Assembly: GCA_034520665.1 (NCBI GenBank)
Contig: JAXHNJ010000002.1
Coordinates: forward strand, 544,660-608,659
DNA: 64,000 nucleotides
Direction: 5' to 3'
Source of the DNA: Patescibacteria group bacterium
GTDB taxonomy: Bacteria; Patescibacteriota; Patescibacteriia; JAXHNJ01
In this document: positions 1 through 64,000 of the stretch, in pieces
How positions within the stretch are numbered: the first letter of the stretch is position 1
How the letters are laid out: every line of letters starts with the position of its first letter
Position numbers and translations under genes: made by a program
Notes under the pieces: generated by a model
Database searches by the model: none
What the model was told of the DNA's origin: nothing
What the model saw: only the letters and a program-made list of their open reading frames with translations

Positions 1-549
1 GCCACATTAAGCTGATTTAGAGCGGCTAAAATAGCAAAAATTAAAATCGCCCATTTAGCTATTCGGCCTAAAAATTCAGAAGAAGCCACTTTTACGGCTC
101 GGGTAGTCTTTCGAATCAGATTTTCGACAAAGTTACTAATTAATATTCCGATGACTAAGATGGCAACAGCGACAATCACATTTGGCAAGTAGAAAACTAT
201 ATTTCTTAAAAAATCAGAAATTTGAGTTAAGCCAAGCATCTCCACAGAAACCGTAATAAAGACAATTATAATAACCCAGTAGATTACAGAGGCTAACAAA
301 GAAACAATACTAAAACTATGCCCCGCCTTTTCAAACATTGAAGTAATTCTAAATTTATCAAACAATTCCTTAAGTTTGAAAAACTTTAAAATCTTTTCGG
401 TAATTTTATGAAATAATGCGGCTACTAAAAAACCAAGAGCTAGAATAAGCAAAGCACCGATAAGATTTGGCAGAAAAGCAATTAACCCTTCCCACATTTC
501 GTTAAAAGTGTTGTTTAAAGCTTCCCCGGTTGTATTTATAAAATCCATT
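1..549 (-). CDS. Partial membrane protein with MscS-like conserved TM helices. The N-terminus is in the window and the C-terminus runs off the left edge.
   Basis: Manual reverse-strand translation from ATG at 547-549 reads MDFINTTGEALNNTFNEMWEGLIAFLPNLIGALLILALGFLVAALFHK... with no stop before position 1. It shows repeated hydrophobic helices. It is absent from the ORF track because it is partial. Confidence 0.5.
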
Positions 550-807
550 TATATCACCTCCTTTCTCTAATCTATTCTTATTATACAGTATTTTTTAATA
601 AATATCTAATTTATAATCAAAGAAAATGTGTGATGAAAAGTAAATACTATAATGGCTGTGTATTACTGAAGAGATTAGAACTTCTGGGCTGCATTTATCT
701 TTGGAAGATATCGGAGTTGTCATCCGATCACTCACTATGTGGCCCCTTTGGGCCGGTTGAATACCTAAAAGGTAAAACCTGAGAATTTATAAGAAAATAA
801 TAAGATA

Positions 808-881
808 TGGTGGAGATGCGGGGAATTGAACCCCGAACTGGTCAATGCGAATGACCTATTATACCGTTTAACTACATCCCC
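808..881 (-). tRNA. tRNA-Ala (anticodon CGC) with encoded CCA
   Basis: Reverse complement is GGGGATGTAGTTAAACGGTATAATAGGTCATTCGCATTGACCAGTTCGGGGTTCAATTCCCCGCATCTCCACCA. It has a G3:U70 Ala identity pair, a TTCGCAT anticodon loop and a GGTTCAATTCC T-arm. Confidence 0.75.
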
Positions 882-940
882 AACAAGCCGAGGCGGGCCG
901 GTCTACCAATTGAGTTAATGGGCCTACTCCGGCAGGCGGC

Positions 941-985
941 TGCGAATAACCTATTACACCGTTTAACTACATCTCCAGCAAGGTA
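941..985 (-). other. Extra copy of the tRNA-Ala 5' half (acceptor, D-arm and anticodon stem up to the anticodon loop) with no matching 3' half
   Basis: Reverse complement is GGAGATGTAGTTAAACGGTGTAATAGGTTATTCGCA. It is near-identical to the first 36 nt of the downstream tRNA-Ala and then diverges. Confidence 0.4.
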
Positions 986-1044
986 AGGCGATCAGTATTA
1001 CCTACCAGTCTGTTGTAGTTAGCTAAAGCAAAAAAATTCTGCTG

Positions 1045-1575
1045 CTATTTGTAAATATAGGTCCAACCAGGCTGCCATTGCCAAGGAGCAGTAATAGCTT
1101 TATTTAAGGGAATTTTATTGATTATATGCTCAAGAGCGTATTGCGTAGCCCGGTGTCCGATTATCATGATTGTTTGGTTATGATAATTCTTTTCAATTTC
1201 TGTTAAGAATTTTACCATATTTTTAGAAGTTTCTTGGTATGATTGTCCCTTAGGAAAAGGGTTATCAATGTATTTTGGCTTCTCTTTAATTATTTCAGAT
1301 GTCTGCCTATGAGTTAATTCTCCATAGTCTATTTCTCTTAATCTTTTATCTTTAATAATATCTATCTTATTCGCAAAGGCAATTTTAGCCGTATAATAAG
1401 CTCTTTTTAGATCAGAAGTAAAAACAGCCTTAGGGCAATTATTCTTATATCTTACTCCTAATTCCTTAGCTTGTTTTAGACCTAATTTAGATAATTCTAC
1501 ATCATTCCAGCCTGAAGCCAATTCTTTTTCATTATCCTTTGTTGTTGAATGGGCTTCAAAAATTATTTTCATCAT
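1045..1575 (-). CDS. Histidine phosphatase (PGAM-like) family protein with an atypical N-terminal motif
   Basis: RLREIDYGELT and IMIIGHRATQYAL blocks match the PGAM-fold motifs LREIDFGxWEG and VxxVSHGGxIRAL. The N-terminal RHG motif reads EAHS instead. Confidence 0.55.
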   Translation of the reverse strand: MMKIIFEAHSTTKDNEKELASGWNDVELSKLGLKQAKELGVRYKNNCPKAVFTSDLKRAYYTAKIAFANKIDIIKDKRLREIDYGELTHRQTSEIIKEKPKYIDNPFPKGQSYQETSKNMVKFLTEIEKNYHNQTIMIIGHRATQYALEHIINKIPLNKAITAPWQWQPGWTYIYK

Positions 1576-1758
1576 AATGCTTTATGTTCTTATTATTAAT
1601 ATTGGCCCTTGAGAGGAATCTCCGCCAGAGATTTAGGCGCCAGCCAGAGGCTGGTCTCCACCAGAGGACGGATGAGCCTCTGGCTCAAGCCTTTGGCTGA
1701 GATGCGCCTTAGGCGCAGAACCTACATCTAGGGCTTAGAAGTTTCCTGCCATCGCCTA

Positions 1759-1830
1759 TGCCCTCGAGAGGAATTGAACCTCTATCTAAGGCTTAGGAGT
1801 CCTTTGTTCTATCCGTTGAACTACGAGGGC
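1759..1830 (-). tRNA. tRNA-Arg (anticodon CCT), no encoded CCA
   Basis: Reverse complement is GCCCTCGTAGTTCAACGGATAGAACAAAGGACTCCTAAGCCTTAGATAGAGGTTCAATTCCTCTCGAGGGCA. Acceptor and T stems are perfect. Anticodon loop CTCCTAA has one A:G mismatch closing the anticodon stem. Confidence 0.6.
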
Positions 1831-2047
1831 TTGGGCGATGGCGGAATAATCTATTGCTTATTCACCGGAATTTTAAGAGAAGGCGTGTTGGAAAACTACT
1901 TTATTATTTGAATCCCGATTTTGCCAAGGGCAAACATCGGGACTACGAGGGCTTGGGCGATAGCAAGCCGGTATCAATTTTATAATTAGTAAAATTAGAG
2001 TTAATTTCTACTATTTTATTTCATATTTATAGCTAAAATTAGCCTTA

Positions 2048-2069
2048 AAATAGAGAAATGTTCCACGTG
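2048..2069. promoter_or_regulatory. Perfect 22-bp palindrome AAATGTTCCACGTGGAACATTT followed by a T-run. Candidate operator or bidirectional terminator.
   Basis: Exact inverted repeat with a CACGTG core, seen directly. It lies about 290 bp upstream of the large surface-protein gene. Confidence 0.35.
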
Positions 2070-2352
2070 GAACATTTTTTGTTCAAAATATATGATTTTT
2101 CTATATTTAAATAATTTTAGGCTAATTTTATTATAAAAATAGTGTCGTAAAATATTTTAAGTTAACTGGAAACAAATAAGTTATATATATTTGATGATAA
2201 TTCAGTAATATGATTTGTCTTCAAATTATAAAAGTACAAGCCAAGATAGATAGCAATAAATATTAAAGCTAAGATGATTACTTTGGTAATTTCTTTTTTG
2301 TTATTCATAATCTTAGATTACGCTATATTTAGATTTTTCGCAAATATAAAAC

Positions 2353-2381
2353 TTGACAAAAAGCCATTTTTAGTATATAAT
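2353..2381 (+). promoter_or_regulatory. Consensus sigma-70 promoter TTGACA-17-TATAAT
   Basis: TTGACA at 2353-2358, a 17-nt spacer and TATAAT at 2376-2381. It sits 25 nt upstream of the 2407 start codon. Confidence 0.5.
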
Positions 2382-2406
2382 TAGTATATAACTAAGATAT
2401 AAAGGG

Positions 2407-5400
2407 ATGGAAACTTTGTTTTTAAAAACGTCTAAAAGATCACAAAGAAAAAAAGAGGGCCTTAATAGTAAAGGTCTATTAAGGTTTTTAAATTGTATAC
2501 CAGTATATTTTATGGAATTTTTTTGTGGGTTAAGATATTTACCGCATTTTATAAAATCTAAACCCTATTCTGGTTATCAAAAATTAACCGAACAGGATGA
2601 AAATGGCACTTATAAAATTCCTTATACCACTTATTTAAAATACAAAAAATACTCTCTATTCACAACCACTGTATTATTGGTTTTACTGGGTTTATTTTCT
2701 GGTTTATTTATTTTTACGATTACGCCAAATAAAATAGAAGCTGCTGGTGGTGATCCTCTACCTGGAGAATGTGAAGCACCATATTCTACTCAGTTATCCG
2801 AACCTAGTTCAAATTTAAATATTTGTGTTGGTGATACTTTTTTTATGAATGGAAAATGGTATGATAGTGAACCCACAAATGATCCTTGCAGCGCTAAACA
2901 ATTTAGTGCTTATGTTGATAGTGATATAATTGATACAAACACTTCATTAAGCACTACCTCAACATTTAGTGAATTGGTAGAAGAAAATGATGCTTTTGGT
3001 AAAACTGTAACTGCTGAAACAAAAGGCTCATATTCCATTAAATTTGCCATGGCTGAAGATGATTCTCCTAGTAAAACAATTACTGTTAGCGACTCTCCCT
3101 CTTATTCCCAATCTCTCTCTCACTCGGACAATTCTACTTCTTCTATCACCTGGTCCTGGTCAGATGATGAAGATGAAGATAATTACCGCGTTATGGACAC
3201 TGGAGACGCTAACCAGTCCGGAGACCTGGCCGCCGATACTACCTCTTGGCAAGAAACCTCTTTGTCAGCCAACACTCAATACACCCGCTACCTGCAATTA
3301 GTTAATGGCTGTGGCACTACTAATACGGCCAATTTAAGTACCTACACTTCTATTGAATCACCATCCGGTATTTCTTTTGATACAGTAGAAAAAAACACCA
3401 TCACGGTTTCTGGTGCCGGTACGCTTTCAAATTTAGCTTCTGACTCTTCCGGCATAAAATTTTCTGAAATAGTAACCAGTAGTGATTCCGGTTGGAAGCA
3501 AACCAATTCCTGGGAAAAAACTGGTCTCAGTGCTAACACCGAATACACCTTTGAGGCCCAGACCAGAAATGGCGATGGTGATGAAAACTCAAGTATTGCC
3601 GGAGAAAGTAAATATACTTTAGCGGCCGAGGCTAATATCTCTAGTGATCTGACCGAAGAGGCCTGGACTAATTCAACTAGCTTTACTTTTACTAACGAGG
3701 CTGGCTTTGGCTCGGGTGGTTTAGAATACTACCGTTATGTTTTTGACCAAAACGATTCCCATTCTTTTAATGACACCGAAACCCAGTGGTCCTCTGGCAC
3801 CAAAGAAGAAACTGATCCTTCGGAAGGTAATTGGTACATGCATGTTAAAGCCTATAACGCTGAAGACACAGCGGCTGCTTCTGGAGCTACTCAAACTCTC
3901 GGTCCCTTTAAGGTAGATATTACTGACCCAGCCATTACTAATAATGTTACTGGCGACACAGCCTGGCTTAATGCAGCGGGCACGGCTTATGATGTGGACT
4001 TTATGTCTAATGGCGGCTCTAACTTAGATTATGCTCAATACGCTGTCGGTACTACTCAAGGCGGCAGTGATGTTTTAGGCTGGACTAATATTTTTACCGA
4101 AGACACGGCTTCTTACACCAACTCTTGGCCGGTGGACTTTGACAGTTTAGCTGAAGGCACTAATTACGTTTCTTTTAGGACCTATGATCAGGCGGGAAAT
4201 GTGAAAGAAGAACTATCAAATGGTTTTCAAGTCAGAAAAGACACTATTGTGCCAGTGCCTGATGTGGAGACACCAGTTACTACTTCATCAGCAGCCATTA
4301 TTAGCTGGACTACTTCCGAGCCGACCACTACTCAACTAAATTGGGGCGCGGATGAAAATACTACAAATTCTACCACTGAAAGTGAGGAAAAATCCACTGA
4401 ACACACTGTTACCTTAGATAGCTTAAGTGATAATACTGAATATTTCTTTAAAGTAGCCGGACAGGATAAGGCTTCTAACCAAACACTTCATACGGCTGAG
4501 AGTTTTACTACCGCTGAACTAGAAGCCACTGTCATCACCAATGTTCAAGTCTCTGAAATTTCTCAGACCTCAGTTAAAGTCACTTGGACTACCAATCATG
4601 AAGCTGACTCCAAAGTGCGTTATGGTACTACCACTGCTTATGGTGATGAGGTTTATGATTCTGAAGAAGTAACCAGCCATGAAATGATCGTCACTGGTTT
4701 AACCGCTGGCACCACTTATCATTATGAGGTTTTAAGTGTCGGCAATACTTCAACCAATGACGCTGACGCTACTTTTATGACTGAAGAAGCGGAAGAACCA
4801 GCCGAAGAAGATGAAACTGAACAAGAGGAAGTTACTGAAGAAGCGGAAGAACCAGCCGAAGAAGAAACTACTCAAACTTATGTGGCTTCTCCGACAGTAG
4901 TCAAAAACGAAACTAACCCCATAGAAGAAGGAGTCACCATTAACGAAGTCAAACCAACTATTACTGGCCTGGCTCGTTCTAACAACACTATTTTCATTTT
5001 TATTGACGGCGAACTGGAGAATACGGTTCTTTCGACGGACGATCTTTCAGGAACCGGATCCTTTGCTTATAAATTAAGAAGAGTTTTACCTGAAGGTGAA
5101 CACACTTTATATACTATTTCTCGCGATCAGAGTGGTAATTATTCTGATGCTTCACCAGTTATTACCTTTAATGTTGACCATCCCTTTGTGGCGCCCACTC
5201 TTTACACCCCAGTTTTTACAGATGGCTCTAACCCCACGGTTATTGTTAACGGCGTAGCCAGAAATGATTCCTTGATTAAACTCTACATAGACGATGAATA
5301 CCAGGATCAATTTAACGTGACCAATAATCCGGACCATGAAAATACTTATTTCAGCTACCAATATCCCATTAGTAGTTTAGCCAGTGGCTCTCATACCATT

Positions 5401-5682
5401 AAAGTCAAAGCCTTTAGTTCTTCTGGTGAAGCTTCTAAATATTCCAACGCCTACACTTTCCAAAAAAGCCAAGGCCAGGTAGTCAATGAAGACCAGTTTA
5501 TCTTTGACACCAGTCTTTCCTACAAAGTAATAGATGGTGATTCTTTATGGAAAATAGCCACAAGATTTTATGGGGACGGTTCCCAGTACTCAAAAATAGT
5601 AGAAGCTAACAAAGAAACTTATCCCAGCTTGATTAATAATCCTGGTGGTATTCAGCCGGGTTGGGTTTTGAGTATTCCTTAA
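2407..5682 (+). CDS. Large cell-surface protein with an N-terminal TM anchor, multiple fibronectin-III / Ig-like repeats, an acidic duplicated linker and a C-terminal LysM domain
   Basis: 1091-aa ORF. TM helix LFTTTVLLVLLGLFSGLFIF. Repeated FN3-type TxxS..W....EYxF.V..GxD segments. Duplicated TEEAEEPAEE linker. C-terminal YKVIDGDSLWKIATRFYGDGSQYSKIVEANK...GWVLSIP matches LysM. Confidence 0.85.
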   Translation: METLFLKTSKRSQRKKEGLNSKGLLRFLNCIPVYFMEFFCGLRYLPHFIKSKPYSGYQKLTEQDENGTYKIPYTTYLKYKKYSLFTTTVLLVLLGLFSGLFIFTITPNKIEAAGGDPLPGECEAPYSTQLSEPSSNLNICVGDTFFMNGKWYDSEPTNDPCSAKQFSAYVDSDIIDTNTSLSTTSTFSELVEENDAFGKTVTAETKGSYSIKFAMAEDDSPSKTITVSDSPSYSQSLSHSDNSTSSITWSWSDDEDEDNYRVMDTGDANQSGDLAADTTSWQETSLSANTQYTRYLQLVNGCGTTNTANLSTYTSIESPSGISFDTVEKNTITVSGAGTLSNLASDSSGIKFSEIVTSSDSGWKQTNSWEKTGLSANTEYTFEAQTRNGDGDENSSIAGESKYTLAAEANISSDLTEEAWTNSTSFTFTNEAGFGSGGLEYYRYVFDQNDSHSFNDTETQWSSGTKEETDPSEGNWYMHVKAYNAEDTAAASGATQTLGPFKVDITDPAITNNVTGDTAWLNAAGTAYDVDFMSNGGSNLDYAQYAVGTTQGGSDVLGWTNIFTEDTASYTNSWPVDFDSLAEGTNYVSFRTYDQAGNVKEELSNGFQVRKDTIVPVPDVETPVTTSSAAIISWTTSEPTTTQLNWGADENTTNSTTESEEKSTEHTVTLDSLSDNTEYFFKVAGQDKASNQTLHTAESFTTAELEATVITNVQVSEISQTSVKVTWTTNHEADSKVRYGTTTAYGDEVYDSEEVTSHEMIVTGLTAGTTYHYEVLSVGNTSTNDADATFMTEEAEEPAEEDETEQEEVTEEAEEPAEEETTQTYVASPTVVKNETNPIEEGVTINEVKPTITGLARSNNTIFIFIDGELENTVLSTDDLSGTGSFAYKLRRVLPEGEHTLYTISRDQSGNYSDASPVITFNVDHPFVAPTLYTPVFTDGSNPTVIVNGVARNDSLIKLYIDDEYQDQFNVTNNPDHENTYFSYQYPISSLASGSHTIKVKAFSSSGEASKYSNAYTFQKSQGQVVNEDQFIFDTSLSYKVIDGDSLWKIATRFYGDGSQYSKIVEANKETYPSLINNPGGIQPGWVLSIP

Positions 5683-5740
5683 TCATTTTTTTTATATCCA
5701 TCTCTTAGGATAGGGTTTGTCTACGTAAAAATAAAAAAAG

Positions 5741-5768
5741 ACCCAGCCCGTATAATAATGGGCTGGGT
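5741..5768. terminator. Bidirectional rho-independent terminator between convergent genes
   Basis: ACCCAGCCC-gtataataat-GGGCTGGGT hairpin with an A-run on one side and a T-run on the other. Confidence 0.6.
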
Positions 5769-5798
5769 TTGAATTTGAAAATAAATGTACTAAATGTA

Positions 5799-6458
5799 CT
5801 AGTGGTAAATGGACTTTACCGCTCCCCAGGAGGATTCTTGGACATTAATTTCTGCTTGAGCTGTTATCTCAAGCTTAAATATGTCTATGGAATCAGGTCC
5901 GCTGAGTACTCTTAGATAATACTCGGATTCCGGACTAAGCCCGGCAGCTGTAAGATCAATATAATAAGGCTGCTCTGAGTTCCAACTGTAAGAACAATAA
6001 GAACAAATTTCAATAGTGAAAATTTTTGTCCAAGGACCTGAAACACTGCTTGAAACAAAAATTTCTACGCTATCTCCGCCACAGCAGGCTTGAGCATATT
6101 GCAAAGAAATTTTACCGGATGAGGGAACTTTTAATTTCCAGGCATAGTCAAAATCTGAATATCCATTGCCGTTATCGTCGCCGTCATCACAACCACAACG
6201 AGAAATTCCATGTACCCAGTAAAATTCAGTCTCCTCACATTCGGGCTGTCTGATCCATTTTGGCTTTCCGGATTTTAAGAGATCTTTTTCAGAATCAAGG
6301 TGAATCTTTATATCTGAAAAATTTGAAGAAGGGGGGGCGGCGTCTTGAATATAGTGTTCAGTTCTTATAAGAACACTTTCCGGAGCTTGGGCTTTAACAG
6401 CTGAAAACCAGGAAAAACCAAGCAGCAAAATAACAAAAGCTAATAACAGCTTTCTCAT
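5799..6458 (-). CDS. Secreted Cys-rich hypothetical protein with a signal peptide
   Basis: N-terminal MRKLLLAFVILLLGFSWFSAVKAQA signal. Many Cys residues (CGCDDGDD, ACCGGDS, CSYCSYSW). Confidence 0.65.
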   Translation of the reverse strand: MRKLLLAFVILLLGFSWFSAVKAQAPESVLIRTEHYIQDAAPPSSNFSDIKIHLDSEKDLLKSGKPKWIRQPECEETEFYWVHGISRCGCDDGDDNGNGYSDFDYAWKLKVPSSGKISLQYAQACCGGDSVEIFVSSSVSGPWTKIFTIEICSYCSYSWNSEQPYYIDLTAAGLSPESEYYLRVLSGPDSIDIFKLEITAQAEINVQESSWGAVKSIYH

Positions 6459-6563
6459 GATTAAAACCTCCTTTTAGGTTTTTAAGGGTTTTTAATGAAC
6501 AAATAATTTATTCGGCGAGAGTCCTTTATTATTATATTTAATAATAAATTTGTCAAATAGACG

Positions 6564-6592
6564 TTGACAATTAAAGCTATTTTTTTTACAAT
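6564..6592 (+). promoter_or_regulatory. Sigma-70-like promoter TTGACA-17-TACAAT upstream of the bactofilin gene
   Basis: TTGACA at 6564-6569 and TACAAT at 6587-6592. Confidence 0.4.
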
Positions 6593-6623
6593 TAGTAGAG
6601 CCTAATAATTATTATAAAAAAAT

Positions 6624-7049
6624 ATGAGTATGTTTAATAAAGAAGAACAAGAGTTTTCACCTAAGGGTGAAGAAACAGTTATCGGACCTTCGGTTAAAGT
6701 AGAGGGTAATTTTGACAGTCAGGGTGATATTATTGTAGAAGGCCATGTCTCCGGCACTATTAAAACAGCCGGTAATTTGAGAGTCGGTCAAAATGCCAAG
6801 ATCAAGGCTGATGTAGAAGCTTCTAATGTTAATAACGCCGGCGAGATTAGAGGTAATGTTAAATCTAGTGAAAAATTAAGTTTGTCCTCAAGCGCTAGAG
6901 TTATTGGTAATGTGGAAACAGGAGTTTTGTCAGTAGAAGAAGGAGCGGTTTTAAACGGTAAATGCAAAATGATTAAAAAGGAGGAAAGAGAAACTTTAAA
7001 AGAAGATGATGAAAACAAGAAAGAAGAGAAAAAGAGAAGTAAAAAATAA
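6624..7049 (+). CDS. Bactofilin (CcmA/DUF583) cytoskeletal protein with a Lys/Glu-rich tail
   Basis: Beta-helical repeat pattern VIGPSVKVEGNFDSQGDIIVEGHVSGTIKTAGNLRVGQNAKIKADVEA... typical of bactofilin. Confidence 0.8.
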   Translation: MSMFNKEEQEFSPKGEETVIGPSVKVEGNFDSQGDIIVEGHVSGTIKTAGNLRVGQNAKIKADVEASNVNNAGEIRGNVKSSEKLSLSSSARVIGNVETGVLSVEEGAVLNGKCKMIKKEERETLKEDDENKKEEKKRSKK

Positions 7050-7069
7050 GCTTTAATTTGAACTGACAG

Positions 7070-7825
7070 ATGTATTTTTATATATACGATTCTTTTTTGT
7101 CTGATAAAAAATATGAAAGCACACTAGCCAAAGTGGAAGCTCGTCTTTTAGAGTTAGATATAAATGGCAAAATTGAAAAATTGACTATTTTAAAGAATTT
7201 AAAAGAAATGGTAGAAGAGGCCCTGAAAAAAGGTGCTAAGACTTTGGTGGTAGTTGGCGATGACACAACCTTAAGCAAAGTTATTAGCTATGTAGCTCCT
7301 TATAAAAAGGCCACTTTAGGCTATATTCCCATTGGCCCGGAAAAAAAGATAGCTGATCTTTTAGGTATTCCTTCAGGTATAGAAGCTTGTGACATTCTTT
7401 CTAAAAGAATTATGCATCGCTTTGATTTAGGTAAAGTCAATAAAAAGTATTTTCTTTTTAATTTAGATATTGCTAAAAAGAAAAATGTTAAAATAGAATG
7501 CGATGGAGATTATACCATAGAAGCGATTGCTCCAGATTCTAGTTTAAAAATATGTAATCTTGGTTTACTGGATGAAGAAACCTATTTTAATCCCGGGGAT
7601 GGCCTTTTGGAAGCAGTGGTTTTAAATAAAAAATCCGGCTGGAATATTTTTAAAAGTGGTTTTGAGCAAGACAGTGTTTTTCCCATTAAAAAGGCAAAGA
7701 TAAAGTGTAATACGGAATGTGTTTCTTTAGTAGCTGACGGCGAAACTATTATTAAAACTCCGGCCACAGTCAGCGTAGTCCCTAAAAGATTGAGTATTAT
7801 TGTCGGCCGCGAGAGAAAATTTTAA
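7070..7825 (+). CDS. Diacylglycerol-kinase catalytic domain family lipid kinase (YegS/BmrU-like)
   Basis: VVVGDDTTL (a GGDGT-like variant) and YIPIGPEKKIADLLGIP (matching PLGxxPxGTxNDFARxLGIP) motifs. Confidence 0.6.
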   Translation: MYFYIYDSFLSDKKYESTLAKVEARLLELDINGKIEKLTILKNLKEMVEEALKKGAKTLVVVGDDTTLSKVISYVAPYKKATLGYIPIGPEKKIADLLGIPSGIEACDILSKRIMHRFDLGKVNKKYFLFNLDIAKKKNVKIECDGDYTIEAIAPDSSLKICNLGLLDEETYFNPGDGLLEAVVLNKKSGWNIFKSGFEQDSVFPIKKAKIKCNTECVSLVADGETIIKTPATVSVVPKRLSIIVGRERKF

Positions 7826-7849
7826 ATATATTAAATTATAAAAAATATT

Positions 7850-8470
7850 ATGTTGGAAAATATCACCTGGCTGGGTCAGTCAGGCTTTAAAATAATTACC
7901 AAGTCTGGCAAAACAATTTATATAGATCCCTGGAAGATTTCCGGTGACAGTTCTGAAGCTGACTATATTTTAATTACTCATGAACATTTTGATCATTGTT
8001 CTCCAGAAGATATTGCTAAAATTCGAAAAGAAAAAACAAAAATATTTTGTCCTCATGAATGTATTCAAAAAATAGGCGGACAGGCCAAAAGTGTTAAACC
8101 AGGAAAAGAAATTAAAGAAGAAGAAATTACTATTAAAACTGTGCCGGCTTATAATATTGATAAAGAATACCACCCCAAAGAAAATAATTGGGTCGGTTAT
8201 GTAATTGAAGCTGACGGTCAGAAAATGTATCATGCCGGAGACACTGATTTAATTCCGGAAATGGATGAATTAGAAAATATTGATATAGCTATGCTGCCAG
8301 TTTCCGGCACTTATGTGATGGATAGTCAAGAAGCAGCTCAGGCTATTGCAAGAATAAAGCCCAAAAAAATAATTCCCATGCATTACGGAGAGGTAGTGGG
8401 CAGTTCTGAAGACGCCAGAAAATTAAAAGAAAAATATCCCAAGCGGGTAGAGATTATGGAGAAGGAGTAA
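7850..8470 (+). CDS. MBL-fold metal-dependent hydrolase
   Basis: HEHFDH (HxHxDH) motif and the downstream His/Asp ligands of the metallo-beta-lactamase fold. Confidence 0.75.
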   Translation: MLENITWLGQSGFKIITKSGKTIYIDPWKISGDSSEADYILITHEHFDHCSPEDIAKIRKEKTKIFCPHECIQKIGGQAKSVKPGKEIKEEEITIKTVPAYNIDKEYHPKENNWVGYVIEADGQKMYHAGDTDLIPEMDELENIDIAMLPVSGTYVMDSQEAAQAIARIKPKKIIPMHYGEVVGSSEDARKLKEKYPKRVEIMEKE

Positions 8471-8520
8471 GAAGGGCTTTAAGGGTAACAAAGGTAAAAA
8501 GGATTTCAGGAATAATAAAA

Positions 8521-8579
8521 GCGCAGACTTTCCGCCTGCTTTACTTTGCACAAAGCAAGGCGGGGGGGCTAGTCTGCGC
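8521..8579 (+). terminator. GC-rich long imperfect hairpin after the MBL gene, read as a terminator or structured element
   Basis: GCGCAGACT...ccgcctgctttactttgcacaaagcaaggcggg...AGTCTGCGC. It stands out in AT-rich flanks. Confidence 0.45.
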
Positions 8580-8892
8580 TAGCTTGACATTTTTGAGTAT
8601 AGATTATATATTAAGATGAAGTTATTTTAAAAATTAAGTAGTTTGTAAACTTTTGTGAGGCGTAAAAATATTGTTTAATCTTTTGGTCGCTATGTGGATT
8701 AAACAAGAAGAGCTTTATATTTTTGAAGCCACGCCAGAGAGCGAAACCGGCACAAAGAGAGGTGATTATAGATGAAAATTCCTTTTTTATGAGTCTCACA
8801 AATGAGGCTTTTTTTATCCGCCATAATTTATAAGTTAAGGTGGGTTTAGTTCTTTTCAAATAAATTAAGAGATCAAAAAAAGGAAGTATCCA

Positions 8893-9252
8893 ATGGCAAA
8901 AATACAAATTGTTGAAAATAATTTTGAAAGACAGAAAGTTTTGAAAGTAGCTTTTCAAGAGGAGGGTAATAAGGTTAGTCTACCTTCTAATCTGTCTAGT
9001 GCTTGGACTGAGATTATGAATATAAATCTTCGGCCAGAATTGATAATTATCAGTTTAGAAAATAATAAACATAAGTTTATCCTTCGTTTGTTAGCTAAAA
9101 GTTTTCCCAATTTACCAGCTATTATTTTATACCGGATCAGAAATCAGTACCAAGATTTAGATCTTCAGGAAAACTGGCATCTATTTAAAATGCCTTTCAA
9201 TCCCATGTCTTTAGCTAAATGGGCTGGGAAAATTTTAACACGTGTACATTGA
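8893..9252 (+). CDS. Single-domain CheY-like receiver protein that lacks the phospho-acceptor Asp (possible pseudo-receiver)
   Basis: KIQIVENN..., ELIIISLENN (Ser where Asp is expected), PAIILY, KMPFNPMSL. These follow receiver-domain topology. Confidence 0.5.
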   Translation: MAKIQIVENNFERQKVLKVAFQEEGNKVSLPSNLSSAWTEIMNINLRPELIIISLENNKHKFILRLLAKSFPNLPAIILYRIRNQYQDLDLQENWHLFKMPFNPMSLAKWAGKILTRVH

Positions 9253-9350
9253 TTTATTTTTTAAAGCCTTCTTAAAATATAAGAAGGCTTTTTTACTTGA
9301 CGAAAGAGATTATTTTTATTAGAATAAACTATCTAACGTTATATTTTTTT

Positions 9351-11234
9351 ATGTCCAAAAAAGAAGAAAAATCTGAAAAAAAGTCTGACTCTGATTCCAA
9401 AGAGGAAGTAACCAAAGAAGAGAAAAAGACTATTGAATTGCCGGAAAAAATTACGGTTAAGAATTTAGCGGAAAAAATAAAAATGCCGGTAACTGAAGTT
9501 ATTGCTGAGTTGATGAAAAATGGAGTGCTAGCTTCTCAGAATGAAAGTATTGATTTTGAGACGGCTTCTATTATTGCTGATGAGATGGGTTTTGAGGCCA
9601 ATCAAGTGAAAAAGGCTGATAAAGTGGAAGAAAAAAAAGATGCTAAATTAGAAGAAGCTTTAGAGCAAAGCCAAGAAGAAAATTTGGTACTCCGCCCGCC
9701 AGTGGTGGTAGTTTTGGGTCATGTTGATCATGGCAAGACTCTGTTATTGGACGCTATTCGCGAAACTAAAGTCATTGATACGGAGCATGGTGGTATTACT
9801 CAACATATTGGGGCTTACCAAGTCAAAGAAAAAAGTCAGCTAATAACTTTTATTGATACACCTGGCCATGCTGCTTTTACAGCTATGCGTTCAAGAGGAG
9901 CTAAAATAGCTGATATCGCTATTTTGGTTATTGCGGCTGATGACAGTATCAAGCCCCAAACCAAAGAAGCTCTGCAAATTATTAAAGCGGCTAAGATCCC
10001 TTATATAATAGCTATTAATAAAATTGATAAGGCTGAAGCTGATGTCAATCGGGTGATGAAAGACCTGGCTGATCATGATTTACTGCCAGAAGAATGGGGT
10101 GGAGATACTATTACTGTAGAAGTTTCTGCTTTAGAAAAGAAAGGTTTGGATGACCTTTTATCCATGGTGCTTTTGGTTTATGATATGGAAAAAGATTATA
10201 TCAAAGCTGATCCCTCTGGTCAGGCTATAGGCTCAATTATTGAAAGTCATATTGACAAAGGTGAAGGACCAGTGGCCACGGTTTTAATTCATTCAGGTAC
10301 TTTAGAGGTAGGTAATGATGTGACAGTGGGTGATGTTTGGGGTCGTATTAAAGCCATGAAGGATTTTAAGGGTGGCGAAATCGAAAAAGCTAAACCTTCA
10401 ACGCCAGTTAAAATACTCGGTCTTAAAGGTTTGCCAGTAGTCGGGGATATAATTTCAGTAACCGAAGATTTAAAAGAGTTTAAAAAGAAAGCCAAACAAT
10501 ATCGCCATGACAAACATTTGATTAAACCAAGCGAGACAAGAATTGAAACCAAAAAGCAAAAAGACGAAGAGGAAGAAAAGACTGAAGAAAAAGAAGAAAA
10601 AAGAGAAGACAGTTTAAAATTAATACTGAAAGCCGATAACCTGGGCTCTCTGGAAGCAATTATGGAAAGCCTGAAAAAATATCAGCATGAAGAAGTAAGA
10701 CTGGTTGTGGTTTACAGTGGTCTGGGCAATATCACCGAAGCTGATATGTTAAAAGCTGAAGCTACCGGCGCTATAGTCCGTGGTTTTAATGTTTCCGCCA
10801 ATAAATCAGCAGAAAACCTGGCTCATGAAAAGGGAATGGAGTATAAAATTTATAAAGTTATTTACGAGCTTTTTGAAGAAATAAAATTAAAAATGGAAGA
10901 ACTTTTAAAGCCCACAATAGAAGAAAAATTAATAGGACGTATGAAAGTTTTAGCTGTATTCCGGACAGAGAAAAAATTAATGATTGTTGGCGGGCGGGTA
11001 ACTTACGGAAAATTTGAAACTGGCATGAAAGCTAAAGTTTTAAGAAACAAGGAGGAAATTGGACGAGGCAAAATTACAAAATTACAAATAGAAGACAAGG
11101 CAGTTAAAGAAGTAGAAAAAGGCCGAGAATGTGGTGTCACCTTTAAGGGTAAAGTAAAAATTGAGGAAAACGATACCATTGAGGTTTTTGAGGAGGAAAA
11201 AATATATAAAAAGATTAATATTAATAATGCCTAG
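9351..11234 (+). CDS. infB: Translation initiation factor IF-2 (short form)
   Basis: G-domain motifs [20 protein letters not shown] and NKIDK, plus C-terminal beta-barrel domains. The ORF opens at 9297, but MSKKEEK at 9351 is the likely start. Confidence 0.93.
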
Positions 11235-11571
11235 TCGTCGTATAAAAAAAGTTAATGAACTTATACGTCAGGAATTATCTGATATAATCAGACAGGAAAT
11301 TGAATGGCCTGAGGGTTGTTTAGTGACTGTAAAAAAGGCAGATACTGCGGCTGATTTAGAGGAGACAAAAATAGGGGTTTCTGTGCTACCGACTGAAAAA
11401 AGAGATAAAATTTTAAACTTACTCAAAAAGAATATTTATCAAATTCAGCAGAGTTTAAACCATAAATTAGTCATGAGGGTAGTGCCTAAGCTTGATTTTT
11501 ATATTGATAAAAGTGAAGAAAAAGCCCAGCGCATAAACCATTTGCTTGACAAAGTAAGTAAAAAAAGATAA
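11227..11571 (+). CDS. rbfA: Ribosome-binding factor A
   Basis: [21 protein letters not shown]... RbfA KH-like fold. It overlaps the infB stop by 8 nt. Confidence 0.85.
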   Translation: MPSRRIKKVNELIRQELSDIIRQEIEWPEGCLVTVKKADTAADLEETKIGVSVLPTEKRDKILNLLKKNIYQIQQSLNHKLVMRVVPKLDFYIDKSEEKAQRINHLLDKVSKKR

Positions 11572-11597
11572 TATTGCTTGTTAAGTAATATTTTAAA

Positions 11598-12578
11598 ATG
11601 ACTGAAATAAAACAAAATTTTAACAAGCTTAATCAGTTAATATTATCTTCAGAGAAAATATTAGTTTCTACTCATGAAAAACCCGACGGAGACGCTATTG
11701 GCTCTATGCTTTCTTTGGCTTATTATTTTGAAGATATTAAACAAGAATATCTTTGTTTTACCGAAAATGAAATTATTGATAATTTTTATTTCCTGCCGGG
11801 AGTAGAAAGAATAAAAAATGAAATTAAAGAAATTAATGATTTTGATCTGATTATTTTTGTTGATGTCGGTGATGTAAAAAGGGCTGATATTTTTTCTTAC
11901 CTAAAAAAGGCTGATTTAAGACAAATAAAAATGGTTAATATAGACCATCATTATACGATTCTGGGTGATTATGCCTCTGATTTTGATTTAAATATTATTA
12001 ATTTAGAAGTTTCCTCTGTTTCTGAAATTATATATTATTTTTTTGATTATATCGGAGCCGAAAATAATAAAGAAAAGGCCACTAATTTATTGACCGGCAT
12101 ACTAACAGATACGGGCTGTTTTTCTAATTTGGGTACTACGGTAAACTCTTTTTCAGTAGCGGCTAATCTTCTTAATAAAGGAGCTAATTTAAAAAAGATT
12201 TGTGATAAAACTATGAAAAAAAATAATATTATTACTTTCCGACTTTGGGGAAGAGCTTTATCAAGACTGAAAAAAAATAAAAAGACCGGCGTAGTCACTT
12301 CTATTATTACCCAAAAAGATCTAAAAGAATGCGGTGCTAGCTCGGACTCAACCGAAGGTATTAGTAATTTTTTAAATTCATTAGCTGAAGCCAAGTTCAC
12401 TCTTTTGTTAAAAGAGGAAGAGGAGGGTCTGATTAAGGGCTCTCTGCGCACGACCAGAAATGATGTGGATGTTTCTAAGGTAGCGGCTCATTTTGGCGGC
12501 GGCGGCCACAAAAAAGCAGCCGGTTTTTCGGTTAAAGGTAAATTAGTCGAAACTAAGGATGGTTGGAAAATAAAATAA
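11598..12578 (+). CDS. nrnA: DHH/DHHA1 phosphoesterase NrnA (nanoRNase/pAp phosphatase)
   Basis: DGDAIGS (DHH motif 1), FVDVGD, NIDHH and a C-terminal GGGGHKKAAG (DHHA1) motif. It sits in a conserved position after rbfA. Confidence 0.85.
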   Translation: MTEIKQNFNKLNQLILSSEKILVSTHEKPDGDAIGSMLSLAYYFEDIKQEYLCFTENEIIDNFYFLPGVERIKNEIKEINDFDLIIFVDVGDVKRADIFSYLKKADLRQIKMVNIDHHYTILGDYASDFDLNIINLEVSSVSEIIYYFFDYIGAENNKEKATNLLTGILTDTGCFSNLGTTVNSFSVAANLLNKGANLKKICDKTMKKNNIITFRLWGRALSRLKKNKKTGVVTSIITQKDLKECGASSDSTEGISNFLNSLAEAKFTLLLKEEEEGLIKGSLRTTRNDVDVSKVAAHFGGGGHKKAAGFSVKGKLVETKDGWKIK

Positions 12579-12644
12579 GTCTTTTTAATTTGATATTTAG
12601 ACCCTAATAAGTTATAATAATTAAACCATTAATCCTTATTATTT

Positions 12645-13244
12645 ATGAGTGATATAAAAGACCAAACCTTAATTCCGATGGTTGTGGAAAAATCAGCCCG
12701 CGGAGAAAGAGCTTATGATATTTATTCACGTCTTTTAAAAGAAAGAATAATATTTTTGGGTTCAGCCATTTCTGATCCCTTGGCTAATAATATTATCGCT
12801 CAGCTTTTGTTTTTAGAAAGCGAAGATAAAGATAAAGATATTAAACTCTATATAAATACCCCGGGCGGTTCAGTCACGGCTGGCATGGCTATTTATGACA
12901 CTATGCAGTATGTTAAGCCTGACGTCACTACTATTTGTGTCGGCTTAGCGGCTTCTATGGGGGCAGTGCTTTTATCAGCTGGTAAAAAAGGTAAAAGATT
13001 GGCTCTACCTAATTCAGAAGTTCTACTGCATCAGGTTATGGGAGAAGCCGGCGGACAAGCTACTGATATTAAAATTAGAGCCGAGCATATTTTAAATATT
13101 AAAGAACGGCTTAACAAAATACTTTCTTCTCATACCGGCCAATCATTAAAAAAGATAGAAAAAGATACCGACCGCGATTTTTTTATGTCAGTTAGTGAGG
13201 CCAAAAAATATGGCTTGATTGATAAGATAATCAGGCGAAAATAA
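12645..13244 (+). CDS. clpP: ATP-dependent Clp protease proteolytic subunit
   Basis: [11 protein letters not shown] with the catalytic Ser, plus the His and Asp context. The sequence is a full-length ClpP. Confidence 0.95.
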
Positions 13245-13487
13245 TAAATAAAACAGCCTAATAATAAAGGGTTAAGGGGCTGTTTTTTGTTTGAAATAAT
13301 AAGATATTGACTAATTTTTGCTCAAATCTTGCCAACTTATGAAATTTATGTTATTATTGTTTAAGCTAATTAATCAATAATTTCATGATAATTCATAAAA
13401 TAATAAGAATCGCCAAAAAGGTGTTTTCAAAAGGGCAAGTTTTTGCTTTTTTTGTACTTGAATTTTATGGATTGAGGAACCAAACAT

Positions 13488-15014
13488 ATGACAACTTCAA
13501 TTTGGATCATACTTTTAGCTGTCGGTATTCCAGGAGGTATTTTAGCCGGCTACTTTGCCCGCAAATTTTGGGCTATACGCGAATCCAGCACAGCCGAATC
13601 AAAGGCTAAAAAGTTAATTGATCAAGCAAAATCAAAACAAAAAGAAATCCTTATCAAAGCCAAGGATAAATCTCTTAAGGTAATTGATGAGGCTAAAAAA
13701 GAAGTCCAGGAAAGAAGGAGCGAAATTAAGCATCAACAAAACCGTCTTGAAAAAAGAGAGGCGCTTTTTGATCAGAAAATTCTTGATTTGGAAGATAAGC
13801 AGCAAAGATTGATTGATAAAGCCGGTAAGCTGGAAAAAATTAAAGGAAAAATACAGGAAATAAAAGATGAACAAATAGAAAAATTACAGAAGATTGCGGA
13901 ACTTTCAAAAGACGAAGCTAAAAAAGTTTTGTTGGAAAATACTGAGAATAGGATGAAAGACGAAATTTTAGCTCGTATCAGAAAGTTACAAAGTCAAGGT
14001 CAGGAAAAATTAGAAAAAGAAGCTCATAATATTCTCTCGGCGGTTATCCAGAGGATTGCTTCTTCTCATGTTTCGGAAACCACCACTACGGTAGTTAATC
14101 TTCCCTCGGATGATATGAAGGGAAGGATAATCGGACGGGAAGGCCGCAATATCAAAACTATTGAAAGATTAACTGGTGTAGAAATTATTGTTGACGACAC
14201 TCCGGAAGCTATTGTTATTTCTGGCTTTAATCCAATTAGGCGTCATCTGGCCAAGCGCGCTTTGGATAAACTAATTGCTGACGGACGGATTCATCCGGGC
14301 CGCATTGAAAAAACTATTGAAAAAGCTAAAAAAGAATTAGCGGCTGATATTAGAAAAGCTGGTGAAGAAGCCGCTTATAAAGTGGGTGTAGCCGGACTTG
14401 ATCCTAAATTAGTTAAAATTTTAGGTCGTTTAAAATACCGCACTTCCTACGGACAAAATGTACTGCAGCACTCTATTGAAGTCTCTGAAGTAGCGGCTCT
14501 TTTAGCCAAAGAGTTGGAAGCAGACGCCAGTATTTGTAAAAAAGCGGGGTTATTGCATGATATCGGTAAAGCGGTTGATCATGAAATACAAGGGGGTCAT
14601 CCGGAAATAGGCTATGATATTATTAAAAAATTTGGTTTATCAGAAGAGATTGCCTACGCGGCTAAAGCTCATCATGATGATAACCCGAAAACCTTGGAAG
14701 CCATTATTGTTAAAGTGGCTGATGCTATTTCCGGCGGACGGCCAGGAGCTCGCAAAGACACCTATGAAAATTATTTACAGAGATTAGAAGAACTGGAAAA
14801 CGTAGCCAAGTCTTTTGAAGGAGTAGAAAAATCATACGCTGTTCAAGCCGGTCGGGAAATCAGAGTTTTTGTGATGCCTAATGAAGTGGACGATTATAAA
14901 GCTACAAAAATGGCGGCTGAAATTGCTAAAAAGGTAGAAGATGAGCTGCGTTATCCCGGTGAGATTAAGGTTAATGTTATTCGGGAAAAGCGAGTGATTG
15001 AGTACGCGCGGTAA
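13488..15014 (+). CDS. rny: Ribonuclease Y
   Basis: N-terminal TM helix, coiled coil, KH domain GRIIGREGRNI and HD domain HSIEV...HDIGK. Confidence 0.95.
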   Translation: MTTSIWIILLAVGIPGGILAGYFARKFWAIRESSTAESKAKKLIDQAKSKQKEILIKAKDKSLKVIDEAKKEVQERRSEIKHQQNRLEKREALFDQKILDLEDKQQRLIDKAGKLEKIKGKIQEIKDEQIEKLQKIAELSKDEAKKVLLENTENRMKDEILARIRKLQSQGQEKLEKEAHNILSAVIQRIASSHVSETTTTVVNLPSDDMKGRIIGREGRNIKTIERLTGVEIIVDDTPEAIVISGFNPIRRHLAKRALDKLIADGRIHPGRIEKTIEKAKKELAADIRKAGEEAAYKVGVAGLDPKLVKILGRLKYRTSYGQNVLQHSIEVSEVAALLAKELEADASICKKAGLLHDIGKAVDHEIQGGHPEIGYDIIKKFGLSEEIAYAAKAHHDDNPKTLEAIIVKVADAISGGRPGARKDTYENYLQRLEELENVAKSFEGVEKSYAVQAGREIRVFVMPNEVDDYKATKMAAEIAKKVEDELRYPGEIKVNVIREKRVIEYAR

Positions 15015-15081
15015 GTTAGTTAGTGAGTAGTTGAATAGTTAGTCATTTAGTTGGTTATTAGTCAATTAAGTTAATAAAATT

Positions 15082-15879
15082 ATGAAATTAAAAATAGTTT
15101 TCTTTGGTGATATTATCGGCAAACCCGGACGGCTAGCCTTAAAAAAATTATTGCCGGAATTAAAAAAAGAGCTGAAACCGCATTTAATAGTGGCTAATGC
15201 GGAAAATTTAGCTCATGGAGTGGGTATTACAGCTAAGACTTTGGAAGAAATGAAAGAAGCCGGCGTTGATTTTTTTACCAGCGGTAACCATATTTTTGAT
15301 AAAAAGGAAGCCGAAGAATTATTAGATTTAAAAGAGATTAATGTTATTCGGCCGGCTAATTATCCGCCTGAGACACCGGGTCCGGAAGCCAAAATCCTAG
15401 ATATTGAAGGAAATAAGGTACTTATGGTAAACTTAATGGGCCGGGTCTTCATGAAGGAAGACTTTGACTGCCCTTTTCGTAAATTTGATCAGGTTTATAA
15501 AAAGTATAAAAAAGAAGAAGCAATTATTATAGTAGATTTTCACGCCGAGGCTACTTCGGAAAAAATAGCCTTTGGTCATTTTACAGATGGACGGGCTACG
15601 GCTGTGGTCGGGACTCACACTCATGTGCCAACAGCTGATAATCAAATTTTAAAAGAAGGCACTGGTTATATTTCCGACATTGGTATGGTTGGGGTTAAAA
15701 GTAGTGTTATCGGAGTGGATAAGGAAAACGTCATCAAAATGTTTAAAAGCCAAAGGCCTCTGCGCCATGAAATACCGGAAGATAAGGAAATTCAGGTTAA
15801 TGCAGTTTATCTGGAAATTGACACCAAAAGCAAAAAAGTCAAGAAAATCGAGCGAGTAGATAAATTTATTAAAATTTAA
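15082..15879 (+). CDS. ymdB: YmdB-like metallophosphoesterase (2',3'-cyclic-nucleotide phosphodiesterase family)
   Basis: FFGDIIGKPGR, ANAENLAHG and GNH motifs. It keeps the conserved synteny after rny. Confidence 0.85.
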   Translation: MKLKIVFFGDIIGKPGRLALKKLLPELKKELKPHLIVANAENLAHGVGITAKTLEEMKEAGVDFFTSGNHIFDKKEAEELLDLKEINVIRPANYPPETPGPEAKILDIEGNKVLMVNLMGRVFMKEDFDCPFRKFDQVYKKYKKEEAIIIVDFHAEATSEKIAFGHFTDGRATAVVGTHTHVPTADNQILKEGTGYISDIGMVGVKSSVIGVDKENVIKMFKSQRPLRHEIPEDKEIQVNAVYLEIDTKSKKVKKIERVDKFIKI

Positions 15880-15908
15880 ATATAATTAACAAAGGAGATA
15901 TAAAAAAT

Positions 15909-16238
15909 ATGAATAAAGCAAAGCTTTGCGAAAAATTAGCCGAAAGAGTTGGTATAACCAAAAAACAGTGTGAAGATGTAATGGATACTTTTGAGGAAAT
16001 TACTATTGAAGAGCTGAAAAAAGGTGAAACAGTCACTTTAACCGGTTTTGGCACTTTTCGCGCTCGCAAAAGAGAATCCCGCATGGGAGTTAACCCGCAA
16101 AATCCTTCCGAGAAAATTCGTATTCCGACCGTGATTGTACCCAAGTTCAAGGCTGGTAAAAAACTGAAAGATTCTCTTAAAGAAGAAAGTCCTGAAGAAA
16201 ATTCTGAAGAAACTCCGTCATCTCCAGAGCAGGAATAA
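15909..16238 (+). CDS. hup: HU family nucleoid DNA-binding protein with an acidic C-terminal tail
   Basis: GFGTFRARKRESRMGVNPQNPSEKIRIP arm motif. A good RBS AAAGGAG precedes it. Confidence 0.9.
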   Translation: MNKAKLCEKLAERVGITKKQCEDVMDTFEEITIEELKKGETVTLTGFGTFRARKRESRMGVNPQNPSEKIRIPTVIVPKFKAGKKLKDSLKEESPEENSEETPSSPEQE

Positions 16239-16267
16239 ATATAGATTTAAAAAAGCATAATAAAAAA

Positions 16268-16298
16268 TCCTCTTTATAAAATAAAGGGGGTTTTTTTA
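16268..16298 (+). terminator. Rho-independent terminator after hup
   Basis: CCTCTTTAT...ATAAAGGGGG hairpin followed by TTTTTTT. Confidence 0.5.
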
Positions 16299-16877
16299 TA
16301 AGCGTTGAAAACGTCTAATCGCTTCGCTTGTTGAAGGTGTTCAAGACGCCTTAATATTATTAGAGAATTTTTATCAATTCGTCACGGCTCGGAGCAAACG
16401 GAGCGGAAAAATTTCACTAAAACATTCACAAAGATCTTTCCTCTATAATAGTGGCGTAAAGAAAATAGACCGGACTAAAGTCCGTATGAAAATAATATTT
16501 TCTTTTTTCCTAGCCACTTTCCTGCCCGACAACGGCTTCGCCGTTAGGCGAAGACAGGCGGGAGTGGCGTACTCATGAAATAGAAAATAAGGTTATACCG
16601 ACGCCCCCCTTTTACCACTTCGTCCGATCATTAAAGAGTAGATGTCAGTCGCGACTGACATCTACGGATAGCAGGCCGCATGGAGAAATCCTGTTAAATT
16701 AACCATAAGGTTCTCTCCACTTGGGTCGAGAGGGGATAGTAATGGTTAAACCTTGTCGGCAAACTTTTTTTAGTAAAAGCTCCAAAGGAAAACTTCGCCC
16801 TAAATTATGAAAGGAAAATAGCTGGTTTGCCGTAGGCGCGGATAAAGGCTTGACCCCTTCTTTTCACAAAAGGCGAT

Positions 16878-16909
16878 GGCTTGACCCAGGCTAACTTTAG
16901 CGCTAGAGT
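16878..16909 (+). promoter_or_regulatory. Repeated promoter-like element, copy A: TTGACC-17-TAGAGT
   Basis: GGCTTGACCCAGGCTAACTTTAGCGCTAGAGT. The 28-nt core is near-identical to copy B at 17556-17587. It lies 30 nt upstream of the 16938 gene. Confidence 0.45.
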
Positions 16910-16937
16910 AAAAGAGAAATAATATTCTAAAAATATT

Positions 16938-17498
16938 ATGAATAGAGAAAGAGAAAAAGGAATTGATTTTGAAAAGCAACAAAGGCTTTTTGAAATAGAA
17001 AAAGAAGTGGCAGAGATGGAAGATAATCTGGGCAAAGAAATAGATCCGGGTATCCGCGAAACTTTGGTTTCTGTTAAAGCCCACGATTTACCGACTTCTC
17101 AGTCCTGCGAAGGCCATAATCATCGGGGCGAAGCTTTGCCCTGGATCCAGATAGAAAATCCAGCCCCGGCTGGTTGGGAGGAAGATGATAATAAAAAAGA
17201 GCTTTGGTGCCGGTGGAATAAAAGGGATGCCGATAAATTACAGATTTTATTAGATGAATGGTATGAGGAAAGAAATAAACAGGGGCAAGAAGTTCGAGAT
17301 AAACTAAAATTAGATTTAATGCCAATAAGCCAGTATCAAGCGGTCAGGCTAGAGCCAAAAGCCCAAGCTGAAATTTCCGGTAAAGGCAAAGTTACCAAAA
17401 AAATGAAAAAAGAAAGGGAAAAACAAGACCTTGAGCCTTATAAAAAAGAGATGAAGGATTTTGGGCAGTGGTTAAGAAATAAGTTTTTAGAAGAATAA
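16938..17498 (+). CDS. Hypothetical protein with elevated GC relative to its neighbours
   Basis: 186-aa ORF with no recognisable domain. Its codon usage is more GC-rich than the flanks. Confidence 0.55.
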   Translation: MNREREKGIDFEKQQRLFEIEKEVAEMEDNLGKEIDPGIRETLVSVKAHDLPTSQSCEGHNHRGEALPWIQIENPAPAGWEEDDNKKELWCRWNKRDADKLQILLDEWYEERNKQGQEVRDKLKLDLMPISQYQAVRLEPKAQAEISGKGKVTKKMKKEREKQDLEPYKKEMKDFGQWLRNKFLEE

Positions 17499-17555
17499 TA
17501 TTACACGGCTTTTTAAGGCGGTTTTTGTTTGCTTGCAAGCCGTAGCCTTGGCGAA

Positions 17556-17587
17556 GGCTTGACCCATGCTAACTTTAGCGCTAAACT
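17556..17587 (+). promoter_or_regulatory. Repeated promoter-like element, copy B: TTGACC-17-TAAACT
   Basis: GGCTTGACCCATGCTAACTTTAGCGCTAAACT, about 60 nt upstream of the 17645 gene. Confidence 0.45.
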
Positions 17588-17644
17588 AAAGGGGGTTTAT
17601 TTTTAGCTTTAAACTAAAAAATACTAATTATTAATTCTAATTAA

Positions 17645-17998
17645 ATGGCAATTTTCGACAAATTAAAATCAATAGGAAGTGTTTTAAAAGAGGCAAATAA
17701 AATTGAAGAGTATAAACAAATTATTGAAATTCAACAAGAGTTATTAAATCTTACACAAAAAAATGCGAGTCTAATTGATAAAAATAAAAACTTAAAAGAA
17801 AAACTAAAGCTTAAAGAAAAAATAGTATTTGAATACGACTCTTATTGGACAGTGGAAGAAGGAAGTAAAAAGGGCCCTTACTGTACTGCCTGCTGGGATA
17901 ATAAAAATAAATTAATCAGGTTACAAAGTTCTAAAACTGGATATCGTCGTTGCCCTATTTGTGACAATGTTTTTAATGTTGGTTTTCCAAATCGATAA
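17645..17998 (+). CDS. Hypothetical coiled-coil protein with a C-terminal CxxC...CxxC zinc ribbon
   Basis: CTACWDN...CPICDN motif pair at the C-terminus. Confidence 0.55.
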   Translation: MAIFDKLKSIGSVLKEANKIEEYKQIIEIQQELLNLTQKNASLIDKNKNLKEKLKLKEKIVFEYDSYWTVEEGSKKGPYCTACWDNKNKLIRLQSSKTGYRRCPICDNVFNVGFPNR

Positions 17999-18155
17999 AA
18001 TTAAATTAAAAATTACAATCATCTAGTAAAGCGAGAAAATAAATATGTCTTTAGAAAAAATATATAGTAATTTTATTTTTTATAATATACAGTAGCTTAA
18101 TAACTATTTTAAAAGTAATAAATGGTTAATTGAGTTATTAGCTTTAATTTATGTT

Positions 18156-18527
18156 GTGCAAACATTTTTTTATTCAGCAGATATTGAGAATTTTGATAAT
18201 AATATACTTTCAGCCTTAAAAATTATTTTTTGGATAATTATATTATTAATTTCTTTTTTATTATATATAAAATCCGAAATCTCTATTAGTAGAAAAGAGG
18301 ATAGTTTTAAGACCCCGTTATTGCGAGGGCCGATATTTGTTAAATATGTGTTAAGGGGAATATTTTTTATTATATTTTATACAACCTTAAAATTAGTATG
18401 GGCACAATTAAAAATTAATTATAATAATCATTTTTTAGTATTTTTATGGGTAACTCCAGGCTTTTTATTAATAATTGAGTTTGTAAAATATATTATAAGA
18501 GTAATTAAAAAATATATAAAAAAATAA
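18156..18527 (+). CDS. Small hypothetical membrane protein
   Basis: Two to three hydrophobic helices. Confidence 0.45.
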   Translation: MQTFFYSADIENFDNNILSALKIIFWIIILLISFLLYIKSEISISRKEDSFKTPLLRGPIFVKYVLRGIFFIIFYTTLKLVWAQLKINYNNHFLVFLWVTPGFLLIIEFVKYIIRVIKKYIKK

Positions 18528-18554
18528 AACCTTATCCAGAATTTTTAAAAACAT

Positions 18555-18776
18555 ATGAACCAAGAAGAATTTAGAAAAATTACTCAGGAATATGTAGAAT
18601 TTGAAAAAAAATATAGTGATTGGGTGAGAAATAATGTACCAACATCATGGAGTAATAGGGGTGTCAAAAAGGTAGTTCCAATAACAAAAGAAGTATTAGA
18701 TGAATGGACGAAAATGAAAAGCGTGTTAGAAGAAAAAGAAAAAAAGTTCCATGATGCTGCCTCTGAATTTATTTAA
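18555..18776 (+). CDS. Hypothetical small protein
   Basis: 73-aa ORF in a co-directional cluster. Confidence 0.4.
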   Translation: MNQEEFRKITQEYVEFEKKYSDWVRNNVPTSWSNRGVKKVVPITKEVLDEWTKMKSVLEEKEKKFHDAASEFI

Positions 18777-18908
18777 ACTAGATAAATAGTTTATTATTTA
18801 TATATAAACATGAATTTTTTTATGAGTTTATTTTTGTATTTATGTGAAAAAATATAACTAATTACTAATTATACTAAATATACTAAACTTATTAAGTACT
18901 AATTTTAT

Positions 18909-19715
18909 ATGAATATTGATTATAATGCTTTAAACGTGTATACAGATGGATCTTCTAAGGGTTCTCCACGGGTTGGAGGCATAGGCATTAGATTGGTCTT
19001 TCCTGAATCGTTAAGTAAATCAGATAATGTAAAAAATATTAATGTCCCCGGATATAAAAATGCAACTAATAATCAAATGGAGCTTCAAGCTTGTATTATT
19101 GCCTTAGAAAAAATAATGAAACTTGATGATCTAAAAAAAATTCAAAGAATTGTCATAAATACTGATTCAATGTATGTTGTGGGTAATTATAAAAAAGCTA
19201 TTTGGAATTGGAGTAGAAATAAATGGAAAAAAAGTTCTGGGGGGCCAGTTCTTAATGCGGAGTTGTGGAAACAATTAATTAGAAACATGAAAAAAATTGG
19301 TGTAAGAGTTGATATATATTATGTTAAGGGACACTCAAAAAGTAAACATAATAAAGAAGCAGACAAATTGGCAAAAAAATCAGCTAATAAATGTAGAAAC
19401 AAACAATTAAGTGTCGTTAATCTTAGAAGAAAATTATCTAATAAAAGTGTATTGTTGGGTAGTGTCAAAATGAGTGGACAGAAAATAAAAATAAGGATTA
19501 TTAGCAGTTCCTACTTAAAAACTCAAAGAATAAAAAAATATAAATATGAAGTAATATCAAAAAAAAGTAAATTTTATAAATGCGTTGATCAGATATATGG
19601 AGATAAAAATATTAAAACTCTTCGAGTTGGTCATAGCTACTTGGTAAGTTTAAATAAAAATAATATGTACCCACAAGTATCAAAAGTATTTTGTGATATT
19701 ACTGAAAAAAACTAA
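18909..19715 (+). CDS. RNase HI-family (RNase H-like) protein with a C-terminal extension of about 110 aa and unknown function
   Basis: YTDGS, MELQACIIAL, TDSMYV, KGHS and KEADKLAK follow the RNase HI DEDD active-site order. The C-terminal 110 aa have no match. Confidence 0.75.
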   Translation: MNIDYNALNVYTDGSSKGSPRVGGIGIRLVFPESLSKSDNVKNINVPGYKNATNNQMELQACIIALEKIMKLDDLKKIQRIVINTDSMYVVGNYKKAIWNWSRNKWKKSSGGPVLNAELWKQLIRNMKKIGVRVDIYYVKGHSKSKHNKEADKLAKKSANKCRNKQLSVVNLRRKLSNKSVLLGSVKMSGQKIKIRIISSSYLKTQRIKKYKYEVISKKSKFYKCVDQIYGDKNIKTLRVGHSYLVSLNKNNMYPQVSKVFCDITEKN

Positions 19716-19843
19716 AAAACTTTCTTTCCTAACTCCCCCATTTGACTAATAAAAAAATATATTATACATTTTATAACCAGCTCTTTTTGATATAGCTTTA
19801 TTAATCCATCCTTAACCCCACCCTTAACCTTGGAGGTGTTAAT

Positions 19844-20104
19844 TTGGGCAGGCATAAATCAGTTATAGAAAAAGGTAAGCAAACTCCCGGCCAAGCCGCT
19901 TCGGCCGCCAGAAAGCGACGCAATCAGGCCAGAAATAAAGCGGCTCTTGAAGAAGAAGCCGAAAGACGTGGGCTGACCGTCAGCGAACTTGTTCAGGAAA
20001 AAACCCTGGTCACAAAGAAAATGATTGAGGAAGCAAGGAACAGGGAATTGCAGGAGAGACTAAAAAGGGAAAAGCGCCGAGAATATTATTCTGGCTTGTA
20101 TTAA
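19844..20104 (+). CDS. Small basic hypothetical protein, GC-rich
   Basis: 86-aa ORF at about 50% GC in a 30% GC background. TTG start. A terminator follows. Confidence 0.45.
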   Translation: MGRHKSVIEKGKQTPGQAASAARKRRNQARNKAALEEEAERRGLTVSELVQEKTLVTKKMIEEARNRELQERLKREKRREYYSGLY

Positions 20105-20124
20105 TTTCATCCAAGAAAATCTAT

Positions 20125-20160
20125 AGCGGTTGTCCATCTGGACAATCGCTTTTTTATTTT
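20125..20160. terminator. Bidirectional rho-independent terminator
   Basis: AGCGGTTGTCCA-tct-GGACAATCGCT hairpin followed by TTTTTTATTTTT. Confidence 0.6.
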
Positions 20161-20178
20161 TCTAATTTTTTTTAAATT

Positions 20179-20523
20179 TTATGGTTTATCTTTTACTGGG
20201 AAGTGATTACTATTTTTTGAAATGGAATGGCTCGAAAGTTTTAGAATTTCATTAAAATTATCATTTTCGGCCGCTTTGTTTCGTTTCTCAAAGCCGCAGA
20301 GACTACAGCGATGGACAATAACGTATTCTCCGCTTTTAACCTTCACCCCGACTGGTTCCATCAATCCCTGACAACTTGCCTGGCGGTCACCAGGATTAAT
20401 ATCTACGTGTTTGCTCCAGAGACATTTTGGACAGTGATTGGTGTAACCGCTTCCCTGCACCAAAAATCCGCACCTTTCACAGGTAAAGTTTTCTTTAGTC
20501 CGTTGAAATTTCCGTGTTTTCAT
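20179..20523 (-). CDS. RNHCP-domain zinc-ribbon protein
   Basis: The TNHCPKC motif matches the RNHCP family signature. Further Cys pairs are CERCG and CSLCG. Confidence 0.7.
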   Translation of the reverse strand: MKTRKFQRTKENFTCERCGFLVQGSGYTNHCPKCLWSKHVDINPGDRQASCQGLMEPVGVKVKSGEYVIVHRCSLCGFEKRNKAAENDNFNEILKLSSHSISKNSNHFPVKDKP

Positions 20524-20857
20524 AATAGAATTTACCTCTTTTTTTACTTATCAAATATTTACTTCTGTCTTCTCTTTATCATAATCAGAAAATAAGAGCA
20601 AGGGGAAGGTAAAATAAATAATTAATTTATAAATTTTAAACCAATTTTAACTATTGTGATTTTTTTTTAATAAAAAAAGCCTGACTGAGGTGGTTGGGCT
20701 GGAAGTGAGGGAAGAAAAATACTTCGACTGATTAATTTTTTTATTTTCCCTTCAAGTCTCCTGATTAGAAGTTTTCCATAGTATTTGCTTGCATTTTTTA
20801 TTAAAATATGATAAAATTAGACTGGAATAAGCTTTAAAGGTATAATACAGTACAAAA

Positions 20858-21457
20858 ATGACCAAAAAACCAAGAAAAGGGGAATATTTAGAGATTTTAT
20901 TAAGGTCTCCTAAAACAGTTTTTTCTGTAAAAGAGGCCGCTTTATTATGGCAAGAAGAATGTGAACAAAGAGTTTCGTTGAGATTGAATAAATACACTAA
21001 AGCTGACAAATTAATCAGATTACGTCGTGGTTTCTATGCTAAAGACGAAAACTATGATCGTTTTGAATTAGCCACAAAAATATACACTCCTTCTTATATC
21101 AGCTTTGAGACTGTATTAACCCGAACAGGTATAAATTTTCAGAAATATGAAAGTATTTTTGTGGCCTCGTATGTTACTAGAAATATTGAAGTTGACGGGC
21201 AAAAAATATCTTATATCCGCATAAAGGATTATGTTTTATCGAATATAAAAGGCATAAAAAACCAAAATGGTGTATCTATAGCCACAAAAGAAAGAGCTTT
21301 TTTGGACCGAATTTATATCAGCCAGGAATATCATTTTGATAATTTAAATGTTTTGAACTGGGATAAAGTTTTTCATATTTTGCCAATTTACGGTAACAAA
21401 AAAATGGAAGAAAGGGTGAATAAATATTTCAAAAATTATACAAAATCAAACATATGA
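20858..21457 (+). CDS. AbiEi-like antitoxin / transcriptional regulator (type IV toxin-antitoxin)
   Basis: N-terminal wHTH-like region. It is paired with and overlaps the downstream AbiEii-like nucleotidyltransferase by 4 nt. Confidence 0.55.
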   Translation: MTKKPRKGEYLEILLRSPKTVFSVKEAALLWQEECEQRVSLRLNKYTKADKLIRLRRGFYAKDENYDRFELATKIYTPSYISFETVLTRTGINFQKYESIFVASYVTRNIEVDGQKISYIRIKDYVLSNIKGIKNQNGVSIATKERAFLDRIYISQEYHFDNLNVLNWDKVFHILPIYGNKKMEERVNKYFKNYTKSNI

Positions 21458-22149
21458 GCGTTGATTATGCTAAACATAAAAATATCTTATTGCAGATTCT
21501 AAAAGATATCTATACTGATGTTACTATTGCTTCACACCTGGGATTTAAAGGCGGAACTGCTGCTTACTTGTTTTATGGACTTGACCGGGATTCCTTTGAT
21601 TTAGATTTTGATTTACTGGATGAAAATAAAATAGAAATAATTTTTGAAAAAATTCATAAGATTATAAAAAACTACGGTAAAATCACTTATTCAAAAATAA
21701 AAAGATTTAATTTATTAAAAGTTATTTCATACGATGAAAAATTACAAAACATTAAAATTGAAATCAACCGCAGAAATTTTGGCTCCAGGTATGAATTAAA
21801 AACTCTATTGGGAATTTCCATGCTGGTTATGAAGAAGGAGGATATGTTTGCTCATAAATTAATGGCTATGCAAGAGCGAGTACATAAAACCAGTCGTGAT
21901 ATTTATGATGTCTGGTTTTTTCTAAAGAATAACTGGCCAATCAACCAAAAAATTGTGGAAAAGAGAGCAGAAACCTCCTATAAAGAGAGTTTGCAGAATT
22001 GTGTTAAACAAATAGAAAAAATAAAAAGCCGCGATTTATTGGTTGGCCTGGGCGAATCATTGTCTAAGTCTCAAAAAGACTGGGCTCGTGCTAAATTAAA
22101 ATCAGAAATTATTTTTTTACTAAAAGCCCGACTAAAAAGTGAAAAATAA
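21454..22149 (+). CDS. AbiEii/AbiGii-family nucleotidyltransferase toxin (DUF1814)
   Basis: FKGGTAAYLFYGLDRDSFDLDFDLL matches the family motif LKGGTAL...R.SEDIDF. Confidence 0.75.
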   Translation: MSVDYAKHKNILLQILKDIYTDVTIASHLGFKGGTAAYLFYGLDRDSFDLDFDLLDENKIEIIFEKIHKIIKNYGKITYSKIKRFNLLKVISYDEKLQNIKIEINRRNFGSRYELKTLLGISMLVMKKEDMFAHKLMAMQERVHKTSRDIYDVWFFLKNNWPINQKIVEKRAETSYKESLQNCVKQIEKIKSRDLLVGLGESLSKSQKDWARAKLKSEIIFLLKARLKSEK

Positions 22150-22407
22150 ATTAGGATGAGTACAAAATTAATAAACCCTTGAAAAGAGTATTATTTTAAG
22201 AAATAATATTTTTGTTCCCAAGCCGGTATATTTTAAGAAACAAATGTTGAGCCAGCTAGAAAATAAACAATAAAAAAGGAACTAATAACAAATTTTAAAA
22301 TATTGTGATTAATAAGCCCTGACCTTATCCCTGGGTTTTTTATTTTTACCAAAATAAAAAAGCCCTTTGATATTATCGCCGGGCTCGGGTTTTTAAATCA
22401 AGAGCTA

Positions 22408-22707
22408 TTAGGGGAGGAGAAGCCGGTACCATTCATCGCGAATGTTAGCTTCGATTTCTCCTTTCATTAGCTTGAAAAGAAAGGGAAGATCAGCTTTGAA
22501 AAAAACCTCACTCTCCCTGACTTCTATCCAGCCGCTGATATTTTTGCCTTTGGCCTGAAAGCTAAAAGAACAGGTATAGCCTTGCCAGTTTTCTGAAAGG
22601 TTTTTGATCAGATCCTGGTGTGCTTTGGCCATGGCAGAGAGCAGCAGCTTGGCTTTAGCCAAGACCTCGTCTTTAGTCAGAGAATATGGTAGATGAACTT
22701 CCATCAT
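22408..22707 (-). CDS. PHA_gran_rgn-like small protein (putative polyhydroxyalkanoic acid system protein family)
   Basis: MMEVHLPYSLTKDEVLAKAKLLLSAMAK...ADLPFLFKLMKGEIEANIRDEW follows the family pattern. RBS AAGGAGG. Its start overlaps the upstream gene's stop as TAATG. Confidence 0.5.
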   Translation of the reverse strand: MMEVHLPYSLTKDEVLAKAKLLLSAMAKAHQDLIKNLSENWQGYTCSFSFQAKGKNISGWIEVRESEVFFKADLPFLFKLMKGEIEANIRDEWYRLLLP

Positions 22708-23273
22708 TACCTCCTTTTTCTGATTCTGTAGGCGTCCAAAACAAAGAAAATTGAAGCTAATTGTTGAGCAAAAAGAATCGGATTCGTGCGGGCTAACATC
22801 AGTGCGGCACAGCAGCCGTTCATTAAGATAAACCAAAGGTAACCCTTGAAATTATCCTTAACTCCGAGCAGAAAAGTGCCGATGAGAAATCCCAAAGCCA
22901 GTCCGAGCTCCAAAATTTGCGTGTAGGAGCTTAAGCCTCTGAGTTTGTAGAAACTTAAGCCGATACCGATACTGGTAATAACTAGAGCGATCCAGTAGAA
23001 CCATTTGGGCGGTCTGCCTTTTCTTTTTATAGCTAGGATGAGACCGGTAGCCATAGAAAAAGCGCCAGCCATTTCAACAAAGGCAGCAATAATATCATTG
23101 CCCGTGTAGAGAATATAAACCCAAGCTGGCAGGCCAATTAGGTAAACCGTCCAGGAAAGGATTTTATTAATCCTTTTTTTCTCTTGGTTTTGGCTTCTTT
23201 CGGCTCGTGAAAAAAAGATCTTGTTAGCTAGATAAAAAGCTCCAGCCCAAAGTTTAATCGGAGAAGCAATCAT
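22707..23273 (-). CDS. Hypothetical membrane protein (about 5 TM) co-transcribed with the PHA_gran_rgn-like gene
   Basis: 188-aa hydrophobic ORF. Its stop overlaps the downstream start. Confidence 0.55.
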   Translation of the reverse strand: MIASPIKLWAGAFYLANKIFFSRAERSQNQEKKRINKILSWTVYLIGLPAWVYILYTGNDIIAAFVEMAGAFSMATGLILAIKRKGRPPKWFYWIALVITSIGIGLSFYKLRGLSSYTQILELGLALGFLIGTFLLGVKDNFKGYLWFILMNGCCAALMLARTNPILFAQQLASIFFVLDAYRIRKRR

Positions 23274-23688
23274 TATCTATCCTACTTTCGTTTTAAAAAA
23301 AGAGCTAACCAATTTTTAACTGAATAGCTTAACATGTTATTTTGGGTTTGTCAACTCCGCCTTTCGCGAAAGGCGGATAAAGCCTTTATTAAACTAATTG
23401 TCAGGTTGATGAGTCATGAGGCTTGCTAAGTGGCGTCTATAAATTCTATGATATTCTATCACTCTTCAAAGCTCAGGCTTAAGCCTTTGCCCCTCAGGGT
23501 GACAAGGCTTTGAAATTTGAAAATATATAAAAAACACCTCATTAAAAAAACGGAGTGTTTTTGTTTACAGGCCGTAATTTTGATGAAGGTGTGGTGAGCG
23601 CAGAAGAACTTGTCACCCTACGGGTGATCCGCCTCTGGCGGAAACCCCACTTACTTATTCTTTTTCTATAATCAAATAAATTATTGGT

Positions 23689-23765
23689 GGGCCGTGAGGG
23701 ATTCGAACCCCCGACACCCTGCTTAAGAGGCAGGTGCTCTAACCAGCTGAGCTAACGGCCCATAC
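23689..23765 (-). tRNA. tRNA-Lys (anticodon CTT) with encoded CCA
   Basis: Reverse complement is GGGCCGTTAGCTCAGCTGGTTAGAGCACCTGCCTCTTAAGCAGGGTGTCGGGGGTTCGAATCCCTCACGGCCCACCA. Confidence 0.8.
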
Positions 23766-23794
23766 AGATAATTAAGTCAATATATCGTTTAAAG

Positions 23795-24020
23795 TAAAAG
23801 GAGGAAAGGCGAAGCGGGCCGGTCTACCATTGTCCCTCTTCGGGGGGATCCGCCCTGTCTGCCACAGGCAGGCTCTGGCGGAAGCTATGTGCCCGCGTTT
23901 AAATTTATATTGAATTCCGGCTTTAGACCGAGATCTTCGATCCGTAGGATCGAGACTAACGGTCTATATTTTATTAATAGCCTTTACACGCCGGAACCCT
24001 GAGCAGCGTCGAAGGGTGGA
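23795..24020. ncRNA. Unassigned structured RNA candidate between two tRNAs (strand uncertain)
   Basis: GC-rich with nested stems, a CCCTC-UUCG-GGGGG tetraloop hairpin and GCGGGC...GCCCGC long-range pairing. It shares the 24-nt motif GCGARGCGGGCCGGTCTACCA with the tRNA-Ala locus at 886-910. No ORF. Confidence 0.35.
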
Positions 24021-24025
24021 GGCGT

Positions 24026-24100
24026 GGTGCCCTCGCTAGGATTCGAACCTAGAATTCCAGTTCCGAAGACTGGCGTGTTATCCATTACACTACAAGGGCT
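24026..24100 (-). tRNA. tRNA-Arg (anticodon TCG) with encoded CCA
   Basis: Reverse complement is GCCCTTGTAGTGTAATGGATAACACGCCAGTCTTCGGAACTGGAATTCTAGGTTCGAATCCTAGCGAGGGCACCA. Confidence 0.75.
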
Positions 24101-24170
24101 ATTAGTATTTTTTAAAAAACACGTGATAAAATTTTATCACGGCTTTTTATAAAAATCAAGTTTAAGCCTT

Positions 24171-25115
24171 TTAAAACGGCTTAATATATTCTCGTTTGTG
24201 TTGGCCGTTTTCCAGTCGTTCGGCTGTGCTGATGGCTGACGCAATTTGGCGAGAGATAATATTAAGCAGGATCTGATTATTGTAGCTGAAATTTTCCTCT
24301 TTTTTATCCACTATAACAATAGCGCCGAGAATATCTTTACCGGCTTTAACTTTAACTCCTAAAGCAGAATTTTTTAAATAAGGTAGATGCCATTTTTTAT
24401 CTTTTTTAAAATCTTCCCGGTCAATAAAAATATCTTCGCCGGATTTAAATATTTCATAGAGAAAAGGATCTTTGTCCAGACTAATATTAAGATTCTTAAT
24501 TTCCTGATTTTTTTTATAGCCAGTAGCTTCCTGGATAACCGCTTTATTTTGCAATGGTTTAAAAAGAACGAAAAAGGCCTGATTAGCTTTGATTATTGTT
24601 AGAATAGATTCCAGGATTAAACTAAGAATATTATAAATATTAGCATAAGTTGAAGCAATACGCCCGGTTGAATAAACAGTTAATAATTTATTATTAGCGT
24701 GGTGCAGTCTTTCAGTTAAGTTTTTTAAAATATTGCCGTAAATTTTATTAGTTAAATCAGGGTTAGTATTTCTAAGTTTTATAAAATCTTTACCCTTGAT
24801 AATTAAAATTTTACCGGCCTCAATTATTTCTCCAAAATGGCTGTGTTTTAATTTGGGGTCAACCAGAGAGCTTTCGACGGCAAAGTTATTAGTAGACATA
24901 AAAGCTAGAGTTTGCTTTTCGTCCCTGATTTCCCGGGATATTCTGAGAAAACCAGATAAAACAATAAAAAATTCTTGGCGTTTATCGCCAGCCTTAAAAA
25001 GTTCCTGGTCTTTTTTTGTTTCTTTAATTTTAGAAATTTTAGCAATCTCGGCCAGTTCATCTGGCTTTAAATTTTTAAAAAGTGTAATTTTTTTTAGTTC
25101 TTTTATATTAATCAT
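24171..25115 (-). CDS. Cyclic-nucleotide-binding (cNMP/CAP-like) plus GAF domain regulatory protein
   Basis: N-terminal cNMP-binding beta-roll (FKAGDKRQEFFIVLSGFLRISR). The C-terminal GAF-like region ends in ISRQIASAISTAERL. Confidence 0.65.
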   Translation of the reverse strand: MINIKELKKITLFKNLKPDELAEIAKISKIKETKKDQELFKAGDKRQEFFIVLSGFLRISREIRDEKQTLAFMSTNNFAVESSLVDPKLKHSHFGEIIEAGKILIIKGKDFIKLRNTNPDLTNKIYGNILKNLTERLHHANNKLLTVYSTGRIASTYANIYNILSLILESILTIIKANQAFFVLFKPLQNKAVIQEATGYKKNQEIKNLNISLDKDPFLYEIFKSGEDIFIDREDFKKDKKWHLPYLKNSALGVKVKAGKDILGAIVIVDKKEENFSYNNQILLNIISRQIASAISTAERLENGQHKREYIKPF

Positions 25116-25125
25116 ATTTTTTATG

Positions 25126-26169
25126 TTATTCTAAGGCTTCCGGATTGACCATATGAGAGATGGCAATAGTTTTAGAAATCTGATCATCTTCGTAGAGTTT
25201 TTTTAATGATTGATCCATAGTAATCATACCTTCTTCAGCCGAGGTCTGAATGGCAGTTTTTATTTGAGCGATTTTATTTTCACGAATAAGATTGGAAATA
25301 GCCGGTGAGTTAATCAGTATTTCCCGACTAGCAATTCGACCGCCATCTTTTTGAGGCATAAGTTGCTGAGAAATAATACCTTTTAAGAAAAGAGAAATTT
25401 GCAGCCTGACCTGGGCTTGCTGATAAGGGGGAAAGACATCAATAATACGATCAATAGTCTGAGCTGCGTTTAAAGTATGTAAAGTAGCTAAAACCAGATG
25501 ACCAGTTTCAGCCAGAGTAATAGTCGAAGCAATAGTTTCCAAATCTCGCATTTCACCGACCATAATTACGTTTGGATCTTGACGCAAGACGTGTTTTAAG
25601 CCTTCAGCAAAAGAAAGCATATCAGAGCCGAGCTGGCGCTGACGGATAATACTTTTTTTAGGATTAAAAATAAATTCAATCGGATCTTCCAAGGTGACAA
25701 TATGAGCCGTTCTTTCATTGTTAATGAGATTGATCATAGCCGCCAAACTAGTTGATTTACCGCAGCCAGTGGGGCCGGTAATTAATATTAAACCCTGTTT
25801 TAAACGCAAAAGATCGTAAACTACTTTAGGCATTTTTAAAGAATCCATAGTTGGTATTTCAGTAGAGATAACTCGAGCCACTAAACCTAAATTATTTTTT
25901 TCCCAGTGAATATTAACCCTAAAACGCGAAACATTTTTTATTTCATGTGATATATCTAATTCACGTTTTTCTTTGATAATTCTCTTTTGTTTATCATTAA
26001 GAATACTTAAACAGAGCTCTTCTGTGTCTTTGGGAGTGAGAACTGGGTAATCCTTTAATTTTGTTAATTCACCGTCTATTCTAAGAATGGGTGGTTGACC
26101 AGCTATAATATGAAGATCTGAGGCATTTTTTTTAACGGCTTCTTTAAACAATTTATCAATTTTGATCAT
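25126..26169 (-). CDS. pilT: Type IV pilus twitching-motility ATPase PilT
   Basis: Walker A GPTGCGKST, Asp box and His box motifs, and the PilT-typical IVTLEDPIEF. Confidence 0.9.
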   Translation of the reverse strand: MIKIDKLFKEAVKKNASDLHIIAGQPPILRIDGELTKLKDYPVLTPKDTEELCLSILNDKQKRIIKEKRELDISHEIKNVSRFRVNIHWEKNNLGLVARVISTEIPTMDSLKMPKVVYDLLRLKQGLILITGPTGCGKSTSLAAMINLINNERTAHIVTLEDPIEFIFNPKKSIIRQRQLGSDMLSFAEGLKHVLRQDPNVIMVGEMRDLETIASTITLAETGHLVLATLHTLNAAQTIDRIIDVFPPYQQAQVRLQISLFLKGIISQQLMPQKDGGRIASREILINSPAISNLIRENKIAQIKTAIQTSAEEGMITMDQSLKKLYEDDQISKTIAISHMVNPEALE

Positions 26170-26311
26170 ATATTTTTTATTAAAAACCTCGGCCTAAAAA
26201 CAGAGATTTATTTTTAATATTTATTTTTCTAATCATTATTTCCCTCATTACAGAGTTAATTTTATCAATAATCAACAGGTTGTGTCAAACACAAAATTAT
26301 TAATATTTTAT

Positions 26312-26350
26312 AAAAAAACAGTTCCTCTAAAAAATGAGGAACTGTTTTTA
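26312..26350. terminator. Perfect 10-bp hairpin, bidirectional terminator
   Basis: ACAGTTCCTC-taaaaaat-GAGGAACTGT flanked by an A-run and a T-run. Confidence 0.6.
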
Positions 26351-26369
26351 CTTTTATTGAAGGATAAAT

Positions 26370-26480
26370 TTATTCGTTATCTTCTTCTTCGCCTTCTTCA
26401 GTTTCTTCTTCTTCTCCGTTTTCTTCAGTTTCTTCTTCTTCATTTTCTTCATTTCCTTCGTCAGTGTTCATATCTTCCAT
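26370..26480 (-). CDS. Small highly acidic protein (36 aa, MEDMNTDEGNEENEEEETEENGEEEETEEGEEEDNE)
   Basis: Strong RBS GGAGGTG 6 nt before the ATG. A perfect terminator hairpin lies immediately downstream. Below the ORF-track size cutoff. Confidence 0.4.
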   Translation of the reverse strand: MEDMNTDEGNEENEEEETEENGEEEETEEGEEEDNE

Positions 26481-26695
26481 GATGACACCTCCTTTCTTTT
26501 TTACTCGCATTTAATTTTTAAAAAGATTTAGTTTAATAAAATCACTGAATTTAAATCAGTGAATTTTATTATTTTGTGCCTTTATACTAGCAGCCAAATT
26601 AGGTCTTGTCAAGGGGGGATGTGGAAAAACTATGTATAAATTTTTTGCTGGGCTAAGATAATTTTAAGGCAAAAATTATCAAAAATAATTTTTAT

Positions 26696-28372
26696 TTAAT
26701 AAATTTCTTCTTTTTTTTCACGAATAAAATTCATCCATTGGTCTAAAACTTCTACCAAAGTTTTAAAAGGGGCTTCAATAATAAAGTCAAGTACAAAAGC
26801 AAAAATATTTATCTTTGGTGCTTTTAAAGAAAGCCAACGACCCATTCTAATAATGGGTATAGAAAAGAAATCAATTAAAGCGCCAATAACTGTTTTTTTC
26901 TTTTCCACTATAATAAGCTCGCGTGTGGTTTCTCGGCTTTTAATACCAAAGAAACTAACCAGAGAAAGAAAAAGTAGAAAGAGAAAAATACTAACCGCGT
27001 TAAAATTAAATAATCTTAAAATGTAAACAATTAAACCAAAAGAAATGCTAAAAACTATAAAATATAAAATGTTAAAAATTACATTCCATTTAGCGCGATA
27101 CTTGATTGGTTTTTTAAAATGCTCAAATTTAAATTCTTTTTCTCTTTCATAAACGAGACTGTTAATAGCTTTAATAACTTGGGCTGTATTTTTTTTGGTC
27201 GGTATTTTTATACTGGCAGCTATAAATATTAAAAGTATAGGGTGAAAAAATACATTGGTAATCAGGGCTGGATAATGAATTGTGTTATAAGCCAGCACAT
27301 CAAAAGGCAGCTCTAAAACAAAGGCTAGTACAGTTTTAGTTAAGATTATATAAATAACAGCCCTTAAAGTACTTCTTTTGAGTTTTTCTTTAGCCTTTTT
27401 ATAGCGAAAACGACAGGCTCTTTTTATATGTTGGTTTAATAGATCAGGTTTAGTTAATATTGAGCGGGCTTTTTCCTTATTGTGTTTTATAATATCTTTG
27501 AGAATAGTGAGAATAATAATATATTTTTTAACCTGACGAAAAATAGGCCCGGCTATGGGATTATCTATTTGTTTTTCAATAGCTTTTTTTAAACTTTTTA
27601 AATTATTGGCTACCTCATTTATTATATTATCATCATTTATAGTCCACTCTGGATAATAAAGTTGCAGTAGGCTATGGCGAATAATAGCGTCATCAGATTT
27701 CATTAAGGCTCGGTGTATAGCGATATAAAGTTGAGTATTTTTTACTTGTTCACTAACTTCTTCTTGGATATAAACCTTATCCTTCAAAACAGAATAAGCA
27801 AATTCAATTAAAGCCTGTTGCTTATGGGGTGGAAAAAAGGCCTGCTCAATTTCAACTGAAGCCATACTTAATATCCATTCATTAAACTCGAATCTTTTCT
27901 GGCCTTTTTCCAAAAAAGAGCTCTGTCGCATTAATTTTATATATTTAGCAAATATTTTTTCTACCCTTTCCACTAAACTTTCCGGGACAGTGTCATTTTT
28001 TAAATAACCAGCTCGAATTAATTCAACAATTAAACTTCTGATATTAAAAGTTTCAATCTTTCCTTGGTTAAGCCAGCGAGTTAAAATTCTCTCAATAGCG
28101 TTTTTTCTTAAAAGGTGCTCATCTTTATAATCAATAGCTATTCTAATTTTTTCATAGAGAAATGCCATCTTTGAAATAGTGGTGGAAACATGGATCTTAG
28201 GAGATTTAGGATCTTGCCATTCTTTATTTTTTTGAATTTCAAAAGCGCTAATCAATTTTTCTACAGCTGGTTTTAATTCCTTGCTTTGATTTATTTGATT
28301 ATTTTGATTATCATTTTTTTGTTGAAAACTTTGCTTGAAGTTATCAAATTTATTTTTTTCTGGTAAATACAT
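26696..28372 (-). CDS. Large hypothetical membrane protein with an N-terminal soluble region and a C-terminal multi-TM region
   Basis: 558-aa ORF. It is divergent from the GT39 gene. No family assigned. Confidence 0.65.
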   Translation of the reverse strand: MYLPEKNKFDNFKQSFQQKNDNQNNQINQSKELKPAVEKLISAFEIQKNKEWQDPKSPKIHVSTTISKMAFLYEKIRIAIDYKDEHLLRKNAIERILTRWLNQGKIETFNIRSLIVELIRAGYLKNDTVPESLVERVEKIFAKYIKLMRQSSFLEKGQKRFEFNEWILSMASVEIEQAFFPPHKQQALIEFAYSVLKDKVYIQEEVSEQVKNTQLYIAIHRALMKSDDAIIRHSLLQLYYPEWTINDDNIINEVANNLKSLKKAIEKQIDNPIAGPIFRQVKKYIIILTILKDIIKHNKEKARSILTKPDLLNQHIKRACRFRYKKAKEKLKRSTLRAVIYIILTKTVLAFVLELPFDVLAYNTIHYPALITNVFFHPILLIFIAASIKIPTKKNTAQVIKAINSLVYEREKEFKFEHFKKPIKYRAKWNVIFNILYFIVFSISFGLIVYILRLFNFNAVSIFLFLLFLSLVSFFGIKSRETTRELIIVEKKKTVIGALIDFFSIPIIRMGRWLSLKAPKINIFAFVLDFIIEAPFKTLVEVLDQWMNFIREKKEEIY

Positions 28373-28460
28373 AAATTATGAAAAATATACTTCTAGTTGG
28401 TCATTTAAACATAATATTTTAATTTTGGCAATACTTTTAAAAAAATTATATAATAAAAGC

Positions 28461-29678
28461 ATGAATAAAAAACAAACTTGGTTAGTAATATTTGTAATTA
28501 TTATTACCTTGCTCAGTCTTTTTTTGAGATTTTATAATTTAGGCTTTCCCGAAAAAATTACATCGGATGAACATTATTTTGTAAATTTTGGTCGCGCCTA
28601 TGTTAGTCAGGAATTTTATCATGATGTGCATCCACCTTTGGGCAAGTTTTTTATTGCTCTGGGCATAAAAATATTTGGCGATAATGCCTTAGGCTGGCGT
28701 TTTTTTACGGCCTTATTTGGCAGTCTTTTGGTACCCTTAGGTTATTTATTGGCCTGGAAAATGTTTAATAATAAATTTATAGCCGTTTCTTTTTCTCTGT
28801 TTATACTTTTTGACGGTCTGTTTTTTGTCCAGTCACGCTTAGCCCGGCTAGACACTATTTATTTATTTTTCTTATTTCTAGCTTTCTATTTTTTCTTTTC
28901 TTTTTTGAAAAGCCATAAAGACAAAGAAATTTATTTAATTTTGTCGGGTTTATTTTTGGGCTTTAGCATAAGTACCAAATGGGTGGCTTTGGCCGGCGGT
29001 TTGTCTTTTTTAATAATCTGGCTTATTAAAAAGAAAGAAATAAAAAAATCAATAATTTGGTTTTTATTTTACCTGGTTTTTATTCCTTTGGCTATTTATT
29101 TTTTAATTTGGCAGATTCATTACGGATTAATAAGTACCCAGCCTATTACTTTTTATGAAAATTTTAAGATATTAACTTATCACCAGGGAATTAAAGAAGT
29201 ACATTCTTTAGGTTCGCCTTTTTGGTCCTGGCCTTTAATGATTTATCCTTTCTCATATTTTATAGAAAAAAGCGAGCAAGTAATAAAATATATTACGGAT
29301 TTACCTAATCCATTAATCTGGTGGCCGGCTCTAGTCGGGTTTTTATATGGCTTTTTTAAATTTAGACTTAAAGACAAAAAATTTAATATTATTTTAATAA
29401 TTTTTGCCAGTCATTTTCTACCCTATCTTTTTATCTCTCGCTCGCTTTTTCTTTATCATTTTATTCTGGCGGCTCCTTTTTTATGGCTGGGATTTTTATA
29501 TTTTTTAAGTAAGTTTTGGTACCAATCAAAAAAAAGCAAAATTATTATTTTAGGTTATTTTGCTTTAGTTATTATTTCTTTTGTTTTTTTCTATCCGGTT
29601 TTAATCGGCCAGCCATTATCCACGAGCAGTTTTAATTTAAGATGGTGGCTAATTAGCTGGTTTCCTTTGGCGGTCTAA
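28461..29678 (+). CDS. GT39/PMT-family dolichyl-phosphate-mannose protein mannosyltransferase-like glycosyltransferase
   Basis: N-terminal DEHYF loop motif, HPPLGK and a multi-TM GT-C fold. The likely start is MNKKQ at 28461, inside the longer ORF that opens at 28335. Confidence 0.8.
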   Translation: MNKKQTWLVIFVIIITLLSLFLRFYNLGFPEKITSDEHYFVNFGRAYVSQEFYHDVHPPLGKFFIALGIKIFGDNALGWRFFTALFGSLLVPLGYLLAWKMFNNKFIAVSFSLFILFDGLFFVQSRLARLDTIYLFFLFLAFYFFFSFLKSHKDKEIYLILSGLFLGFSISTKWVALAGGLSFLIIWLIKKKEIKKSIIWFLFYLVFIPLAIYFLIWQIHYGLISTQPITFYENFKILTYHQGIKEVHSLGSPFWSWPLMIYPFSYFIEKSEQVIKYITDLPNPLIWWPALVGFLYGFFKFRLKDKKFNIILIIFASHFLPYLFISRSLFLYHFILAAPFLWLGFLYFLSKFWYQSKKSKIIILGYFALVIISFVFFYPVLIGQPLSTSSFNLRWWLISWFPLAV

Positions 29679-30798
29679 TTTTTTTTACATTAAGGAAATA
29701 AGCGGCTAAATAAGTAGCGATCGGTATGGCTAAAATCAGGCCAATACTGCCGGTTAGGGTTCTGACAATTTCGGTGGCAATAACTTCATGGTTAATAACA
29801 TCACCAAAACTTAAAAAAGGCGGTTCATTGACTGTAAATAATAAAAGCAGCGGCAAGGAGGCACCGGCGTAAGCTAAAAATAGAGTATTAACCATAGAGC
29901 CCATATGCGATTTTCCCACTCGAAAGGCTCGTTTAAATATTTCGCGCCTGCTTAAATTAGAATTAGCCTTCTTAATTTCCTGACAGGTAGCTATTTGGCT
30001 GATAACTACATCATCGAGAACACCCAAGGCGCCAATAATAATAGCGGCCAAAAGAAGTCCTTTTAGATTAATAAAACTGCGGCCGCTGGCAATTAAAAAG
30101 AGTGTTTCTTCCTGGGCTAGACCGGTTAGTTTAGCTAGATCAGTAAATATTGAGGAAATAAAAGCGGTTATAATTAAAGCAATAATTATACTTAAAACAG
30201 CCAGATGAGATTTTTTATTAAAGCCTTCAGTTATATAGATAATACAAAACAAAATCATTATAGCGCCGATTATTGAAATAAGAATTGGGCTGACTCCATT
30301 CAAAATCTGAGGAATAATAAATTTCATAATTACTAAAAAACTGATAACCAGAGCAATTAAAGCCCTTAAACCTTTTAATCGGCCGATAACAATAATTACC
30401 AAAGCAAAGAGCGCAGCTAGCCAATAAAGGCTGCCCTGACGGACATAATCAGTAATATAAAATTTGTCATCACCTTCACTATCAGTGGTTTTAGTCACCA
30501 AAACTTTGTCGCCAATCTGATACTCTTTTTTGCTCAAAACCTGAATATCAGAAATACCGTAAAAAATTATTTCTTTATCCTGCCACTCATCCTCTAATCC
30601 TTTCAGTTTAATATTTTGCTGACGGTATTGATGGCCGTGTTCGTCTTCCTTGACTTGCTCCTCAATAATTTCAATTACCCGGGCTTTAAAAACTTCATCA
30701 GTTTCTGGCTTTTGATTGTTTTCTAAATTTTCTTGGGCTAGGGCCTGAAAAGGAAATAAACAAAGTAAGACGGCTATAATTAATATTATTTTTTTCAT
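29653..30798 (-). CDS. YibE/F-family membrane protein
   Basis: Signal peptide plus periplasmic domain, then multi-TM YibE/F-like segments (GRSFINLKGLLLAAIIIGALGVLDDVVISQ). Confidence 0.75.
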   Translation of the reverse strand: MKKIILIIAVLLCLFPFQALAQENLENNQKPETDEVFKARVIEIIEEQVKEDEHGHQYRQQNIKLKGLEDEWQDKEIIFYGISDIQVLSKKEYQIGDKVLVTKTTDSEGDDKFYITDYVRQGSLYWLAALFALVIIVIGRLKGLRALIALVISFLVIMKFIIPQILNGVSPILISIIGAIMILFCIIYITEGFNKKSHLAVLSIIIALIITAFISSIFTDLAKLTGLAQEETLFLIASGRSFINLKGLLLAAIIIGALGVLDDVVISQIATCQEIKKANSNLSRREIFKRAFRVGKSHMGSMVNTLFLAYAGASLPLLLLFTVNEPPFLSFGDVINHEVIATEIVRTLTGSIGLILAIPIATYLAAYFLNVKKIRPPKETS

Positions 30799-31016
30799 AT
30801 CTTATCAATTTTGATTAATTTATCGTCATTTAAATAGTAATTCCGATAGCTGGAGTATTTGTATTCTTCAGGGTTTTTGGTCAGTTTAGTATAAATTGGA
30901 TTATTATGAATATATTTTAGTTTTTACTCTAATTTCTTCTCGGAATAGATATTAAAGTCGTAAAAATCATTCATCCAGACTGAATATTTTCTCTTCTTTC
31001 TAAAACTAGTCGGGTA

Positions 31017-31113
31017 GGCCGAATCCTCAGATTCGGCCGAGAGACTAGCCCGATCTGAGGATCGGGCCGTAATACCCAGTGTAGGAGAGTGGCGCGGATC
31101 TCCTGATCCGCGC
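31017..31113. repeat. Array of three perfect GC-rich hairpins with GATC-centred stems
   Basis: GGCCGAATC-CTCA-GATTCGGCC (31017-31038). GCCCGATC-TGAG-GATCGGGC (31048-31067). GCGCGGATC-TCCT-GATCCGCGC (31092-31113). Confidence 0.6.
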
Positions 31114-31168
31114 TTCTCGGGTAATTTTAAGGGCTTCCTTGGCAGTTTGTTTTATACTAGGTAGTTTC

Positions 31169-31354
31169 CAATGGCTTTTTTATTCCAAACCCACCACCAA
31201 AACCTTACTAGCTGCTATAACCATAACCAATTAGCAAAAAAGAGGGTTTTGGGCCGAGCCGCTAGTTTGGTTATTAGGCTGAGTCAATGGTTTTTTATTC
31301 CAAACCCACCACCAAAACCTTACTAGCTGCTATAACCATAACCAATTAGCAAAA
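31169..31354. repeat. Two copies of a 70-nt direct repeat separated by a 46-nt spacer
   Basis: CAATGG(C)TTTTTTATTCCAAACCCACCACCAAAACCTTACTAGCTGCTATAACCATAACCAATTAGCAAAA at 31169-31239 and 31285-31354, with one indel between copies. Confidence 0.7.
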
Positions 31355-31558
31355 CATAAATCGCCGGATAAATCCGGCGCCTTCACCTCTTCATCCGCGT
31401 AGCTGGAGATTTATCTCCAGATGTCAGAATTAAATGAGCGTGGTTGGGCCTGATTATAATTTGAAAAAAATTATCGTAAACAAATAAATTTAATTATAAA
31501 CCTTACTGGTTACAAAGTAAGTCTGGTTTTCTTTATTGATAGTTTTAAGGGGCATTAG

Positions 31559-32737
31559 TTAAGCAAACATCAACCACTCCGGCTTGATTAGAAGCAATAT
31601 ACCGAGAATGAAAATAATAATTCCACCGATTAATTCAGAAAAACGGGAATATTTGCCGGTCAATCCGGTTACTTTGACTGTTAACATAGCCACAGTAAAG
31701 ATAATCATATCATCAAGCATGAAAATTATAGTGTAGCCGGCTATGTAAAGATAATACTGCCATTTAGGTAAATTACTTAAGGCCAATATTTGAGTATAAA
31801 TGGCTGGCAGGCCAACTGAACAGGCTAACTCAATCAAATTAACTACAAAAGCCAAAACTACTATACCACCTAGGGCGTAAATAAAATTTCTTGATTCAAC
31901 AATATTATTTATTTTATCCATCACTTTTTGGCGCCGTTCGCCTTTAACTACTTTGCATTCCTCGGATCTTTTTTGAATAAATTCTTTTAAGTAATAAAAA
32001 CCAACCCCTAAAGCCAGAACGCCGATAATTATCTGGACAATACGGACATAGCCAATAAAAAGAAACAGATTAAGCCAGGCCGTCATAAAGAGAAAATAAA
32101 CCAAAGCGCTGGCCGCGATAAAGGTCAGGCCGATAGCCCACATGTTTTTCCGGTTTTTCATACCTAAAAGGGCGCTGATTAAAAAAACTAAAACCCACAT
32201 AGCACAGGGGTTAAAACCGTCCACCGCTCCGATGATTAAAGTTAAAACCGGCAGGGAATACTTGGTTAAATCAACTTGACCAAAAAAAGGCAGGTTGTAT
32301 TTTTTTTCAATATGCAGAGCCTGATTAGTATTTTCGTTTTGGTTATTATTAACAGCAGTATTTGTCTGGTTGTTAATATTAGTATTTTCCAGTTCCTCTA
32401 GCTTATAATCAATAAAATTAATAATCGGAGTGTCACCAACAGCATATTGGCTGCCCCAGATCAGCATGGGTACTCCCCGTTCATTATTGGGGATATCGGC
32501 CTGTTCGCAGAATTGGTTAAAGCGGGCCGCATTTTGGCTATTTAAATAAACCTCTCTTTTTTCTATATTAACCTTATCTTCAAGATTGACTTTTTCCATA
32601 TATTCTTCGGCTTTATCACAATGAGGACAGGTGTAACCGTAATAAAAAATAACCTTTTCTTTATCCTGTGCCTGAGCCACAAAGGGTAAAGTTAATAAGA
32701 TTACTAATAAACTAAAAAGTAATATTTTTTTATTCAT
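31559..32737 (-). CDS. Thioredoxin-fold (CxxC) domain fused to a CcdA/DsbD-like transmembrane disulfide transporter
   Basis: Signal peptide, YGYTCPHC thioredoxin motif, and C-terminal TM helices with conserved Cys (FNPCAMW, ELACSVG). Confidence 0.75.
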   Translation of the reverse strand: MNKKILLFSLLVILLTLPFVAQAQDKEKVIFYYGYTCPHCDKAEEYMEKVNLEDKVNIEKREVYLNSQNAARFNQFCEQADIPNNERGVPMLIWGSQYAVGDTPIINFIDYKLEELENTNINNQTNTAVNNNQNENTNQALHIEKKYNLPFFGQVDLTKYSLPVLTLIIGAVDGFNPCAMWVLVFLISALLGMKNRKNMWAIGLTFIAASALVYFLFMTAWLNLFLFIGYVRIVQIIIGVLALGVGFYYLKEFIQKRSEECKVVKGERRQKVMDKINNIVESRNFIYALGGIVVLAFVVNLIELACSVGLPAIYTQILALSNLPKWQYYLYIAGYTIIFMLDDMIIFTVAMLTVKVTGLTGKYSRFSELIGGIIIFILGILLLIKPEWLMFA

Positions 32738-33005
32738 GGATAGAAATAGCCTTTCCTTTAATTATGGCTTCAGAGATTTTTTTATAAGCCGAAGATAAAA
32801 TTCTCTGAAAAGTACTTTGAGAAGTATTCATTTTTTTAGCCGCTTTTTTCTGATCAAACTCTTTAACATTTTTTAGTCTTAGAGCCTCGGCTTCTTCATG
32901 AGTTAATTCTACTACTTTCAAAAAACGCATAGGCACGCCTTGCGGTTTAAAATAAGTAACTTTTGGGTTAAATCTAATTTTTCTATAAAGTTTTGGACGG
33001 GGCAT
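32730..33005 (-). CDS. DUF134 (UPF0251) family putative DNA-binding protein
   Basis: MPRPKLYRKIRFNPKVTYFKP...LTHEEAEALRLKNVKEF...QSTFQRIL matches the DUF134 pattern. Confidence 0.8.
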   Translation of the reverse strand: MPRPKLYRKIRFNPKVTYFKPQGVPMRFLKVVELTHEEAEALRLKNVKEFDQKKAAKKMNTSQSTFQRILSSAYKKISEAIIKGKAISIHE

Positions 33006-33094
33006 AATGGTTTTTTATTTATAACAAAAAAAGAAAGTTCTGTCTAGAATATAGATAAAGGGCCTTTCAGAAGAAAATGAAAGACCCTTTTTTG

Positions 33095-33385
33095 TTATTT
33101 ATTTTTTTTAGACTGGAGAACCTTTAGTTCTTCTTCTACGGCTTTGAGTTCTTCCCGAAGAGCTTCTTTTTCTTCATTTAAGGCTCTTTTTTCGTCTGAT
33201 TTGGTCCAGTTTTGGCTTGGAACGTAACCTTGGTTTCTAAAACCAAAGCCTTGACCCATACCACGACCACGGCCAAATCCTTGGCCAAAGCCTCGGCGGC
33301 TACAACCAGCGCCGCAAGGGCCTGTGCCCCAGCCAGCGCCCGGACCACCGCCCCAAACTGGACCTCTTCCGTCATATCCTGACAT
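33095..33385 (-). CDS. DUF5320-like Gly-rich coiled-coil protein
   Basis: Gly/Trp-rich N-terminus (GPVWGGGPGAGWGTGPCGAGC, GFGRGRGMGQGFGF) plus a C-terminal coiled coil. This is a typical partner of DUF134. Confidence 0.65.
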   Translation of the reverse strand: MSGYDGRGPVWGGGPGAGWGTGPCGAGCSRRGFGQGFGRGRGMGQGFGFRNQGYVPSQNWTKSDEKRALNEEKEALREELKAVEEELKVLQSKKNK

Positions 33386-33482
33386 AAATTTATCCTTTCT
33401 AATTAATTTATTATTTAGGTTAATTACTTAGGTATAAATTGCTGTGGATAAATATTATGAATATTTACCCAATATTAGCTAA

Positions 33483-34025
33483 ATGAATTTCTTGACTTAT
33501 AATGAATATATACCCATAATTAATAATAACTTATTTAAATTATTTGTCAAGAGCTTTTATTTAGCAATTATTTTCTATTTAGAGTATTATACATATATGA
33601 CTGATAATAAAATAAAAAAAGCTATCCAGTCATTAGTCAATATGACTAAAATGGTTACGCCTATTATTATAGGGGTGGTTTTATTAGTAGGTTTAGTTAA
33701 TAAGGGTATTCCTAAATCTTTTTTTGCCAGTATTTTTACTGGTCTGGCTCCCTTGGATGCTTTTATTGGTGCAATTATTGGCAGTGTGGCCGCTGGTAAT
33801 CCGATTACCAGTTATATTATTGGCCATGAATTATTAAACAATAGTGTAGCCCTAGTGGCTGTTGTCGCCTTTATTATAGCCTGGGTCACGGTCGGCCTAG
33901 TTCAGTTTCCGGCTGAAAGTCTAATGCTCGGTAAAAAATTTGCTTTTTGGCGCAACTTAACTAGCTTTATTACCGCAATTATTATTTCATTATTAAGTGT
34001 CGGTACTCTATGGCTAATCCTATAA
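33483..34025 (+). CDS. Predicted permease, first of a two-gene pair (DUF318/ArsP-like)
   Basis: Multi-TM ORF. It overlaps the next gene by 16 nt. Confidence 0.55.
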   Translation: MNFLTYNEYIPIINNNLFKLFVKSFYLAIIFYLEYYTYMTDNKIKKAIQSLVNMTKMVTPIIIGVVLLVGLVNKGIPKSFFASIFTGLAPLDAFIGAIIGSVAAGNPITSYIIGHELLNNSVALVAVVAFIIAWVTVGLVQFPAESLMLGKKFAFWRNLTSFITAIIISLLSVGTLWLIL

Positions 34026-34588
34026 AAAAAATTACTAATCGTATTGGCGCTAACTGGTTTTTTCTGATTATTGTTTTAATTATTTATTTAATAGTAACTA
34101 TTTTCAGTCCTTCTTTGGGTTACCGATCTTTTTTAGGAGCTTTCAATATTTTTGTAGAAATAATACCGGTAATTATTTTAGTTTTCTTTTTAGTTTTTGT
34201 GTTTAATCTTTTTATTTCGCCGGAAAAAGTGGTACAGTATTTAGGAAATTCCGCTGGTTTTAAAGGCTGGTTTTTATCGATTGTTTTTGGTATTCTTTCC
34301 TCGGGACCGATTTATATGTGGTATCCACTTTTAAAAGATTTAAAAAACAAGGGCATGCGACCAGCTTTTATCACGGCTTTTCTTTACAACCGCGCTATTA
34401 AAATACCGCTTCTTTCAATGATGGTTTTTTATTTGGGTTGGGCTTTGGTTATAATTTTAAATTTTTACATGATAATATTTTCCGTGATCAACGGATATAT
34501 AGTCGAAAAAATAATTTCCTCCAGTGGCGCCATGCCAAAGGACGGGCAAGGATTCACCTCTGGGGAAAAAAGAAAGGAAAAAATATGA
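34010..34588 (+). CDS. Predicted permease, second of the pair
   Basis: Multi-TM ORF. Its stop overlaps the NifX-like gene start as ATGA. Confidence 0.55.
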   Translation: MANPIKKITNRIGANWFFLIIVLIIYLIVTIFSPSLGYRSFLGAFNIFVEIIPVIILVFFLVFVFNLFISPEKVVQYLGNSAGFKGWFLSIVFGILSSGPIYMWYPLLKDLKNKGMRPAFITAFLYNRAIKIPLLSMMVFYLGWALVIILNFYMIIFSVINGYIVEKIISSSGAMPKDGQGFTSGEKRKEKI

Positions 34589-34890
34589 AAATTGCTATTG
34601 CTACCTTAGAAAAAAATCCTGACTCGGAAATTTCCACCTCGGCCGGGCGCGCTCCTTTTTATCTTATTTTTAATGAAAAAGGAGAAGTTTTGGAGACTTG
34701 GCAAAATGTCTTTGCCAAGGGCGGTGGCGGGGCCGGATTTGCGGTGACCGATGCTATGAAGGAAAAAGGAGTGGCTGTAATTATCGCCGGCCAGTTTGGT
34801 CAGAATATGATCGGGGCCATGGACTCGGCTGGTATCAGGTATATGGAAAAAAAGGGTCAGGCTAAGGAATCAGCTCAGAAAATTGAATAA
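34585..34890 (+). CDS. NifX/NifB-like dinitrogenase FeMo-cofactor-binding domain protein
   Basis: MKIAIATLEKNPDSEISTSAGRAPFYLIF...VAVIIAGQFGQNMIGAMDSAGI matches the Nitro_FeMo-Co fold. The start at MKIAI lies inside the longer ORF that opens at 34438. Confidence 0.7.
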   Translation: MKIAIATLEKNPDSEISTSAGRAPFYLIFNEKGEVLETWQNVFAKGGGGAGFAVTDAMKEKGVAVIIAGQFGQNMIGAMDSAGIRYMEKKGQAKESAQKIE

Positions 34891-34898
34891 ATTTGTCA

Positions 34899-35522
34899 TT
34901 ATTTTTTAAGTATAAGATGATAATTTAAAAATCGACGATTTTTAAATGGAGTTATGTTTTCTTTAGTTACTTTAAAAGAAACCGGTAGATATTTTTTGAG
35001 CTCACCTTTTTGAAAATAAAGAAACCATCTTTTAGTGCCTGGCTTTTCATTATATAATTCCCAGCCATTTTTATGGCCTTCTCTTAAAGCGACAAAGAGC
35101 GGCGATTTTGGCTTTAGAATTACTGCCATTTTTTTTAGTACTTTTTTTATTTTTTCTTTTTTATCAAAATGAATTAAAGAAGTATGGCACCAAAGGCCGT
35201 CAAAGGTATTGTTTCTAAATTCTAAATTTTCCAGATCCATAACTTTAGCTTCTAGTCCTTTTTTCCGGCAGAGCTTGACCATGCCTGGACTAATATCAAT
35301 GGCCGAAGGATGATAACCTTTTTCTTTAAAATAAAGCGTATGAGTGCCAGCACCACAACCAGCGTCTAAAATTTTGCCGGCTGGTTTTATTTGCGAGAGA
35401 AATTTATCAGCTTCTGGTTTAACAATTTTATTAAAATATTGATCATATCCCTGGCCTAATTCTTTAGCTATTTGGGAATAGGTCTGGCTGGTACAAGTCT
35501 TTTTGTTATTTTTTTTAGACAT
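34899..35522 (-). CDS. Class I SAM-dependent methyltransferase
   Basis: ILDAGCGAGTHT glycine-rich SAM-binding motif. Confidence 0.85.
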   Translation of the reverse strand: MSKKNNKKTCTSQTYSQIAKELGQGYDQYFNKIVKPEADKFLSQIKPAGKILDAGCGAGTHTLYFKEKGYHPSAIDISPGMVKLCRKKGLEAKVMDLENLEFRNNTFDGLWCHTSLIHFDKKEKIKKVLKKMAVILKPKSPLFVALREGHKNGWELYNEKPGTKRWFLYFQKGELKKYLPVSFKVTKENITPFKNRRFLNYHLILKK

Positions 35523-35653
35523 AAAATAGAATTGAATTATTTTTATTATAGCAAAAAAAATTTATTAAAGAAATTTTCTTAATTAATAATCGCAGGATAA
35601 ATCCGGCGCCGGTAGAATCTTAAAATAATATCACTCTCTGGCGCAACATTCAT

Positions 35654-36505
35654 GTGGCGAGCAGTTTGACTAAGGCTTATTATTCAGTAATAATTAAAAT
35701 AATGTTTATCCATAATTTAAATCCTAATTTATTAAAAATCGGCTCTGTACAAATCCGCTGGTATGGTCTGCTTTTTGTTTTGGGGCTTTTATTTTATATT
35801 TTCTTTACCCGTTGGGTTTTTAAAAAAGCAAATCAGTCAGTCAAAAAACTGGAAGATCTTTTTATTTATTTATTTTTTGGCTTTTTAATTGGGGCTCGTT
35901 TAGGACATGTTTTTTTCTTTCAATGGCCGTATTACTCAAAAAATCCGGGTGATATTATTAAAATATGGCAAGGTGGCCTAAACAGTCATGGAGCCATGAT
36001 TGGATTATTAGTAGCTTATATTATTTTTTATTTTATAGAAAAAAGAAAAAATCCAGATTTTAATTTTTACCAGTATTCAGATTTATTAGTCATTGGTATC
36101 CCCATAGTAGCCATGATGGTGAGAATAGGTAATTTTATTAATGCCGAAGTTTTAGGCCGGCTAACAAATTCTTCCTGGGGAGTAGTTTACCAATCTTTAG
36201 GGGAAAATATAGCTCGCCATCCGGTTCAAATCTATGAAGCAATAGCCGCTTTAATTATATTTTTTATTTTACTGGGGGTTTTTCTAAACAAAAAAACCAA
36301 GCCTTACTTTATGACCTTTTTATTTTTGCTTTTGTATTTTGGCTCTCGGTTTATCTTGGAATTTTTTAAAAAATACCAGATTTTAGAAAAATCTGGCACC
36401 TGGACTTTGGGTTTAACCATGGGGCAAGCTCTTTCAGTGATACCGATTTTAGTGACTTTGATTTATTTTATTTATTATTATCCAAGGATAAAATTTAAAG
36501 AATAA
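35654..36505 (+). CDS. lgt: Prolipoprotein diacylglyceryl transferase
   Basis: IRWYGLLFVLGLL, GARLGHVFFF and the Lgt signature region. The true start may be MFIHNL at about 35702. Confidence 0.88.
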   Translation: MASSLTKAYYSVIIKIMFIHNLNPNLLKIGSVQIRWYGLLFVLGLLFYIFFTRWVFKKANQSVKKLEDLFIYLFFGFLIGARLGHVFFFQWPYYSKNPGDIIKIWQGGLNSHGAMIGLLVAYIIFYFIEKRKNPDFNFYQYSDLLVIGIPIVAMMVRIGNFINAEVLGRLTNSSWGVVYQSLGENIARHPVQIYEAIAALIIFFILLGVFLNKKTKPYFMTFLFLLLYFGSRFILEFFKKYQILEKSGTWTLGLTMGQALSVIPILVTLIYFIYYYPRIKFKE

Positions 36506-36618
36506 AATAATATTATGGACTACACTGAAGATATTGACAATAAATTTTTTTTATGATAGAATCTAGTGTTGATCATTTATAATTGGAAGAATCAATAAAT
36601 TTAAAAAGGAGGGAAGAG

Positions 36619-37080
36619 ATGTCTTCTGATACAATAATTTGTATAGACCGTTCACTCGAAATTCCTTATCCGGAATGGGTAAGCAAGATAATACATCCGG
36701 AATTGGAAAAAACTGGGCTTGATGCCTATGATTTAAGTACAGCGGTTTCATTATGGTTTTACAAAAAACAGAAAAAAAGTAGAATTTCTGGAATGACAGT
36801 CTATAATTATCTCAAAGAAAGAAACATGCTTAAATCATGTTTAGGCCTACAAGACGCCCTAGCTGTCCGAACAAAAGGTGGAGCTGTATTCCAGGAAGTA
36901 TTTGACAATAAGGAAGTTTATTTTTTTAAATCAGTGGTGGAAAGCTGTGATGATGAAGGTCTTCACGTTCCCTGTCTTGTTATGGTCTGTGGCCGTGTAG
37001 CACTACGCTGGAGCTGGCTCGACTTTAACTGGTCTATAAAAAAATCCCATAGCTATTTTCAAGTAGCGAATGGTGTATAA
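36619..37080 (+). CDS. Hypothetical protein
   Basis: Strong RBS AAAAAGGAGGG precedes the ATG at 36619. No recognisable domain. Confidence 0.5.
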   Translation: MSSDTIICIDRSLEIPYPEWVSKIIHPELEKTGLDAYDLSTAVSLWFYKKQKKSRISGMTVYNYLKERNMLKSCLGLQDALAVRTKGGAVFQEVFDNKEVYFFKSVVESCDDEGLHVPCLVMVCGRVALRWSWLDFNWSIKKSHSYFQVANGV

Positions 37081-37136
37081 TCAAAGACCCGCATTTTTTA
37101 CAGTGCAGATCATTTTTTTTATTTTAAATTTGAAAA

Positions 37137-38447
37137 TTACAAAACTGATCCAGCCGCTTTAATAATCGGATAAGCAATCGGCGAAGCGGTTAAAAGTGGA
37201 TGAGTACCTACTTGTAAATATTTCAAATCCTGGGCGGTCATCTTTTTTTGGATGGCCAGGGCTATAATATTAATGATTTCTCCGCATGTTTTGGGTCCCA
37301 TCACTTCCCCGCCAATTAATACATTTTTTTGATTAAAAATTAATTTACAGTTTATTTTTTGACTATTTGGTAAACTACCCGGATGATGGTCAAAAGTTTC
37401 AAACGGCCCGGTTTTAAATTTAATATTTTGTTTTTGACAAATATTTTCATTAAAGCCAGCTGAAGCCAGGGTCAAATCAGCAATTTTAGTCGAGCTGACT
37501 GAAATAATACCTTGGTTTTCTTTATTTTTTTTGTAAAGATTAATCGCGGCTATCCGGGCTTCCAGACAGGCAATAGAAGCTAGCATAGCCGGGCTTTCTT
37601 TTTGGGTGATAAAGTCAATTTTTTGAGCACAATCACCAACCGCGAAAATGTCTTTATCCGAAGTCTGGCCGTACTTATTAATTTTAATAGAATTATTTGA
37701 AGAAATTTCTAAACCAGCTTTTTTAGCTAAAGTAATTTCTGGACTGGCTCCAACTGATAAAATAAGAAGATCATTTTTTATTTCCTGGCCATTATTGTAT
37801 ATAACTTTGCCTTTTTCTATTTTTTCAACCTTGGCACCAGTAATAATATTAACTTTTTTTTCTTTTAAGGCCTCTTGAGCTTTTTTAGCCATTTCCTGAT
37901 CAAAAGCCAGGCCCAGACAAACATCCATGGCTTCGATAACTGTAATATTTTTACCTTCTTTTTTAGTCAGGTCATCAGCAATTTCCAGACCAATAAAACC
38001 GCCGCCAATAATCACTACTTCTTTAGCTTTTAACATAGCCTGACGCAGTTTTTCTAAGTAGGGGCAATCTTTTTTAATTAACCAGTGTTTATTTTCATCA
38101 AGACCCTTAATAGGTAGTGATTTAGGATTCGAGCCAGTGGCTAAAATTAATTTTTCATATTCCATTTCAAAATTAGGGGTGCTTATTTTTTTATTTTCTT
38201 TGTTAATTTGAATAACTTCATCAATAATTAATTCGATATTGTTATCAGTCAATTTTTCGTCCGGAATAATGTTTTTATCAATCGAGTCCAGGCTGTTAAA
38301 GGTATAAGGAATACCGCAGGGAATCGGACTCTTTTCTGTTTTACGGATGAGAGTAATTTTTTGTTTTGGATAATTTTTTCGCGTTTCCAAAGCGGCGGTA
38401 ATACCGCCCGGGCCGCCGCCGATAATTATTATCTCTGATTTTTTCAT
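37137..38447 (-). CDS. FAD-dependent pyridine nucleotide-disulfide oxidoreductase (CoA-disulfide reductase / NADH oxidase family)
   Basis: IIIGGGPGG FAD-binding motif, VVIIGGGFIGLE NAD-binding motif and a C-terminal dimerisation region. Confidence 0.85.
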   Translation of the reverse strand: MKKSEIIIIGGGPGGITAALETRKNYPKQKITLIRKTEKSPIPCGIPYTFNSLDSIDKNIIPDEKLTDNNIELIIDEVIQINKENKKISTPNFEMEYEKLILATGSNPKSLPIKGLDENKHWLIKKDCPYLEKLRQAMLKAKEVVIIGGGFIGLEIADDLTKKEGKNITVIEAMDVCLGLAFDQEMAKKAQEALKEKKVNIITGAKVEKIEKGKVIYNNGQEIKNDLLILSVGASPEITLAKKAGLEISSNNSIKINKYGQTSDKDIFAVGDCAQKIDFITQKESPAMLASIACLEARIAAINLYKKNKENQGIISVSSTKIADLTLASAGFNENICQKQNIKFKTGPFETFDHHPGSLPNSQKINCKLIFNQKNVLIGGEVMGPKTCGEIINIIALAIQKKMTAQDLKYLQVGTHPLLTASPIAYPIIKAAGSVL

Positions 38448-38468
38448 GATTTTTAATTAAAAAATTAA

Positions 38469-39398
38469 TTATTTAATCTTTAACTTTTTTTTGCCGAGAA
38501 AAATATCATAAGCCTCTTTTACAGAATAATTATAGAGCGAAATAGAGGAAATAGCATTGGCCATCCTTATCGCTTGTTTAAGAGGTCTTTGGTAGATATT
38601 TCTGCCAATAGCGTTACCTTTTGTACCAGCGATATGAATTTGATTATATATATTTTGCAAAAATTGGCGGGGATTTTTCTTTGAACCACCGACACAAATA
38701 ACCTTGCTTCGGCCAGCGGCCGTTGTTACTTCTTTAAAAGCCCAAGCAATTTCTTTATTGTTCTTATTATAGGGATAGTTTATTTTTACAAAGTCAGTGC
38801 CTAAACATAAAGCAACACCAGCAGCGCCAGCCAGTAGATGAATATTTTCTTCATTTTTTACGGCCTTGCCTCGAGGATACATCCAAATAACTGTGATCAA
38901 ACCTTCTTGATGGGCTCTGTAAATAAGGTGAGCAGCTTGGTTTAACATATCTGATTCATACCAGCTACCAAGATAAATTGTATAACCTACACCAACAATA
39001 TTTAAACGAGACTGTTTTTTAAATTTTATAATTTCATTAAGATGTATCCATATGTTACTAAAAGGATCTTTGTATTCCTTTTTTTGTAAATTAGTTTTTG
39101 AATTGACTTTAACTAAATAGGGAACATTAGTGTAATCTCGCCCGTATTTTGCCATTAAACCTAATTGCGTAGCAAAAACACCAATATTTGCTTTACTGGC
39201 AATTTTGAAATAATGTTCTGGATCAGCGGTTTCTTTAGAAATATTTTTACCCACAAAATCGTCGTTTAGATGTTCCACTTTTTGATCGCCGGCAAACATC
39301 ATCATTCGACCAGTATTACGCGTGGCCGCTTTGTAATTTTTAATATATTCTTTTTCTTTACTTTTGGGAATGGTTAAAGGTATGTTTATTTTTTTCAT
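38469..39398 (-). CDS. Class I (archaeal-type, DhnA/FbaB-like) fructose-bisphosphate aldolase
   Basis: Family-typical motifs, including the Schiff-base Lys region VKVNSK. Confidence 0.8.
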   Translation of the reverse strand: MKKINIPLTIPKSKEKEYIKNYKAATRNTGRMMMFAGDQKVEHLNDDFVGKNISKETADPEHYFKIASKANIGVFATQLGLMAKYGRDYTNVPYLVKVNSKTNLQKKEYKDPFSNIWIHLNEIIKFKKQSRLNIVGVGYTIYLGSWYESDMLNQAAHLIYRAHQEGLITVIWMYPRGKAVKNEENIHLLAGAAGVALCLGTDFVKINYPYNKNNKEIAWAFKEVTTAAGRSKVICVGGSKKNPRQFLQNIYNQIHIAGTKGNAIGRNIYQRPLKQAIRMANAISSISLYNYSVKEAYDIFLGKKKLKIK

Positions 39399-39455
39399 AT
39401 TTTTTGTAAATTAATATATTTTTATTATAACAAATTTTTTTGAATAATAAAAAAC

Positions 39456-40199
39456 TTATTCAGGAAAAAACATAGTTAGTCCCAGATAGGTAAATATGCT
39501 TAAAATTATGCCAATAATAAAGAGATATATTTTTTTGTATTTTAAAGCCATAGGTAGTAATTCGTGGATAGAAATAAATATCATTGCTCCGGCAGCAAAA
39601 GCCATAAAAAGAGGATTTAGAGCTGGGGCTATTGAAACAGCCAAAAGTCCGAAAACAGCCCCGGCTGGTTCAGCTAAGGCAGAAAGAATAGCCAGATTAA
39701 TTAATGCTTTTCTTTTTTTGGCTATGACCAGTGGTACAGCCATAGCAAATTCTTCTGGTATATTATGAATAGCAATTGAGATGGCAATCAAAATTCCTAA
39801 ACGCGGAGCGTAAATATAAGAATTAGCCATAGCAAAGCCTTCAGGAAAATCGTGAAGAATTAGTCCTAGAGCTACTAAATAAGCAGTTTTAATCTGCCAG
39901 TGTAATTGTCCTTTTTCTTTGATATAATGAATGTGAGGAATAATGAAATTTAAAGAATAAACAAAAAGAATCCCTAATATTAAAGCTATTAGGGCAGAAA
40001 AAGTATTAGATGCTCCAATTGACTCTGGTATAAGCTCAAAAAAAGAAATAATCATCATTATACCTGCGGAAAAGCCAATACCTGTGGCGATCAAATTAGA
40101 TTTTTTTTTAAAATAAAAAGCAAGAAGCAAACCAATTGCGGTAGTTAAAGCCGAAAGAAGAGATAGTAAAATTACACTGATAATAACTAAAGTTGACAT
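39456..40199 (-). CDS. ZIP-family zinc/metal transporter (ZupT-like)
   Basis: HDFPEGFAMA and HNIPEEFAMAVPL metal-binding TM motifs. Confidence 0.88.
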   Translation of the reverse strand: MSTLVIISVILLSLLSALTTAIGLLLAFYFKKKSNLIATGIGFSAGIMMIISFFELIPESIGASNTFSALIALILGILFVYSLNFIIPHIHYIKEKGQLHWQIKTAYLVALGLILHDFPEGFAMANSYIYAPRLGILIAISIAIHNIPEEFAMAVPLVIAKKRKALINLAILSALAEPAGAVFGLLAVSIAPALNPLFMAFAAGAMIFISIHELLPMALKYKKIYLFIIGIILSIFTYLGLTMFFPE

Positions 40200-40397
40200 A
40201 TTAGAAATTTGGATACAAAGATTGATTTAATCTTAAATTTTTTTAAATTTTTCTTTTTCTCTTTCTTTATTTATTAAAAAAGAATAACTTTGTAGAAAAA
40301 TTTCGCCTTAATATATTTTTTTAATAATAAAAAAAACATAAAGTCAAATTCTAAATACAAGAAGTAATAAATTAATTTTTGATTTAAAACTTTTAGA

Positions 40398-42446
40398 TTA
40401 AGTAAATCCCAATAACTTTCCTCCCTGATAAATAAAAAATGATACTATCCAGGCTAAAGCCATACTGTAAGCGACCACAAAGAGAGCCCATTTGAAGGAA
40501 TGAGTTTCTTTTTTTATAACCGCGATAGTAGCTAGGCAGGGCGTATAAATGAGGGAAAAAACCATAAAAGACAAAGCGCTTAAAGCAGTAAAATTAGATT
40601 TTAAAACAACTGTCAGAGATTCTTCAGCTACTCCATAAAGAGTGCCTAAGGTACTAACCACTACTTCTTTAGCAGCTGTGCCGAAAAATAAAGCCACTGT
40701 TTCTTGCCATCCGCCAAAGCCAAGCGGTTTAAATAGAGGAGAAACAACCGACCCAATTTTTCCGATAATAGAATTCTGGGCCGCGTATTCAACGCCCCAG
40801 GGCATACTGGCCAAAAGCCAAATAACAACTGAGAAGATTAAGATAATACTACCGGCTCTTTTAATAAATTCCCAGCATTTTTCCCAGACATGAATCAAAA
40901 GACCTTTCAAAACCGGCCAGTGATATGAAGGCAGTTCAATCACAAAAGGTTCAGACAAACCGCCAAAAAATAATTTATTAAAAATTTTACCGATTACAAT
41001 AGCTAAAATTACTCCCAAAATATAAAGACCAAAAATAACCCATCCCTGATAAGCGGAAAAAAAAGCGGCTGTAAAAAGGATATAAATAGGCAGCCGGCCG
41101 CTGCAGGACATGAGCGGATTAATTAAAATAGTCAAAAGTCGGTCTTTTTTTGAACGCAAGGTCCGAGTAGCCATAATAGCCGGCACATTACAGCCAAAGC
41201 CTAAAATTAAAGGAATAAATGATTTGCCGTGTAAACCAATACGGTGCATAAAACGATCCATAACAAAGGCCACCCGGGCTAGATAACCGGTATCTTCCAT
41301 GAGGCCAATAAAAAGAAAGAGTATAAAAATATTGGGTAAAAAAGAAAGCACAGTGCCAGTGCCGCCGATAAGACCATTATTAATCAGCGAATTAATCCAA
41401 GTCGCCGCTTCAATTAAAGCCAATTTTTGACTGATAATCTCACCCAAATGGTCAAATAAGTTATTGATAATTTCTACCAAAGGAGCAGCCAGAGTAAAAG
41501 TGAGTTGAAACATCAAAAGCATAATTAAGAAAAATATGATAAGACCCCAGAATTTATCAGTCAAAACGCGGTCAATTTTATCAGAAGATGATTTGGCCTC
41601 TTTGTTTTTTTGATCAATTACTTCTTGGCCAACTCCGCGGATAAAACTATAACGTACTTCTGACAAAAGCGAACTGATGGATTGGTCAAATATTTTTTTT
41701 AGACGCCGGCGACTCTTTTTAATTACTAGTGATAATTTACTAAAGTATTTTTTGTTTTTTAGCTTTTTTATAAAATGTTCATCTTTTTCCAAAAGCCTTA
41801 AAGCCACCCAGTTAATATTGCAAGCTGGGAAGGAAATCTCATTATTGATTAAAATATTTTTTATTTTATTTGTTTCTTGGTTAACTTCATCTCCATAGGT
41901 TAACTTAATCTTACATTCTTTTTTAATTTTATGGGCTTGACTAAAAATTAAATCAAGAAGATTACCCACCTTTTCTTTTTTAGGGGCTTCAATTTTAACT
42001 ATTGATACTCCTAATAATTCGGCCAGTTTTTTTTCATTTACAAAAAAATCGTGCTTTTCCGCCAAGGTAGACCTATTTAAAGCAATAATCAGAGGAGCTC
42101 CTAATTCGATTAATTGGACTGATAAATACAGATTTCTTTCTAAATTTTCGGTGTCAATTATTTGAACAATAATATCAGGCTGATCATGCATTATAAAATC
42201 CCGGCTGACTATTTCTTCTTCAGTATAGGCTGATAAACCATAAACTCCTGGTAAATCGACTACTTTGATTTTATGGTTTTTATAAATAAAAAAACCTTCT
42301 TTTTTTTCGACGGTTTTGCCGGGCCAGTTACCGACGTGCTGATGGGAACCGGTTAAGGTATTAAAAAGAGTGGATTTACCGACATTGGGATTGCCGATTA
42401 GGCCAATAGTAATATGTTCTTCAATTTTTTTAAACTTTTTTAACAT
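40398..42446 (-). CDS. feoB: Ferrous iron transporter FeoB
   Basis: G-domain [16 protein letters not shown] and the Gate/TM domains. The ORF opens at 42479. The start at MLKK (42446) gives a 17-nt overlap with feoA. Confidence 0.93.
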
Positions 42447-42702
42447 AGGTTCTTTTGGCTTGATGCTGGCCAAGGGCAATTTTTGAATTAAACACTTTTA
42501 AAATTACCGGACCAAAACGGTCATTTTTTATAATTTTGGCTTTAGCTCCTTCATAAAGACCAAGTTCGCCCAGCCTTTGTCTAAACCCGGGGCCGCCAGG
42601 CATGCCGGTTATTTCTATATCAGTGCCAGCCGGATAATCAGCCAGTGATTTTCCTTGGAGGGGTATATTTTTTCTTTTTCTAAATCTTTTTCGTCTAAAC
42701 AT
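42430..42702 (-). CDS. feoA: FeoA ferrous iron transport protein
   Basis: SH3-like FeoA pattern ([32 protein letters not shown]...GPVILKV). Confidence 0.8.
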
Positions 42703-42709
42703 TTTTTAT

Positions 42710-43114
42710 TTATTTTGGTATTTTTTTGCCGTGCGGGCATTTTTTTGGATTTTTTAAAATTTTTTCTAATTTTTTAATCGATAAATCAGAAAAAGCATGC
42801 TCCAAATGATGTGCTTCTTGGTGAATATTTTCATTTTTCAGACCCAAAGATTTTTTTAAGAAAACTTCGATTAAACGATGACGACGAGTGATTTCTTTAG
42901 CTTTGACTAAACCTTTTTTAGTTAAATTTACGGTGCCGTAAGGCTTTTTATTAATATATTTTTTTTGCTGTAGCTTATTTAACATAGCTGAAACTGAAGG
43001 CTTGGATATATTTAAATAATCAGCTATTTTTTTAGAATGAATATTTTTATCTTTTTCCCAGAGAATATAAAGGGTGCGTAAATAATCTTCCTGGCTTTGT
43101 TTTTGTCTTTTCAT
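42710..43114 (-). CDS. DtxR/MntR-family metal-dependent transcriptional repressor
   Basis: N-terminal wHTH (IADYLNISKPSVSAMLNKL) and a dimerisation/metal-binding helix (RHRLIEVFL...HQEAHHLEH). Confidence 0.85.
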   Translation of the reverse strand: MKRQKQSQEDYLRTLYILWEKDKNIHSKKIADYLNISKPSVSAMLNKLQQKKYINKKPYGTVNLTKKGLVKAKEITRRHRLIEVFLKKSLGLKNENIHQEAHHLEHAFSDLSIKKLEKILKNPKKCPHGKKIPK

Positions 43115-43258
43115 AAAAAATGTTAGTTATAACTAACTTTAATAATAGACTATTAAATTAATTATGTAAATTACTTTTTTGGGGATAAATAACCTCTTTA
43201 TTATAATATTAATAAATGTTATTATATTTATTGGCTAATAATTAATTTTTAAAAAAAT

Positions 43259-43576
43259 ATGGCTCAAAGAAAAAAAGCATCAAAAAAAACTCATCACTCT
43301 AATTTATCTTCAGAATTTAAAAAATTGGGGCAGAACCTGGAAATAAACATTAAATCGGCCTGGCATTCGCAGCAGAGAAAAAAACTGGAGGCACAAGTCG
43401 GAGAGGGTTTGAATAAATTAGTTCAAGGTATTGACCGGATTTATAAAAAATCCCAGGAAAAAGACTTTGATAAAAAAGTAAAACAAGGCCTTTTCCAAGC
43501 CGTCCAAAAAGCCAATAAAAAGCTAGATCAAGTACATAAGAAATGGGAAAAAGACGAAAAAAATAAAAATAATTAA
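43259..43576 (+). CDS. Lys-rich hypothetical small protein
   Basis: 105-aa ORF. A terminator follows. Confidence 0.45.
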   Translation: MAQRKKASKKTHHSNLSSEFKKLGQNLEINIKSAWHSQQRKKLEAQVGEGLNKLVQGIDRIYKKSQEKDFDKKVKQGLFQAVQKANKKLDQVHKKWEKDEKNKNN

Positions 43577-43602
43577 TTAAAGCGTATAAATATAATTGAT
43601 TA

Positions 43603-43631
43603 ATCCCGGCTCAACGGCTGGGATTTTTGTT
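43603..43631 (+). terminator. Rho-independent terminator
   Basis: ATCCCGGC-tcaac-GGCTGGGAT hairpin followed by TTTTTG. Confidence 0.55.
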
Positions 43632-44113
43632 AATCAAAAAAGAGGGCACTCAAATTTGAGTGGCCAGAGGTATATAGCCTTCTATTTTCCAGCTTTAATG
43701 ATATTGCTGGATTAAAACTAGCCGTACGTTAGTCTAATAGAAACTTACCTCATTCCAAAATACCCTCATAATATCAACACTCCTTAAACCGTGTTTGACA
43801 TTATCTTAGTGACAATCCGGACAAGGCCGGGTACGAATTTAGCGGCCTTAGAGGCTTTTCCAACGGTGAAGTAGGAAGGAATCCAAGGCACCGGATTTAT
43901 TCTAATATAAATTTATTATTTTTGCAATGTTTGATTAATTAATAAAATATAGTTATAATATTGGTATCATAAATTTTGTTCTTTTTTCACCTTCTGGAAT
44001 AGCCTGAAAGGAGTTTATTAAAGGCTTTTAATTATTCCAGATTAGGGAATTAGATTTGACAACGAAGCGTCAAGCAGCTTTAACCCCCTGTTTATTAAAA
44101 AAGGAGGTAAGGA

Positions 44114-44545
44114 ATGAAAAAATTCCTTGTCATGATTTTTGCCATCGTAATGGCTTTCCCGCTAGTCGTAATGGCCAGCGTCGGAGAAGCAGAGAGGCTC
44201 GGTACTTATTCCGACTCCGAGATGGAAAAGGTTGAGTACAGGATAACCGAGACTGCGGTAAAATGGTCTGAAGTTATCAAGAGTACGATTATTGAGGAAG
44301 TAGCGAACACGGCATATAAGAAGACATGGCCGGCAGTAGCTGAAAAATGTATGATTAATGTGAAAATGAATACTAGAGTAACCCGGGAGACCAGAAAAGA
44401 GACTAGTGCCAAGATTTTCGTCAACGTCTCGAATATAATGGTTGAAGATGTTTCTTCTGTGATTAAAAAGCCGAACTTTCAGCTCGACACCATTTCTATT
44501 CACACGATTGCAAACGATTTCGGCGAGGCCATGCATTTCGCCTGA
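44114..44545 (+). CDS. Secreted hypothetical protein with a signal peptide, GC-rich
   Basis: Strong RBS AAGGAGGT. Signal peptide MKKFLVMIFAIVMAFPLVVMASVG. Higher GC than the flanks. Confidence 0.6.
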   Translation: MKKFLVMIFAIVMAFPLVVMASVGEAERLGTYSDSEMEKVEYRITETAVKWSEVIKSTIIEEVANTAYKKTWPAVAEKCMINVKMNTRVTRETRKETSAKIFVNVSNIMVEDVSSVIKKPNFQLDTISIHTIANDFGEAMHFA

Positions 44546-44656
44546 CTCCCCTTTTCAGGCAGATGTAATGCTAAGACATCTTAGTTTTTAACACTTACCC
44601 TCGAGCCATGCACTCGGGGGATTTTTTTTGGTTTTGTCATTGATTTATTCAGATAA

Positions 44657-44690
44657 TAAAATACCCTGACTTTGAAATCAGGGTATTTTA
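44657..44690. terminator. Perfect 11-bp hairpin, bidirectional terminator
   Basis: AAATACCCTGA-ctttgaaa-TCAGGGTATTT. Confidence 0.65.
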
Positions 44691-44708
44691 CTTAATGCTT
44701 AGATATTT

Positions 44709-45167
44709 TTAAGAGTCTGTATTAACCTGGTCATGACATTCCTGTTTCATCATACCACGGCCTCTTTTCATACCTTGACCAAAACCACCATTTTCTATTC
44801 TATTCTGATGTCTTTCTTTCATGTTTTGCTTTATCTCCTGAGCATATTCTTCTGATATTTTACCTTCGGTTACTAAGTTATCAATTTCTGCGTTTTTATG
44901 CGCTTCCATTTTTTCGTGCATTTCTTCCGAAGAAAGGCCGCTTTCCTCTACTATTTCATGGAAATTTAAACCTTGATCAAATTTAGCTTGAAGTTCTTCA
45001 GATGATAAACCCATCACTTCGGCTTTATTCTCAATCATTTTATCCCGGTCACCCCCAAATAATCCCATAAATCCATTACTCTCTTCAGCGGCAGCATTCA
45101 TGATAAAACCGCTGATTAAAACCGTGCTAATAACGGCCAGAATACTAATAAATAATGTTTTTTTCAT
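44709..45167 (-). CDS. Secreted hypothetical protein with a signal peptide
   Basis: MKKTLFISILAVISTVLISGFIMNAAA signal. Gly/Met-rich C-terminus. Confidence 0.6.
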   Translation of the reverse strand: MKKTLFISILAVISTVLISGFIMNAAAEESNGFMGLFGGDRDKMIENKAEVMGLSSEELQAKFDQGLNFHEIVEESGLSSEEMHEKMEAHKNAEIDNLVTEGKISEEYAQEIKQNMKERHQNRIENGGFGQGMKRGRGMMKQECHDQVNTDS

Positions 45168-45243
45168 ATATCTTTTATTATAGTTTAATTATTAATGTTC
45201 TTATTTTTCGACCTTGTACTATTAATACAAAGTTAAAAGAATT

Positions 45244-46008
45244 TTATTTCATTAGCCGAAAAGGTCCTTGACGGCGGGGTCGAAGCCTATTTTCATTAGA
45301 GTGGTGCCAGTACTGGCCGGAAAATATTTTAATACCCTGAGCTTTAAGTAATCCGTTTTCAAGTTGACCGAGCACGGCAATTTTTTGGCCAATTTCTAAT
45401 TCTATATCCTGAGGCATGAGGGTTTCTTGGTCATAAATCACTTCAATTTCTTCTTCTAGAGGAGTGGTTATAGTTATTAAATTATTTTCTAAGTTAATAA
45501 TTTCACCGATTTGAGCCGGACCCTTTTTTAGGTTATAGCCTATTTTCTGTTTAAAGAAAGAAGAAGCAAAAGGAATATTTTTTTCCTGAGCCAGGTTATG
45601 AATTTTTCTCGGAATATTAAAAGCAGCCGTAGTTAAACCAAAAAGAATAACTCCGAAAACAATCAAAACAATAATTAAAGAAAAATTATTTTTGTAGGAA
45701 AAATCAAAACTTTTAAGAATATAACCGGTAATAATAATCAAAACGATAGCTATAATTAAAAGTTCATAGGGAAATTTTAAAAATACTATACCGAAACCAG
45801 ACCAGCCAAAATCAGTAAATTCTAAAGCCCCAGACTCAATTAAAACATAACCGATCAGGCCAATAATCAAAATACTAATTAAAATGAGTAAAACAGCGGC
45901 GCTTTCCAGGCCCAGTTTTTCGGCCATGACTGAAAATCGAGAGCGCATTTTTATCTTCTTCTCTTTAATAGTTTTATTTATTTTTTGGGCTAAATTAGAG
46001 TTTTTCAT
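45244..46008 (-). CDS. Putative membrane-bound anti-sigma factor partnering the upstream ECF sigma
   Basis: It overlaps the sigma gene's stop. Several TM helices. This is the typical sigma/anti-sigma arrangement. Confidence 0.5.
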   Translation of the reverse strand: MKNSNLAQKINKTIKEKKIKMRSRFSVMAEKLGLESAAVLLILISILIIGLIGYVLIESGALEFTDFGWSGFGIVFLKFPYELLIIAIVLIIITGYILKSFDFSYKNNFSLIIVLIVFGVILFGLTTAAFNIPRKIHNLAQEKNIPFASSFFKQKIGYNLKKGPAQIGEIINLENNLITITTPLEEEIEVIYDQETLMPQDIELEIGQKIAVLGQLENGLLKAQGIKIFSGQYWHHSNENRLRPRRQGPFRLMK

Positions 46009-46549
46009 ATTTTGATAAATTTTCCTTAAGATTATTTTTGGCCCGGGAAATCAAAGTGCCGACAGTATTTATTGGTTTCCGCAAGATGTCGGAAATTTCT
46101 TCATAGCTTTTCTGCTGAAAATAGCGCAAAATCAAAACTTCCCGGTATTTTACGTCCAGATTATATATTTCTTTTTTTACTTTTTCAAATTGCTGCTTTA
46201 TATTTAATTCTTGGAAAAGATCAGTATTATCCGGCAAAACTTCATCAAAATTATTTTTTTCCAAAGAAACTTCTTTTTTTCTTTTTTTAATATAATTTAT
46301 AACTTCGTTATGAGTAATACGGTAAATCCAGGAGGAAAACTTTTTTTCTAAATCAAAGGCACGCAGGTTTTTATAAACCTTAATAAAAGTTTCCTGAAGA
46401 ATATCCTCACATTCATCTTTGGAAAAATGTCCCAGACGATAAATATATCTAAAAAGAGGTTTTTGATATCTTTCTACTATCTCGGCAAAAAGATCCTTAT
46501 TTTCTTCAGTGATTTGCCGGATTATTTCTTGGTCGGACTTTTTATCCAT
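45995..46549 (-). CDS. ECF (sigma-70 family) RNA polymerase sigma factor
   Basis: Region 2 (DILQETFIKVYKNLRAFD...FSSWIYRITHNEVINY) and region 4 (YREVLILRYFQQKSYEEISDIL). The start is probably MDKKSDQ at 46549. Confidence 0.85.
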   Translation of the reverse strand: MDKKSDQEIIRQITEENKDLFAEIVERYQKPLFRYIYRLGHFSKDECEDILQETFIKVYKNLRAFDLEKKFSSWIYRITHNEVINYIKKRKKEVSLEKNNFDEVLPDNTDLFQELNIKQQFEKVKKEIYNLDVKYREVLILRYFQQKSYEEISDILRKPINTVGTLISRAKNNLKENLSKYEKL

Positions 46550-46628
46550 AATTGAAGGGGTGTCTATATTAATACAAATATAACCTTGGAAATATTTCAA
46601 ATTTATACTATAATAATAAAACAAACCC

Positions 46629-46791
46629 ATGAATATTGAAACCGCTAAGACTATAATTATCTGGACTTTGACCGTATTCCTAGCCGGGTTAATCGGTTAC
46701 TTTGGCCGTTATCTGGCTATGATGGTTATTGATCGGACTCGCCAAAATAAAAATTTAACTGTTGATAAAAAGAAAAAAGAGAAAATATAGA
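46629..46791 (+). CDS. Small membrane protein (about 53 aa)
   Basis: MNIETAKTIIIWTLTVFLAGLIGYFGRYLAMMVIDRTRQNK... single TM. Below the ORF-track cutoff. Coordinates are good to about 2 nt. Confidence 0.3.
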
Positions 46792-46889
46792 CCCAAAAAA
46801 TAGCCATAGCCAAAAAAAAGCTAAACTAGCCCAGAAAAAAGCTAAAAATGAATATAAATTAAATAAGAAATTAAACAAGGATAAATAAC

Positions 46890-47066
46890 ATGTCTAAAGA
46901 AGAAGAAAAAAAGCCAAAAAATAAAAAAGGCAAAGCCAAGAAGTTTTTTCTCTTTGCTTTAATCACGGCTATTGGCACAACCGTAGCCGCTCTTTTTGTC
47001 AAAAAGAAAAATAAGGATTTATTATCCGATAAAAAATTGGAAAAGAAAAGCAAAAAGAAAAAGTAA
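46890..47066 (+). CDS. Small Lys-rich single-TM protein (58 aa)
   Basis: MSKEEEKKPKNKKGKAKKFFLFALITAIGTTVAALFVKKKNKD... with AAGGA 8 nt upstream. Confidence 0.35.
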   Translation: MSKEEEKKPKNKKGKAKKFFLFALITAIGTTVAALFVKKKNKDLLSDKKLEKKSKKKK

Positions 47067-47089
47067 ATCTAGTTAGATTTTGATGAAAA

Positions 47090-47122
47090 AAAATAAACCC
47101 CTGAAAATTTCAGGGGTTTTAT
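47090..47122. terminator. Perfect hairpin, bidirectional terminator
   Basis: AAACCCCTGAAAATTTCAGGGGTTT. Confidence 0.65.
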
Positions 47123-47124
47123 GA

Positions 47125-47762
47125 TTAGGGCCGCCAGGGATAGTTTGTCGGCACTATGACCCGACCGCCTTCTAAACGGATGGAGCCGTGAACTACTAAA
47201 TTAGTAATATATGATTGCCAGCCATGCTCGATCTTATTGACTCTTTCACCGAGTGAGTCAGCGGTGTCATCTTGGCGGATGAGAACCGGATAGTGGAAAA
47301 AAATCGGTCCGTGGTCATATTGATTATCGACAAAATGCATGGTCACAGCAGTTTCATTGATTTCACCTTTCTTAAAAGCTTTAATAACCGCTTCGTGAAC
47401 ATGATGTCCATACATTCCCCGGCCACCAAATAGGGGCAATAATCCAGGGTGAATGTTGATAGTTTTAGCTGGATTAAGACCACGGATAAATTTTAACCAG
47501 CCAGAAAGGCAAATCCATTCCGCACCAAGATTTTGGGCGGCTAAGCGGTAATTTTGTTCGCCAAATTCAGTCATATGATGAAAAGAAATGCCGAGCCTTA
47601 TAGCTCTTTTCTTAACACCACCATCTTTGTGGTTGGAAATTACGCCGATTATTTCCGCATCCAAAACGCCGGTGCGGGAGTTTTCCACCAGTTCTTGGAA
47701 ACCAGAACCGCCGCCTACTTTATCACCCGAGGCAAATACAAGAATTTTGGGTTTTGACATTT
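47125..47762 (-). CDS. purN: Phosphoribosylglycinamide formyltransferase-like (formyl transferase domain)
   Basis: Formyl_trans_N fold with NIHPGLLP and a catalytic His/Asp context. RBS AAGGAGGG precedes the MSKPK start at 47762. Confidence 0.75.
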
Positions 47763-47794
47763 TTAACCCTCCTTTTTTAAAGAACTTTTTTATT

Positions 47795-48748
47795 TTATTT
47801 TCTATTCCTGGTAATAGCAATAATAGCTGTTAAAATAACACCGGCTCCCAGCCATTGGCCGGGTTTAAGTAGATTATCATGAAAAAAGTATTCTAATAAG
47901 ATGGAAGATAAAGGATAAAATAATTCATAAATAGTGGCCCGCGAGGCCATCACTTTTTTCAGGCCCCAGTAATAAATAAAAATAGCCCCGGCCCCGACAG
48001 TGACAGCAATTAGAAAGAAAACTCCGATCATTGACCAGGTGATGACATTAAAGCCAGCAAAACCAGCGTAGCCAGTATTAACCCCGCCTGAATTTAACAA
48101 AGAGATAATAATTATTATTAAAAACATGATGCCGGTAGTGATAAAAAAGCGTAAAGCCGTGCCCAAGCCGTGCGAGATTTTTTTTATGGCTCTTTTGGAA
48201 AAAACTGTGGACGAGCCAAAAGAAAAAGCGGCTAAAGCCGCCAGTAAAGCCGGAATAAGCATACCCGTGGCTGAAAAATTAGCTTTAGTAAAGCCAAAAG
48301 TAAGCAGGTAGCTGCCAACCAAAGCCACTAAGGCCCAGGCGTAAAATGATTTCCGGGGACGTTCACGCAGCCAAGCATAAGCTAAAAGTATGGCAAAGAT
48401 TGGCTGAAGTTTTTGCAAAATTAATACCACTGATATATTCAAATGATTAGCATGAACTTGGGAAATAGCTCCGATAATAGCCATAGTACCCAAAGCGCCG
48501 CCAAAAATTCCCACTAGTATAAAAGAGAGCCAATCTTTTTTATTTAAATTTTTTAATTCCTTTTTTCTAGTAATTAAAAAATAGGATAAAATAATGGCAC
48601 CAGTTAAGTGCAGCATAAAAACAAAAATTGGCACATCGTATAATCCTAAATTCAAAATCCAGGGAGTAAAGTAAACCCCATCTAAAGCCCATAAAAAAGC
48701 GGCCGAGATAATGGCCAAAGCAGCTAATATTTTAATTGATTTTTTCAT
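47795..48748 (-). CDS. EamA/DMT-family transporter
   Basis: Ten TM helices in two EamA repeats. Confidence 0.85.
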   Translation of the reverse strand: MKKSIKILAALAIISAAFLWALDGVYFTPWILNLGLYDVPIFVFMLHLTGAIILSYFLITRKKELKNLNKKDWLSFILVGIFGGALGTMAIIGAISQVHANHLNISVVLILQKLQPIFAILLAYAWLRERPRKSFYAWALVALVGSYLLTFGFTKANFSATGMLIPALLAALAAFSFGSSTVFSKRAIKKISHGLGTALRFFITTGIMFLIIIIISLLNSGGVNTGYAGFAGFNVITWSMIGVFFLIAVTVGAGAIFIYYWGLKKVMASRATIYELFYPLSSILLEYFFHDNLLKPGQWLGAGVILTAIIAITRNRK

Positions 48749-48780
48749 ATTTTTTTATTATAGCAATATATTCAAAAAAT

Positions 48781-48815
48781 AAAAAACCCTCTACCAAATG
48801 GCAGAGGGTAAGGTT
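48781..48815. terminator. Rho-independent terminator
   Basis: CCCTCTACC-aaat-GGCAGAGGG hairpin. Confidence 0.5.
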
Positions 48816-49453
48816 TAAAGAATAACTAATGCTCTTTTTAAATTACTTCTGGCCCGGTTTTTGTATCTTTTCCGAAAAAAATCAGTCAGATAAATATCTT
48901 GGCGCCGAAGCATCAAGCGGAAAAATTTTTTCCGCCCTTCCCTTAACTCTTTGTCAGAAACTTTTTTAGCCAATTCATTCCAAACATTCTGACTGTATTT
49001 TTGGAAATCTTCCCAGCTGCTGCCTAAACAGAGTAGATCAATATCCATGATGGTTCGAGCGTCGATGTCACTTTCTTCCGGAATTTGGTTATGCTTGGTA
49101 AAGCGGATGAGGCGCATAACTTCGCGAACAAATGTCATATCCACATCGCCGCCTTCTAAAAAACGCCAAGCATAAATGATACTCTGGTCTTCGTTTTCAG
49201 GATTTAGCGGCTGCCAAATAACATCATGGAACCAGATGGCCGCCATTACTGCCAAAGGATTTTTCAAGTCACGCCAAACTGGATGTAAAGCCAAAAGACT
49301 GTAATAGAGATGTTCAACTCCGTGATGCCGGCGGTGCGGCTCAGAGTAACGGGTGATAATATCTTCAAAAGCGCTTTTGACAGGACAAGCACACCTAGTT
49401 TCTTGGCATAAAAAAAGAAAGTTTTTCCATAAGTATTCTTTCATTTCATTCAT
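48815..49453 (-). CDS. HD-domain-like metal-dependent phosphohydrolase (COG4339-like), GC-rich
   Basis: The HRRHHGVEHL...FHDVIW His/Asp pattern is HD-like. GC content is higher than the neighbours. Confidence 0.5.
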   Translation of the reverse strand: MNEMKEYLWKNFLFLCQETRCACPVKSAFEDIITRYSEPHRRHHGVEHLYYSLLALHPVWRDLKNPLAVMAAIWFHDVIWQPLNPENEDQSIIYAWRFLEGGDVDMTFVREVMRLIRFTKHNQIPEESDIDARTIMDIDLLCLGSSWEDFQKYSQNVWNELAKKVSDKELREGRKKFFRLMLRRQDIYLTDFFRKRYKNRARSNLKRALVIL

Positions 49454-50026
49454 TTATTAACCTCACTTTTTTAAAGTACGATTTTTTATGATAAGCATTA
49501 GATAGTAACATGGGTCGGAAAAATAATCAAGTTGGCTTGACACAGATTTTTTTAATTAATAATTTATAAAAAAGCACATTAATATAAATAGAGACAAAGA
49601 GTTAATTATTTTAGTTGGTAAAATAAGGAGGTTAAAATGTCCGGCCGTTCTTCAGACAAAAAAAACTGATGAAAGTATTAATATAAAAAAATGTCCGGCG
49701 GAAATTCTTCAAGAATAGACCAAGCAAGGCCAGAGATTAAATGGACTAATAGTGAGATTAAGACCTGAAATTTCAGATCTTTTAAAATATTTATTTAAAG
49801 AAAATAAAACCGATAAACTTTCTTCAGAGCTGGTTAAACTTAATGAGATTTTAGATAAGATAAAAAGAATTATGAATTTGGCTAAAGAAACTGATTGAAA
49901 AAAAATAACTCTTTTAAATCAAAGGCGAGATAAATAATCTTGCCTTTTTTATTTCTAGTAATTATTGACTAAAGTTTAAGTATTTGTTAACTTATTAGGA
50001 AAGCACATTTAAAAAAGGAGAGAGTT

Positions 50027-50284
50027 ATGATTAGAAAAGTAGGAGAAGTTTTTAGGGTCAAAGTAAAAGAAAAAATAACTTTGGTTAAGCGGGAAGGTGA
50101 TGAATTAGGACCTTATATATTAGAACCTGGAGAATATGAATTTAAAAAAATTAAATTACCTAATGGTATTGTTAGAATAGTTTTAGTCCATAAACAGGAA
50201 ATTTTTCTTTCCGAGGATCTCTTTAGATTTTATTATCATCCCAACCATGGACGACTCGGCACCCAAATTGATATTCTTTTCTAA
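50027..50284 (+). CDS. Hypothetical small protein
   Basis: RBS AAAAAAGGAGAG. 85 aa. Confidence 0.5.
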   Translation: MIRKVGEVFRVKVKEKITLVKREGDELGPYILEPGEYEFKKIKLPNGIVRIVLVHKQEIFLSEDLFRFYYHPNHGRLGTQIDILF

Positions 50285-50294
50285 TTATTATTTC

Positions 50295-50330
50295 ACCCGC
50301 CTTTAAAACTATTAAAGGCGGGTTTTGTTT
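50295..50330 (+). terminator. Rho-independent terminator
   Basis: CCCGCCTTTA-aaacta-TTAAAGGCGGG followed by TTTTGTTTT. Confidence 0.65.
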
Positions 50331-50340
50331 TAGTCATATA

Positions 50341-50475
50341 CTTTTGACGGTTTTAATCATTAAATTTAACTAGGTATTGACTGCGCATTTATTATTTAGA
50401 GAGCAGCGTTATAAATGGTTGTAATACCACCTTTTTCTTTATCTAAAAATCGCTATATATACGGGCCTATTATCA
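50341..50475. repeat. Intergenic repeat element, copy 1 (about 135 nt, about 75% identical to copy 2)
   Basis: ACTTTTGACGGTTTTAATCATTAAATTTAAC...ATTATTTAGAGAGCAGCGTTATAAATGGTTGTAATACCAC... Confidence 0.6.
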
Positions 50476-50792
50476 AGACTGATTAAGCTTAAGTAAAAAG
50501 AATGATATAATATAAATGATAAACAATTTAATAGAACTAAATTTATGAGCCAAAAAATTGATAAATCAAGAGCTAAAAAATATCTTTCAGGTATATTTAC
50601 TCATAAGGGCGGGAGTGTTGCTAAAGCTAATGAGACTTTATCAAAAATCAAAAGCCGCAAATTAAAATTTATAATAATTTAAAAAAAGAAAATACCATAA
50701 TTTTATCTTTTAATTTTGTCTTAAAAAAATAAAAAGGTTAATTGACGAGATTATTTAAATGGCTACAAAATTAATTAAATCTGTTTAAAAAT

Positions 50793-51734
50793 ATGAAGTC
50801 TAGAAAAAAAATAAACTTTTTTATTGTCGGAGTAGCCAAATCCGGTACTTCATCTATGCACAATTATCTGCAGCAGCATCCTAAAATATTTATGAGTCCG
50901 GTCAAAGAAACCTACTTTTTTAGTAAAGATTTAAGAATAGAAAATTTCAAGGGAAAAATTAAAAAAAATAAAAAAGTAAATAAGAAAAAATATTTTTCAA
51001 ATTCTCTGCTTCCTCAAGTTCAACAGATTTTCATAAAAAATATAGAAGATTACTATCAAATATTCAGAGAAGCTAAAAACGAAAAAATATTAGGAGAATC
51101 ATGCCCCGGCTATTTATACAGTCAGTTAGCGGCCAAAGAGATATATCAATACAACCCTAAAGCCAAAATAATGATAATGTTAAGAGACCCAGTAGAAAGA
51201 GCTTACTCAAATTTTATGATGCAATTGGAAAATGGACTTTTAAAAACAGACTATTTTTTAGAAGAAGTAAAAAAAGATTATAACCAGAATGATAAAGGCT
51301 GGGGTAGAAGTCATTTGTTTATTGAATCCGGTTTATATTATAAACCAGTAAAAAGATACTTAGATCTATTTCCTCAAAACAATGTAAAAATAATTTTATT
51401 TAATGATTTTATAAAAAAAACTAATTTAGTTCTAAGTCAAGTTTGTGATTTTCTAGATATTGAAAAATTTAATTTTATGACAAAGAAGGCTCATATGAAG
51501 TCTCAAAAACCAAAATTTCTCTTTCTTTATAATCAAGTGATAAATCTGGCGCAATCGGCTAATTTACTAAAAATAGTACCTGAAAGTTTAAGAGAAAGAA
51601 TTAAAAAAATGTTTATGAAAGAAAAGCCTAAGTTAACTGAGGAAGAAAGAAAAACACTTCGGCCCTATTTTAAAGAAGATATTTTAAAACTACAAAACTT
51701 AATAGGAAAAGATTTGTCAGACTGGCTCAAATAA
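50793..51734 (+). CDS. Sulfotransferase-family protein
   Basis: 5'-PSB-like motif VGVAKSGTSS and 3'-PB region (RDPVERAYS). Confidence 0.75.
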   Translation: MKSRKKINFFIVGVAKSGTSSMHNYLQQHPKIFMSPVKETYFFSKDLRIENFKGKIKKNKKVNKKKYFSNSLLPQVQQIFIKNIEDYYQIFREAKNEKILGESCPGYLYSQLAAKEIYQYNPKAKIMIMLRDPVERAYSNFMMQLENGLLKTDYFLEEVKKDYNQNDKGWGRSHLFIESGLYYKPVKRYLDLFPQNNVKIILFNDFIKKTNLVLSQVCDFLDIEKFNFMTKKAHMKSQKPKFLFLYNQVINLAQSANLLKIVPESLRERIKKMFMKEKPKLTEEERKTLRPYFKEDILKLQNLIGKDLSDWLK

Positions 51735-51774
51735 GGTGAATAAATTTAAATAACATAAAAATGTTTTAAGTAAG

Positions 51775-51915
51775 CACTTTTGATGGTTTTAATTATTAAA
51801 TTTAACCAAGGATTAATTAGATATTTTATTATTTAGAGAGTAGGGTAATAAATCATTATAATACCATTCCTCTTTTTATCTAGTTATCTAGAAAACCGCC
51901 ATATGTCTGGGCACA
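51775..51915. repeat. Intergenic repeat element, copy 2
   Basis: ACTTTTGATGGTTTTAATTATTAAATTTAACC...ATTATTTAGAGAGTAGGGTAATAAATCATTATAATACCA... Confidence 0.6.
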
Positions 51916-52106
51916 TTACCTATTTTATTTGACTTTTTAGCTAATTTATGCTATTATTAGACTAGCAAAACAAAAACAAAAAGACAATTAAATAAAAAAA
52001 ATATTTTTAAGTCAATATTAATGATTAATAATAATATCTTCTATTAACTTAAATAGCCGCTTTTTTAAACTGCGGTTTTTTTATTAACTAAACTAAAAAT
52101 AAATTT

Positions 52107-54824
52107 ATGCCAAAATTTAATACGGAAACAGAAGTAAAAACATCAACTCCTGTTTCCCACAAAATCGCTGTTGGTATCATGATGATTGGAGCTTTATCCG
52201 CCGCTATGGGTATTGTTATGGGTTTGCCAGTTTTTAAAGAAAAGAAAGTGATTGGCGCCCAGGCCTTTAAACCACTTCAATTGACTGACGGAGTACCCAG
52301 CACCAATGAAATTAAGGATTCACGCTACGCCCAGTATCAGTTTTTGCGTGATAGTGTGGTTATGGCAACTTATAATTATTCTAATGACTCGGCTTTTCAA
52401 GAAAACAAAAATTTTAAAATTGGTGACAAAGATTCTCTTAATTCTTTTTTTATCAAAGAAGCATCAGCACAAACTACTTTTTCCATAGAAGATATTACTA
52501 ATGGTTCATTTGAACCAGGAGATACTATTGACTCAAATAGCAAATCACCTTTGCAAGTTAAGATTACCCAGAGCGAAATTGACTCGGCTGAAATTCCCGC
52601 TATTACTTTTAGTTTAGTCACTGATATTGGTAATAAAACCCTTTGTTTACCCAGTAATACTATTAATCAAGGATCCGTAGTCAGTTATTATTTTGATGTG
52701 GACGGTACTCCTTATCTAGACAGTAATCTGAAAAATAAAGCCATGAATAGCACTTGCCAGGTAAATTCTATAGCTTATGATCCAACCACAATTAGTGAAA
52801 TAAATTTTAATGAACCCTACCCAGAAAGCATTGCTGATAGTTTTGCTATTTATTTTATCCGCTACGATCAAAGTATGTTTGCCATGGCTGATAATACTTT
52901 TGTTAAAATGACACCTGATGATGAAATAGATTTTGTGGATGGTGGTAAAGCCCCTTTTACCTTAGGTCCTGGTTACTATGGAGCGCCAGAAGAAATTACC
53001 GTACCAGCCCGAATTTATACAGTTGATTCTAATTTAGGAACACAGACACTTTGTCTTCCAGAACAGACTATTACCGGCGAATGGAATGAGAATGATCAGA
53101 AATATTTAGGCAAAGGTACTCCTTACTACTACGACCAAAACGGCACGCCTTACACAGACGTACTTTTAACTAACATGGCTACTACCAAGCCTTGTCATGA
53201 ATTATTAAAAGATAGTTTAACCCCTTACTATATTAGTGAGGCTTCTCTTAGTGATACTATAGATGAATATAGTAATATTAAATTTAAAAGAGATAACACT
53301 GAATTAGGAGTACTTTACATTAACAATAATCAATATTCTCGTAATTTTGATGATTCTCTAAATCCAGAAAGTAAATCACCTCTCTTACTGGCGATGGAAA
53401 CCGCTAACTTGAGTGAAGACGTTACTTTTCCAGCCAGAACTATTACTTTAAAGAACGCTAATTACGATGAGACTGAATACACTAACACTCTTTGCTTTCC
53501 GGAAACCACTACCTCTAACGGAGAGACCATTAAGTACTACTACGACCAAAACGGCACGCCTTACACAGACGTACTTTTAACTAACATGGCTACCACTAAG
53601 CCTTGTCATGAATTATTAAAAGATAGTTTAACCCCTTACTATATTAGTGAGGCTTCTCTTAGTGATACTATAGATGAATATAGTAATATTAAATTTAAAA
53701 GAGATAACACTGAATTAGGAGTACTTTACATTAACAATAATCAATATTCTCGTAATTTTGATGATTCTCTAAATCCAGAAAGTAAATCACCTCTCTTACT
53801 GGCGATGGAAACCGCTAACTTGAGTGAAGACGTTACTTTTCCAGCCAGAACTATTACTTTAAAGAACGCTAATTACGATGAGACTGAATACACTAACACT
53901 CTTTGCTTTCCGGAAACCACTACCTCTAACGGAGAGACCATTAAGTACTACTACGACCAAAACGGCACGCCTTACACAGACGTACTTTTAACTAACATGG
54001 CTACTACCAAGCCTTGTCATGAATTACTGGCTAATGTTTTTAAACCTGAAGGAATTAATGAGGCCAGATTGGATGAAATTGTTTCTACGCCGACTAAAAT
54101 TAAGTTTATCAGAGAAAATACGGTATTAAATTATTTATGGTCACACCAAGATCCCAGTTTCCAAGATCCCGATTTTGAAGATTTAGAAACAGTATCCGGA
54201 GGTAGTTCTCCGCTTATGTTAAAACTTTCTTCTTTATTAGCTCAAACTTTTCCTGAGAGATTAGTTCAAATTAAAGCCCTTGAAAATAATAAAGAATATA
54301 CAAAAACGCTATGCATACCAGAAACAGAAATCACGGAAAATGGTACAAAAGAATATTTCTATGATAATAATGGAAGCCTCTATGCTTATACTGACGCCCT
54401 ACTAACCAATCGGATCATTTGTGATACCTGTATACATAATCCACCGGAAGTAAGCATTTCCCCTTTAACGAAATCGGGTTACGCTGGAGATAGTTTCAGT
54501 TACAGTATTAGTGTAACCAATCCAAATAATCCAGAAATTTGCCCCCGTTCAGAAATATATACTTTTTATTTGCAAGAGCCGGCTGGTTGGGAAGCTAATT
54601 ATGATTTAGACACTTTATATGATCCACCGGCTTTGAGAGTTGAACCGGGAGAAACAAAAGAAATATCAATGACTTTAATTAGTCCTGACAATATTTCATC
54701 TGGAGATTATGAAGTTCGTGTAAACTTAACCAACTGGGTTGCTATTAGTGGATCTGGTTATGCTGAGGTTACTATTTCGCCGACTCCAAAGAATTCTGAT
54801 GACAAGGAAATTATGGTAGAATGA
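52107..54824 (+). CDS. Large repeat-containing surface protein with an N-terminal TM, YYxDxNGTPY...C modules and a C-terminal CARDB-like domain
   Basis: 905 aa. Four modules carrying YY(F/Y)D(V/Q)(D/N)GTPY...TKPCHELL, two of them identical. The C-terminal tail is an Ig-like beta-sandwich type. Confidence 0.85.
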   Translation: MPKFNTETEVKTSTPVSHKIAVGIMMIGALSAAMGIVMGLPVFKEKKVIGAQAFKPLQLTDGVPSTNEIKDSRYAQYQFLRDSVVMATYNYSNDSAFQENKNFKIGDKDSLNSFFIKEASAQTTFSIEDITNGSFEPGDTIDSNSKSPLQVKITQSEIDSAEIPAITFSLVTDIGNKTLCLPSNTINQGSVVSYYFDVDGTPYLDSNLKNKAMNSTCQVNSIAYDPTTISEINFNEPYPESIADSFAIYFIRYDQSMFAMADNTFVKMTPDDEIDFVDGGKAPFTLGPGYYGAPEEITVPARIYTVDSNLGTQTLCLPEQTITGEWNENDQKYLGKGTPYYYDQNGTPYTDVLLTNMATTKPCHELLKDSLTPYYISEASLSDTIDEYSNIKFKRDNTELGVLYINNNQYSRNFDDSLNPESKSPLLLAMETANLSEDVTFPARTITLKNANYDETEYTNTLCFPETTTSNGETIKYYYDQNGTPYTDVLLTNMATTKPCHELLKDSLTPYYISEASLSDTIDEYSNIKFKRDNTELGVLYINNNQYSRNFDDSLNPESKSPLLLAMETANLSEDVTFPARTITLKNANYDETEYTNTLCFPETTTSNGETIKYYYDQNGTPYTDVLLTNMATTKPCHELLANVFKPEGINEARLDEIVSTPTKIKFIRENTVLNYLWSHQDPSFQDPDFEDLETVSGGSSPLMLKLSSLLAQTFPERLVQIKALENNKEYTKTLCIPETEITENGTKEYFYDNNGSLYAYTDALLTNRIICDTCIHNPPEVSISPLTKSGYAGDSFSYSISVTNPNNPEICPRSEIYTFYLQEPAGWEANYDLDTLYDPPALRVEPGETKEISMTLISPDNISSGDYEVRVNLTNWVAISGSGYAEVTISPTPKNSDDKEIMVE
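53124..53945 (+). repeat. Nucleotide-identical in-frame tandem duplication, 2 x 411 bp, plus a 75-bp partial third copy
   Basis: The TACTACTACGACCAAAACGGCACGCC... unit starts at 53124, 53535 and 53946. The 137-aa module is repeated exactly. Confidence 0.85.
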
Positions 54825-55220
54825 TAAAATTAATTTCACCCTTGACAAAAATAAATTAATAAGCTAGACTGGGGCTATTAATTAGTAAGTATCCCAATAA
54901 TTGATTTGAAAAAAATTTAACTTTAGCGGGGTACATAAGAAAGTTCATCAAATTATGAACGATCAACAAGGCTTTGGGCAAAGACAAATGCACCAGGGCA
55001 AATGGACCTGCTCAGAATGCGGAACCGAGATTACCGAGCTTCCTTTTGAGCCGGATGGTCAACGCCCGATTTATTGTCGGCAATGCCATCAGAAACGTCG
55101 CCAAAATAGAGGCGGCGGACGCGGACAGTTTTAAGAAAGTGATTTTTTAAACGTCAAATATAAGTCCAAAAGTAAAAAACTCCTTTAGTAATTTAAGGGA
55201 GTTTTTTTGTATTAAAATTA

Positions 55221-56420
55221 TTAAGGTTTTTGAAGAGGAGGCATTTTTTTATGGAGATACTGATCTCGAGGGGCTTTAAGCTGCCAAACAACTATCAGGC
55301 TTAAGAAAAGAATTATAGAAAGAATAATAAAAATGTATTCAATTATTAGAAGATTTAATACAATAATACCAATAAGAGAACCAAAAAGAAATCCCAAAGG
55401 CTTCAGATTGCGGAAAAAATTTATATAATCAATGTCTTCGACATCTACACATTTGAAAAAGTAAGACTCTCTCATTGACTGGACCAAAGCCGCTCCGCTG
55501 CGGCTTAGAAAAAGTATTAAAGCCCATATTATAGGATTAGCCTGACCGGTAAAAAAGAAAAGTAAAGTTGAAACAGAAAGAATTAAAAATCCGAAAAAAA
55601 TCATTTTTCTTTCTCCTTGCCGGCGATCGGCAAAAATACCGGCTGGTATCTGAAATATAACAAAGGGTAAAAGCATAAAAGTAAAGATGGCGCCAATAAC
55701 AGTCCAGCTATAGCCCAGATTTTGTGAAAGATATAGGGGCATATAAATAGTGACCACAGAAAAGAAAATTTCTAATACAAAAGAAATAAAAAATATGTCT
55801 TTAAGCCGGCTGTTTTTTAAAATTGTCTTTAGAGTTTTTAATGAATGATGGTGATCGTAATGTACCTTTCTGGTGAAGAGAACTTTTTTTTGAGAAAAAA
55901 TGATAATAAACATAGCCATCAGAAAGAAAATAGTGATTTTATAAATTAAACGGTAATTATCAGAGCCCATAATATAACCGACAATTATTGGCGAAATAAC
56001 CCAGGCTGAATCAAGTATAGTAAAATAAATACTGCGTACCCGACCTGTATTTCTATTAGAAGTAAAACGTTCAAGAAATATGTCTAAGCTGGTGGTTAAA
56101 AGACAGACACAGGCATAAATAACAGTAAAGGAAATAAAAGCTACGATTTTAGATTGAGTGTTGATAAGTATAAATATTGAACCAATTTCTATTATTAGAA
56201 TAACTAGAGAAAAAACAAAATTAGTGAAACGTTTTATTATTAACGGCACTAAATTCATCAAAAGCAAAGTTAGACCGGCGCCGGCCATAAAGAAAAAGCC
56301 GACATTTTCGGCTTTAGCAAATTCTTCCAAAAAAGAGGATCTAATATAAGCGGGAAAAGCAGCTGAAAGGGCTAGGAAGAAAACTAAAAAATATATAATT
56401 TTTTTATTTTTGTTTTTCAT
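55221..56420 (-). CDS. MFS transporter
   Basis: 12-TM topology with a central loop. Confidence 0.8.
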   Translation of the reverse strand: MKNKNKKIIYFLVFFLALSAAFPAYIRSSFLEEFAKAENVGFFFMAGAGLTLLLMNLVPLIIKRFTNFVFSLVILIIEIGSIFILINTQSKIVAFISFTVIYACVCLLTTSLDIFLERFTSNRNTGRVRSIYFTILDSAWVISPIIVGYIMGSDNYRLIYKITIFFLMAMFIIIFSQKKVLFTRKVHYDHHHSLKTLKTILKNSRLKDIFFISFVLEIFFSVVTIYMPLYLSQNLGYSWTVIGAIFTFMLLPFVIFQIPAGIFADRRQGERKMIFFGFLILSVSTLLFFFTGQANPIIWALILFLSRSGAALVQSMRESYFFKCVDVEDIDYINFFRNLKPLGFLFGSLIGIIVLNLLIIEYIFIILSIILFLSLIVVWQLKAPRDQYLHKKMPPLQKP

Positions 56421-56434
56421 TTATCAAAAATGTT

Positions 56435-57079
56435 TTATGGGGTGATGGTATAAGTATTAACGGTTACACTTTGCATTTTATCATCAAAATTATTGGGATC
56501 TTTTTCATAGACATACCAAGTGTAAGGAGAAGTATTTTCATTTATCTGGTTGGCTTGGGCCCCAGTTATTTTCATAGTGTAATAATATTTTTTTGTATTT
56601 AAACCTTTTTCTAAAGCTTTTTGGTATATTTCAGTAGAAGAATTTTTTTCCTTTAAGGCGTTTAAATTTATAATCTGACTTTCAAGTTTTGTCGAAAGAG
56701 AATCTCCTTCTCCATAAGATTCTCCCAGCGATATTTTTCCAGAAGTCCAGTCAGACATAACTACTTGATTTTTTGAAGGTGAATAAAGACGAGCTATCCA
56801 ACTTATAAATTTACCCTCTTTATAACCATTAAAAATTCTCTGATTATTGACATAGATAGAATTAACATCACTAGTAAGCTGATGAATTTCGGCGTCTTTA
56901 GACCATTCTTCTTTAGCTTTTTCCAGAATTTCTTTAACAGCTTTTTGACTGCTGGCCAACTCATTATCTTCAGATGTTTTTGTAGAAGTAGTATTAGTGC
57001 AACCAGGGAGTATTAAAAGGCAGAAAATAAGCAAAAAAGCGCTGATTATTAGGCTGGAATATTTTTTCTTGCTAGTCAT
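56435..57079 (-). CDS. Hypothetical lipoprotein
   Basis: Signal peptide with lipobox LLILPGC. Confidence 0.65.
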   Translation of the reverse strand: MTSKKKYSSLIISAFLLIFCLLILPGCTNTTSTKTSEDNELASSQKAVKEILEKAKEEWSKDAEIHQLTSDVNSIYVNNQRIFNGYKEGKFISWIARLYSPSKNQVVMSDWTSGKISLGESYGEGDSLSTKLESQIINLNALKEKNSSTEIYQKALEKGLNTKKYYYTMKITGAQANQINENTSPYTWYVYEKDPNNFDDKMQSVTVNTYTITP

Positions 57080-57269
57080 ATATTTAATATTATTTATTAT
57101 TCTTTACCTTTTATATAATAACATATTTTAAAATATTAAAAAAGATGTAGCCTAGTTAATACCTGTCGCTAACATTTGGTATAATCAAGGGTAATAGGTG
57201 TTAACTATTAAATAGAAAGTAGAAAGGTCTCCTATGTTAGTTAAATATTTCAAAGAATTAAGATTTAAG

Positions 57270-57370
57270 GAGTATTTATGGGCAGAAAAGCATGATTTAA
57301 AGATATTTGTCAGTTGTTTGGTATTTCAAAAAAAAGTCTATTATTATTGGTGTTTCCCTAAATCATGAAA
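57270..57370 (+). pseudogene. Remnant of an IS630/Tc1-like transposase N-terminal HTH, with an in-frame TGA and a frameshift
   Basis: RBS AAGGAG then ATGGGCAGAAAAGCATGA... reads MGRKA*FKDICQLFGISKK. A -1 shift at an A8 run then gives KVYYYWCFPKS, matching the HTH_Tnp pattern (xELFGVSxSTVYRW). Confidence 0.25.
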
Positions 57371-57546
57371 AAACTATCTTAATAGCGTTTTTCTAAACCA
57401 TATTCTAATATTAAATTAACTCCTAAAGTTAAAATTTATTGAGCCGGAAAAACTAAAAACTAATTATGGTTTTTTAAAAATAAAAATAAATAGTAAATAA
57501 AAGACGGGGATATATCATCATTAGATATTGACTATATAATTCCTTG

Positions 57547-57903
57547 CTATTTATATTTTTTTTGACAACTGATCGCATAAAAAAGAATACCAATTATAAC
57601 AAAAGGAAATCCAGAAATTAAAACCGCAAAAAGATGATTATGTCCGGCCATAAAATAAGCAAAAATAGAATGAATTATACCACCACTAATAAGAATAATA
57701 CTACCAAGCTTTTCTTTTCGCCAAGCAACCATAAAACCAATAGTGGTGATAATTACTAATAAGTTAATAATTAATGATTCGCCGGTGAAACTTTCAAAAT
57801 CAGAGAAAGCATAGCCTAGAGATATTATCAACCAGAAAAGAACTATAATTAAGCCAAGAGTACGGGCTAGCCAACGAATTATTTTAATACTTTTATTATT
57901 CAT
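57547..57903 (-). CDS. Small hypothetical membrane protein (4 TM)
   Basis: 118-aa hydrophobic ORF. Confidence 0.55.
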   Translation of the reverse strand: MNNKSIKIIRWLARTLGLIIVLFWLIISLGYAFSDFESFTGESLIINLLVIITTIGFMVAWRKEKLGSIILISGGIIHSIFAYFMAGHNHLFAVLISGFPFVIIGILFYAISCQKKYK

Positions 57904-58048
57904 ATATTTAGTATAGCAGAAATAAATTTAAAATGGTAAATAATAGTATAAATCTTATTCAGTACCGAGATTATTTTTGATAAAAAATAATAATATAATA
58001 AAAAATAACTTAATTATTAATTAGGTTGCTTTTTTATTTATTAAATAT

Positions 58049-59332
58049 TTATTCGTATCTCAAAGCGTCAATCGGATCGAGCCGGGAAGCGCGAATAGCC
58101 GGAGCCACGCCAAAGAAAATACCGACCAAAGCAGTAAAAGCATAGGCCAAAAGGACTGATTGTAAATTAATCTCTGGGGATAGACCGAATTGGACCTCCA
58201 TAATGCCAGCGCCCAAGAAAGCCAGACCGACTCCAATAGTACCGCCCAAAAAAGTTAGAAACATGGCTTCGACCAAGAATTGGACTAGAATATCACTGCC
58301 GGAAGCACCAATCGCTTTACGTAGTCCTATTTCCCGGGTTCTTTCGGTCACTGAAACCAACATAATATTCATGACGCCAATACCGCCAACCAAAAGCGAA
58401 ATAGCGGCAATACCCCCCAGCATGGCAGTAATCACTCCCAAGACCTGGTCAAACATATCCAAAATTTCTTCCTGAGTGGTAATCGAAAAATCTTCCACTC
58501 CTTCATGAGCTTGCAGTAAGGACTGGCGGATATCTTCTTTGATCGTGTCAACATTGTCCACGTTTTTTACGATCACTACTATCTGGGTAATATTAATGGA
58601 AGCGCTAATTTTTTCCACGGCGGTCATCGGTATAAAAATCATATTAGTCATGTTAGAGTTTCCAAAAAGATCTTCTGATTCAACTGACTCTTGAGCGCCG
58701 ATTATTTCAAAGCTCTCTTTGCCAATGTAAATAGTTTGGCCAATAATATCTTGGACTGATTTGTCTGGGAAAAGATTTTCGGTGGCTCCTGATTGGAGAG
58801 TAGCCACTGATGAGGAGTCATCATATTCTTGCTGGTTAAACATTCGGCCAGCGTGTTCGCCGGTGGCCATCTCTGAATTTTCAAAGGCCTTTTCCAAATC
58901 AGCGGTAGTACCAACAGCAATAACCCGATCTCTGGATTGTTCAATTAAGTTTTGTTCAGAACCGGTGTTAGCTGAGTATTGATTGGCCGGCACTGTTGGT
59001 GGAGTACTGGAAATTGGCAAAGGCACCACTACCATCGGTACCGTGTATTGAATACCTTCAACCTTTTTTATAACTTCTAAGTCTTCTTCAGAAAAAGTGC
59101 CGGAGCTTGACAAGGGCCCGCCGCCAATAGAGCCAGGCATTACCATAAGAAGATTTGAACCTAGGTCTTCTATTTGTCCGGTGACTTCGCTTTTGACTCC
59201 CTGACCGATGCCGATTAGCAAAACAATGGAAAAAACACCAATAATGACCCCGAGCATAGTCAAAAATGAACGGGTCTTTTTGGCCCAAATAGCCTTGATA
59301 GCCAATTTAATATTTTCTAAAAATTTATACAT
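58049..59332 (-). CDS. ABC transporter permease, MacB/FtsX family
   Basis: N-terminal TM, large periplasmic MacB_PCD-like domain and a C-terminal FtsX 3-TM domain. Confidence 0.88.
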   Translation of the reverse strand: MYKFLENIKLAIKAIWAKKTRSFLTMLGVIIGVFSIVLLIGIGQGVKSEVTGQIEDLGSNLLMVMPGSIGGGPLSSSGTFSEEDLEVIKKVEGIQYTVPMVVVPLPISSTPPTVPANQYSANTGSEQNLIEQSRDRVIAVGTTADLEKAFENSEMATGEHAGRMFNQQEYDDSSSVATLQSGATENLFPDKSVQDIIGQTIYIGKESFEIIGAQESVESEDLFGNSNMTNMIFIPMTAVEKISASINITQIVVIVKNVDNVDTIKEDIRQSLLQAHEGVEDFSITTQEEILDMFDQVLGVITAMLGGIAAISLLVGGIGVMNIMLVSVTERTREIGLRKAIGASGSDILVQFLVEAMFLTFLGGTIGVGLAFLGAGIMEVQFGLSPEINLQSVLLAYAFTALVGIFFGVAPAIRASRLDPIDALRYE

Positions 59333-59339
59333 ATATTTA

Positions 59340-60008
59340 TTAGACTATCTGTCCGTCTTTTATTTTAATTATTTTTTGAGCTTGACTAGCAATTTCTTTA
59401 TCATGAGTAACAATTAAAATGGTAGTGCCCTGCTGGTTTAGTTCTTCTAGAATATTCATTATTTGCTGGCCGCTTTTTGAGTCCAAATTACCGGTGGGCT
59501 CATCAGCTAAAATAATAGCCGGATCATTAACTAGAGCGCGGGCAATAGCCACTCGCTGCAGTTCCCCGCCGGATAGCATGTTTGGCTTATGCCTAACCTT
59601 GTCGCCCAAACCGACTTTTTCCATCATTTTTTTAGCCTTAGCTCTTCTTTCCTGGGGTCTGATGCCACGATAAACCAAAGGCAGTTCTACGTTGCTAACA
59701 GCTGGCATGCGGGGAAGGATATTAAAGTTTTGAAAAATAAAACCGATTTTATTACGCCGTATTTTTACTAATTGAGCCTTGCCCAAATTTTCTATTTCCT
59801 TTTCTTCAAATTTATAAACTCCCGAAGTAGGCTTGTCCAGACAGCCGATAATATTCATCAAAGTGGATTTACCAGAACCGGAAACACCCATCACCGCCAG
59901 CATTTCGCCTTTGGCCACTTTTAAAGAAACCCCGTTTAAAGCGGCAAATTGATTGGATTTTCTTTCAAAATATAATTTTTTGATGTTTTCTAGTTCTATT
60001 AAAGACAT
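59340..60008 (-). CDS. ABC transporter ATP-binding protein (MacB/LolD-like)
   Basis: Walker [10 protein letters not shown], signature [15 protein letters not shown] and Walker B ILADEPT. Confidence 0.93.
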
Positions 60009-60274
60009 TTTTTTTATCTATTATTTGAATATTATAACACAAGATTACCGATAATAACAAATTAATAGTTCTATCTAGATTAGCTAAAAAACATCTCTTT
60101 CTTTTGAGATGTTTTTAATAATAATTTATAGATTAATTTAAATTTTTCTAAATCCTTATTTGATTTTATAATTATTATTTTTTTATTATTGTATTTTTCG
60201 AATAATTTTAATACATTTGTTTTTCTTGTTTTCGGATAATCCCAAAGAATCCATTTAATCATTTGAAAATCTAT

Positions 60275-60395
60275 TTTTTTCTTTTTTTAGCCTTAGCCTC
60301 CAGCATCTTTCTTTTAATCTCCAGCTTTTTTTGTTTTGTGGGATTTAGATTTTTGGCGTCGGCCAACAGGGTGGGCTCAGTTCTTATTTAATTGT
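60275..60395. repeat. 115-bp direct repeat, copy 1
   Basis: TTTTTTCTTTTTTTAGCCTTAGCCTCCAGCATCTTTCTTTTAATCTCCAGC...GGCGTCGGCCAACAGGGTGGGCTC. It is near-identical to 61722-61850. Confidence 0.75.
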
Positions 60396-60430
60396 TTATT
60401 ATATAATTAATCGCTAATATATTTTAATAA

Positions 60431-61153
60431 TTACCAGTTTTTACATTGTCTTTTTAACTCTTTTGTAGCATAAGAATCATCAGGGATTAAATCACATATA
60501 GAACGGTCATTATTGTAAATGGCAACTCTACTATAACATCTTAATACTTCAAAAGTTCTATCAATTTTGTCACAAACACTTATGTCATGTCTTTTCCCGG
60601 CTATACCTGTGTAGCATTCATTTTGAGATGTTTTATTACTTATTGATTGAGATTCTTTAGTTATAAGATTACAAATAGATAAGTCATCTTTTCTTATTGC
60701 AATTCTAATTAAACATTGATTTTTATCCCAATCTACCGTATACGTTGAACAGGAATCAACGTTTTCAGAAGATTCAATAAAAAAACTTCCTAATATAATT
60801 GCAGCGATTATTATTGTAAATGTCCCCACACTTATTTTTACTTTTCTTTTTTTCCCTTCATTATTTAATCTAGCAATGTATCCAATAAAAAAAACCAGCG
60901 CAATATTAATTAAATAGGGTATTATTACCAATAATAAATTTGATATGGGAGAATGTGTTGTGCCAGTAAAAAAAGGAAAAGCATTTGGAATTAAATAAAT
61001 AAATAAAATTCCAGGCATAAGTAATAATATGATGATGCCTGCAAAATAAAAAATTAACCAATTATTTGATATTTCTAATAAGACATATGATAATATGGCT
61101 AAAGCAGTGAAAATTGTTATAAAAATTAACTCAATTTTTCTACCTTTATTCAT
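60431..61153 (-). CDS. Membrane protein with 5 N-terminal TM helices and a C-terminal triple Cys-repeat domain
   Basis: Three repeats of the form C-x8-10-D-(L/I)-S-(I/V)-C-(N/D)-(L/K)-I: NQCLIRIAIRKDDLSICNLI, NECYTGIAGKRHDISVCDKI, LRCYSRVAIYNNDRSICDLI. Confidence 0.6.
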   Translation of the reverse strand: MNKGRKIELIFITIFTALAILSYVLLEISNNWLIFYFAGIIILLLMPGILFIYLIPNAFPFFTGTTHSPISNLLLVIIPYLINIALVFFIGYIARLNNEGKKRKVKISVGTFTIIIAAIILGSFFIESSENVDSCSTYTVDWDKNQCLIRIAIRKDDLSICNLITKESQSISNKTSQNECYTGIAGKRHDISVCDKIDRTFEVLRCYSRVAIYNNDRSICDLIPDDSYATKELKRQCKNW

Positions 61154-61184
61154 ATTTCTATTTTATAATAAAATTACCCATTTT

Positions 61185-61330
61185 GTGAAGATGGTGTCTG
61201 CGAGTGACTAATGCATTCTGTTCTCGTACCGAGGCCTCTACTCCCGCCTGCCTTGCCGATTTGGCGGGCGGCACTTTCCAGATCGATGGCGTCTTAAAAG
61301 TATCCCAATCACTCATATCAGTATATACGC
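61185..61330. ncRNA. GC-rich (about 55%) island with a strong stem, read as a small structured RNA candidate (identity unassigned)
   Basis: CCCGCCTGCC-ttgccgattt-GGCGGGCGG pairing in a 30% GC background. The overlapping short ORFs on both strands look spurious. Confidence 0.3.
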
Positions 61331-61721
61331 AGCTGTTTGTATTAATACTCAAATTACTGTTTATGTTTATATTTGAATTTACGTTTTTATTATTTAAAAT
61401 ATTAACGGTATTTTTATTATTACTTACATTTTTTACGCCCCATCGATTAAAATGCTAATAGTGTAGTAATAAAAATTATGATTGCAGATATAATTACAAT
61501 AGAAATAGATGCCACTATTTTTTTCTTGGTTTTAATAAAAGGGTTTATCTCAAAATCAGAAATTACTGGCTGGTGATAATAATTCTTAATTTTATAAAAA
61601 TAATAGGGAAAAACTTTGATTTTTTTAATTCAAAATATAAACCTGGTAAAAAAGGATGAGCAAATATTGGTTCCTTTTTAACTGTATTTTTTATACCAAA
61701 TATTTTCTGAAGATATTATTT

Positions 61722-61850
61722 TTTTCTTTTTTTAGCCTTAGCCTCCAGCATCTTTCTTTTAATCTCCAGCCTTTTTTTTGTTTTGTGAGATTTAGATTTT
61801 TGGCGTCGGCCAACAGGGTGGGCTCTTTTTCCAGGCATATATTTTATTAA
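61722..61850. repeat. 115-bp direct repeat, copy 2
   Basis: Same sequence as 60275-60395 except for A7 versus A8 homopolymer length and a few substitutions. Confidence 0.75.
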
Positions 61851-62300
61851 TATTAATAGTAATTATAAGTTATTTTATCTGTTTTTCAGAATAAATTCAA
61901 GGGCTAAAAATAAAATAACAGCGGCTATTTATAATTGGTTGTCTGTCTTCTTTTTTTTATTGAATGTTTGAAATAAAGAAGCAAAATAGAATATATCAGG
62001 TGTTTTGATTGAATAAAGAAAATCTTCCAGAAAAATTTTAATATTTAATTTTTAATCTTTGGATTCTCAAATTTATATATGCCTAAAGTGAGTTTATCTC
62101 GGTAGCTGAAGATATTCAAAAAAAATATAATTTTACACTTGACATAAATAACAAATAATGATAGTATTCCTATCAAACAGAAGAGTAAATTTTTTTCAAA
62201 ATTATAAAACTCTTTTGTTTAAAAATATAGTAAGTATATAAATAAAGTCGAATTTTAAAGTTACTATATCAATCTAATTAACTCAACATTATTCTACACA

Positions 62301-62498
62301 ATGCAAGGTACTATCAAGAAATTAACAGATAAGAATTTTGGTTTTATTACCGCGGAAGATCAGGACAAAGATCTTTTCTTCCACGCTAACGAGCTTGAAG
62401 GAGTAGAATTTGATCAACTTCAAGAAGGTGACAATGTCACTTTTGAAGTATCAGATACTCCTAAAGGTCCGGCCGCTGTTAAGGTTAATAAAGCCTAA
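62301..62498 (+). CDS. cspA: Cold-shock protein (CspA family)
   Basis: MQGTIKKLTDKNFGFITAEDQDKDLFFH shows the RNP1/RNP2 motifs of the cold-shock domain. Confidence 0.9.
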   Translation: MQGTIKKLTDKNFGFITAEDQDKDLFFHANELEGVEFDQLQEGDNVTFEVSDTPKGPAAVKVNKA

Positions 62499-62524
62499 AT
62501 AATCCAAAATCTGTAAAAATTAAG

Positions 62525-62552
62525 TACCCGCCCAAACAGGCGGGTATTTATA
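62525..62552 (+). terminator. Rho-independent terminator after csp
   Basis: ACCCGCC-caaaca-GGCGGGT followed by ATTTAT. Confidence 0.6.
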
Positions 62553-62610
62553 TTCAATAATTTTTAAATTAATATAAGTCTATTCTTCTTAAGTTTTGTC
62601 TAAAATTTAC

Positions 62611-63261
62611 TTAATTTTTAATATCCAGTTCTTTTATTTCCAAAATTTTCAAAGAATATCTAGCCATATCGCGTATGTCTTTTCCTCGGTCAATAATCAC
62701 TCCTTTAATAAACAAAGGACTAAGAGAGGAATCTCTTTTTATGTATTCTCTAGGGCGAGTTTCAGGACAATCATAAGAAACAATTTTTTCAATATCGCTA
62801 TTAGGATAATGAACATCTAAGCCTTGAGTGTAGGGATGGACATTTTCTTCTATCATTTTTTTATTTAATAATACATAATAAATTTTAAAACCAGGAGCTT
62901 CAACTATATTGCCGGTGGTTTGTATTTCTTTACCGACATAATTTTCTTCTTCTCCTATAATATCTTCTAAAGCCACATAATTAGAAGTTTTTTCTATACA
63001 CTGACCTTCAGCACAAATACAATTTCTTTTGGGTAAGAAAAAACATTTTACATCATCACATTCTTTTGAATCTTTATGTAAGCAACCGCAACAAGTATTA
63101 ATACAATCTGAATCATTAGAACATTTAAGATCTTGAAAATCTGCATTATTTAAAAAAACATATCCTAAAATAAAAATTACTAAAATAACGGAAATAACGA
63201 CTGCAATTGTTCTCTTTTTCATAAAAACAATAATAAAAAGAGATTTAAATAACTTTCCCAC
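62611..63261 (-). CDS. Cys-rich membrane-anchored/secreted protein, paralog A
   Basis: N-terminal TM then LKCSNDSDCINTCCGCLHKDSKECD, a Cys-rich module shared with the adjacent paralog. Confidence 0.65.
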   Translation of the reverse strand: MGKLFKSLFIIVFMKKRTIAVVISVILVIFILGYVFLNNADFQDLKCSNDSDCINTCCGCLHKDSKECDDVKCFFLPKRNCICAEGQCIEKTSNYVALEDIIGEEENYVGKEIQTTGNIVEAPGFKIYYVLLNKKMIEENVHPYTQGLDVHYPNSDIEKIVSYDCPETRPREYIKRDSSLSPLFIKGVIIDRGKDIRDMARYSLKILEIKELDIKN

Positions 63262-63356
63262 ATAAATTTTTAAAAACTAAAATCTATTTCAATCAACATA
63301 AAAATAGAACAAACACAAAAGAGGATGTGTAGAAAAGGTTTGATGACTTTTTACTT

Positions 63357-63845
63357 TCAATAAACAGTATTCGGAATATACTGGCACTTATTATTTATAC
63401 ATTCTACATATTCAATACTAATTCCAACAAAACAATCAGGAGCACATATTGGACAAATTTCATGATATTCTTGTATTTTTTTCTCAATTTCTGTTGGCTC
63501 TAAATCATCTAAAAGAAGTTCAGAATTTTTATTAACAAGCCAATAACAACCAAAAGGACAATCAATTTTAGAAATTATTCTACAATCCTCTTTTACCTCA
63601 CAATAGTTTTCTTTATCTATTAAATCTAAAATTTCTTGTTCTTGTTCTTGACAATTATATTCTTTTTCTTTTATTTCTTCACAAGAACCATTAATACAAA
63701 TACAATTCCTAGTAACTAAAGCATCACATTCTTTATCACATTCTTTTGAATCTTTATGTAAGCAACCACAACAAGTATTAATACAATCTGAATCATTAGA
63801 ACATTTAAGCTCACTTTCTTGATTATAAAAAAACCACGTTTTCAC
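63357..63845 (-). CDS. Cys-rich protein, paralog B. The reading frame stays open upstream to the window edge, so the true N-terminus may lie beyond 64000.
   Basis: It carries the identical LKCSNDSDCINTCCGCLHKDSKECD module plus more CxxC pairs (CPICAPDC, CINNKC). It starts at GTG (63845) in the track. The frame has no stop up to position 64000. Confidence 0.55.
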   Translation of the reverse strand: MKTWFFYNQESELKCSNDSDCINTCCGCLHKDSKECDKECDALVTRNCICINGSCEEIKEKEYNCQEQEQEILDLIDKENYCEVKEDCRIISKIDCPFGCYWLVNKNSELLLDDLEPTEIEKKIQEYHEICPICAPDCFVGISIEYVECINNKCQYIPNTVY

Positions 63846-64000
63846 TAGAGTGTTAAAATCTTGCTGATAATCATTAAATTTCTCTGGCCGGGCGTTTAAC
63901 CATAACCGGTATAATTTTTTATTATAAATGAAATGAATTAGAATATCATTATTATTACTGCTGTCTTTTATTATTTGTTTTAAGGCTCTTTGTCCGTCAA

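Follow-up and report, generated by a model that had tools for sequence, protein, structure and literature searches.

How do six genes on a patescibacterial contig come to lie side by side, and what could they do as a unit? For the window analysed here (the whole 64-kb stretch of DNA), the original prediction had described a thioredoxin–CcdA fusion, a DUF134 regulator, a DUF5320 protein, a split permease and a NifX-like protein as an uncharacterised redox or metal-cofactor handling module, possibly regulated by an upstream hairpin and repeat region. The gene cluster and most of the domain calls are confirmed, but details of the permease, the fusion and the hairpin are revised; at the level of interpretation, the recurrent module and the redox/metal theme find support and the hairpin/repeat region as regulator does not. 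The reading favoured here, which has about an even chance of being correct, is an autoregulated stress and homeostasis module in which a DUF134 repressor and its cysteine-bearing DUF5320 partner control metal- and thiol-related genes in two divergent operons through one operator.

Gene content and synteny

All six open reading frames (A–F) are confirmed within 31559–34890; they form two divergent operons, C-B-A on the minus strand, beginning with gene C, and D-E-F on the plus strand (Table 1). Gene D starts at 33597 rather than 33483, the 5' extension containing promoters and operator; its orthologs in two loci with the same layout, L093 and L030, are likewise 142 aa long. DUF134, DUF5320 and Nitro_FeMo-Co all score above their Pfam cut-offs.

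Table 1. Genes and candidate regulatory features of the cluster, with positions in the window.
Feature	Position	Strand	Basis
YibE/F-like membrane protein, downstream of A	29653..30798	-	Pfam PF07907, 251 bits
Hairpin/repeat region	30799–31558		downstream (3') of the minus-strand C-B-A operon
Gene A, signal peptide + CPHC domain + membrane domain	31559..32737	-	21-homolog alignment, structure model
Gene B, DUF134 protein, 91 aa	32730..33005	-	Pfam PF02001, 76.9 bits (cut-off 27)
Terminator- or attenuator-like hairpin, 13 bp, between DUF5320 and DUF134	33057..33090	-	terminator scan
Gene C, DUF5320 protein, 96 aa	33095..33385	-	Pfam PF17253, 57.0 bits (cut-off 27)
Candidate operator 2, AATATTGGGTAAATATTCATAATA, weaker copy	33453..33476	-	PWM 24.4 bits
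D-E-F operon promoter, TTGACT-17-CATAAT	33492..33520	+	10/12 match
Candidate operator 1, AATTATGGGTATATATTCATTATA, imperfect 20-bp palindrome	33498..33521	-	PWM 31.7 bits, 1 mismatch to consensus
C-B-A operon promoter, TTGACA-16-TATTAT	33523..33550	-	11/12 match
Gene D, half-size permease subunit, 142 aa	33597..34025	+	phmmer vs NifX–D fusions, ~1e-37
Gene E, half-size permease subunit, 192 aa	34010..34588	+	Pfam PF03773 (ArsP_1), 37.4 bits (cut-off 32.3)
Gene F, NifX/MTH1175-like Nitro_FeMo-Co protein, 101 aa	34585..34890	+	Pfam PF02579, 42.0 bits (cut-off 26.3)

The cluster is a real recurrent syntenic module and not a chance neighbourhood, since the arrangement recurs across the Patescibacteria radiation. 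The gene order of the window, F-E-D / C-B-A-YibE/F, is repeated exactly in L093, a close ortholog locus (88% identical), and in L030, whose DUF134 is 71% identical to that of the window. Among 80 Patescibacteria loci found with DUF134, which come from related genomes and hence are not independent observations, 67 have a DUF5320 gene no more than 3 kb from DUF134 and 26 have gene A within 10 kb; DUF5320 is directly upstream of DUF134 in 56 of 74 loci. D and E share a transcription unit with DUF134, or diverge from it, in five further loci (F is present in four). Natural fusions join DUF134 to Nitro_FeMo-Co (e.g., P0282) and to a DUF5320 motif with a Zn ribbon (e.g., P0254). DUF134, DUF5320 and Nitro_FeMo-Co proteins are thus tied together both by their neighbourhoods and by fusions, the genes being syntenic in other genomes. 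Recurring beside the DUF5320–DUF134 pair are the gene A fusion, a small thioredoxin, YibE/F, ZIP, CDF, ABC-3, MinD/Fer4 ATPases, half-permeases and NifX-like genes, a company that fits the proposed redox and metal theme.

A conserved palindrome between the divergent operons

Control of the module likely resides in the 211 bp between the divergent operons (33386–33596), which contain the conserved palindromic operator. The palindrome, TTATGGGTATATAYTCATAA, of about 20 bp, is a new finding, absent from the original prediction; it is strongly conserved and coincides in part with the DUF5320–DUF134 operon promoter, in most relatives at the -10 box. In the window, the stronger copy (operator 1) is common to both divergent promoters, coinciding with the beginning of the C-B-A transcript and with the spacer and -10 box of the D-E-F promoter, and the weaker copy (operator 2) lies 45 bp away in the C-B-A leader. 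The 64-kb window has no match besides these two (0.04 expected), and L030 likewise has two copies. The two best promoter-like sites in 30700–35700, that of C-B-A ranking first and that of D-E-F second, flank or overlap operator 1.

The location of the motif is exclusive. GGGTATA occurs in 43 of 57 upstream regions compared with 7 of 560 control windows; in 1.10 Mb (loci L013–L092) every PWM match is directly upstream of a DUF5320 operon, with none elsewhere, and in an independent 0.69 Mb this is true of 15 of 17 matches. Throughout the approximately 1.8 Mb of fetched loci, the palindrome scores above threshold only beside the DUF5320–DUF134 operon. Because the palindrome overlaps a near-consensus σ70 promoter, part of its conservation may reflect promoter strength.

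The half-size permease and the NifX-like protein

Gene E resembles the N-terminal repeat of ArsP_1/YraQ proteins (PF03773 profile positions 12–139). The gene D ORF has no Pfam match; it resembles the C-terminal repeat of the same family, as the D part of the fusion protein P0247 matches ArsP_1 profile positions 169–289. The ArsP family (ArsP/UPF0718 or YraQ, TC 2.A.119) has a repeat unit of 4 TMS as its building block and counts 4-TMS proteins among its members, and D and E correspond to its two repeat units (PMC7176098). Unlike in ArsP/YraQ proteins, the repeats are here separate genes in the order C-repeat then N-repeat, and each is fused elsewhere to a NifX-like domain. The original "split permease" is therefore of ArsP_1/YraQ type and in two pieces, but it is a native half-size pair rather than a broken gene: about 100 of the 120 listed permease homologs are half-size (~184 aa), with half-size homologs in both bacteria and archaea, and the two-gene arrangement, with overlaps of 4 or 16 nt, is kept in five other Patescibacteria loci. 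Gene F matches MTH1175 (1eo1, 3.8e-9) and 1rdu (6e-7) in the PDB and is presumably cytoplasmic; fusions of the E half to NifX and of NifX to the D half exist in other organisms. D and E would form a heterodimeric 4+4-TM permease working with F, which may bind the solute in transit or gate its passage; the likeliest solute is a metal ion or an anion that contains a metal. With no cysteine in D or E and neither cysteine nor histidine in F, these transport proteins have no obvious metal ligands.

The known systems nearest to gene F are the orange protein (ORP) complex of Desulfovibrio vulgaris and the stand-alone proteins NifX, MTH1175 and TM1290. The ORP complex likewise has a small Nitro_FeMo-Co protein encoded within two divergent operons in an anaerobe, and relatives of the present module carry MinD-like ATPases with ferredoxin inserts, as ORP does (PMC6345978). 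The module could accordingly be read as the patescibacterial counterpart of the ORP or NifX/MinD-Fer4 clusters that are specific to anaerobes, in which F carries an Fe-S or Mo-S cluster and D/E move a metal or oxoanion such as molybdate or tungstate. Nitro_FeMo-Co domains bind metal–sulfur clusters in the ORP system, whose proteins bind Fe-S and Mo-Cu clusters (PMC6345978), and F belongs to this family and weakly matches the C-terminal domain of MrpORP. Several DUF5320/DUF134 loci (L002/L003, L034, L044, L107) have two NifX-like genes, MinD/CbiA-Fer4 ATPases resembling Orp3/Orp4 and a ferredoxin-thioredoxin-reductase-like gene, and L095 has an E–NifX fusion next to genes for Fe-S assembly and a MoCF_biosynth gene. 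The window, however, has no MinD/Fer4 ATPase, the annotated 21-kb contig has no nif genes, and the partner of F is a permease. ORP operons use σ54 and an enhancer-binding regulator (PMC6345978), whereas the promoters here are σ70-like and regulation is apparently by DUF134/DUF5320. That F lacks cysteine and histidine is a weak objection, because the orange protein also binds its cluster non-covalently. On balance an ORP-like role is unlikely.

The score of E for ArsP_1 invites a different assignment, metalloid detoxification, in which D/E, as an ArsP-type permease, would export organoarsenicals or tellurite together with the SAM methyltransferase at 34899–35522 and DUF134 would be ArsR-like. 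That methyltransferase passes the Pfam TehB cut-off (30.3 vs 20.4 bits), weakly resembles ArsM-type models and also adjoins the cluster in L093; it lies on the opposite strand, however, and L030, otherwise of the same layout, has an unrelated gene in its place. Characterised ArsP needs a conserved cysteine pair, which the cysteine-free D and E cannot provide. No ArsR, ArsC or ArsM genes occur in the annotated neighbourhood, and the recurrent neighbours are divalent-cation transporters rather than ars genes, which makes this assignment improbable.

The thioredoxin-like membrane fusion

The protein encoded by gene A has a signal-peptide-like N-terminus followed by an extracytoplasmic CPHC domain, an Asn-rich linker and a CcdA-like membrane domain of about six transmembrane helices. 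The CPHC domain is Trx/Grx/DsbA-like (profile against the PDB, E = 1e-6). Invariant across 21 homologs are C37-P-H-C40, C178, C261 and C306; besides the CPHC pair these are two membrane cysteines, found in the motifs DGFNPCAMW and ELxCSxGLP, and one loop cysteine. Of the name "thioredoxin–CcdA fusion", the Trx-like domain fused to a membrane domain stands; the membrane part can be called CcdA-like only, because Pfam DsbD (PF02683) does not match at E <= 0.01. The sole Pfam match of the protein, SfLAP, scores 31.4 bits and misses the cut-off of 35, and Foldseek gives no match of the membrane domain, in a structure model of moderate quality (pLDDT 70), to DsbD/CcdA structures.

Gene A nevertheless resembles the CcdA/DsbD relays (CcdA–ResA, DsbD and the copper-stress pair ScsB–ScsC) in joining an extracytoplasmic CxxC Trx/DsbA-like domain to a membrane domain of about six helices with one invariant cysteine in each of two broken helices, and its soluble domain weakly matches the ScsC-type DsbA-like proteins of metal resistance. 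A CcdA-type relay requires a cytoplasmic thioredoxin, and relatives of gene A encode a small one immediately upstream in 19 of 52 A-seeded loci. Gene A differs from these relays in the missing match to Pfam DsbD/DsbD_2 and to solved CcdA structures, in having both modules in one chain, in the third invariant membrane-domain cysteine (C261, in the central loop), and in being essentially restricted to Patescibacteria: the family has more than 5,000 homolog clusters, and the taxa named among the best 120 homologs are all Patescibacteria/CPR but one. Its probable role is that of a transmembrane reductant relay, whose CcdA-like membrane domain would hand electrons to its own CPHC domain.

DUF134 and DUF5320 as regulator and partner

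Gene B is predicted to encode a transcription regulator with a σ70-region-4-like helix-turn-helix. By profile search it matches the DNA-binding domain of DeoR (7bhy, E = 6e-7), and in the AF2 model (pLDDT 85.8) about 50 residues superpose at 0.6–0.9 Å on σ region 4 and on the operator-bound DeoR (SorC-family) domain. Additional beta strands at the N- and C-terminus distinguish DUF134 from both ECF sigma factors and DeoR, and it cannot be a sigma factor because σ region 2 is missing. The DUF134 proteins of this lineage have no cysteine; most are co-encoded with a small Cys-bearing partner, in which the arrangement is like that of ECF sigma factors and their zinc-binding anti-sigma factors (ZAS). 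This partner, DUF5320, has an N-terminal motif M..DG.GP..G.GP..G.G.GPCG with one conserved cysteine, a linker rich in Gly, Arg and aromatic residues and a C-terminal coiled coil; GPCG and the heptad-like C-terminus are conserved in an alignment of 71 Patescibacteria homologs. Unlike ZAS proteins, DUF5320 lacks an HxxxCxxC motif, and it resembles no known anti-sigma factor.

These features suggest that DUF134 binds the palindrome, most likely as a dimer, and that it would repress its own C-B-A operon and the D-E-F permease operon together, given where the palindrome sits, at the beginning of the C-B-A transcript and over the D-E-F spacer and -10 box. DUF5320 may be a sensing partner that modulates DUF134 upon a thiol-reactive signal (a metal, or oxidation), in the way that sigma domains are controlled by zinc-binding anti-sigma factors. 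The hairpin in the DUF5320–DUF134 spacer probably determines in what ratio the two are made; in related loci this spacer forms a hairpin of two tiers, the outer stem (AAGAAGGC/GCCTTCTT) invariant and the inner one covarying (18 sequences; compensatory changes in 11 of 18 pairs).

The palindrome could be bound by a factor other than DUF134, such as the DtxR-family protein encoded 9 kb away (42710–43114) or a Fur/PerR-like regulator, or DUF134 could be an activator or sigma-like protein. σ region 4 is the -35-binding domain, and the motif is AT-rich with flanking ATTAT/ATAAT arms that look faintly Fur/PerR-like by inspection. The promoter, however, already has a consensus TTGACA, and a palindrome at -10 or +1 is in the classic position for a repressor. 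A global metal regulator would be expected to have further sites, yet across 1.8 Mb of flanking sequence the motif does not once precede a ZIP, Feo or CDF gene; that it is tied so strictly to the DUF134 operon is the hallmark of an autoregulatory site. Such a regulator, or an activating DUF134, has little likelihood.

Extent of the module

A narrower reading would confine the functional unit to the DUF5320–DUF134 pair, with A, D-E-F and YibE/F as common Patescibacteria genes that landed nearby in tiny, gene-dense genomes. Gene A lacks DUF134 in 33 of the 52 A-seeded loci (present in 19) and in L010/L011, in 27 of 71 DUF134 loci no co-directional gene follows directly, and the operator is found upstream of DUF5320 only. 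Yet gene A is within 10 kb of DUF134 in 26 of the 80 loci, against about 2% expected of any single-copy gene when the genome is about 1 Mb in size, and B and A overlap by 8 nt in the window, L012 and L030. Wherever D-E-F occurs in DUF134-seeded Patescibacteria loci, it either belongs to the operator-controlled unit or diverges from it, and the fusions of DUF134 with NifX and with DUF5320 also speak against so narrow a unit, which is therefore very doubtful. The output genes are better described as facultative, because gene A is often without DUF134 and the D/E pair with a fused NifX domain also occurs without it (L094, L095).

The hairpin/repeat region is not upstream of the C-B-A operon, as originally proposed, but 3' of it; it matches no Rfam family and is not conserved, the 88%-identical L093 locus keeping one short hairpin alone. 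It fills a gap of 760 nt, with terminator-like hairpins, between gene A and YibE/F. The YibE/F gene directly follows A in L093, L030 and several A-seeded loci, is found at most 3 kb from DUF134 in 12 of the 80 loci, and is a probable accessory member of the module.

Gene content and neighbourhood

The module consists of a minus-strand operon, C-B-A, encoding a DUF5320 protein (C), a DUF134 protein (B) and a thioredoxin-like protein joined to a CcdA-like membrane domain (A), and a divergent plus-strand operon, D-E-F, encoding two half-size permease subunits (D and E) and a NifX-like Nitro_FeMo-Co protein (F). The genome is a Patescibacteria (CPR) metagenome-assembled genome. All of the cluster ORFs named in the original prediction are present, and its calls of DUF134, DUF5320 and Nitro_FeMo-Co stand, each scoring above the Pfam gathering threshold; overall, the observation is real once corrected, and its interpretation as a redox or metal-cofactor module is right in part.

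Features of the module, with positions in the window or in the named related locus (L-numbers)
Feature	Position	Strand	Details
Gene A	31559–32737	-	392 aa; ORF confirmed
Gene B	32730–33005	-	DUF134 / UPF0251 (PF02001), 76.9 bits vs cut-off 27, residues 3–89
Gene C	33095–33385	-	DUF5320 (PF17253), 57 bits vs cut-off 27, residues 1–88
Gene D	start 33597	+	142 aa; orthologs likewise 142 aa
Gene E	34010–34588	+	ArsP_1 (PF03773), 37.4 bits vs cut-off 32.3, profile positions 12–139
Gene F	34585–34890	+	Nitro_FeMo-Co (PF02579), 42 bits vs cut-off 26.3
Predicted operator 1	33498–33521		palindrome match 33500–33519
Predicted operator 2	33453–33476		palindrome match 33455–33474
Promoter, one of the best two in 30700–35700	33550–33523	-	TTGACA-16-TATTAT, sigma-70-like
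Promoter, one of the best two in 30700–35700	33492–33520	+	TTGACT-17-CATAAT, sigma-70-like; spacer and -10 box within operator 1
C-B hairpin	33090–33057	-	13-bp version
Two-tier hairpin, related loci	L021:2836-2898, L036:2533-2595, L063:9898-9960
Leader hairpin, examples	L021:2539-2575, L037:6256-6292, L074:9608-9644		about 17 further loci
GC-rich hairpins, A–YibE/F gap	31017-31068, 31087-31118, 31362-31379, 31400-31421

Among anaerobic bacteria and archaea, DUF134, DUF5320 and NifX-like proteins that stand alone occur widely. The literature searched gives DUF134 and DUF5320 passing mention only, and no functional study of DUF134, DUF5320, COG1342/COG1433 or Patescibacteria CcdA was found in it. 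Our tentative and somewhat doubtful reading is that DUF5320–DUF134 forms a previously unrecognised two-protein transcription switch, a main metal/thiol stress regulator of these reduced genomes, and that the NifX-like proteins partner a split YraQ-type permease, holding ligand on the cytoplasmic side. DUF134 would be the sigma-region-4-like DNA binder and DUF5320 its Gly-rich, single-Cys, coiled-coil partner, the pair, along with an operator of its own and an RNA hairpin between the two cistrons, being conserved across the candidate phyla radiation. If true, the widespread "orphan NifX" proteins found in organisms that do not fix nitrogen would thereby gain a first defined role. New here are the conserved operator and the set of gene fusions, which make the module experimentally tractable; the claims now open to testing concern a site in the DNA that DUF134 may bind, the conserved Cys of DUF5320 as a candidate sensor, a predicted three-protein transport unit (D, E and F) and a putative extracytoplasmic relay for reductant that is specific to the radiation.

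Species-representative genomes scanned with a 10-sequence DUF134 alignment yielded at least 586 relatives, of which the 80 best-matching loci were used; all are from Patescibacteria (CPR), so the frequencies cover only Patescibacteria, and since the loci are phylogenetically non-independent the counts are frequencies rather than P values. Their ORFs were scanned with HMMs built from sequences gathered in this analysis, and the labels of neighbour clusters were confirmed by Pfam. The proposed association of DUF134 with DUF5320 is borne out: DUF5320 lies within 3 kb of DUF134 in 67/80 loci, and of the 74 loci that have room for it, 56 carry it directly 5' on the same strand. Also found within 3 kb of DUF134 in these 80 loci are A (21 loci), YibE/F (12), a small thioredoxin (11), CDF and MinD/CbiA-Fer4 ATPase (9 each), NifX-like (8), ZIP (7), and ABC-3 permease, D and E (5 each). 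The genes most often chained straight after DUF134 are A (13 loci), thioredoxin (10), YibE/F (9) and ZIP (5). Metagenome loci seeded with A carry DUF134 in 19 of 52 cases, 15 of them with DUF134 directly 5' of A; in a genome of ~1 Mb, a single-copy gene would lie within 10 kb by chance in about 2% of cases.

The exact layout of the window (F-E-D divergent from C-B-A, then YibE/F) recurs in L030, whose DUF134 is 71% identical, and in L093, which holds an 88% ortholog. Other loci show permuted arrangements (C-B-D-E-F, B-D-E-F-Trx-A, C-D-E-F-B and A-B-D-E), and a more distant locus has a single run of DUF5320, two NifX, CDF, two MinD/Fer4 ATPases, a ferredoxin-thioredoxin-reductase-like gene and DUF134. 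A methyltransferase gene at 34899–35522 is absent from L030 and was dropped as a member of the module. Patescibacteria genomes are tiny, and a regulator retained with its operator across many classes therefore likely controls something central.

A predicted operator between divergent promoters

Upstream of DUF5320, most loci have CTTGACA, a spacer and then TTATGGGTATATAYTCATAAT; the first part is a consensus -35 box, and the -10 box falls within the imperfect 20-bp palindrome that comes after it. The string GGGTATA occurs in 43/57 upstream regions and in 7/560 control windows from the same loci. A 24-nt weight matrix made from the palindrome sites identifies, at a cut-off of at least 20 bits, 66 sites in 63 of the 80 loci, each just 5' of the DUF5320–DUF134 operon, with no match elsewhere in the 1.10 Mb that these loci comprise. 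Among the 17 matches in 0.69 Mb of independent A-seeded loci, 15 are directly 5' of DUF5320 and the other two are beside a DUF5320/DUF134 pair. The window contains only two matches (0.04 expected), both between the divergent operons; its ZIP, FeoAB, DtxR and YibE/F genes have no copy.

DUF134 is the likely binder of the palindrome, because the palindrome is confined to the DUF134-encoding operon and the protein is modelled with a helix-turn-helix. A palindrome found only at a regulator's own operon is the usual signature of autoregulation, and its position here, over the -10/+1 region, suggests repression. Since the spacer and -10 box of the plus-strand promoter fall inside operator 1, this one predicted site could control both divergent operons. 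In one Saccharibacteria locus (L069:6645-8621) the set of operator, DUF5320 and DUF134 is present twice in tandem, as identical copies 1.25 kb apart.

Domain structure and fusions of DUF134 and DUF5320

The DUF134 profile match spans the whole domain of ~95 residues, and a search at E <= 1e-3 gave 2,454 representative relatives. Pfam gives a sub-threshold match to Sigma70_r4_2, and a profile search matches the DeoR DNA-binding domain (E = 6e-7). In the structural model (pLDDT 85.8) three helices, accompanied by a small three-stranded sheet, superpose on sigma region 4 (0.6–0.9 Å over ~50 residues of SigD4, SigR4 and sigmaE4) and on the operator-bound DeoR domain; the core is thus predicted to be a sigma-70 region 4-like helix-turn-helix. 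DUF5320 proteins (71 sequences) conserve an N-terminal motif, MP..DGTGP.G.GP.TGRG.GPCG, and a heptad-like tail; they keep a coiled coil and, in GPCG, a single Cys.

A survey of 150 of the 2,454 DUF134 representatives found three kinds of C-terminal extension: a Nitro_FeMo-Co domain (P0282 and at least 10 other homologous proteins); a four-Cys ribbon, CxCPxCG…PH..G.PC…CPxCG, preceded by the N-terminal motif of DUF5320 (P0254 and some nine more); and other CxxC…CxxC ribbons. Besides being neighbours, DUF134, DUF5320 and NifX-like domains are therefore also joined in fusion proteins. The DUF134 of the window's lineage contains no Cys, so the accessory parts (DUF5320, the Cys ribbons and the NifX fusions) are likely to be the sensors.

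The four-Cys ribbon, with the consensus CxCPxCG-x5-H-x2-G-x-PC-x4-CPxCG, occurs in several settings: behind DUF134 and the DUF5320 motif (P0254, P0328, P0342 and P0364), as a stand-alone 70-aa gene within a DUF5320–DUF134 operon (L013:9165-9377), and as the C-terminal tail of some CDF metal exporters (L040:6096-7145, C-terminus). It may be a shared metal-sensing module.

RNA hairpins

In most loci a two-tier hairpin directly follows the DUF5320 stop codon and is itself followed by U-rich sequence. Its outer stem, AAGAAGGC/GCCUUCUU, is invariant, and its GC-rich inner stem covaries, with compensatory changes in 11/18 pairs (18 sequences). The window has a 13-bp version between C and B. By its appearance the element may be an intercistronic terminator or attenuator, which would reduce the output of DUF134 and A compared with that of DUF5320.

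The leader of the DUF5320–DUF134 operon begins, in ~20 related loci, with a short hairpin, AGAUAGU…ACUAUCU, with compensatory changes in 4/6 pairs; the 3' part of its loop is a conserved octamer, AAAGGUCG. The string AAGGTCG occurs in 20/57 upstream regions and in 3/560 control windows. Some loci have the octamer without the stem, and the window lacks the leader hairpin. Neither hairpin matches Rfam: E-value searches of 30750–33650 and of one related leader gave nothing credible, and a gathering-score search of the whole window found four tRNAs only.

A further hairpin and repeat region, at 30799–31558, had been suggested to lie upstream and regulate the cluster. This region is the 760-nt gap downstream of A, before the YibE/F gene; it contains a perfect 64-nt direct repeat (31176–31239 and 31291–31354, 115 nt apart) and several hairpins, that at 31379–31362 being terminator-like. 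The corresponding gap in L093 is 429 nt and conserves only the short CTGGAGATAAATCTCCAG hairpin block. The stretch may stem from a duplication, a small mobile element or an sRNA. Being 3' of A and so poorly kept, the region was rejected as a regulator of the cluster.

The split permease and the NifX-like protein

The two-piece permease of the original prediction survives with a corrected start for D, whose annotated 5' extension contains promoters. E passes the ArsP_1 cut-off with a match confined to the profile's N-terminal half; D has no direct Pfam match and is tied to ArsP_1 through homologs, the D part of P0247 matching positions 169–289 (26.4 bits, below cut-off). In the fusion proteins, Pfam likewise places the D type at positions 169–289 and the E type at 2–139, so D and E are predicted to be the two 4-TMS repeats of the ArsP_1/UPF0718 family, encoded in swapped order. 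The ArsP family is made of 4-TMS units, and 4-TMS members have been mentioned (PMC7176098). The order in the window (33597-34588) is D, C-repeat-like, then E, N-repeat-like, the reverse of the single-chain ArsP_1 profile, and it is retained in P0135, a natural D–E fusion among the homologs listed.

A search with D and E joined, the matches then being sorted by type, listed 120 homologs, of which ~100 are half-size E-type proteins of ~184 aa; the few that carry source names are from bacteria and archaea. The listed homologs also include two E–NifX and about a dozen NifX–D fusions, confirmed by Pfam. Outside the window's lineage the same pairing is seen in two fusion contexts, L094 with [NifX–D][E] and L095 with [D][E–NifX]. 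D/E appears to be a native two-subunit transporter tied to a NifX-like protein. A PDB sequence search with P0135 gave spurious low-complexity matches only.

Gene F has PDB relatives in MTH1175, TM1290 and TM1816 and, in NCBIfam, which adds nothing further, weak similarity to the MrpORP C-terminal domain; its protein contains no histidine. Where the NifX domain is N-terminal in a fusion it has no signal peptide, which implies that it is cytoplasmic. Neither the 21.7-kb source contig nor the examined window neighbourhood encodes a nif-type Pfam family, and F in this differs from the NifX/NafY nitrogenase cofactor carriers, no nif maturation or nitrogenase genes being nearby. The ORP complex, whose divergent promoters are sigma-54-dependent, is encoded with MinD/Mrp-like ATPases that have Fe-S motifs (PMC6345978). 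The window cluster differs from it in its sigma-70-like promoters and in having no MinD/Mrp-like Fe-S ATPase in or beside it, whereas some related loci resemble it in having such ATPases.

The metal/thiol reading draws on neighbouring genes (ZIP, CDF, ABC-3 and thioredoxins) and on the Cys-rich fusions. A metal–sulfur or oxoanion substrate is possible, because, as work on ORP shows, Fe-S or Mo-Cu clusters can be bound by domains of the Nitro_FeMo-Co type (PMC6345978) and one E–NifX fusion adjoins Fe-S assembly genes and a molybdenum-cofactor gene. Efflux of arsenicals by D/E is unlikely, because D and E, like F, have no cysteine and the methyltransferase neighbour is not conserved. The characterised Campylobacter ArsP binds trivalent organoarsenicals through a conserved membrane Cys pair, which D and E lack.

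A second metal cluster in the window, 4.5 kb from the module, encodes a ZIP transporter, FeoB, FeoA and a DtxR-family repressor (39456-43114, minus strand), and a pyridine-nucleotide disulfide oxidoreductase (37137–38447) is encoded in between; neither has a DUF134-type operator.

A thioredoxin-like membrane protein

Gene A encodes, in order, a signal-peptide-like N-terminus, a CPHC domain resembling thioredoxin, glutaredoxin and DsbA (E = 1e-6, profile against PDB), an Asn-rich linker and a helical membrane domain. Full-length homologs in more than 5,000 clusters, at 40–50% identity, place it in a large Patescibacteria family. Five Cys are invariant among 21 diverse members: the CPHC pair, C178 (in DGFNPCAMW), C261 (in the central loop) and C306 (in ELxCSxGLP). 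In the AlphaFold model (pLDDT 70; membrane part ~60–80), C178 and C306 each lie at a helix break in a domain of ~6 helices, a layout like that of CcdA-type reductant transporters. CcdA/DsbD proteins have two essential Cys, one per half of a 3+3-helix membrane domain.

Of the proposed thioredoxin-CcdA fusion, the thioredoxin-like domain joined to a membrane domain is upheld; unlike CcdA/DsbD, A does not match the Pfam DsbD families (PF02683 and PF13386, E <= 0.01), its sole Pfam match being SfLAP at 31.4 bits, under the cut-off of 35. Because Foldseek, given this model, matched the thioredoxin-like domain alone, we term A "CcdA-like in design" rather than a demonstrated family member. A small cytoplasmic thioredoxin gene lies immediately 5' of A in 19 of the 52 A-seeded loci, which fits a relay in which reductant would pass from thioredoxin to the membrane domain of A and on to the outer CPHC domain. 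The linker of A (window 32300-32380, residues ~120-147) is an Asn/Thr/Gln-rich low-complexity stretch, NTNINNQTNTAVNNNQNENTNQ, that is disordered in the model (pLDDT <50) and very variable in length among homologs.

Follow-up and report, generated by a model that had tools for sequence, protein, structure and literature searches.

Near-identical tandem modules in a predicted membrane-anchored protein of a Patescibacteria group bacterium

How does a gene come to carry more than two tandem copies of one long coding unit, and what would such a repeat do to the encoded protein? These questions are raised by a 905-aa ORF in the window (the whole 64-kb stretch of DNA analyzed here), in which a 411-nt repeat is the only one of long period. 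The protein is identical in sequence to the NCBI MAG protein "hypothetical protein U5L76_05380" (Patescibacteria group bacterium). To our knowledge, the recognition of and attachment to hosts by Patescibacteria are largely unknown. The main lead so far has been type IV pili (PMC12206443).

The repeat and the protein that carries it

Tandem Repeats Finder placed a repeat with a 411-nt period at 53124-54026, with 2.2 copies, 99% matches and no indels, wholly inside the 905-aa ORF (Table 1). An earlier note on this DNA had given the same period, copy number and copy starts (53124, 53535 and 53946), all of which are correct, and had called the copies nucleotide-perfect, which they are not: the first full copy (53124-53534) matches the second (53535-53945) at 409 of 411 nt, and the third comprises just 81 nt (53946-54026), beyond which nucleotide identity to the first copy is ~50%. 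The two differences (T53183/C53186 in copy 1, C53594/T53597 in copy 2) are both synonymous and lie in Thr codons. A tandem match of this extent cannot, on the sequence, be put down to chance. The tract has the layout R(81)-U(330)-R-U-R, in which R is an 81-nt motif and U a 330-nt unique part, and the sequence immediately 5' of R1 is unrelated to that 5' of R2 and R3. The full identity of the two U parts (330/330) supports the earlier suggestion that the duplication is very recent. R encodes the most conserved motif of the protein family described below, YYYDQNGTPYTDVLLTNMATTKPCHELL, and contains the invariant module residues D117, G120, Y123, D125, L128 and C137. Since the unit is 3 x 137 nt long, the repeat is in frame.

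Table 1. Coordinates of the features at the repeat locus
Feature	Position	Strand	Remarks
Promoter-like site	51929..51957	+	TTGACT-17 nt-TATTAT, extended -10 TG, ~150 nt 5' of start codon; consensus scan, pattern match only
CDS, 905-aa modular protein	52107..54824	+	ORF list; 100% match to P0001
N-terminal hydrophobic segment, ~aa 19-42	52161..52232	+	KIAVGIMMIGALSAAMGIVMGLPV; predicted uncleaved membrane anchor
Module 1, ~aa 50-217	52254..52757	+	HMM; split by an insertion; Cys pair C180/C217
Module 2, aa 218-363	52758..53195	+	Cys pair C316/C363
R1, first 81-nt motif copy	53124..53204	+	Encodes YYYDQNGTPYTDVLLTNMATTKPCHEL(L)
Module 3, aa 364-500	53196..53606	+	Cys pair C463/C500
U, 330-nt unique part, first copy	53205..53534	+	330/330 vs 53616-53945
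R2, middle motif copy	53535..53615	+	Bears the sole two differences (C53594, T53597)
Module 4, aa 501-637	53607..54017	+	Cys pair C600/C637; protein 100% identical to module 3
U', second copy of 330-nt part	53616..53945	+	
R3, third motif copy	53946..54026	+	81/81 vs R1; sharp identity drop afterwards
Module 5, aa 638-772	54018..54422	+	C736/C772; 39% identity to module 3
C-terminal domain, aa 773-905	54423..54821	+	NEW3/NPCBM_assoc-like Ig-like beta-sandwich, furthest from anchor

From the N-terminus, the protein consists of a predicted membrane anchor, five abutting modules of ~135 aa that each bear a pair of Cys residues, and, at its C-terminal end, an Ig-like domain of NEW3 type. The highest-scoring hydrophobic window of 20 aa starts at aa 21 and is 95% hydrophobic, and a hydrophobic segment at this place is also found in most family members; no lipobox Cys was found at the N-terminal segment and no LPXTG motif in the protein. 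The HMM envelopes of the modules abut without a linker, with module 1 matched in two stretches (aa 50-113 and 132-217, in HMM-scan coordinates that begin 5 residues upstream of the Met). The last 72 nt of module 2 are the start of R1, and module 2 itself corresponds to the second module of two homologues (P0002 and P0003), with which it has a GEWNENDQKYLGKG-type insertion in common. The diverged earlier module pointed out in the earlier note is present (YYFDVDGTPY at aa 194, ~nt 52686), and there is also a fifth module that the note lacked (YFYDNNGSLY at aa 750, ~nt 54354). A confident AlphaFold2 model of module 3 is all-beta (pLDDT 89.8, pTM 0.85). The C-terminal domain is less clear-cut: scanned alone, its 133 aa score 26.4 bits against PF10633 (gathering threshold 24.4) in a match that spans only profile positions 26-76 of 78, and the full protein scores 21.8 bits, below the threshold. 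An AF2 model built for it from the single sequence is all-beta and of low confidence (pLDDT 61), with Foldseek matches to generic Ig-like sandwiches at E ~1e-3, and a word-indexed search found no homologues of the domain.

The family-wide N-terminal hydrophobic anchor, the two invariant Cys residues per module and the Ig-like C-terminal domain together suggest that the protein is probably located at the cell surface; the linkerless abutment of the modules and their all-beta model are in keeping with this. In the predicted topology the N-terminus would lie inside the cell and the modules outside it, so that the protein would be membrane-anchored and outward-facing; the Cys pairs may form disulfides, and the protein may conceivably take part in contacts at the cell surface, such as with a host cell.

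The start codon at 52107 is supported because the N-terminus is conserved with homologues. Promoter-like sites are no more numerous in the region than in shuffled sequence by the consensus scan, and the one upstream of the gene is to be read accordingly. The composition of the gene (GC 0.36, GC3 0.28) matches the genome, and a horizontal origin of the repeat was rejected since both values are native; within the gene, C-ending codons are locally enriched only at the motif. A sulfotransferase gene lies directly upstream. A link of the Tyr/Asp-rich motif to tyrosine or glycan sulfation by this neighbor was considered and dropped because no homologue locus has a sulfotransferase nearby. Comparison of the loci found no conserved gene neighborhood between the window gene and its homologues: two of these (P0003 and P0005) are located between parA-parB-TPR and topA-dprA-mfd, and another (P0004) and the window gene lie elsewhere. 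Gene context was therefore discarded as a functional clue. A module HMM search of the window found no second family member.

The module family and its repeats

The module is present in only 109 of 1.84 billion representative proteins, and its confirmed genomic copies, from a genome scan that used a degenerate motif pattern, are nearly all from Patescibacteria. No family was found in Pfam even at E up to 1, nor any match in NCBIfam or, by sequence and profile searches, among PDB sequences; a Foldseek search of the PDB with the AlphaFold model likewise gave no match (best E 0.11, TM <=0.38). The module also matches none of the stalk-repeat Pfam families, including Rib, SHIRT, G5, MBG_2, Big_13 and CshA_repeat. 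As judged from these searches, the family has not been described before and is nearly confined to Patescibacteria. Two Cys residues per module are invariant across the family, and members contain from one to six modules and vary at their C-terminal ends. These differences, together with the five homologous modules of the window protein, bear out the long-term modular evolution that the earlier note had proposed.

Adjacent modules are usually diverged, with a median identity of 32.5% over 72 adjacent pairs in 44 multi-module proteins. Identity of at least 80% was seen in five of these pairs, in five of the 44 proteins; in the four members other than the window protein, the adjacent modules are 84-100% identical. 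Among the three of those four examined at the DNA level, two have a repeat that starts at the same motif. One (L063) contains a near-perfect 408-nt repeat of ~2.3 copies beginning at the YYYD motif, in DNA with a GC content of 0.33, and is unrelated to the window protein in that no BLAST match reaches at least 55% identity. Another (P0004) contains a 396-nt repeat of 2.2 copies with 88% matches and the same motif start, with identity highest in the core and lower at the flanks. In a further member (L062), the perfect tract comprises 218 + 30 nt at a lag of 429 nt and covers the N-terminal halves of two modules only, the C-terminal halves being different. The highly identical adjacent modules in the four other members therefore point to recurrent duplication or homogenization of modules. 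The claim that the locus is prone to recombination thus holds at the level of the family, in which separate genomes contain near-perfect tracts of DNA.

At the window locus itself, variation in copy number would be expected from the behavior of the family. No strain variant with another copy number was found (its cluster at 90% contains no other protein, and the exact protein is absent from the contig index), and scans of metagenome contigs for related loci and for the motif returned no close variants, only two relatives that were already known. In the closest relative (P0002, 72% identity), homology to the window protein ends at ~aa 371, just past R, and the remainder is unrelated.

Origin of the duplicated modules

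We consider it moderately likely that modules 3 and 4 arose recently, when one module was duplicated in tandem and in frame by recombination between R copies, in a membrane-anchored, outward-facing protein of five modules. The most likely cause would be unequal homologous recombination, or slippage during replication, involving two 81-nt R copies, which would convert an ancestor of the form A-R-U-R-B to A-R-U-R-U-R-B. The R-U-R-U-R layout is the pattern expected of unequal recombination between motif copies, and we infer the mechanism from it. R lies at the module end and junction, and the same process could add or remove whole 137-aa modules in frame; the expected consequence is an extracellular part that varies in length and surface, with no on/off switching.

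Two observations sit awkwardly with a simple crossover. Identical R copies predict that R2 equals R1 and R3, yet R2 differs at two positions 3 nt apart, with no change at any of the ~900 others in the repeat; to account for this, a further event is required, or a patch of conversion, or noise in the consensus. Furthermore, the ancestor must already have had R copies without any nucleotide difference at the ends of two modules that are only ~40% identical in protein, which requires an earlier conversion or recombination.

A rival reading is intragenic gene conversion, in which modules 3 and 4 would be old neighbors, one of them recently overwritten by concerted evolution, with the number of modules constant. 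The 2-nt difference that stands alone in R2 may be left over from older divergence, and two other members behave as conversion would have it: the L062 tract, limited to N-terminal halves of modules, is a conversion-type patch, and the core-high, flank-low identity in P0004 fits as well. We nevertheless regard conversion as an unlikely origin for the window repeat. The identical tract there covers one period and the 81-nt motif, no more and no less, with sharp ends at the motif borders on both sides; a crossover predicts such borders, whereas a conversion tract must match both by coincidence. In addition, no sign of an older module at this place is seen in the closest relatives available (P0002, P0003 and L079). 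The repeat could also owe its copy number to the assembly, as the earlier note had flagged, the true number being 1.2 (over-expansion) or above 2.2 (collapse) in a loop misresolved by the metagenome assembler. The source is a metagenome-assembled genome, the 411-nt unit exceeds typical short-read k-mers, and assemblies of relatives break at the repeat: the end of contig L079 lies 18 nt from the motif, and P0052 is a fragment that begins within the L063 repeat. This caveat stands for the exact number of copies, and a purely artefactual duplication is improbable. Two variants are private to R2, which has U on both sides. Single short reads could cover the ~100-nt U-R2-U junction, whose existence, by reasoning rather than at read level, would require U to be present at least twice; the product is a clean in-frame duplication of whole modules. 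Repeats in the same register occur in other genomes, and one of them, with its 88-92% identity, cannot have arisen as a loop of the assembler; the protein that carries it is exactly encoded in separate assemblies (P0004, in JGI and ENA assemblies and an NCBI MAG).

The proposal that the locus is phase-variable, or that its repeats are the template and variable repeat of a diversity-generating retroelement, has nothing more in its favor than that repeats in general are associated with variable surface genes, and we give it hardly any credence. Copy changes of a unit that is a multiple of 3 never cause a frameshift, so that gain or loss would change length and not switch the gene on or off, which effectively refutes a contingency locus; no homopolymer or short-unit tract was found in the gene or promoter region either. 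The retroelement target is rejected by the differences between copies, only T to C and C to T and hence not adenine-specific, in repeats that are tandem coding modules.

Taken by itself, the window duplication is a single two-copy event, which is ordinary and of a well-known kind, and a common way in which bacterial surface proteins change length. A more far-reaching idea, which we offer tentatively and think rather doubtful, is that the Cys-pair module of ~135 aa is a new extracellular domain family, possibly of a new beta-sandwich topology and all but restricted to Patescibacteria, in which the conserved stretch that codes for YYYDxNGTPYTDxLLT...C would be a built-in recombination site for rapid duplication, loss or swapping of modules. 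If true, these host-dependent ultrasmall bacteria would gain a contact protein of variable length and surface, and researchers would gain a marker for candidate host-interaction genes. An anchored extracellular family nearly confined to Patescibacteria, with repeated duplication or homogenization of whole domains, would be a plausible candidate for a molecule of contact or shielding that evolves fast, and the repeat marks a site where short-read MAG assemblies of Patescibacteria may break or miscount.

Relation to known systems

At first glance, the YYYDxNGTPY motif resembles the YD/RHS and choline/cell-wall-binding repeat motifs (YxYDxxG / YYFDxxG). Membership in either group was rejected, as no match to the Pfam families RHS_repeat or CW_binding_1 was found at E up to 1; moreover, unlike in those groups, the motif occurs once per 135-aa module and does not form short tandem hairpins. 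The C-terminal domain, which lies outside the duplicated part, has its nearest known counterparts in the NEW3/NPCBM-associated domain (PF10633), to which its match is borderline, and in related Ig-like domains of glycosidases and of archaeal or bacterial envelope proteins.

Fibrillar adhesins, described as having an adhesive domain on a stalk built from repeated domains (Monzon et al. 2021, PMC8286594), resemble the window protein in its anchor, its tandem beta-rich stalk-like modules and its terminal domain of another type. In contrast to them, the window protein has no known adhesive domain, its NEW3-like end being without an established binding function, and most members of the module family lack a distal domain altogether, ending straight after the last module with tails of 10-30 aa.

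The closest known concept is that of the Periscope Proteins, bacterial surface proteins of variable length such as Rib/alpha C, SasG/Aap, Sgo_0707 SHIRT and CdrA, in which intragenic recombination, and with it the gain or loss of repeats, has been proposed to follow from high DNA identity, and in which variation of repeat number between strains is the defining behavior (Whelan et al. 2021, PMC8201768). The window protein differs in that it has only two identical full units and no array, that its variability is suggested by the family, whose number of modules ranges from 1 to 6 between species, and that its repeat domain matches no Pfam family of the class (Rib, SHIRT, G5, MBG_2, Big_13 and others). 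Its host is a Patescibacteria MAG, and its orientation is reversed relative to the LPXTG-anchored Gram-positive examples, with an N-terminal transmembrane anchor and the distal domain at the C-terminus. Like the Periscope Proteins, it has tandem repeats of >50 aa that are near-identical in DNA, are predicted to fold as whole domains with minimal linkers and belong to a predicted surface protein. In the class, folded repeats with short linkers make up an elongated rod that carries a functional domain at its far end; the corresponding observations on the window protein are the confident module model, the abutting HMM envelopes and the distal NEW3-like domain. The repeat identity typical of the class is also found here, in two 137-aa units that are 100% identical in protein and match at 409/411 in DNA, and modules 3 and 4 thereby break, as Periscope repeats do, the usual rule of <50% identity between adjacent domains that the family median of 32.5% follows.

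Anatomy of the 411-nt repeat

The repeat lies within a single ORF encoding a protein of 905 aa (hypothetical protein U5L76_05380); the 64-kb window (GC 33.8%) contains no other long-period repeat. For the locus as assembled in the MAG, Tandem Repeats Finder reported a 411-nt period with 2.2 copies, 99% matches and 0 indels, which, together with a base-by-base comparison, bore out the coordinates, period and copy number of an earlier note made from the DNA. The term "nucleotide-perfect" used there was slightly off: the full copies are identical at 409 of 411 positions, and both differences, 3 nt apart, are synonymous (ACT ACC in copy 1 vs ACC ACT in copy 2). It also described three exact repeats, whose starts were right but whose third copy was overstated, as this copy is the same as copy 1 over 81 nt only, with identity of ~50% beyond.

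The layout is R1(81)-U(330)-R2(81)-U'(330)-R3(81), where R is an 81-nt motif-coding stretch and U the remainder of the unit. U and U' match at 330 of 330 positions, in agreement with a recent duplication as previously proposed, R1 and R3 match at 81 of 81, and the two changes are confined to R2. The flank upstream of R1 has no relation to the sequence 5' of R2 and R3, and identity is lost sharply directly past R3. With a length of 137 codons the unit keeps the reading frame, and its duplication yields a complete extra module, a ~135-aa domain with a Cys pair; on/off phase variation, which the earlier note had named alongside copy-number variation as likely, is therefore not expected. R codes for YYYDQNGTPYTDVLLTNMATTKPCHEL(L), the best-conserved section of the module in every homologue. 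The R motif and its equivalents use mostly C-ending codons (TAC, GAC, AAC, GGC), with a local GC3 of ~0.5 vs 0.28 gene-wide. The three terminator-like matches on the minus strand of R are in all likelihood a side effect of the repeat rather than a signal. A retroelement-type pair of template and variable repeats is ruled out by the kind of differences between the copies.

Features of the repeat gene, its product and other genes in the window
Feature	Position	Strand	Remarks
Envelope-type protein	2407-5682	+	second large one, 1091 aa; fn3, weak Big_13/Big_6-like Ig matches, C-terminal LysM
Protein O-mannosyltransferase	28335-29678	+	PMT family
Sulfotransferase	50793-51734	+	Sulfotransfer_3 / Sulfotransfer_1; GC 0.27, very low
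Repeat gene	52107-54824	+	905 aa
Repeat	53124-54026
Copy 1	53124-53534
R motif, first	53124-53204
Copy 2	53535-53945
Third, partial copy	53946-54026
Terminator-like matches	53143-53163, 53554-53574, 53965-53985	-	within R
59-aa ORF	54956-55135	+	MNDQQGFGQRQMHQGKWTCSECGTEITELPFEPDGQRPIYCRQCHQKRRQNRGGGRGQF; Pfam zf_Tbcl_2, 52.9 bits
Hairpin and T-run	~55178-55208		between 59-aa ORF and convergent MFS gene
Hydrophobic segment	aa ~19-42		~22 residues
Module 1	ends aa 217		Cys pair C180/217
Module 2	ends aa 363		Cys pair C316/363
Module 3	ends aa 500		Cys pair C463/500
Module 4	ends aa 637		Cys pair C600/637
Module 5	ends aa 772		Cys pair C736/772

The module family and its genomic setting

The module represents a domain family that has not been described before and occurs almost exclusively in Patescibacteria. 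It matches nothing in Pfam or NCBIfam, and neither sequence nor profile searches gave a match among PDB sequences. The 905-aa protein is identical to a hypothetical protein of an NCBI MAG (Patescibacteria group bacterium, contig of 698 kb), and a word-indexed search returned four relatives only. With a module profile, 109 of 1.84 billion representative proteins were matched at E <= 1e-3 and 95 at E <= 1e-10; typical members run to 300-650 aa, with 2-4 modules between an N-terminal anchor and a short tail. When species-representative genomes were scanned with a degenerate motif and the module-bearing ORFs confirmed by HMM, 23 loci were obtained, 20 of them labelled Patescibacteria, Parcubacteria or Komeilibacteria; the others were two from "uncultured bacterium" and one on a 7-kb contig binned as Bdellovibrionales. 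The window holds one family member only. At two Patescibacteria MAG loci (L033, L047) two members adjoin, pointing to gene-level tandem paralogy besides module-level duplication.

The window protein begins with a short polar stretch followed by a hydrophobic segment, as do most family members, and has neither a lipobox nor a C-terminal sorting signal. The predicted topology places the N-terminus inside and the modules outside. The diverged earlier module noted previously was recovered (YYFDVDGTPY at aa 194), and a fifth, absent from that account, was located at aa 750. Modules 2-5 follow one another directly, with no linkers between their HMM envelopes. When 13 modules from 5 proteins were aligned, P10, R32, C100, P102, D117, G120, Y123, D125, L128 and C137 proved invariant, and the two invariant cysteines of each module would form a disulfide. 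The C-terminal 133 aa scanned alone matched Pfam NPCBM_assoc/NEW3 (26.4 bits vs a cut-off of 24.4), a match that falls below the cut-off when the full protein is scanned; a weak single-sequence model of this domain (pLDDT 61) is all-beta, like generic Ig-like sandwiches.

The sulfotransferase directly upstream is without a signal sequence. Its functional link to the repeat protein is unsupported, because no sulfotransferase adjoins the gene at the homologues' loci. The 59-aa ORF, with GC visibly above its surroundings, is probably a treble-clef zinc finger, as judged from its Pfam match. The O-mannosyltransferase could conceivably modify Ser/Thr-rich extracellular proteins, the repeat protein possibly among them.

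Origin and recurrence of the duplication

Removal of one period leaves A-R-U-R-B (A and B, flanks), so that a single unequal crossover (or a slippage event) involving two copies of R would yield the present layout; we infer that the duplication arose by unequal homologous recombination at R. The R copies would already have been nucleotide-identical before the duplication, at the ends of modules only ~40% identical in protein, and R2 carries two adjacent synonymous swaps vs ~900 repeat positions otherwise identical. Both features may point to older conversion events or to noise in the MAG consensus.

That the duplication is purely an assembly artefact is unlikely, because R2 carries private variants with U on either side, the product is a clean module, and other genomes carry analogous repeats, diverged ones included. 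The 2.2 copies may nevertheless represent the collapse of a larger array. The assemblies of relatives break at the module repeat: a 1935-nt contig (L079) stops 18 nt from the YYYD motif of its module 2, and a fragment (P0052) of the protein at L063, a locus of a different lineage, starts within the duplicated modules, suggesting that the repeat commonly breaks short-read assemblies. We conclude that the recent, near-perfect, in-frame module duplication in this predicted surface protein is real.

Among 72 pairs of adjacent modules in the 44 proteins with adjacent full modules, median identity is 32.5%, and five pairs reach at least 80%: the window protein (100%), L063 (100%), and the homologues P0004 (92%), P0057 (88%) and L062 (84%). 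L063, for which BLAST gave no match to the window protein at 55% identity or more, has a 408-nt period with ~540 nt of near-perfect identity beginning at its own YYYD motif. P0004, encoded identically in separate JGI and ENA assemblies and an NCBI MAG, has a 396-nt period (2.2 copies, 88% matches) with the same motif as start. In L062 (429-nt period), a perfect tract of ~250 nt covers the N-terminal halves of two modules only and looks like conversion. P0002, the closest relative, shares 72% identity as far as ~aa 371, just past R, and then continues into an unrelated region of 450 aa. Taken as a whole, these observations indicate that duplication, homogenisation or exchange of modules has recurred in the family, often with a border at the conserved motif.

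Comparison with Periscope Proteins

As a phenomenon the duplication is commonplace; of modest interest are the domain family and the recurrence in it of duplications bordered by the motif. The module belongs to no described stalk-repeat family. The window protein would be an extracellular protein of variable length that possibly contacts host cells, host contact being plausible because those Patescibacteria that have been cultivated are attached to other microbes by binding mechanisms that are largely unknown (PMC12206443). The closest known concept is that of the Periscope Proteins, surface proteins whose tandem folded domains are encoded by long DNA repeats of high identity, so that protein length can vary (PMC8201768). 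The window protein agrees with this class in repeat length and identity, while its surface location and rod formation are predicted only. Compared with the Gram-positive examples its topology would be reversed, with the anchor at the N-terminus and the distal domain at the C-terminus.

Follow-up and report, generated by a model that had tools for sequence, protein, structure and literature searches.

The repeat pair and the peptide gene

The window (the whole 64-kb stretch of DNA that was analysed) is placed in Patescibacteria by its genes and by related loci. Two direct repeats in it, which were delimited by repeat search and pairwise alignment, have a start-to-start spacing of 1445-1447 nt and bracket a membrane protein gene together with a GC-rich element (Table 1). 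This overall layout, with repeats about 1.45 kb apart, had been described in the original prediction and was confirmed by coordinates, ORF and composition. The repeats had been put at 115 bp and called near-identical; both are real, but their length is 107 nt (copy 1) and 109 nt (copy 2).

Table 1. Features of the repeat locus (positions in the window)
Feature	Position	Strand	Description
Repeat copy 1	60272-60378	minus	107 nt; 5'-truncated pseudo-copy of the peptide gene
Segment between the copies	60379-61716		1338 nt, proposed insert
Membrane protein gene	60431..61153	minus	240 aa; 4-5 TM helices, then three ~30-aa Cys repeats
Promoter-like site of the 240-aa gene	61189-61160	minus	consensus scan
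ORF across the GC-rich patch	61158..61352	minus	64 codons, coding status doubtful; stops 4 nt short of the ATG of the 240-aa gene
GC-rich patch	~61185-61300		56% GC within surroundings of 20-27% GC; 9-bp G+C hairpin CCGCCTGCC/GGCGGGCGG
AT-rich tail of the segment	61353..61715	minus	Asn-rich low-complexity frame; start-less TM-helix remnant KKKIVASISIVIISAIIIFITTLLAF (to stop) in another frame
Intact peptide gene	61716..61838	minus	40-aa poly-basic protein MPGKRAHPVGRRQKSKSHKTKKRLEIKRKMLEAKAKKRKK (to stop); contains copy 2
Repeat copy 2	61717-61825	minus	109 nt; within the intact 40-aa gene
Promoter-like site of the peptide gene	61872..61900	minus	TTGAAT-17-TAAAAT; consensus scan

The two copies are identical in 106 of 109 aligned columns (divergence of about 1%). 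Identity is complete over the initial 54 nt and the final 37 nt, and all differences lie between these blocks. Whereas an A7 versus A8 difference had been proposed, the copies actually differ by a 2-nt indel, which on the coding strand reads A8GG in copy 2 and A7G in copy 1 (AGCC-T8 and AGC-T7 on the plus strand), and by one substitution, G/A on the plus strand, that changes codon TCT to TCC and is synonymous in the peptide frame. On the minus strand, ...LEIKRKMLEAKAKKRKK is encoded in both copies. A 24-mer from the repeat occurred exactly twice in the 64-kb window, compared with 0 expected from 100 shuffles, and no further sequence resembling the repeats was found elsewhere in the window.

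The ends of the repeats are sharp. Scores equal to or above the real ones were reached by 1601 and 1759 of 2000 shuffles for the left flanks, and by 274 and 88 of 2000 for the right flanks, so this shuffle test detected no significant similarity outside the repeats on either side. Because the flanks differ, being no more alike beyond the 107 nt than shuffles, tandem segmental duplication of a larger unit was excluded. An extended, older duplication was also rejected, the flank similarity being insignificant.

Copy 2 is part of an intact gene. Its peptide had been read as 48 aa; the ORF has 40 codons before the stop, and the "...KNN" tail of the longer reading belongs to another frame. The repeat extends from CDS nt 14 to the second base of the stop codon (nt 14-122 of the peptide gene) and therefore leaves copy 1 without ATG and promoter. 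In addition, 2 nt are missing from copy 1 within the codons for the invariant KTKKR, among them part of the Arg codon, and the frame is shifted. It reaches into the stop codon, its one substitution is of the synonymous type, and its only ORF is a 31-codon, TTG-started chimera of two frames. Judged by its sequence, copy 1 is a pseudogene fragment of the peptide gene, and annotators should be cautioned that the 31-codon ORF is not a gene. In contrast, copy 2 has an ATG and a promoter block that aligns with regions upstream of orthologues in three related loci (L022, L094 and L014), which identifies copy 2 with its upstream region as the ancestral, functional gene. No intrinsic terminator 3' of either copy passed the scan, the folds there being weak.

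The peptide belongs to a large family. At least 114 genomes of species representatives encode it, almost all of which are labelled as Patescibacteria or CPR lineages, and six metagenomic homologues were 67-86% identical to the peptide. Homologues are 36-46 aa long, a range that leaves out a few loci where the ORF call is lengthened by an in-frame Met further upstream or by the lack of a stop, and share an invariant core, KT.KRLE.K. When 80 distinct core sequences were compared in pairs, identity averaged 0.80 at the first codon position, 0.92 at the second and 0.46 at the third, indicating purifying selection on the peptide. Thus, the 40-aa basic peptide represents a real gene family under clear purifying selection, and an unconserved peptide frame, which the original prediction had listed as evidence against itself, is not what these values describe.

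The DNA between the copies

Outside the GC-rich patch, GC content of the segment is 20-29%, below the 34% of the window as a whole and the 41-50% of the ABC genes next to it. The segment had been predicted to encode a 5-TM protein with a triple Cys-repeat C-terminal domain, and this was borne out by a 240-aa ORF with 4-5 TM helices and three D-x-S-[IV]-C motifs. The only full-length match to this protein among 5.8 billion proteins searched was the protein itself, annotated as a hypothetical protein in an NCBI MAG of a Patescibacteria group bacterium, and no second copy of its gene was detected in the window by tblastn. However, an exhaustive HMMER search with residues ~125-230 retrieved 976 cluster representatives (E<=1e-3), some of them matched in as many as 12 stretches. 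The repeat unit is about 30 aa long (CYxxxAxxxxDxSICxxI) and has two conserved Cys; most of the matching proteins are composed of a signal anchor and 3-12 repeats. In the alignment the Cys, Ala and Asp positions were conserved, and the anchor helix of the relatives was aligned to TM5. Membership in this repeat family makes the 240-aa protein a divergent Cys-repeat protein with four extra TM helices, and homology assigns it to a common secreted/membrane Cys-repeat family. No Pfam model was found for the Cys repeat or for the 240-aa protein.

The presence of a GC-rich element was also borne out by composition. We considered several identities for this patch. As a known structured RNA it was rejected, with no Rfam match at the gathering score or at E<=10 with relaxed filters. 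It contains no tRNA, as the four tRNAs predicted by ARAGORN all lie elsewhere in the window. Folding of the patch gave z = -2.2 for the plus strand and z = -0.6 for the minus strand. No relatives of the patch were detected in phage, plasmid, E. coli and viral contig collections, and six-frame and word-7 nucleotide comparisons against the window and 94 loci yielded chance-level matches only.

Coding status of the 64-codon ORF that crosses the patch is doubtful. Another pipeline called it as a 52-aa gene; its only match in 5.8 billion proteins was to itself, and its GC3 was 0.46-0.55, compared with 0.16-0.17 in neighbouring genes. The patch showed no codon periodicity, and no third-position GC drop was seen in any frame. 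A coding origin of the patch was rejected on the basis of the self-match, the lack of periodicity and the lack of any match in PDB, Pfam or PHROG. As for the AT-rich tail, its minus strand has no ORF that begins with a start codon and reaches 30 aa; with its low-complexity frame and TM-helix remnant, this tail looks like decayed coding sequence.

Related loci and a second assembly

A second peptide copy within ~6 kb on either side of the gene was found by tblastn in 0 of 92 related loci; the same test detects copy 1 in the window itself. All 92 loci contained one intact peptide copy, and none was frameshifted. Thus, the arrangement is absent from these relatives, whereas its presence in them had been named in the original prediction as a finding that would speak against it.

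The nearest partly syntenic contig (L022, 75-80% DNA identity) was the only such contig in the genome scan, amid many distant orthologues. It has the MacB-type ATPase and CspA in common with the window, with a different ABC pair between them, and its single peptide gene is located elsewhere, beside a DEAD-box helicase. A metagenome scan with a codon-degenerate pattern yielded one locus, with 76% identity, and when CspA, the ATPase and the 240-aa protein were looked up by exact sequence, only run SRR26473340 was returned besides the source MAG. No same-species or same-genus relative with an empty site was found by the metagenome scan, the genome scan or the exact-protein look-ups, and hence the polarity of the event, an insertion, is read from anatomy alone.

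The comparison with relatives also bears on the possibility of a functional switch, in which slippage or recombination between the copies toggles the basic peptide or the enclosed membrane protein. The peptide CDS does contain an A8 run, the two copies are in different frames, and direct repeats could mediate deletion; in the A8 run inside a short CDS and in the out-of-frame second copy, the locus is like homopolymer contingency loci. However, the A-run consists of Lys codons and varies synonymously from A5 to A8 among orthologues, and, unlike in such contingency loci, frameshifted orthologues are missing (0 of 92 loci) and the out-of-frame copy is not expressible. Because copy 1 lacks start codon and promoter, restoration of its frame would not make a gene. 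Moreover, recombination between direct repeats causes deletion and not inversion, which would make any switch irreversible. The proposal of a recombination cassette toggled by slippage is not supported for these reasons (an ordinary A-run, 92 of 92 loci intact, and a copy 1 devoid of start and promoter), and we regard a functional switch of any kind as extremely improbable.

A second assembly of the locus was available from run SRR26473340, in which three Logan unitigs (k=31) are exact matches to the window, at 54340-60301, 60349-61746 and 61796-63084. Each unitig ends exactly 30 nt into a repeat, as a two-copy repeat requires; the unitigs do not extend over the indel, and the arrangement is not phased by them. 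The k=31 unitig graph fits equally well a chromosome with one copy plus a 1.45-kb circle. This raises the question of whether the locus is an assembly artefact or reflects a mixed population, in which the chromosome has a single copy and the contig has taken up the 1.45-kb unit from a separate circle or from a strain variant. Such a reading agrees with the breaks of the unitigs in both repeats and with a graph of the form D-R-U plus a circle S-R, and both differences that compose the indel are homopolymer-length changes. However, distinct mid-repeat variants occur within 54 and 37 nt of unique sequence, and from these distances we infer that reads of 100-150 nt or a large-k assembly would phase both flanks. 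In addition, no homopolymer frameshifts occur in the long genes of the window, which makes the 2-nt indel unlikely to be a sequencing artefact, and the segment contains no replication gene. Taken with these observations, an artefact or mixed population is very unlikely. Three apparent ORF overlaps in the window, considered as frameshifts caused by homopolymer errors, were rejected, as they represent upstream alternative starts.

Origin of the arrangement and significance of the peptide family

The locus is probably the scar of a recent insertion beside a conserved small gene, in which ~107 nt was duplicated. The observed order is promoter, ATG and copy 2, followed by unrelated DNA, copy 1 without a start, and again unrelated DNA. 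Two earlier ideas on the origin fared differently against this anatomy. A duplicated gene start does not describe it, since the duplicated part is the gene body and 3' end and copy 1 lacks both the start codon and the conserved promoter. An insertion with long target duplications comes closest to the anatomy (an intact gene, 1338 nt of unrelated low-GC DNA and a 5'-truncated copy), but the duplication is not of the transposase type.

We infer the mechanism and recency of the insertion, and the potential for its deletion, as follows. The ancestral state would have been a single peptide gene with its promoter (copy 2 plus 61839-61908) and, directly after it, the sequence that is now at positions up to 60271. 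Low-GC, lineage-specific DNA of 1338 nt, either foreign or relocated, may then have entered immediately 3' of the peptide gene, carrying the gene for the Cys-repeat surface/membrane protein, a decayed second ORF and the GC-rich patch; a second copy of gene nt 14-122 would have arrived together with this insert. Two routes are the simplest of those known. In the first, circular DNA with a 5'-truncated copy of the gene could have integrated into the chromosomal gene by a single (Campbell-type) crossover. In the second, replication could have switched template, copied foreign DNA and then returned to the point where the stretch just replicated begins. Afterwards, copy 2 would have remained functional, whereas copy 1, lacking start and promoter and shorter by 2 nt, would be decaying.

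Each route has a known counterpart. As in Campbell-type integration of suicide plasmids or circularised fragments, homology, insert and homology follow each other in direct orientation, one copy keeps promoter and 5' end while the other is 5'-truncated, and the duplication, ~107 nt, corresponds to the shared homology. Unlike in plasmid integration, no vector or replicon functions are present here, and the mechanism is deduced from the layout. Template-switch events of the microhomology-mediated, break-induced-replication type likewise produce an unrelated insert flanked by a short local direct duplication. However, we found no sequence from which the insert could have been copied, and the AT-rich junctions show no clear microhomology. 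An older example of such a duplication-insertion may be present in the same window, in which a second pair of direct repeats at 50326-51925 (~150 nt, ~80% identical, spacing 1437) brackets a low-GC insert with a single gene, for a sulfotransferase. This older pair suggests that the same kind of event, probably an earlier insertion, had occurred before in this genome. What counts against the insertion model is that the repeat ends exactly at the stop codon, which is not predicted by generic homologous or template-switch models and is typical of site-specific elements that use gene 3' ends.

The region was screened for mobility features. No recombinase, transposase or phage family was detected in the ORFs of the segment (Pfam, NCBIfam and PHROG), no integrase, recombinase or mobility gene was present among the ORFs of 47.8-64 kb (up to the window end at 64000), and no replication gene was found in the segment. 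Terminal inverted repeats were absent from the segment ends, and phage, plasmid, E. coli and viral contig collections contained nothing for the 240-aa protein or the peptide. Transposon-type target duplications are short (2-14 bp); a target-site duplication by an IS, transposon or MITE was rejected, as the duplication is 107 nt long and neither inverted ends nor a transposase domain is present.

Genomic islands and prophages integrate into the 3' ends of tRNA, tmRNA or small protein genes and are flanked by attL and attR direct repeats. The repeats here might thus be attL and attR of a site-specific integrative element, with the 3' part of the peptide gene as attB and the 1.3-kb segment as a non-autonomous or decayed remnant. 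As in tRNA/tmRNA-gene islands, direct repeats bracket compositionally foreign, low-GC DNA, and extension of the repeat to the stop codon regenerates the target, a short and highly conserved gene, intact. However, the unit is only 1.3 kb long, an integrase or other mobility gene is missing from both the segment and 47.8-64 kb, and the site was not reused in any of the 92 loci, with no sign of a recurrently used att site. Unlike for islands and prophages, the viral, phage and plasmid collections searched held no related sequence; among viral contigs, neither of the two genes (peptide and 240-aa) nor the GC patch had a relative. Identity over 107 nt is also long for a core site. We consider this explanation unlikely. 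A further reading takes the 1.45-kb unit for a minimal integrative cassette, non-autonomous and mobilised in trans or by host recombination, that specifically targets the 3' body of the peptide gene; it is highly improbable; if true, it would represent a new attachment-site class in Patescibacteria, and the unit could excise as a circle, occasionally leaving a frameshifted null peptide gene. The remaining probability falls to some other explanation.

If the locus is the scar of an insertion, its only likely consequence would be structural, namely a possible loss of the 1.45-kb unit through RecA-type recombination of one repeat with the other. The peptide gene would come out intact if the crossover fell 3' of the indel and frameshifted if it fell 5' of it. 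The structure would then be an ordinary insertion of foreign DNA with a partial pseudogene copy, which matters little in itself. The main use of the scar would be to mark recent gene flux within the variable, low-GC surface-protein regions of a reduced Patescibacteria genome.

The peptide family is of more value than the repeat structure. It has no named counterpart: 53 members compared with Pfam and NCBIfam gave scattered chance matches only, the family profile had no significant match among all PDB chains (best E = 1.5), and no PHROG match was obtained for the peptide. A literature search on the peptide motif and on small proteins that are conserved in the Candidate Phyla Radiation returned nothing relevant. 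Very small, basic, ribosome-associated proteins exist in bacteria, e.g., bS22 and bL37 of actinobacteria. Like these proteins, the peptide is ~40 aa long, extremely rich in Lys and Arg and widely conserved in one phylum, and its gene is linked to RNA/ribosome genes; unlike them, its family profile has no significant PDB, Pfam or NCBIfam match. Although the neighbourhood of the peptide gene is variable among related loci, a DEAD-box helicase, a CspA-type cold-shock protein and the FtsJ/RlmE rRNA methyltransferase recur in it, suggesting that the peptide is a candidate RNA- or ribosome-associated factor. Strongly conserved, unannotated and phylum-wide, this family is worth experiments.

Segment between the copies and nearby repeats

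Within the segment bracketed by the two direct repeats lies a patch of 56% GC (vs 20-27% GC around it) that contains a G+C hairpin of 9 bp. No Rfam family, homologues or codon periodicity were found for this patch, which may represent an RNA, a protein-binding site or a remnant of foreign coding sequence. Next to copy 1, the 5′-truncated pseudo-copy of the basic peptide gene, an ORF of 60 codons was called as a gene by another pipeline. It had no family match and is probably either spurious or lineage-specific. A second direct-repeat pair, which encloses a sulfotransferase gene and a 45-aa ORF, appears to stem from an earlier event of the same type as the probable insertion between copy 1 and copy 2.

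Features of the window discussed here
Feature	Position	Strand	Description
60-codon ORF	60080-60262	minus	directly after copy 1, in 11-20% GC sequence
GC patch	61185-61300		
Basic peptide gene	61716-61838	minus	40 aa
Direct-repeat pair	50326-50480, 51762-51925		~150 nt each, ~80% identical, spacing 1436-1437 nt
Sulfotransferase gene	50793..51734		313 aa, low GC, enclosed by the pair
Cys-rich secreted-protein genes	62611-63261, 63357-63845	minus	two adjacent paralogues
Stretch common to the paralogues	63055-63132, 63735-63812		78 nt, 97% identity
Surface-protein ORF	52107..54824		905 aa, contains the tandem repeats
Tandem repeats	53124-54064		three of 411 nt; 99%, 98% and 86% identity
Hairpin-rich intergenic region	30960-31440		
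Direct repeat within this region	31176-31239, 31291-31354		64 nt, perfect
tRNA-Ala(CGC) and duplication	808-990	minus	
tRNA partial repeat	941-990		95 nt upstream, 86% identity, then G+C-rich spacer
Promoter-like repeat	16872-16912, 17550-17590		41 nt, upstream of consecutive genes 16938.. and 17645..

Cys-rich genes and other repeats in the window

The stretch shared by the Cys-rich paralogues carries the motif LKCSNDSDCINTCCGCLHKDSKECD, and neither gene had a Pfam match. In the nearest partly syntenic contig (L022), CspA and the peptide gene are bordered by similar small Cys-rich proteins. Repeats were also observed within the surface-protein ORF and elsewhere in the window. The intergenic region between a YibE/F-like gene and a gene for a glutaredoxin-like/SfLAP membrane protein is dense in short G+C-rich hairpins (e.g., GGCCGAATCCTCAGATTCGGCC and GCGCGGATCTCCTGATCCGCGC) and had no Rfam family at gathering score. 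For tRNA-Ala(CGC), the 5′ half to the anticodon loop is duplicated together with 14 nt of upstream sequence; this partial repeat may be a duplication of a tRNA fragment or a decayed second tRNA. The promoter-like repeat (GGCGAWGGCTTGACCCAKGCTAACTTTAGCGCTA...) is probably a shared regulatory sequence.

The basic peptide family

The intact peptide and its relatives in loci L002-L094 share the consensus MAKRxTGVGKxxKSHSHKTKKRLEIKRLMLEAKAKK. At least 114 genomes of Patescibacteria species encode this unannotated family, which is under purifying selection and had no match in Pfam, NCBIfam or PDB. Because genes for CspA, a DEAD-box helicase or FtsJ/RlmE are recurrent neighbours of the peptide gene, the peptide may be considered a candidate RNA- or ribosome-associated factor.

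Follow-up and report, generated by a model that had tools for sequence, protein, structure and literature searches.

Two neighboring genes near one edge of the window (the whole 64,000-nt stretch of DNA that was analyzed) share a short, nearly identical block of coding sequence within a cysteine-rich segment. This raises the question of whether the two genes are duplicates of one another and, if they are not, how the block came to be shared and what the segment contributes to the encoded proteins. The DNA is represented by a single metagenome assembly and belongs to the Patescibacteria (CPR), which are tiny, mostly uncultured and often epibiotic bacteria with largely unannotated surface proteins. 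The answer that we consider likely is that both genes encode a disulfide-stapled, membrane-proximal surface module, the first half of which was homogenized by recent gene conversion.

Gene A (62611..63222, minus strand, with the stop codon at 62611-62613) is a complete ORF, the translation of which comprises 203 aa: a membrane anchor, a ten-cysteine module and an orphan C-terminal domain of ~125 aa. Its sequence is the same as that of P0001 (locus tag U5L76_05435), a hypothetical protein that a Patescibacteria group MAG encodes on a 698-kb contig. The transmembrane anchor (63148..63216, minus strand, residues ~3-25) has KKR positive charges just before it; a hydropathy scan detects this single, N-terminal hydrophobic segment in the protein, and AlphaFold predicts an anchor helix at residues 3-25 with pLDDT 88-94. 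The module spans residues 34-75 from C1 to C10 (62998..63123, minus strand), scores 66 bits against the module profile and contains all 10 of the 10 cysteines that are invariant in the family; in the model of the full-length protein, its pLDDT is 74-92. The C-terminal domain (62614..62985, minus strand, residues 80-203) matches nothing in Pfam or PDB and yields an unreliable AlphaFold model with pLDDT below 50, and the whole product likewise has no match in Pfam, NCBIfam or PDB. The sole full-length relative of gene A is P0002 (56% identity), which alone shares its C-terminal domain.

The window holds the 3' part of gene B (63357..64000, minus strand), which ends at 63357. Translation bears out the observation of the sequence-only reading, an earlier inspection of this DNA, that the frame stays open to the window edge. 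This part corresponds exactly to residues 140-352 of P0003, a 352-aa protein from the same 698-kb contig as P0001, and the full-length gene is known only as this protein, which NCBI annotates as 'PsbP-related protein'; no orthologue was found in the databases. The order along P0003 is anchor, PsbP-like domain, ten-cysteine module and a second cysteine-rich tail. The PsbP_2 profile (PF18933), which concerns the domain adjoining the module and not the module itself, matches residues 12-192 over profile positions 2-180 of 184 and marginally exceeds its gathering score (28.0 bits against a cut-off of 27, E = 2.6e-6). The C-terminal part of this domain lies at 63840..64000 (minus strand, residues ~140-192), with the remainder past the window. 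The module (63681..63803, minus strand, residues 205-245) scores 62.6 bits over positions 2-46 of the module profile and also has 10/10 invariant cysteines. The tail (63360..63668, minus strand, residues ~250-352) contains ten further cysteines; compared with the module profile, NCBIfam and the C-terminal domain of gene A, it gives nothing significant.

The two genes lie 134 nt apart on the minus strand, and because a consensus scan detects no terminator-like site between them, they may be co-transcribed. The same scan places a terminator-like GC-rich hairpin with a T-run downstream of gene A (62525-62546, minus strand), in the interval that separates it from a convergent cold-shock gene (62301-62498, plus strand).

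The sequence-only reading had taken the products for tandem paralogous proteins, the remainder of which had diverged. This does not hold, and whole-gene paralogy was rejected: homology between A and B is confined to the ~45-residue module, outside of which the proteins are unrelated. Residues 76-203 of gene A compared with residues 246-352 of gene B give E = 13 in BLASTP and E = 0.7 in hhalign, and the PsbP-like domain is found only in B. Thus, A and B share a domain and are not copies of a duplicated gene. Over the 3' half of the module, the comparison gives 11 of 21 residues for A and B, 12 for A and P0002, and 10 for B and P0002; because the three sequences are about equally distant from each other, this half appears to be old. 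The two modules would then be old paralogues at the level of the domain that reside in one genome.

The 5' half of the module presents an entirely different picture. On the minus strand, both genes encode LKCSNDSDCINTCCGCLHKDSKECD, as the sequence-only reading had noticed, in a block that begins at the N-terminal edge of the module and ends just past C6. The gene A copy occupies 63055..63132 (codons 32-56, LKCSND...KECD) and the gene B copy 63735..63812 (codons 203-227 of P0003), both on the minus strand, and as a direct repeat (63055-63132 vs 63735-63812), they differ by 2 mismatches in 78 nt. The coding core of 25 codons (63055-63129 vs 63735-63809) is identical in 74/75 nt, with a single, synonymous difference, TGC vs TGT at 63088/63768. 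The earlier coordinates of the second block and the count of one difference stand, whereas the first block had been started one base early (position 63054 has C, position 63734 T). Identity stops abruptly upstream of the block, where a codon alignment over 7 codons retains 6/21 identical nt; over the 28 codons downstream, it retains 46/84 (55%).

Such a block could, in principle, reflect selection on the protein combined with AT-rich codon bias, or else an assembly artefact, with no recombination involved. The block is indeed the most conserved part of the family, and the genome, at 34% GC, has biased codons. However, when the residues are held identical and codons are drawn according to the usage in the window, only 12.9 of the 25 codons are expected to be identical, and the probability of 24 or more is 3e-7. 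Modules from eight other loci served as controls: in 44 pairings over a gap-free 54-nt core, the mean nucleotide identity is 62% and the maximum 76%, compared to 98% for the A-B pair over the same core (17/18 codons), and the control pairs use the same codon at only 52% of the identical residues. The mismatches are also unevenly placed, given that, when the 39 mismatches are shuffled over the 159 aligned nucleotides of the module, a perfect run of 41 nt has P = 5.5e-5. As for an artefact, a 76-nt block that is in frame and in register, lies between different flanks and is shorter than a read would hardly be expected from assembly collapse. We regard constraint or artefact as extremely improbable; the nucleotide comparisons support gene conversion, not protein constraint, as the explanation of the block.

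Two other sources of a repeat were considered and rejected. An embedded RNA or DNA element is not apparent, as the block folds no better than shuffled sequences (z = 0.05); an Rfam search over the window found only four tRNAs, all outside the block. The two copies do not resemble the repeat pair of a diversity-generating retroelement, in which mismatches fall only on adenines of the template copy: there are only 2 mismatches in 78 nt, the adenine is on a different copy each time (63768 A vs 63088 G; 63130 A vs 63810 C), and both copies are in-frame, homologous coding segments. There is no third copy of the block in the window, and a search of the GTDB representative genomes for the 41-nt block found no occurrence.

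The sequence-only reading had offered gene conversion and recent partial duplication side by side. Under the latter, half of a module would have been copied into a previously module-less site of the other gene, which would account for the left edge of identity coinciding exactly with the start of the module (6/21 nt upstream) and for the unique architecture of gene B, in which the module follows the PsbP-like domain. However, the 3' half-module of B is clearly homologous to the family, with the same C6-C10 spacing, a module score of 62.6 bits and 55% DNA identity to A, so a complete module was apparently already present in both genes. An inserted fragment would also have needed to join a half-module that was already there, in the correct frame and register, which makes this scenario decidedly unlikely. 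Gene conversion, the part of the earlier proposal that endures, is supported by the identity at synonymous sites, the sharp edges and the 55% identity of the remainder. The pair displays the combination by which conversion is recognized: near-identity at synonymous sites, a diverged homologous flank and both partners in one genome.

Under gene conversion, a recent, non-reciprocal recombination between copies 680 nt apart would have overwritten the first 25 codons of one module with those of the other, in a tract that set in together with homology at the boundary of the module and ended within the module after C6. Concerted evolution by RecA-type gene conversion is well established in bacteria, the textbook cases being tufA/tufB and the rRNA operons. 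The A-B tract resembles tufA/tufB-type conversion in being a short near-identical stretch, synonymous sites included, within diverged homologous sequence, with partners on the same strand 680 nt apart. It differs in that one small domain is all that the two genes involved have in common, and in that the tract is only ~76 nt long, with one edge at the limit of homology. The tract offers a neat, small-scale case, from a reduced genome, of recombination that acts on one domain and not on an entire gene. The direction A to B is slightly favored because the arrangement of B is atypical for the family, in a comparison that is unrooted, with an orthologue only for gene A (P0002).

What, then, is the segment that was exchanged? 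A profile built from three module sequences, run against 1.84 billion representative proteins, retrieved 20 of them at E <= 1e-3, and these share the signature C-x5-C-x3-CC-x-C-x7/8-C-x3/4-C-x7-C-x-C-x4-C. In the alignment of the 20 sequences, the ten cysteines and one glycine are invariant, and Asp9, Thr13 and Leu33 are nearly so. With about 20 further protein clusters, the module is conserved beyond the two genes, contrary to the outcome that, according to the sequence-only reading, would have refuted its proposal (a module unique to this pair and with no structural homology or conservation). Carriers are scarce: the 10 clusters looked up are all metagenome-derived singletons, only four loci could be confirmed on JGI metagenome contigs, and a search for the module pattern in GTDB representative genomes yielded no confirmed locus. 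A viral origin was also considered and rejected, as a scan of IMG/VR gave no confirmed match. The genomic contexts of P0002, P0004, P0005, P0009 and P0011 consist of unrelated housekeeping genes, so that a conserved operon or partner gene was dismissed as well, and no other family locus has a second module gene. We found no paper describing the ten-cysteine module. It is a genuine, rare, mobile and uncatalogued domain of Patescibacteria surface proteins, and it belongs to the familiar class of small cysteine-rich extracytoplasmic domains. The earlier suggestion of a novel family is tenable in the restricted sense of a module that lacks a Pfam or NCBIfam model and a PDB fold match, and not otherwise.

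The carriers follow a common plan. A single N-terminal hydrophobic segment is present in 20/21 proteins, and a lipobox-like LLSGC is found in the other. C1 lies within ~3-15 residues of the end of the hydrophobic segment, as broadly delimited, except in gene B, which is the only family member with a module that does not adjoin the membrane anchor. The domains that follow the module are diverse and include PsbP-like, FKBP prolyl isomerase (FKBP_C, E = 1e-37), PepSY, Ig-like Big_14 and TIGR04289 heavy_Cys domains. In several carriers, the domain after the module is PsbP-like, recognizable by the motifs W-x-T-Y...Y-x-F-x-[IF]-K-Y-P ... L-S-T-F-K-F, and gene B has these two domains in the reversed order. 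In L013, on an incomplete contig, the tail after the module contains an HTGADFE motif like that of M23 peptidases, for which Pfam gives no confirmation.

An extracytoplasmic location of the module fits this evidence, because the N-terminal anchor has positive charges before it and the partner domains are of types found outside the cytoplasm. In both proteins, a single N-terminal helix would provide the attachment to the membrane, and the chain beyond it would be exposed outside the cell. The sequence-only reading, too, had regarded the proteins as cysteine-dense and likely to be disulfide-rich extracellular modules; this agrees with the ten invariant cysteines, the anchors and the partner domains, the disulfides being predicted. 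No evidence emerged for its suggestion that the proteins are adhesins.

Structure prediction, which had been proposed as a check on the module, gives a confident model. For a 49-residue construct containing the module only, with the 20-sequence alignment as input, AlphaFold reaches a mean pLDDT of 86.3 and a pTM of 0.62 and predicts two beta-hairpins, at residues 10-19 and 37-48. Foldseek retrieved neither a knottin nor any other fold, and nothing in Pfam, NCBIfam or PDB matches the module significantly. We surmise that the ten cysteines form five disulfides, by which the two hairpins would be held together as a compact, rigid unit.

Alternatively, the cysteines could bind zinc or an iron-sulfur cluster, with the two cysteine-lined hairpins acting as knuckles and with no disulfides formed. 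The predicted hairpins with cysteines at the turns, which recall zinc ribbons and other metal knuckles, and the very high cysteine density are compatible with this, and so is the probable anaerobic lifestyle of the hosts; many Patescibacteria inhabit anoxic water, in which disulfides outside the cell are less certain to form. Against metal binding, all the evidence places the module and its partners outside the cytoplasm. Moreover, the ten invariant cysteines, with a CC pair and no CxxC spacing, fit neither the known Zn4 nor the known Fe-S motifs, and no metal-binding family of Pfam or NCBIfam matches the module. We consider metal binding doubtful and favor the disulfide-stapled module.

Such a unit could be rigid and resistant to proteases and act close to the membrane as a stalk or scaffold for the domain that follows it, to judge by its position and by the domain architecture of the carriers. 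Because the partners are interchangeable and the position next to the anchor is fixed, a generic structural role seems more plausible than a catalytic or adhesive one. A bolder proposal is that the module is a new, Patescibacteria-specific fold that provides a common docking surface, for example for a component of the cell wall or S-layer, for a ligand on host cells or for a metal, and that selection keeps its first hairpin identical in two adjacent surface proteins of different function. To this we give little credence. If it were true, both surface proteins would have to bind the same partner, and concerted evolution would be a functional requirement, not a neutral accident. As it stands, neither the new domain nor the conversion tract overturns current understanding, and nothing in either is mechanistically surprising. 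The practical gain is for annotation, where the module offers an extracytoplasmic marker domain with a clear signature, about 20 carriers and a confident predicted fold, and for structural biology, where it is a small target for the study of how surface proteins are stabilized in Patescibacteria.

We examined the relationship of the module to known cysteine-rich domains, and membership in heavy_Cys, Squash, Nodulin_late or any other Pfam or NCBIfam family was rejected, as no match is significant. The heavy_Cys domain (TIGR04289, the eight-cysteine-cluster domain) is found in Thermococcales CGP-CTERM proteins and others. Like the module, it is ~50 residues long, very cysteine-dense and a part of secreted or surface proteins, and it has the same opening C-x-x-D-S-D-C and closing C-x-C-x4-C. 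P0001 and P0003 do not match TIGR04289 at E <= 0.1 (the cut-off of the model is 50 bits), and among the 20 isolated modules, only 2 reach E ~0.8. As a positive control, the C-terminal domain of P0005 (residues 242-294), a protein that also carries the ten-cysteine module, matches the model at 59.3 bits. A single hhalign comparison of the module profile with one heavy_Cys example aligned 44 columns end to end with most cysteines in register (E = 0.0035, with a probability of only 9%). The module differs by its central CC-x-C cluster, absent from the example compared, and by its loop spacing. Judged by these alignments, it appears to be at most a distant cousin of the eight-cysteine-cluster domain, and not a member.

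A further comparison concerns squash knottins (PF00299; 1f2s chain I), with which the module shares the motifs C-[KE]-x-D-S-D-C-x3-C and C-x-C-x-x-G-x-C, as well as a C-terminal beta-hairpin at the end of both. The squash inhibitors have six cysteines, whereas the module has ten, and its two motifs are ~22 residues further apart. Because its first motif corresponds to the one at squash C2, the module lacks a counterpart of the C1-C2 reactive-site loop, and whereas the squash inhibitor is a free 30-residue peptide, the module is a domain of larger anchored proteins. These resemblances could be taken to indicate a bioactive unit of the knottin type, for instance an inhibitor of proteases or a peptide with antimicrobial or host-directed action, displayed on the cell surface or released from it. 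The weak database echoes of the module are only of that kind: the squash trypsin inhibitor 1f2s_I in a PDB profile search (E = 3.6; CKRDSDC, CICVMGHC), Pfam Squash at best E = 0.13 for 1/20 modules and Nodulin_late at E = 0.34 for 3/20. However, the echoes are not significant, the reactive-site loop is absent, Foldseek returned no knottin, and every carrier joins the module to larger domains, with no case of a short secreted peptide that consists of the module alone. A bioactive unit of this type is very improbable, and a structural role next to the membrane remains the reading that we prefer. The opening C-x-x-D-S-D-C and closing C-x-C-x4-C, which are also present in squash knottins, recur in the C-terminal tail encoded by the upstream neighbor of the gene A orthologue in L001.

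The ten-cysteine module and the eight-cysteine-cluster domain of NCBIfam (TIGR04289) co-exist and are distinguishable, because a single module-bearing protein, P0005 (locus L004, 978-1868), carries both. In this protein, the anchor is followed by the ten-Cys module, a PsbP-like middle region and, at the C-terminus, a bona fide TIGR04289 domain (59 bits). P0005 is also one of eight module-bearing proteins, otherwise diverged in sequence, that share a near-identical N-terminal leader, MPF[IL]TQGKTNWKFLLIV, which spans the cytoplasmic stub and the beginning of the anchor. The other carriers are P0004, P0006, P0008, P0012, P0014, P0015 and P0016; the loci concerned are L004, L008, L011 and L012. 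Genes A and B, the two module-bearing genes of the window, lack this leader. The leader could serve as a signal for sorting or insertion that is specific to the lineage.

In locus L001, the gene upstream of the gene A orthologue (1-1161, plus strand) encodes a protein with the C-terminal tail WFGVYFSDSKKNNCSTDQDC...KC-x7-C-x-C-x4-C. This tail, from which the CC-x-C cluster is missing, aligns weakly with the module region of gene B that starts with WFFYNQESELKCSNDSDC (pairwise E = 0.018). The upstream gene may correspond in position to gene B and encode a looser form of the module; in that case, it would be relevant to the question of which of the two genes, A or B, was the conversion donor. 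Another arrangement is seen in locus L013, where a module-bearing protein (2717-3394, plus strand) contains the module followed by a low-complexity linker and a region in which the sequence FTGFHTGADFE resembles a motif of M23 peptidases. The contig stops within this gene, the incomplete product of which has no match in Pfam, and the assignment of the peptidase-like region is putative and unconfirmed.

Directly downstream of the Cys-module region of the window lies a block of minus-strand genes (57547-60008) that consists of a MacB-type ABC transporter pair, namely, an ATPase (59340-60008) and a permease with MacB_PCD and FtsX domains (58049-59332), and, next after the permease, a gene for a DUF7670 protein (57547-57903). 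No connection between these genes and the Cys-module genes is evident.

A 240-aa membrane protein (60431-61153, minus strand), with several hydrophobic segments near the N-terminus, has no significant match in Pfam or NCBIfam. Its C-terminal region contains three repeats of about 30 residues (for example, QCLIRIAIRKDDLSICNLI, ECYTGIAGKRHDISVCDKI and RCYSRVAIYNNDRSICDLI), each with one cysteine pair, a type of Cys repeat other than the ten-Cys module. The gene sits between two copies of a direct repeat of about 107 nt (60272-60378 and 61717-61825) that share 93-98% identity and differ by an indel of 1-2 nt. One copy harbors an intact 40-aa ORF (61716-61838, minus strand) for an extremely basic product, MPGKRAHPVGRRQKSKSHKTKKRLEIKRKMLEAKAKKRKK, without a match in Pfam or NCBIfam; the other (near 60263-60391, minus strand) lacks a start codon and is frameshifted. 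The repeat pair looks like either a tiny gene that was duplicated or a footprint left by an insertion or duplication of about 1.4 kb.
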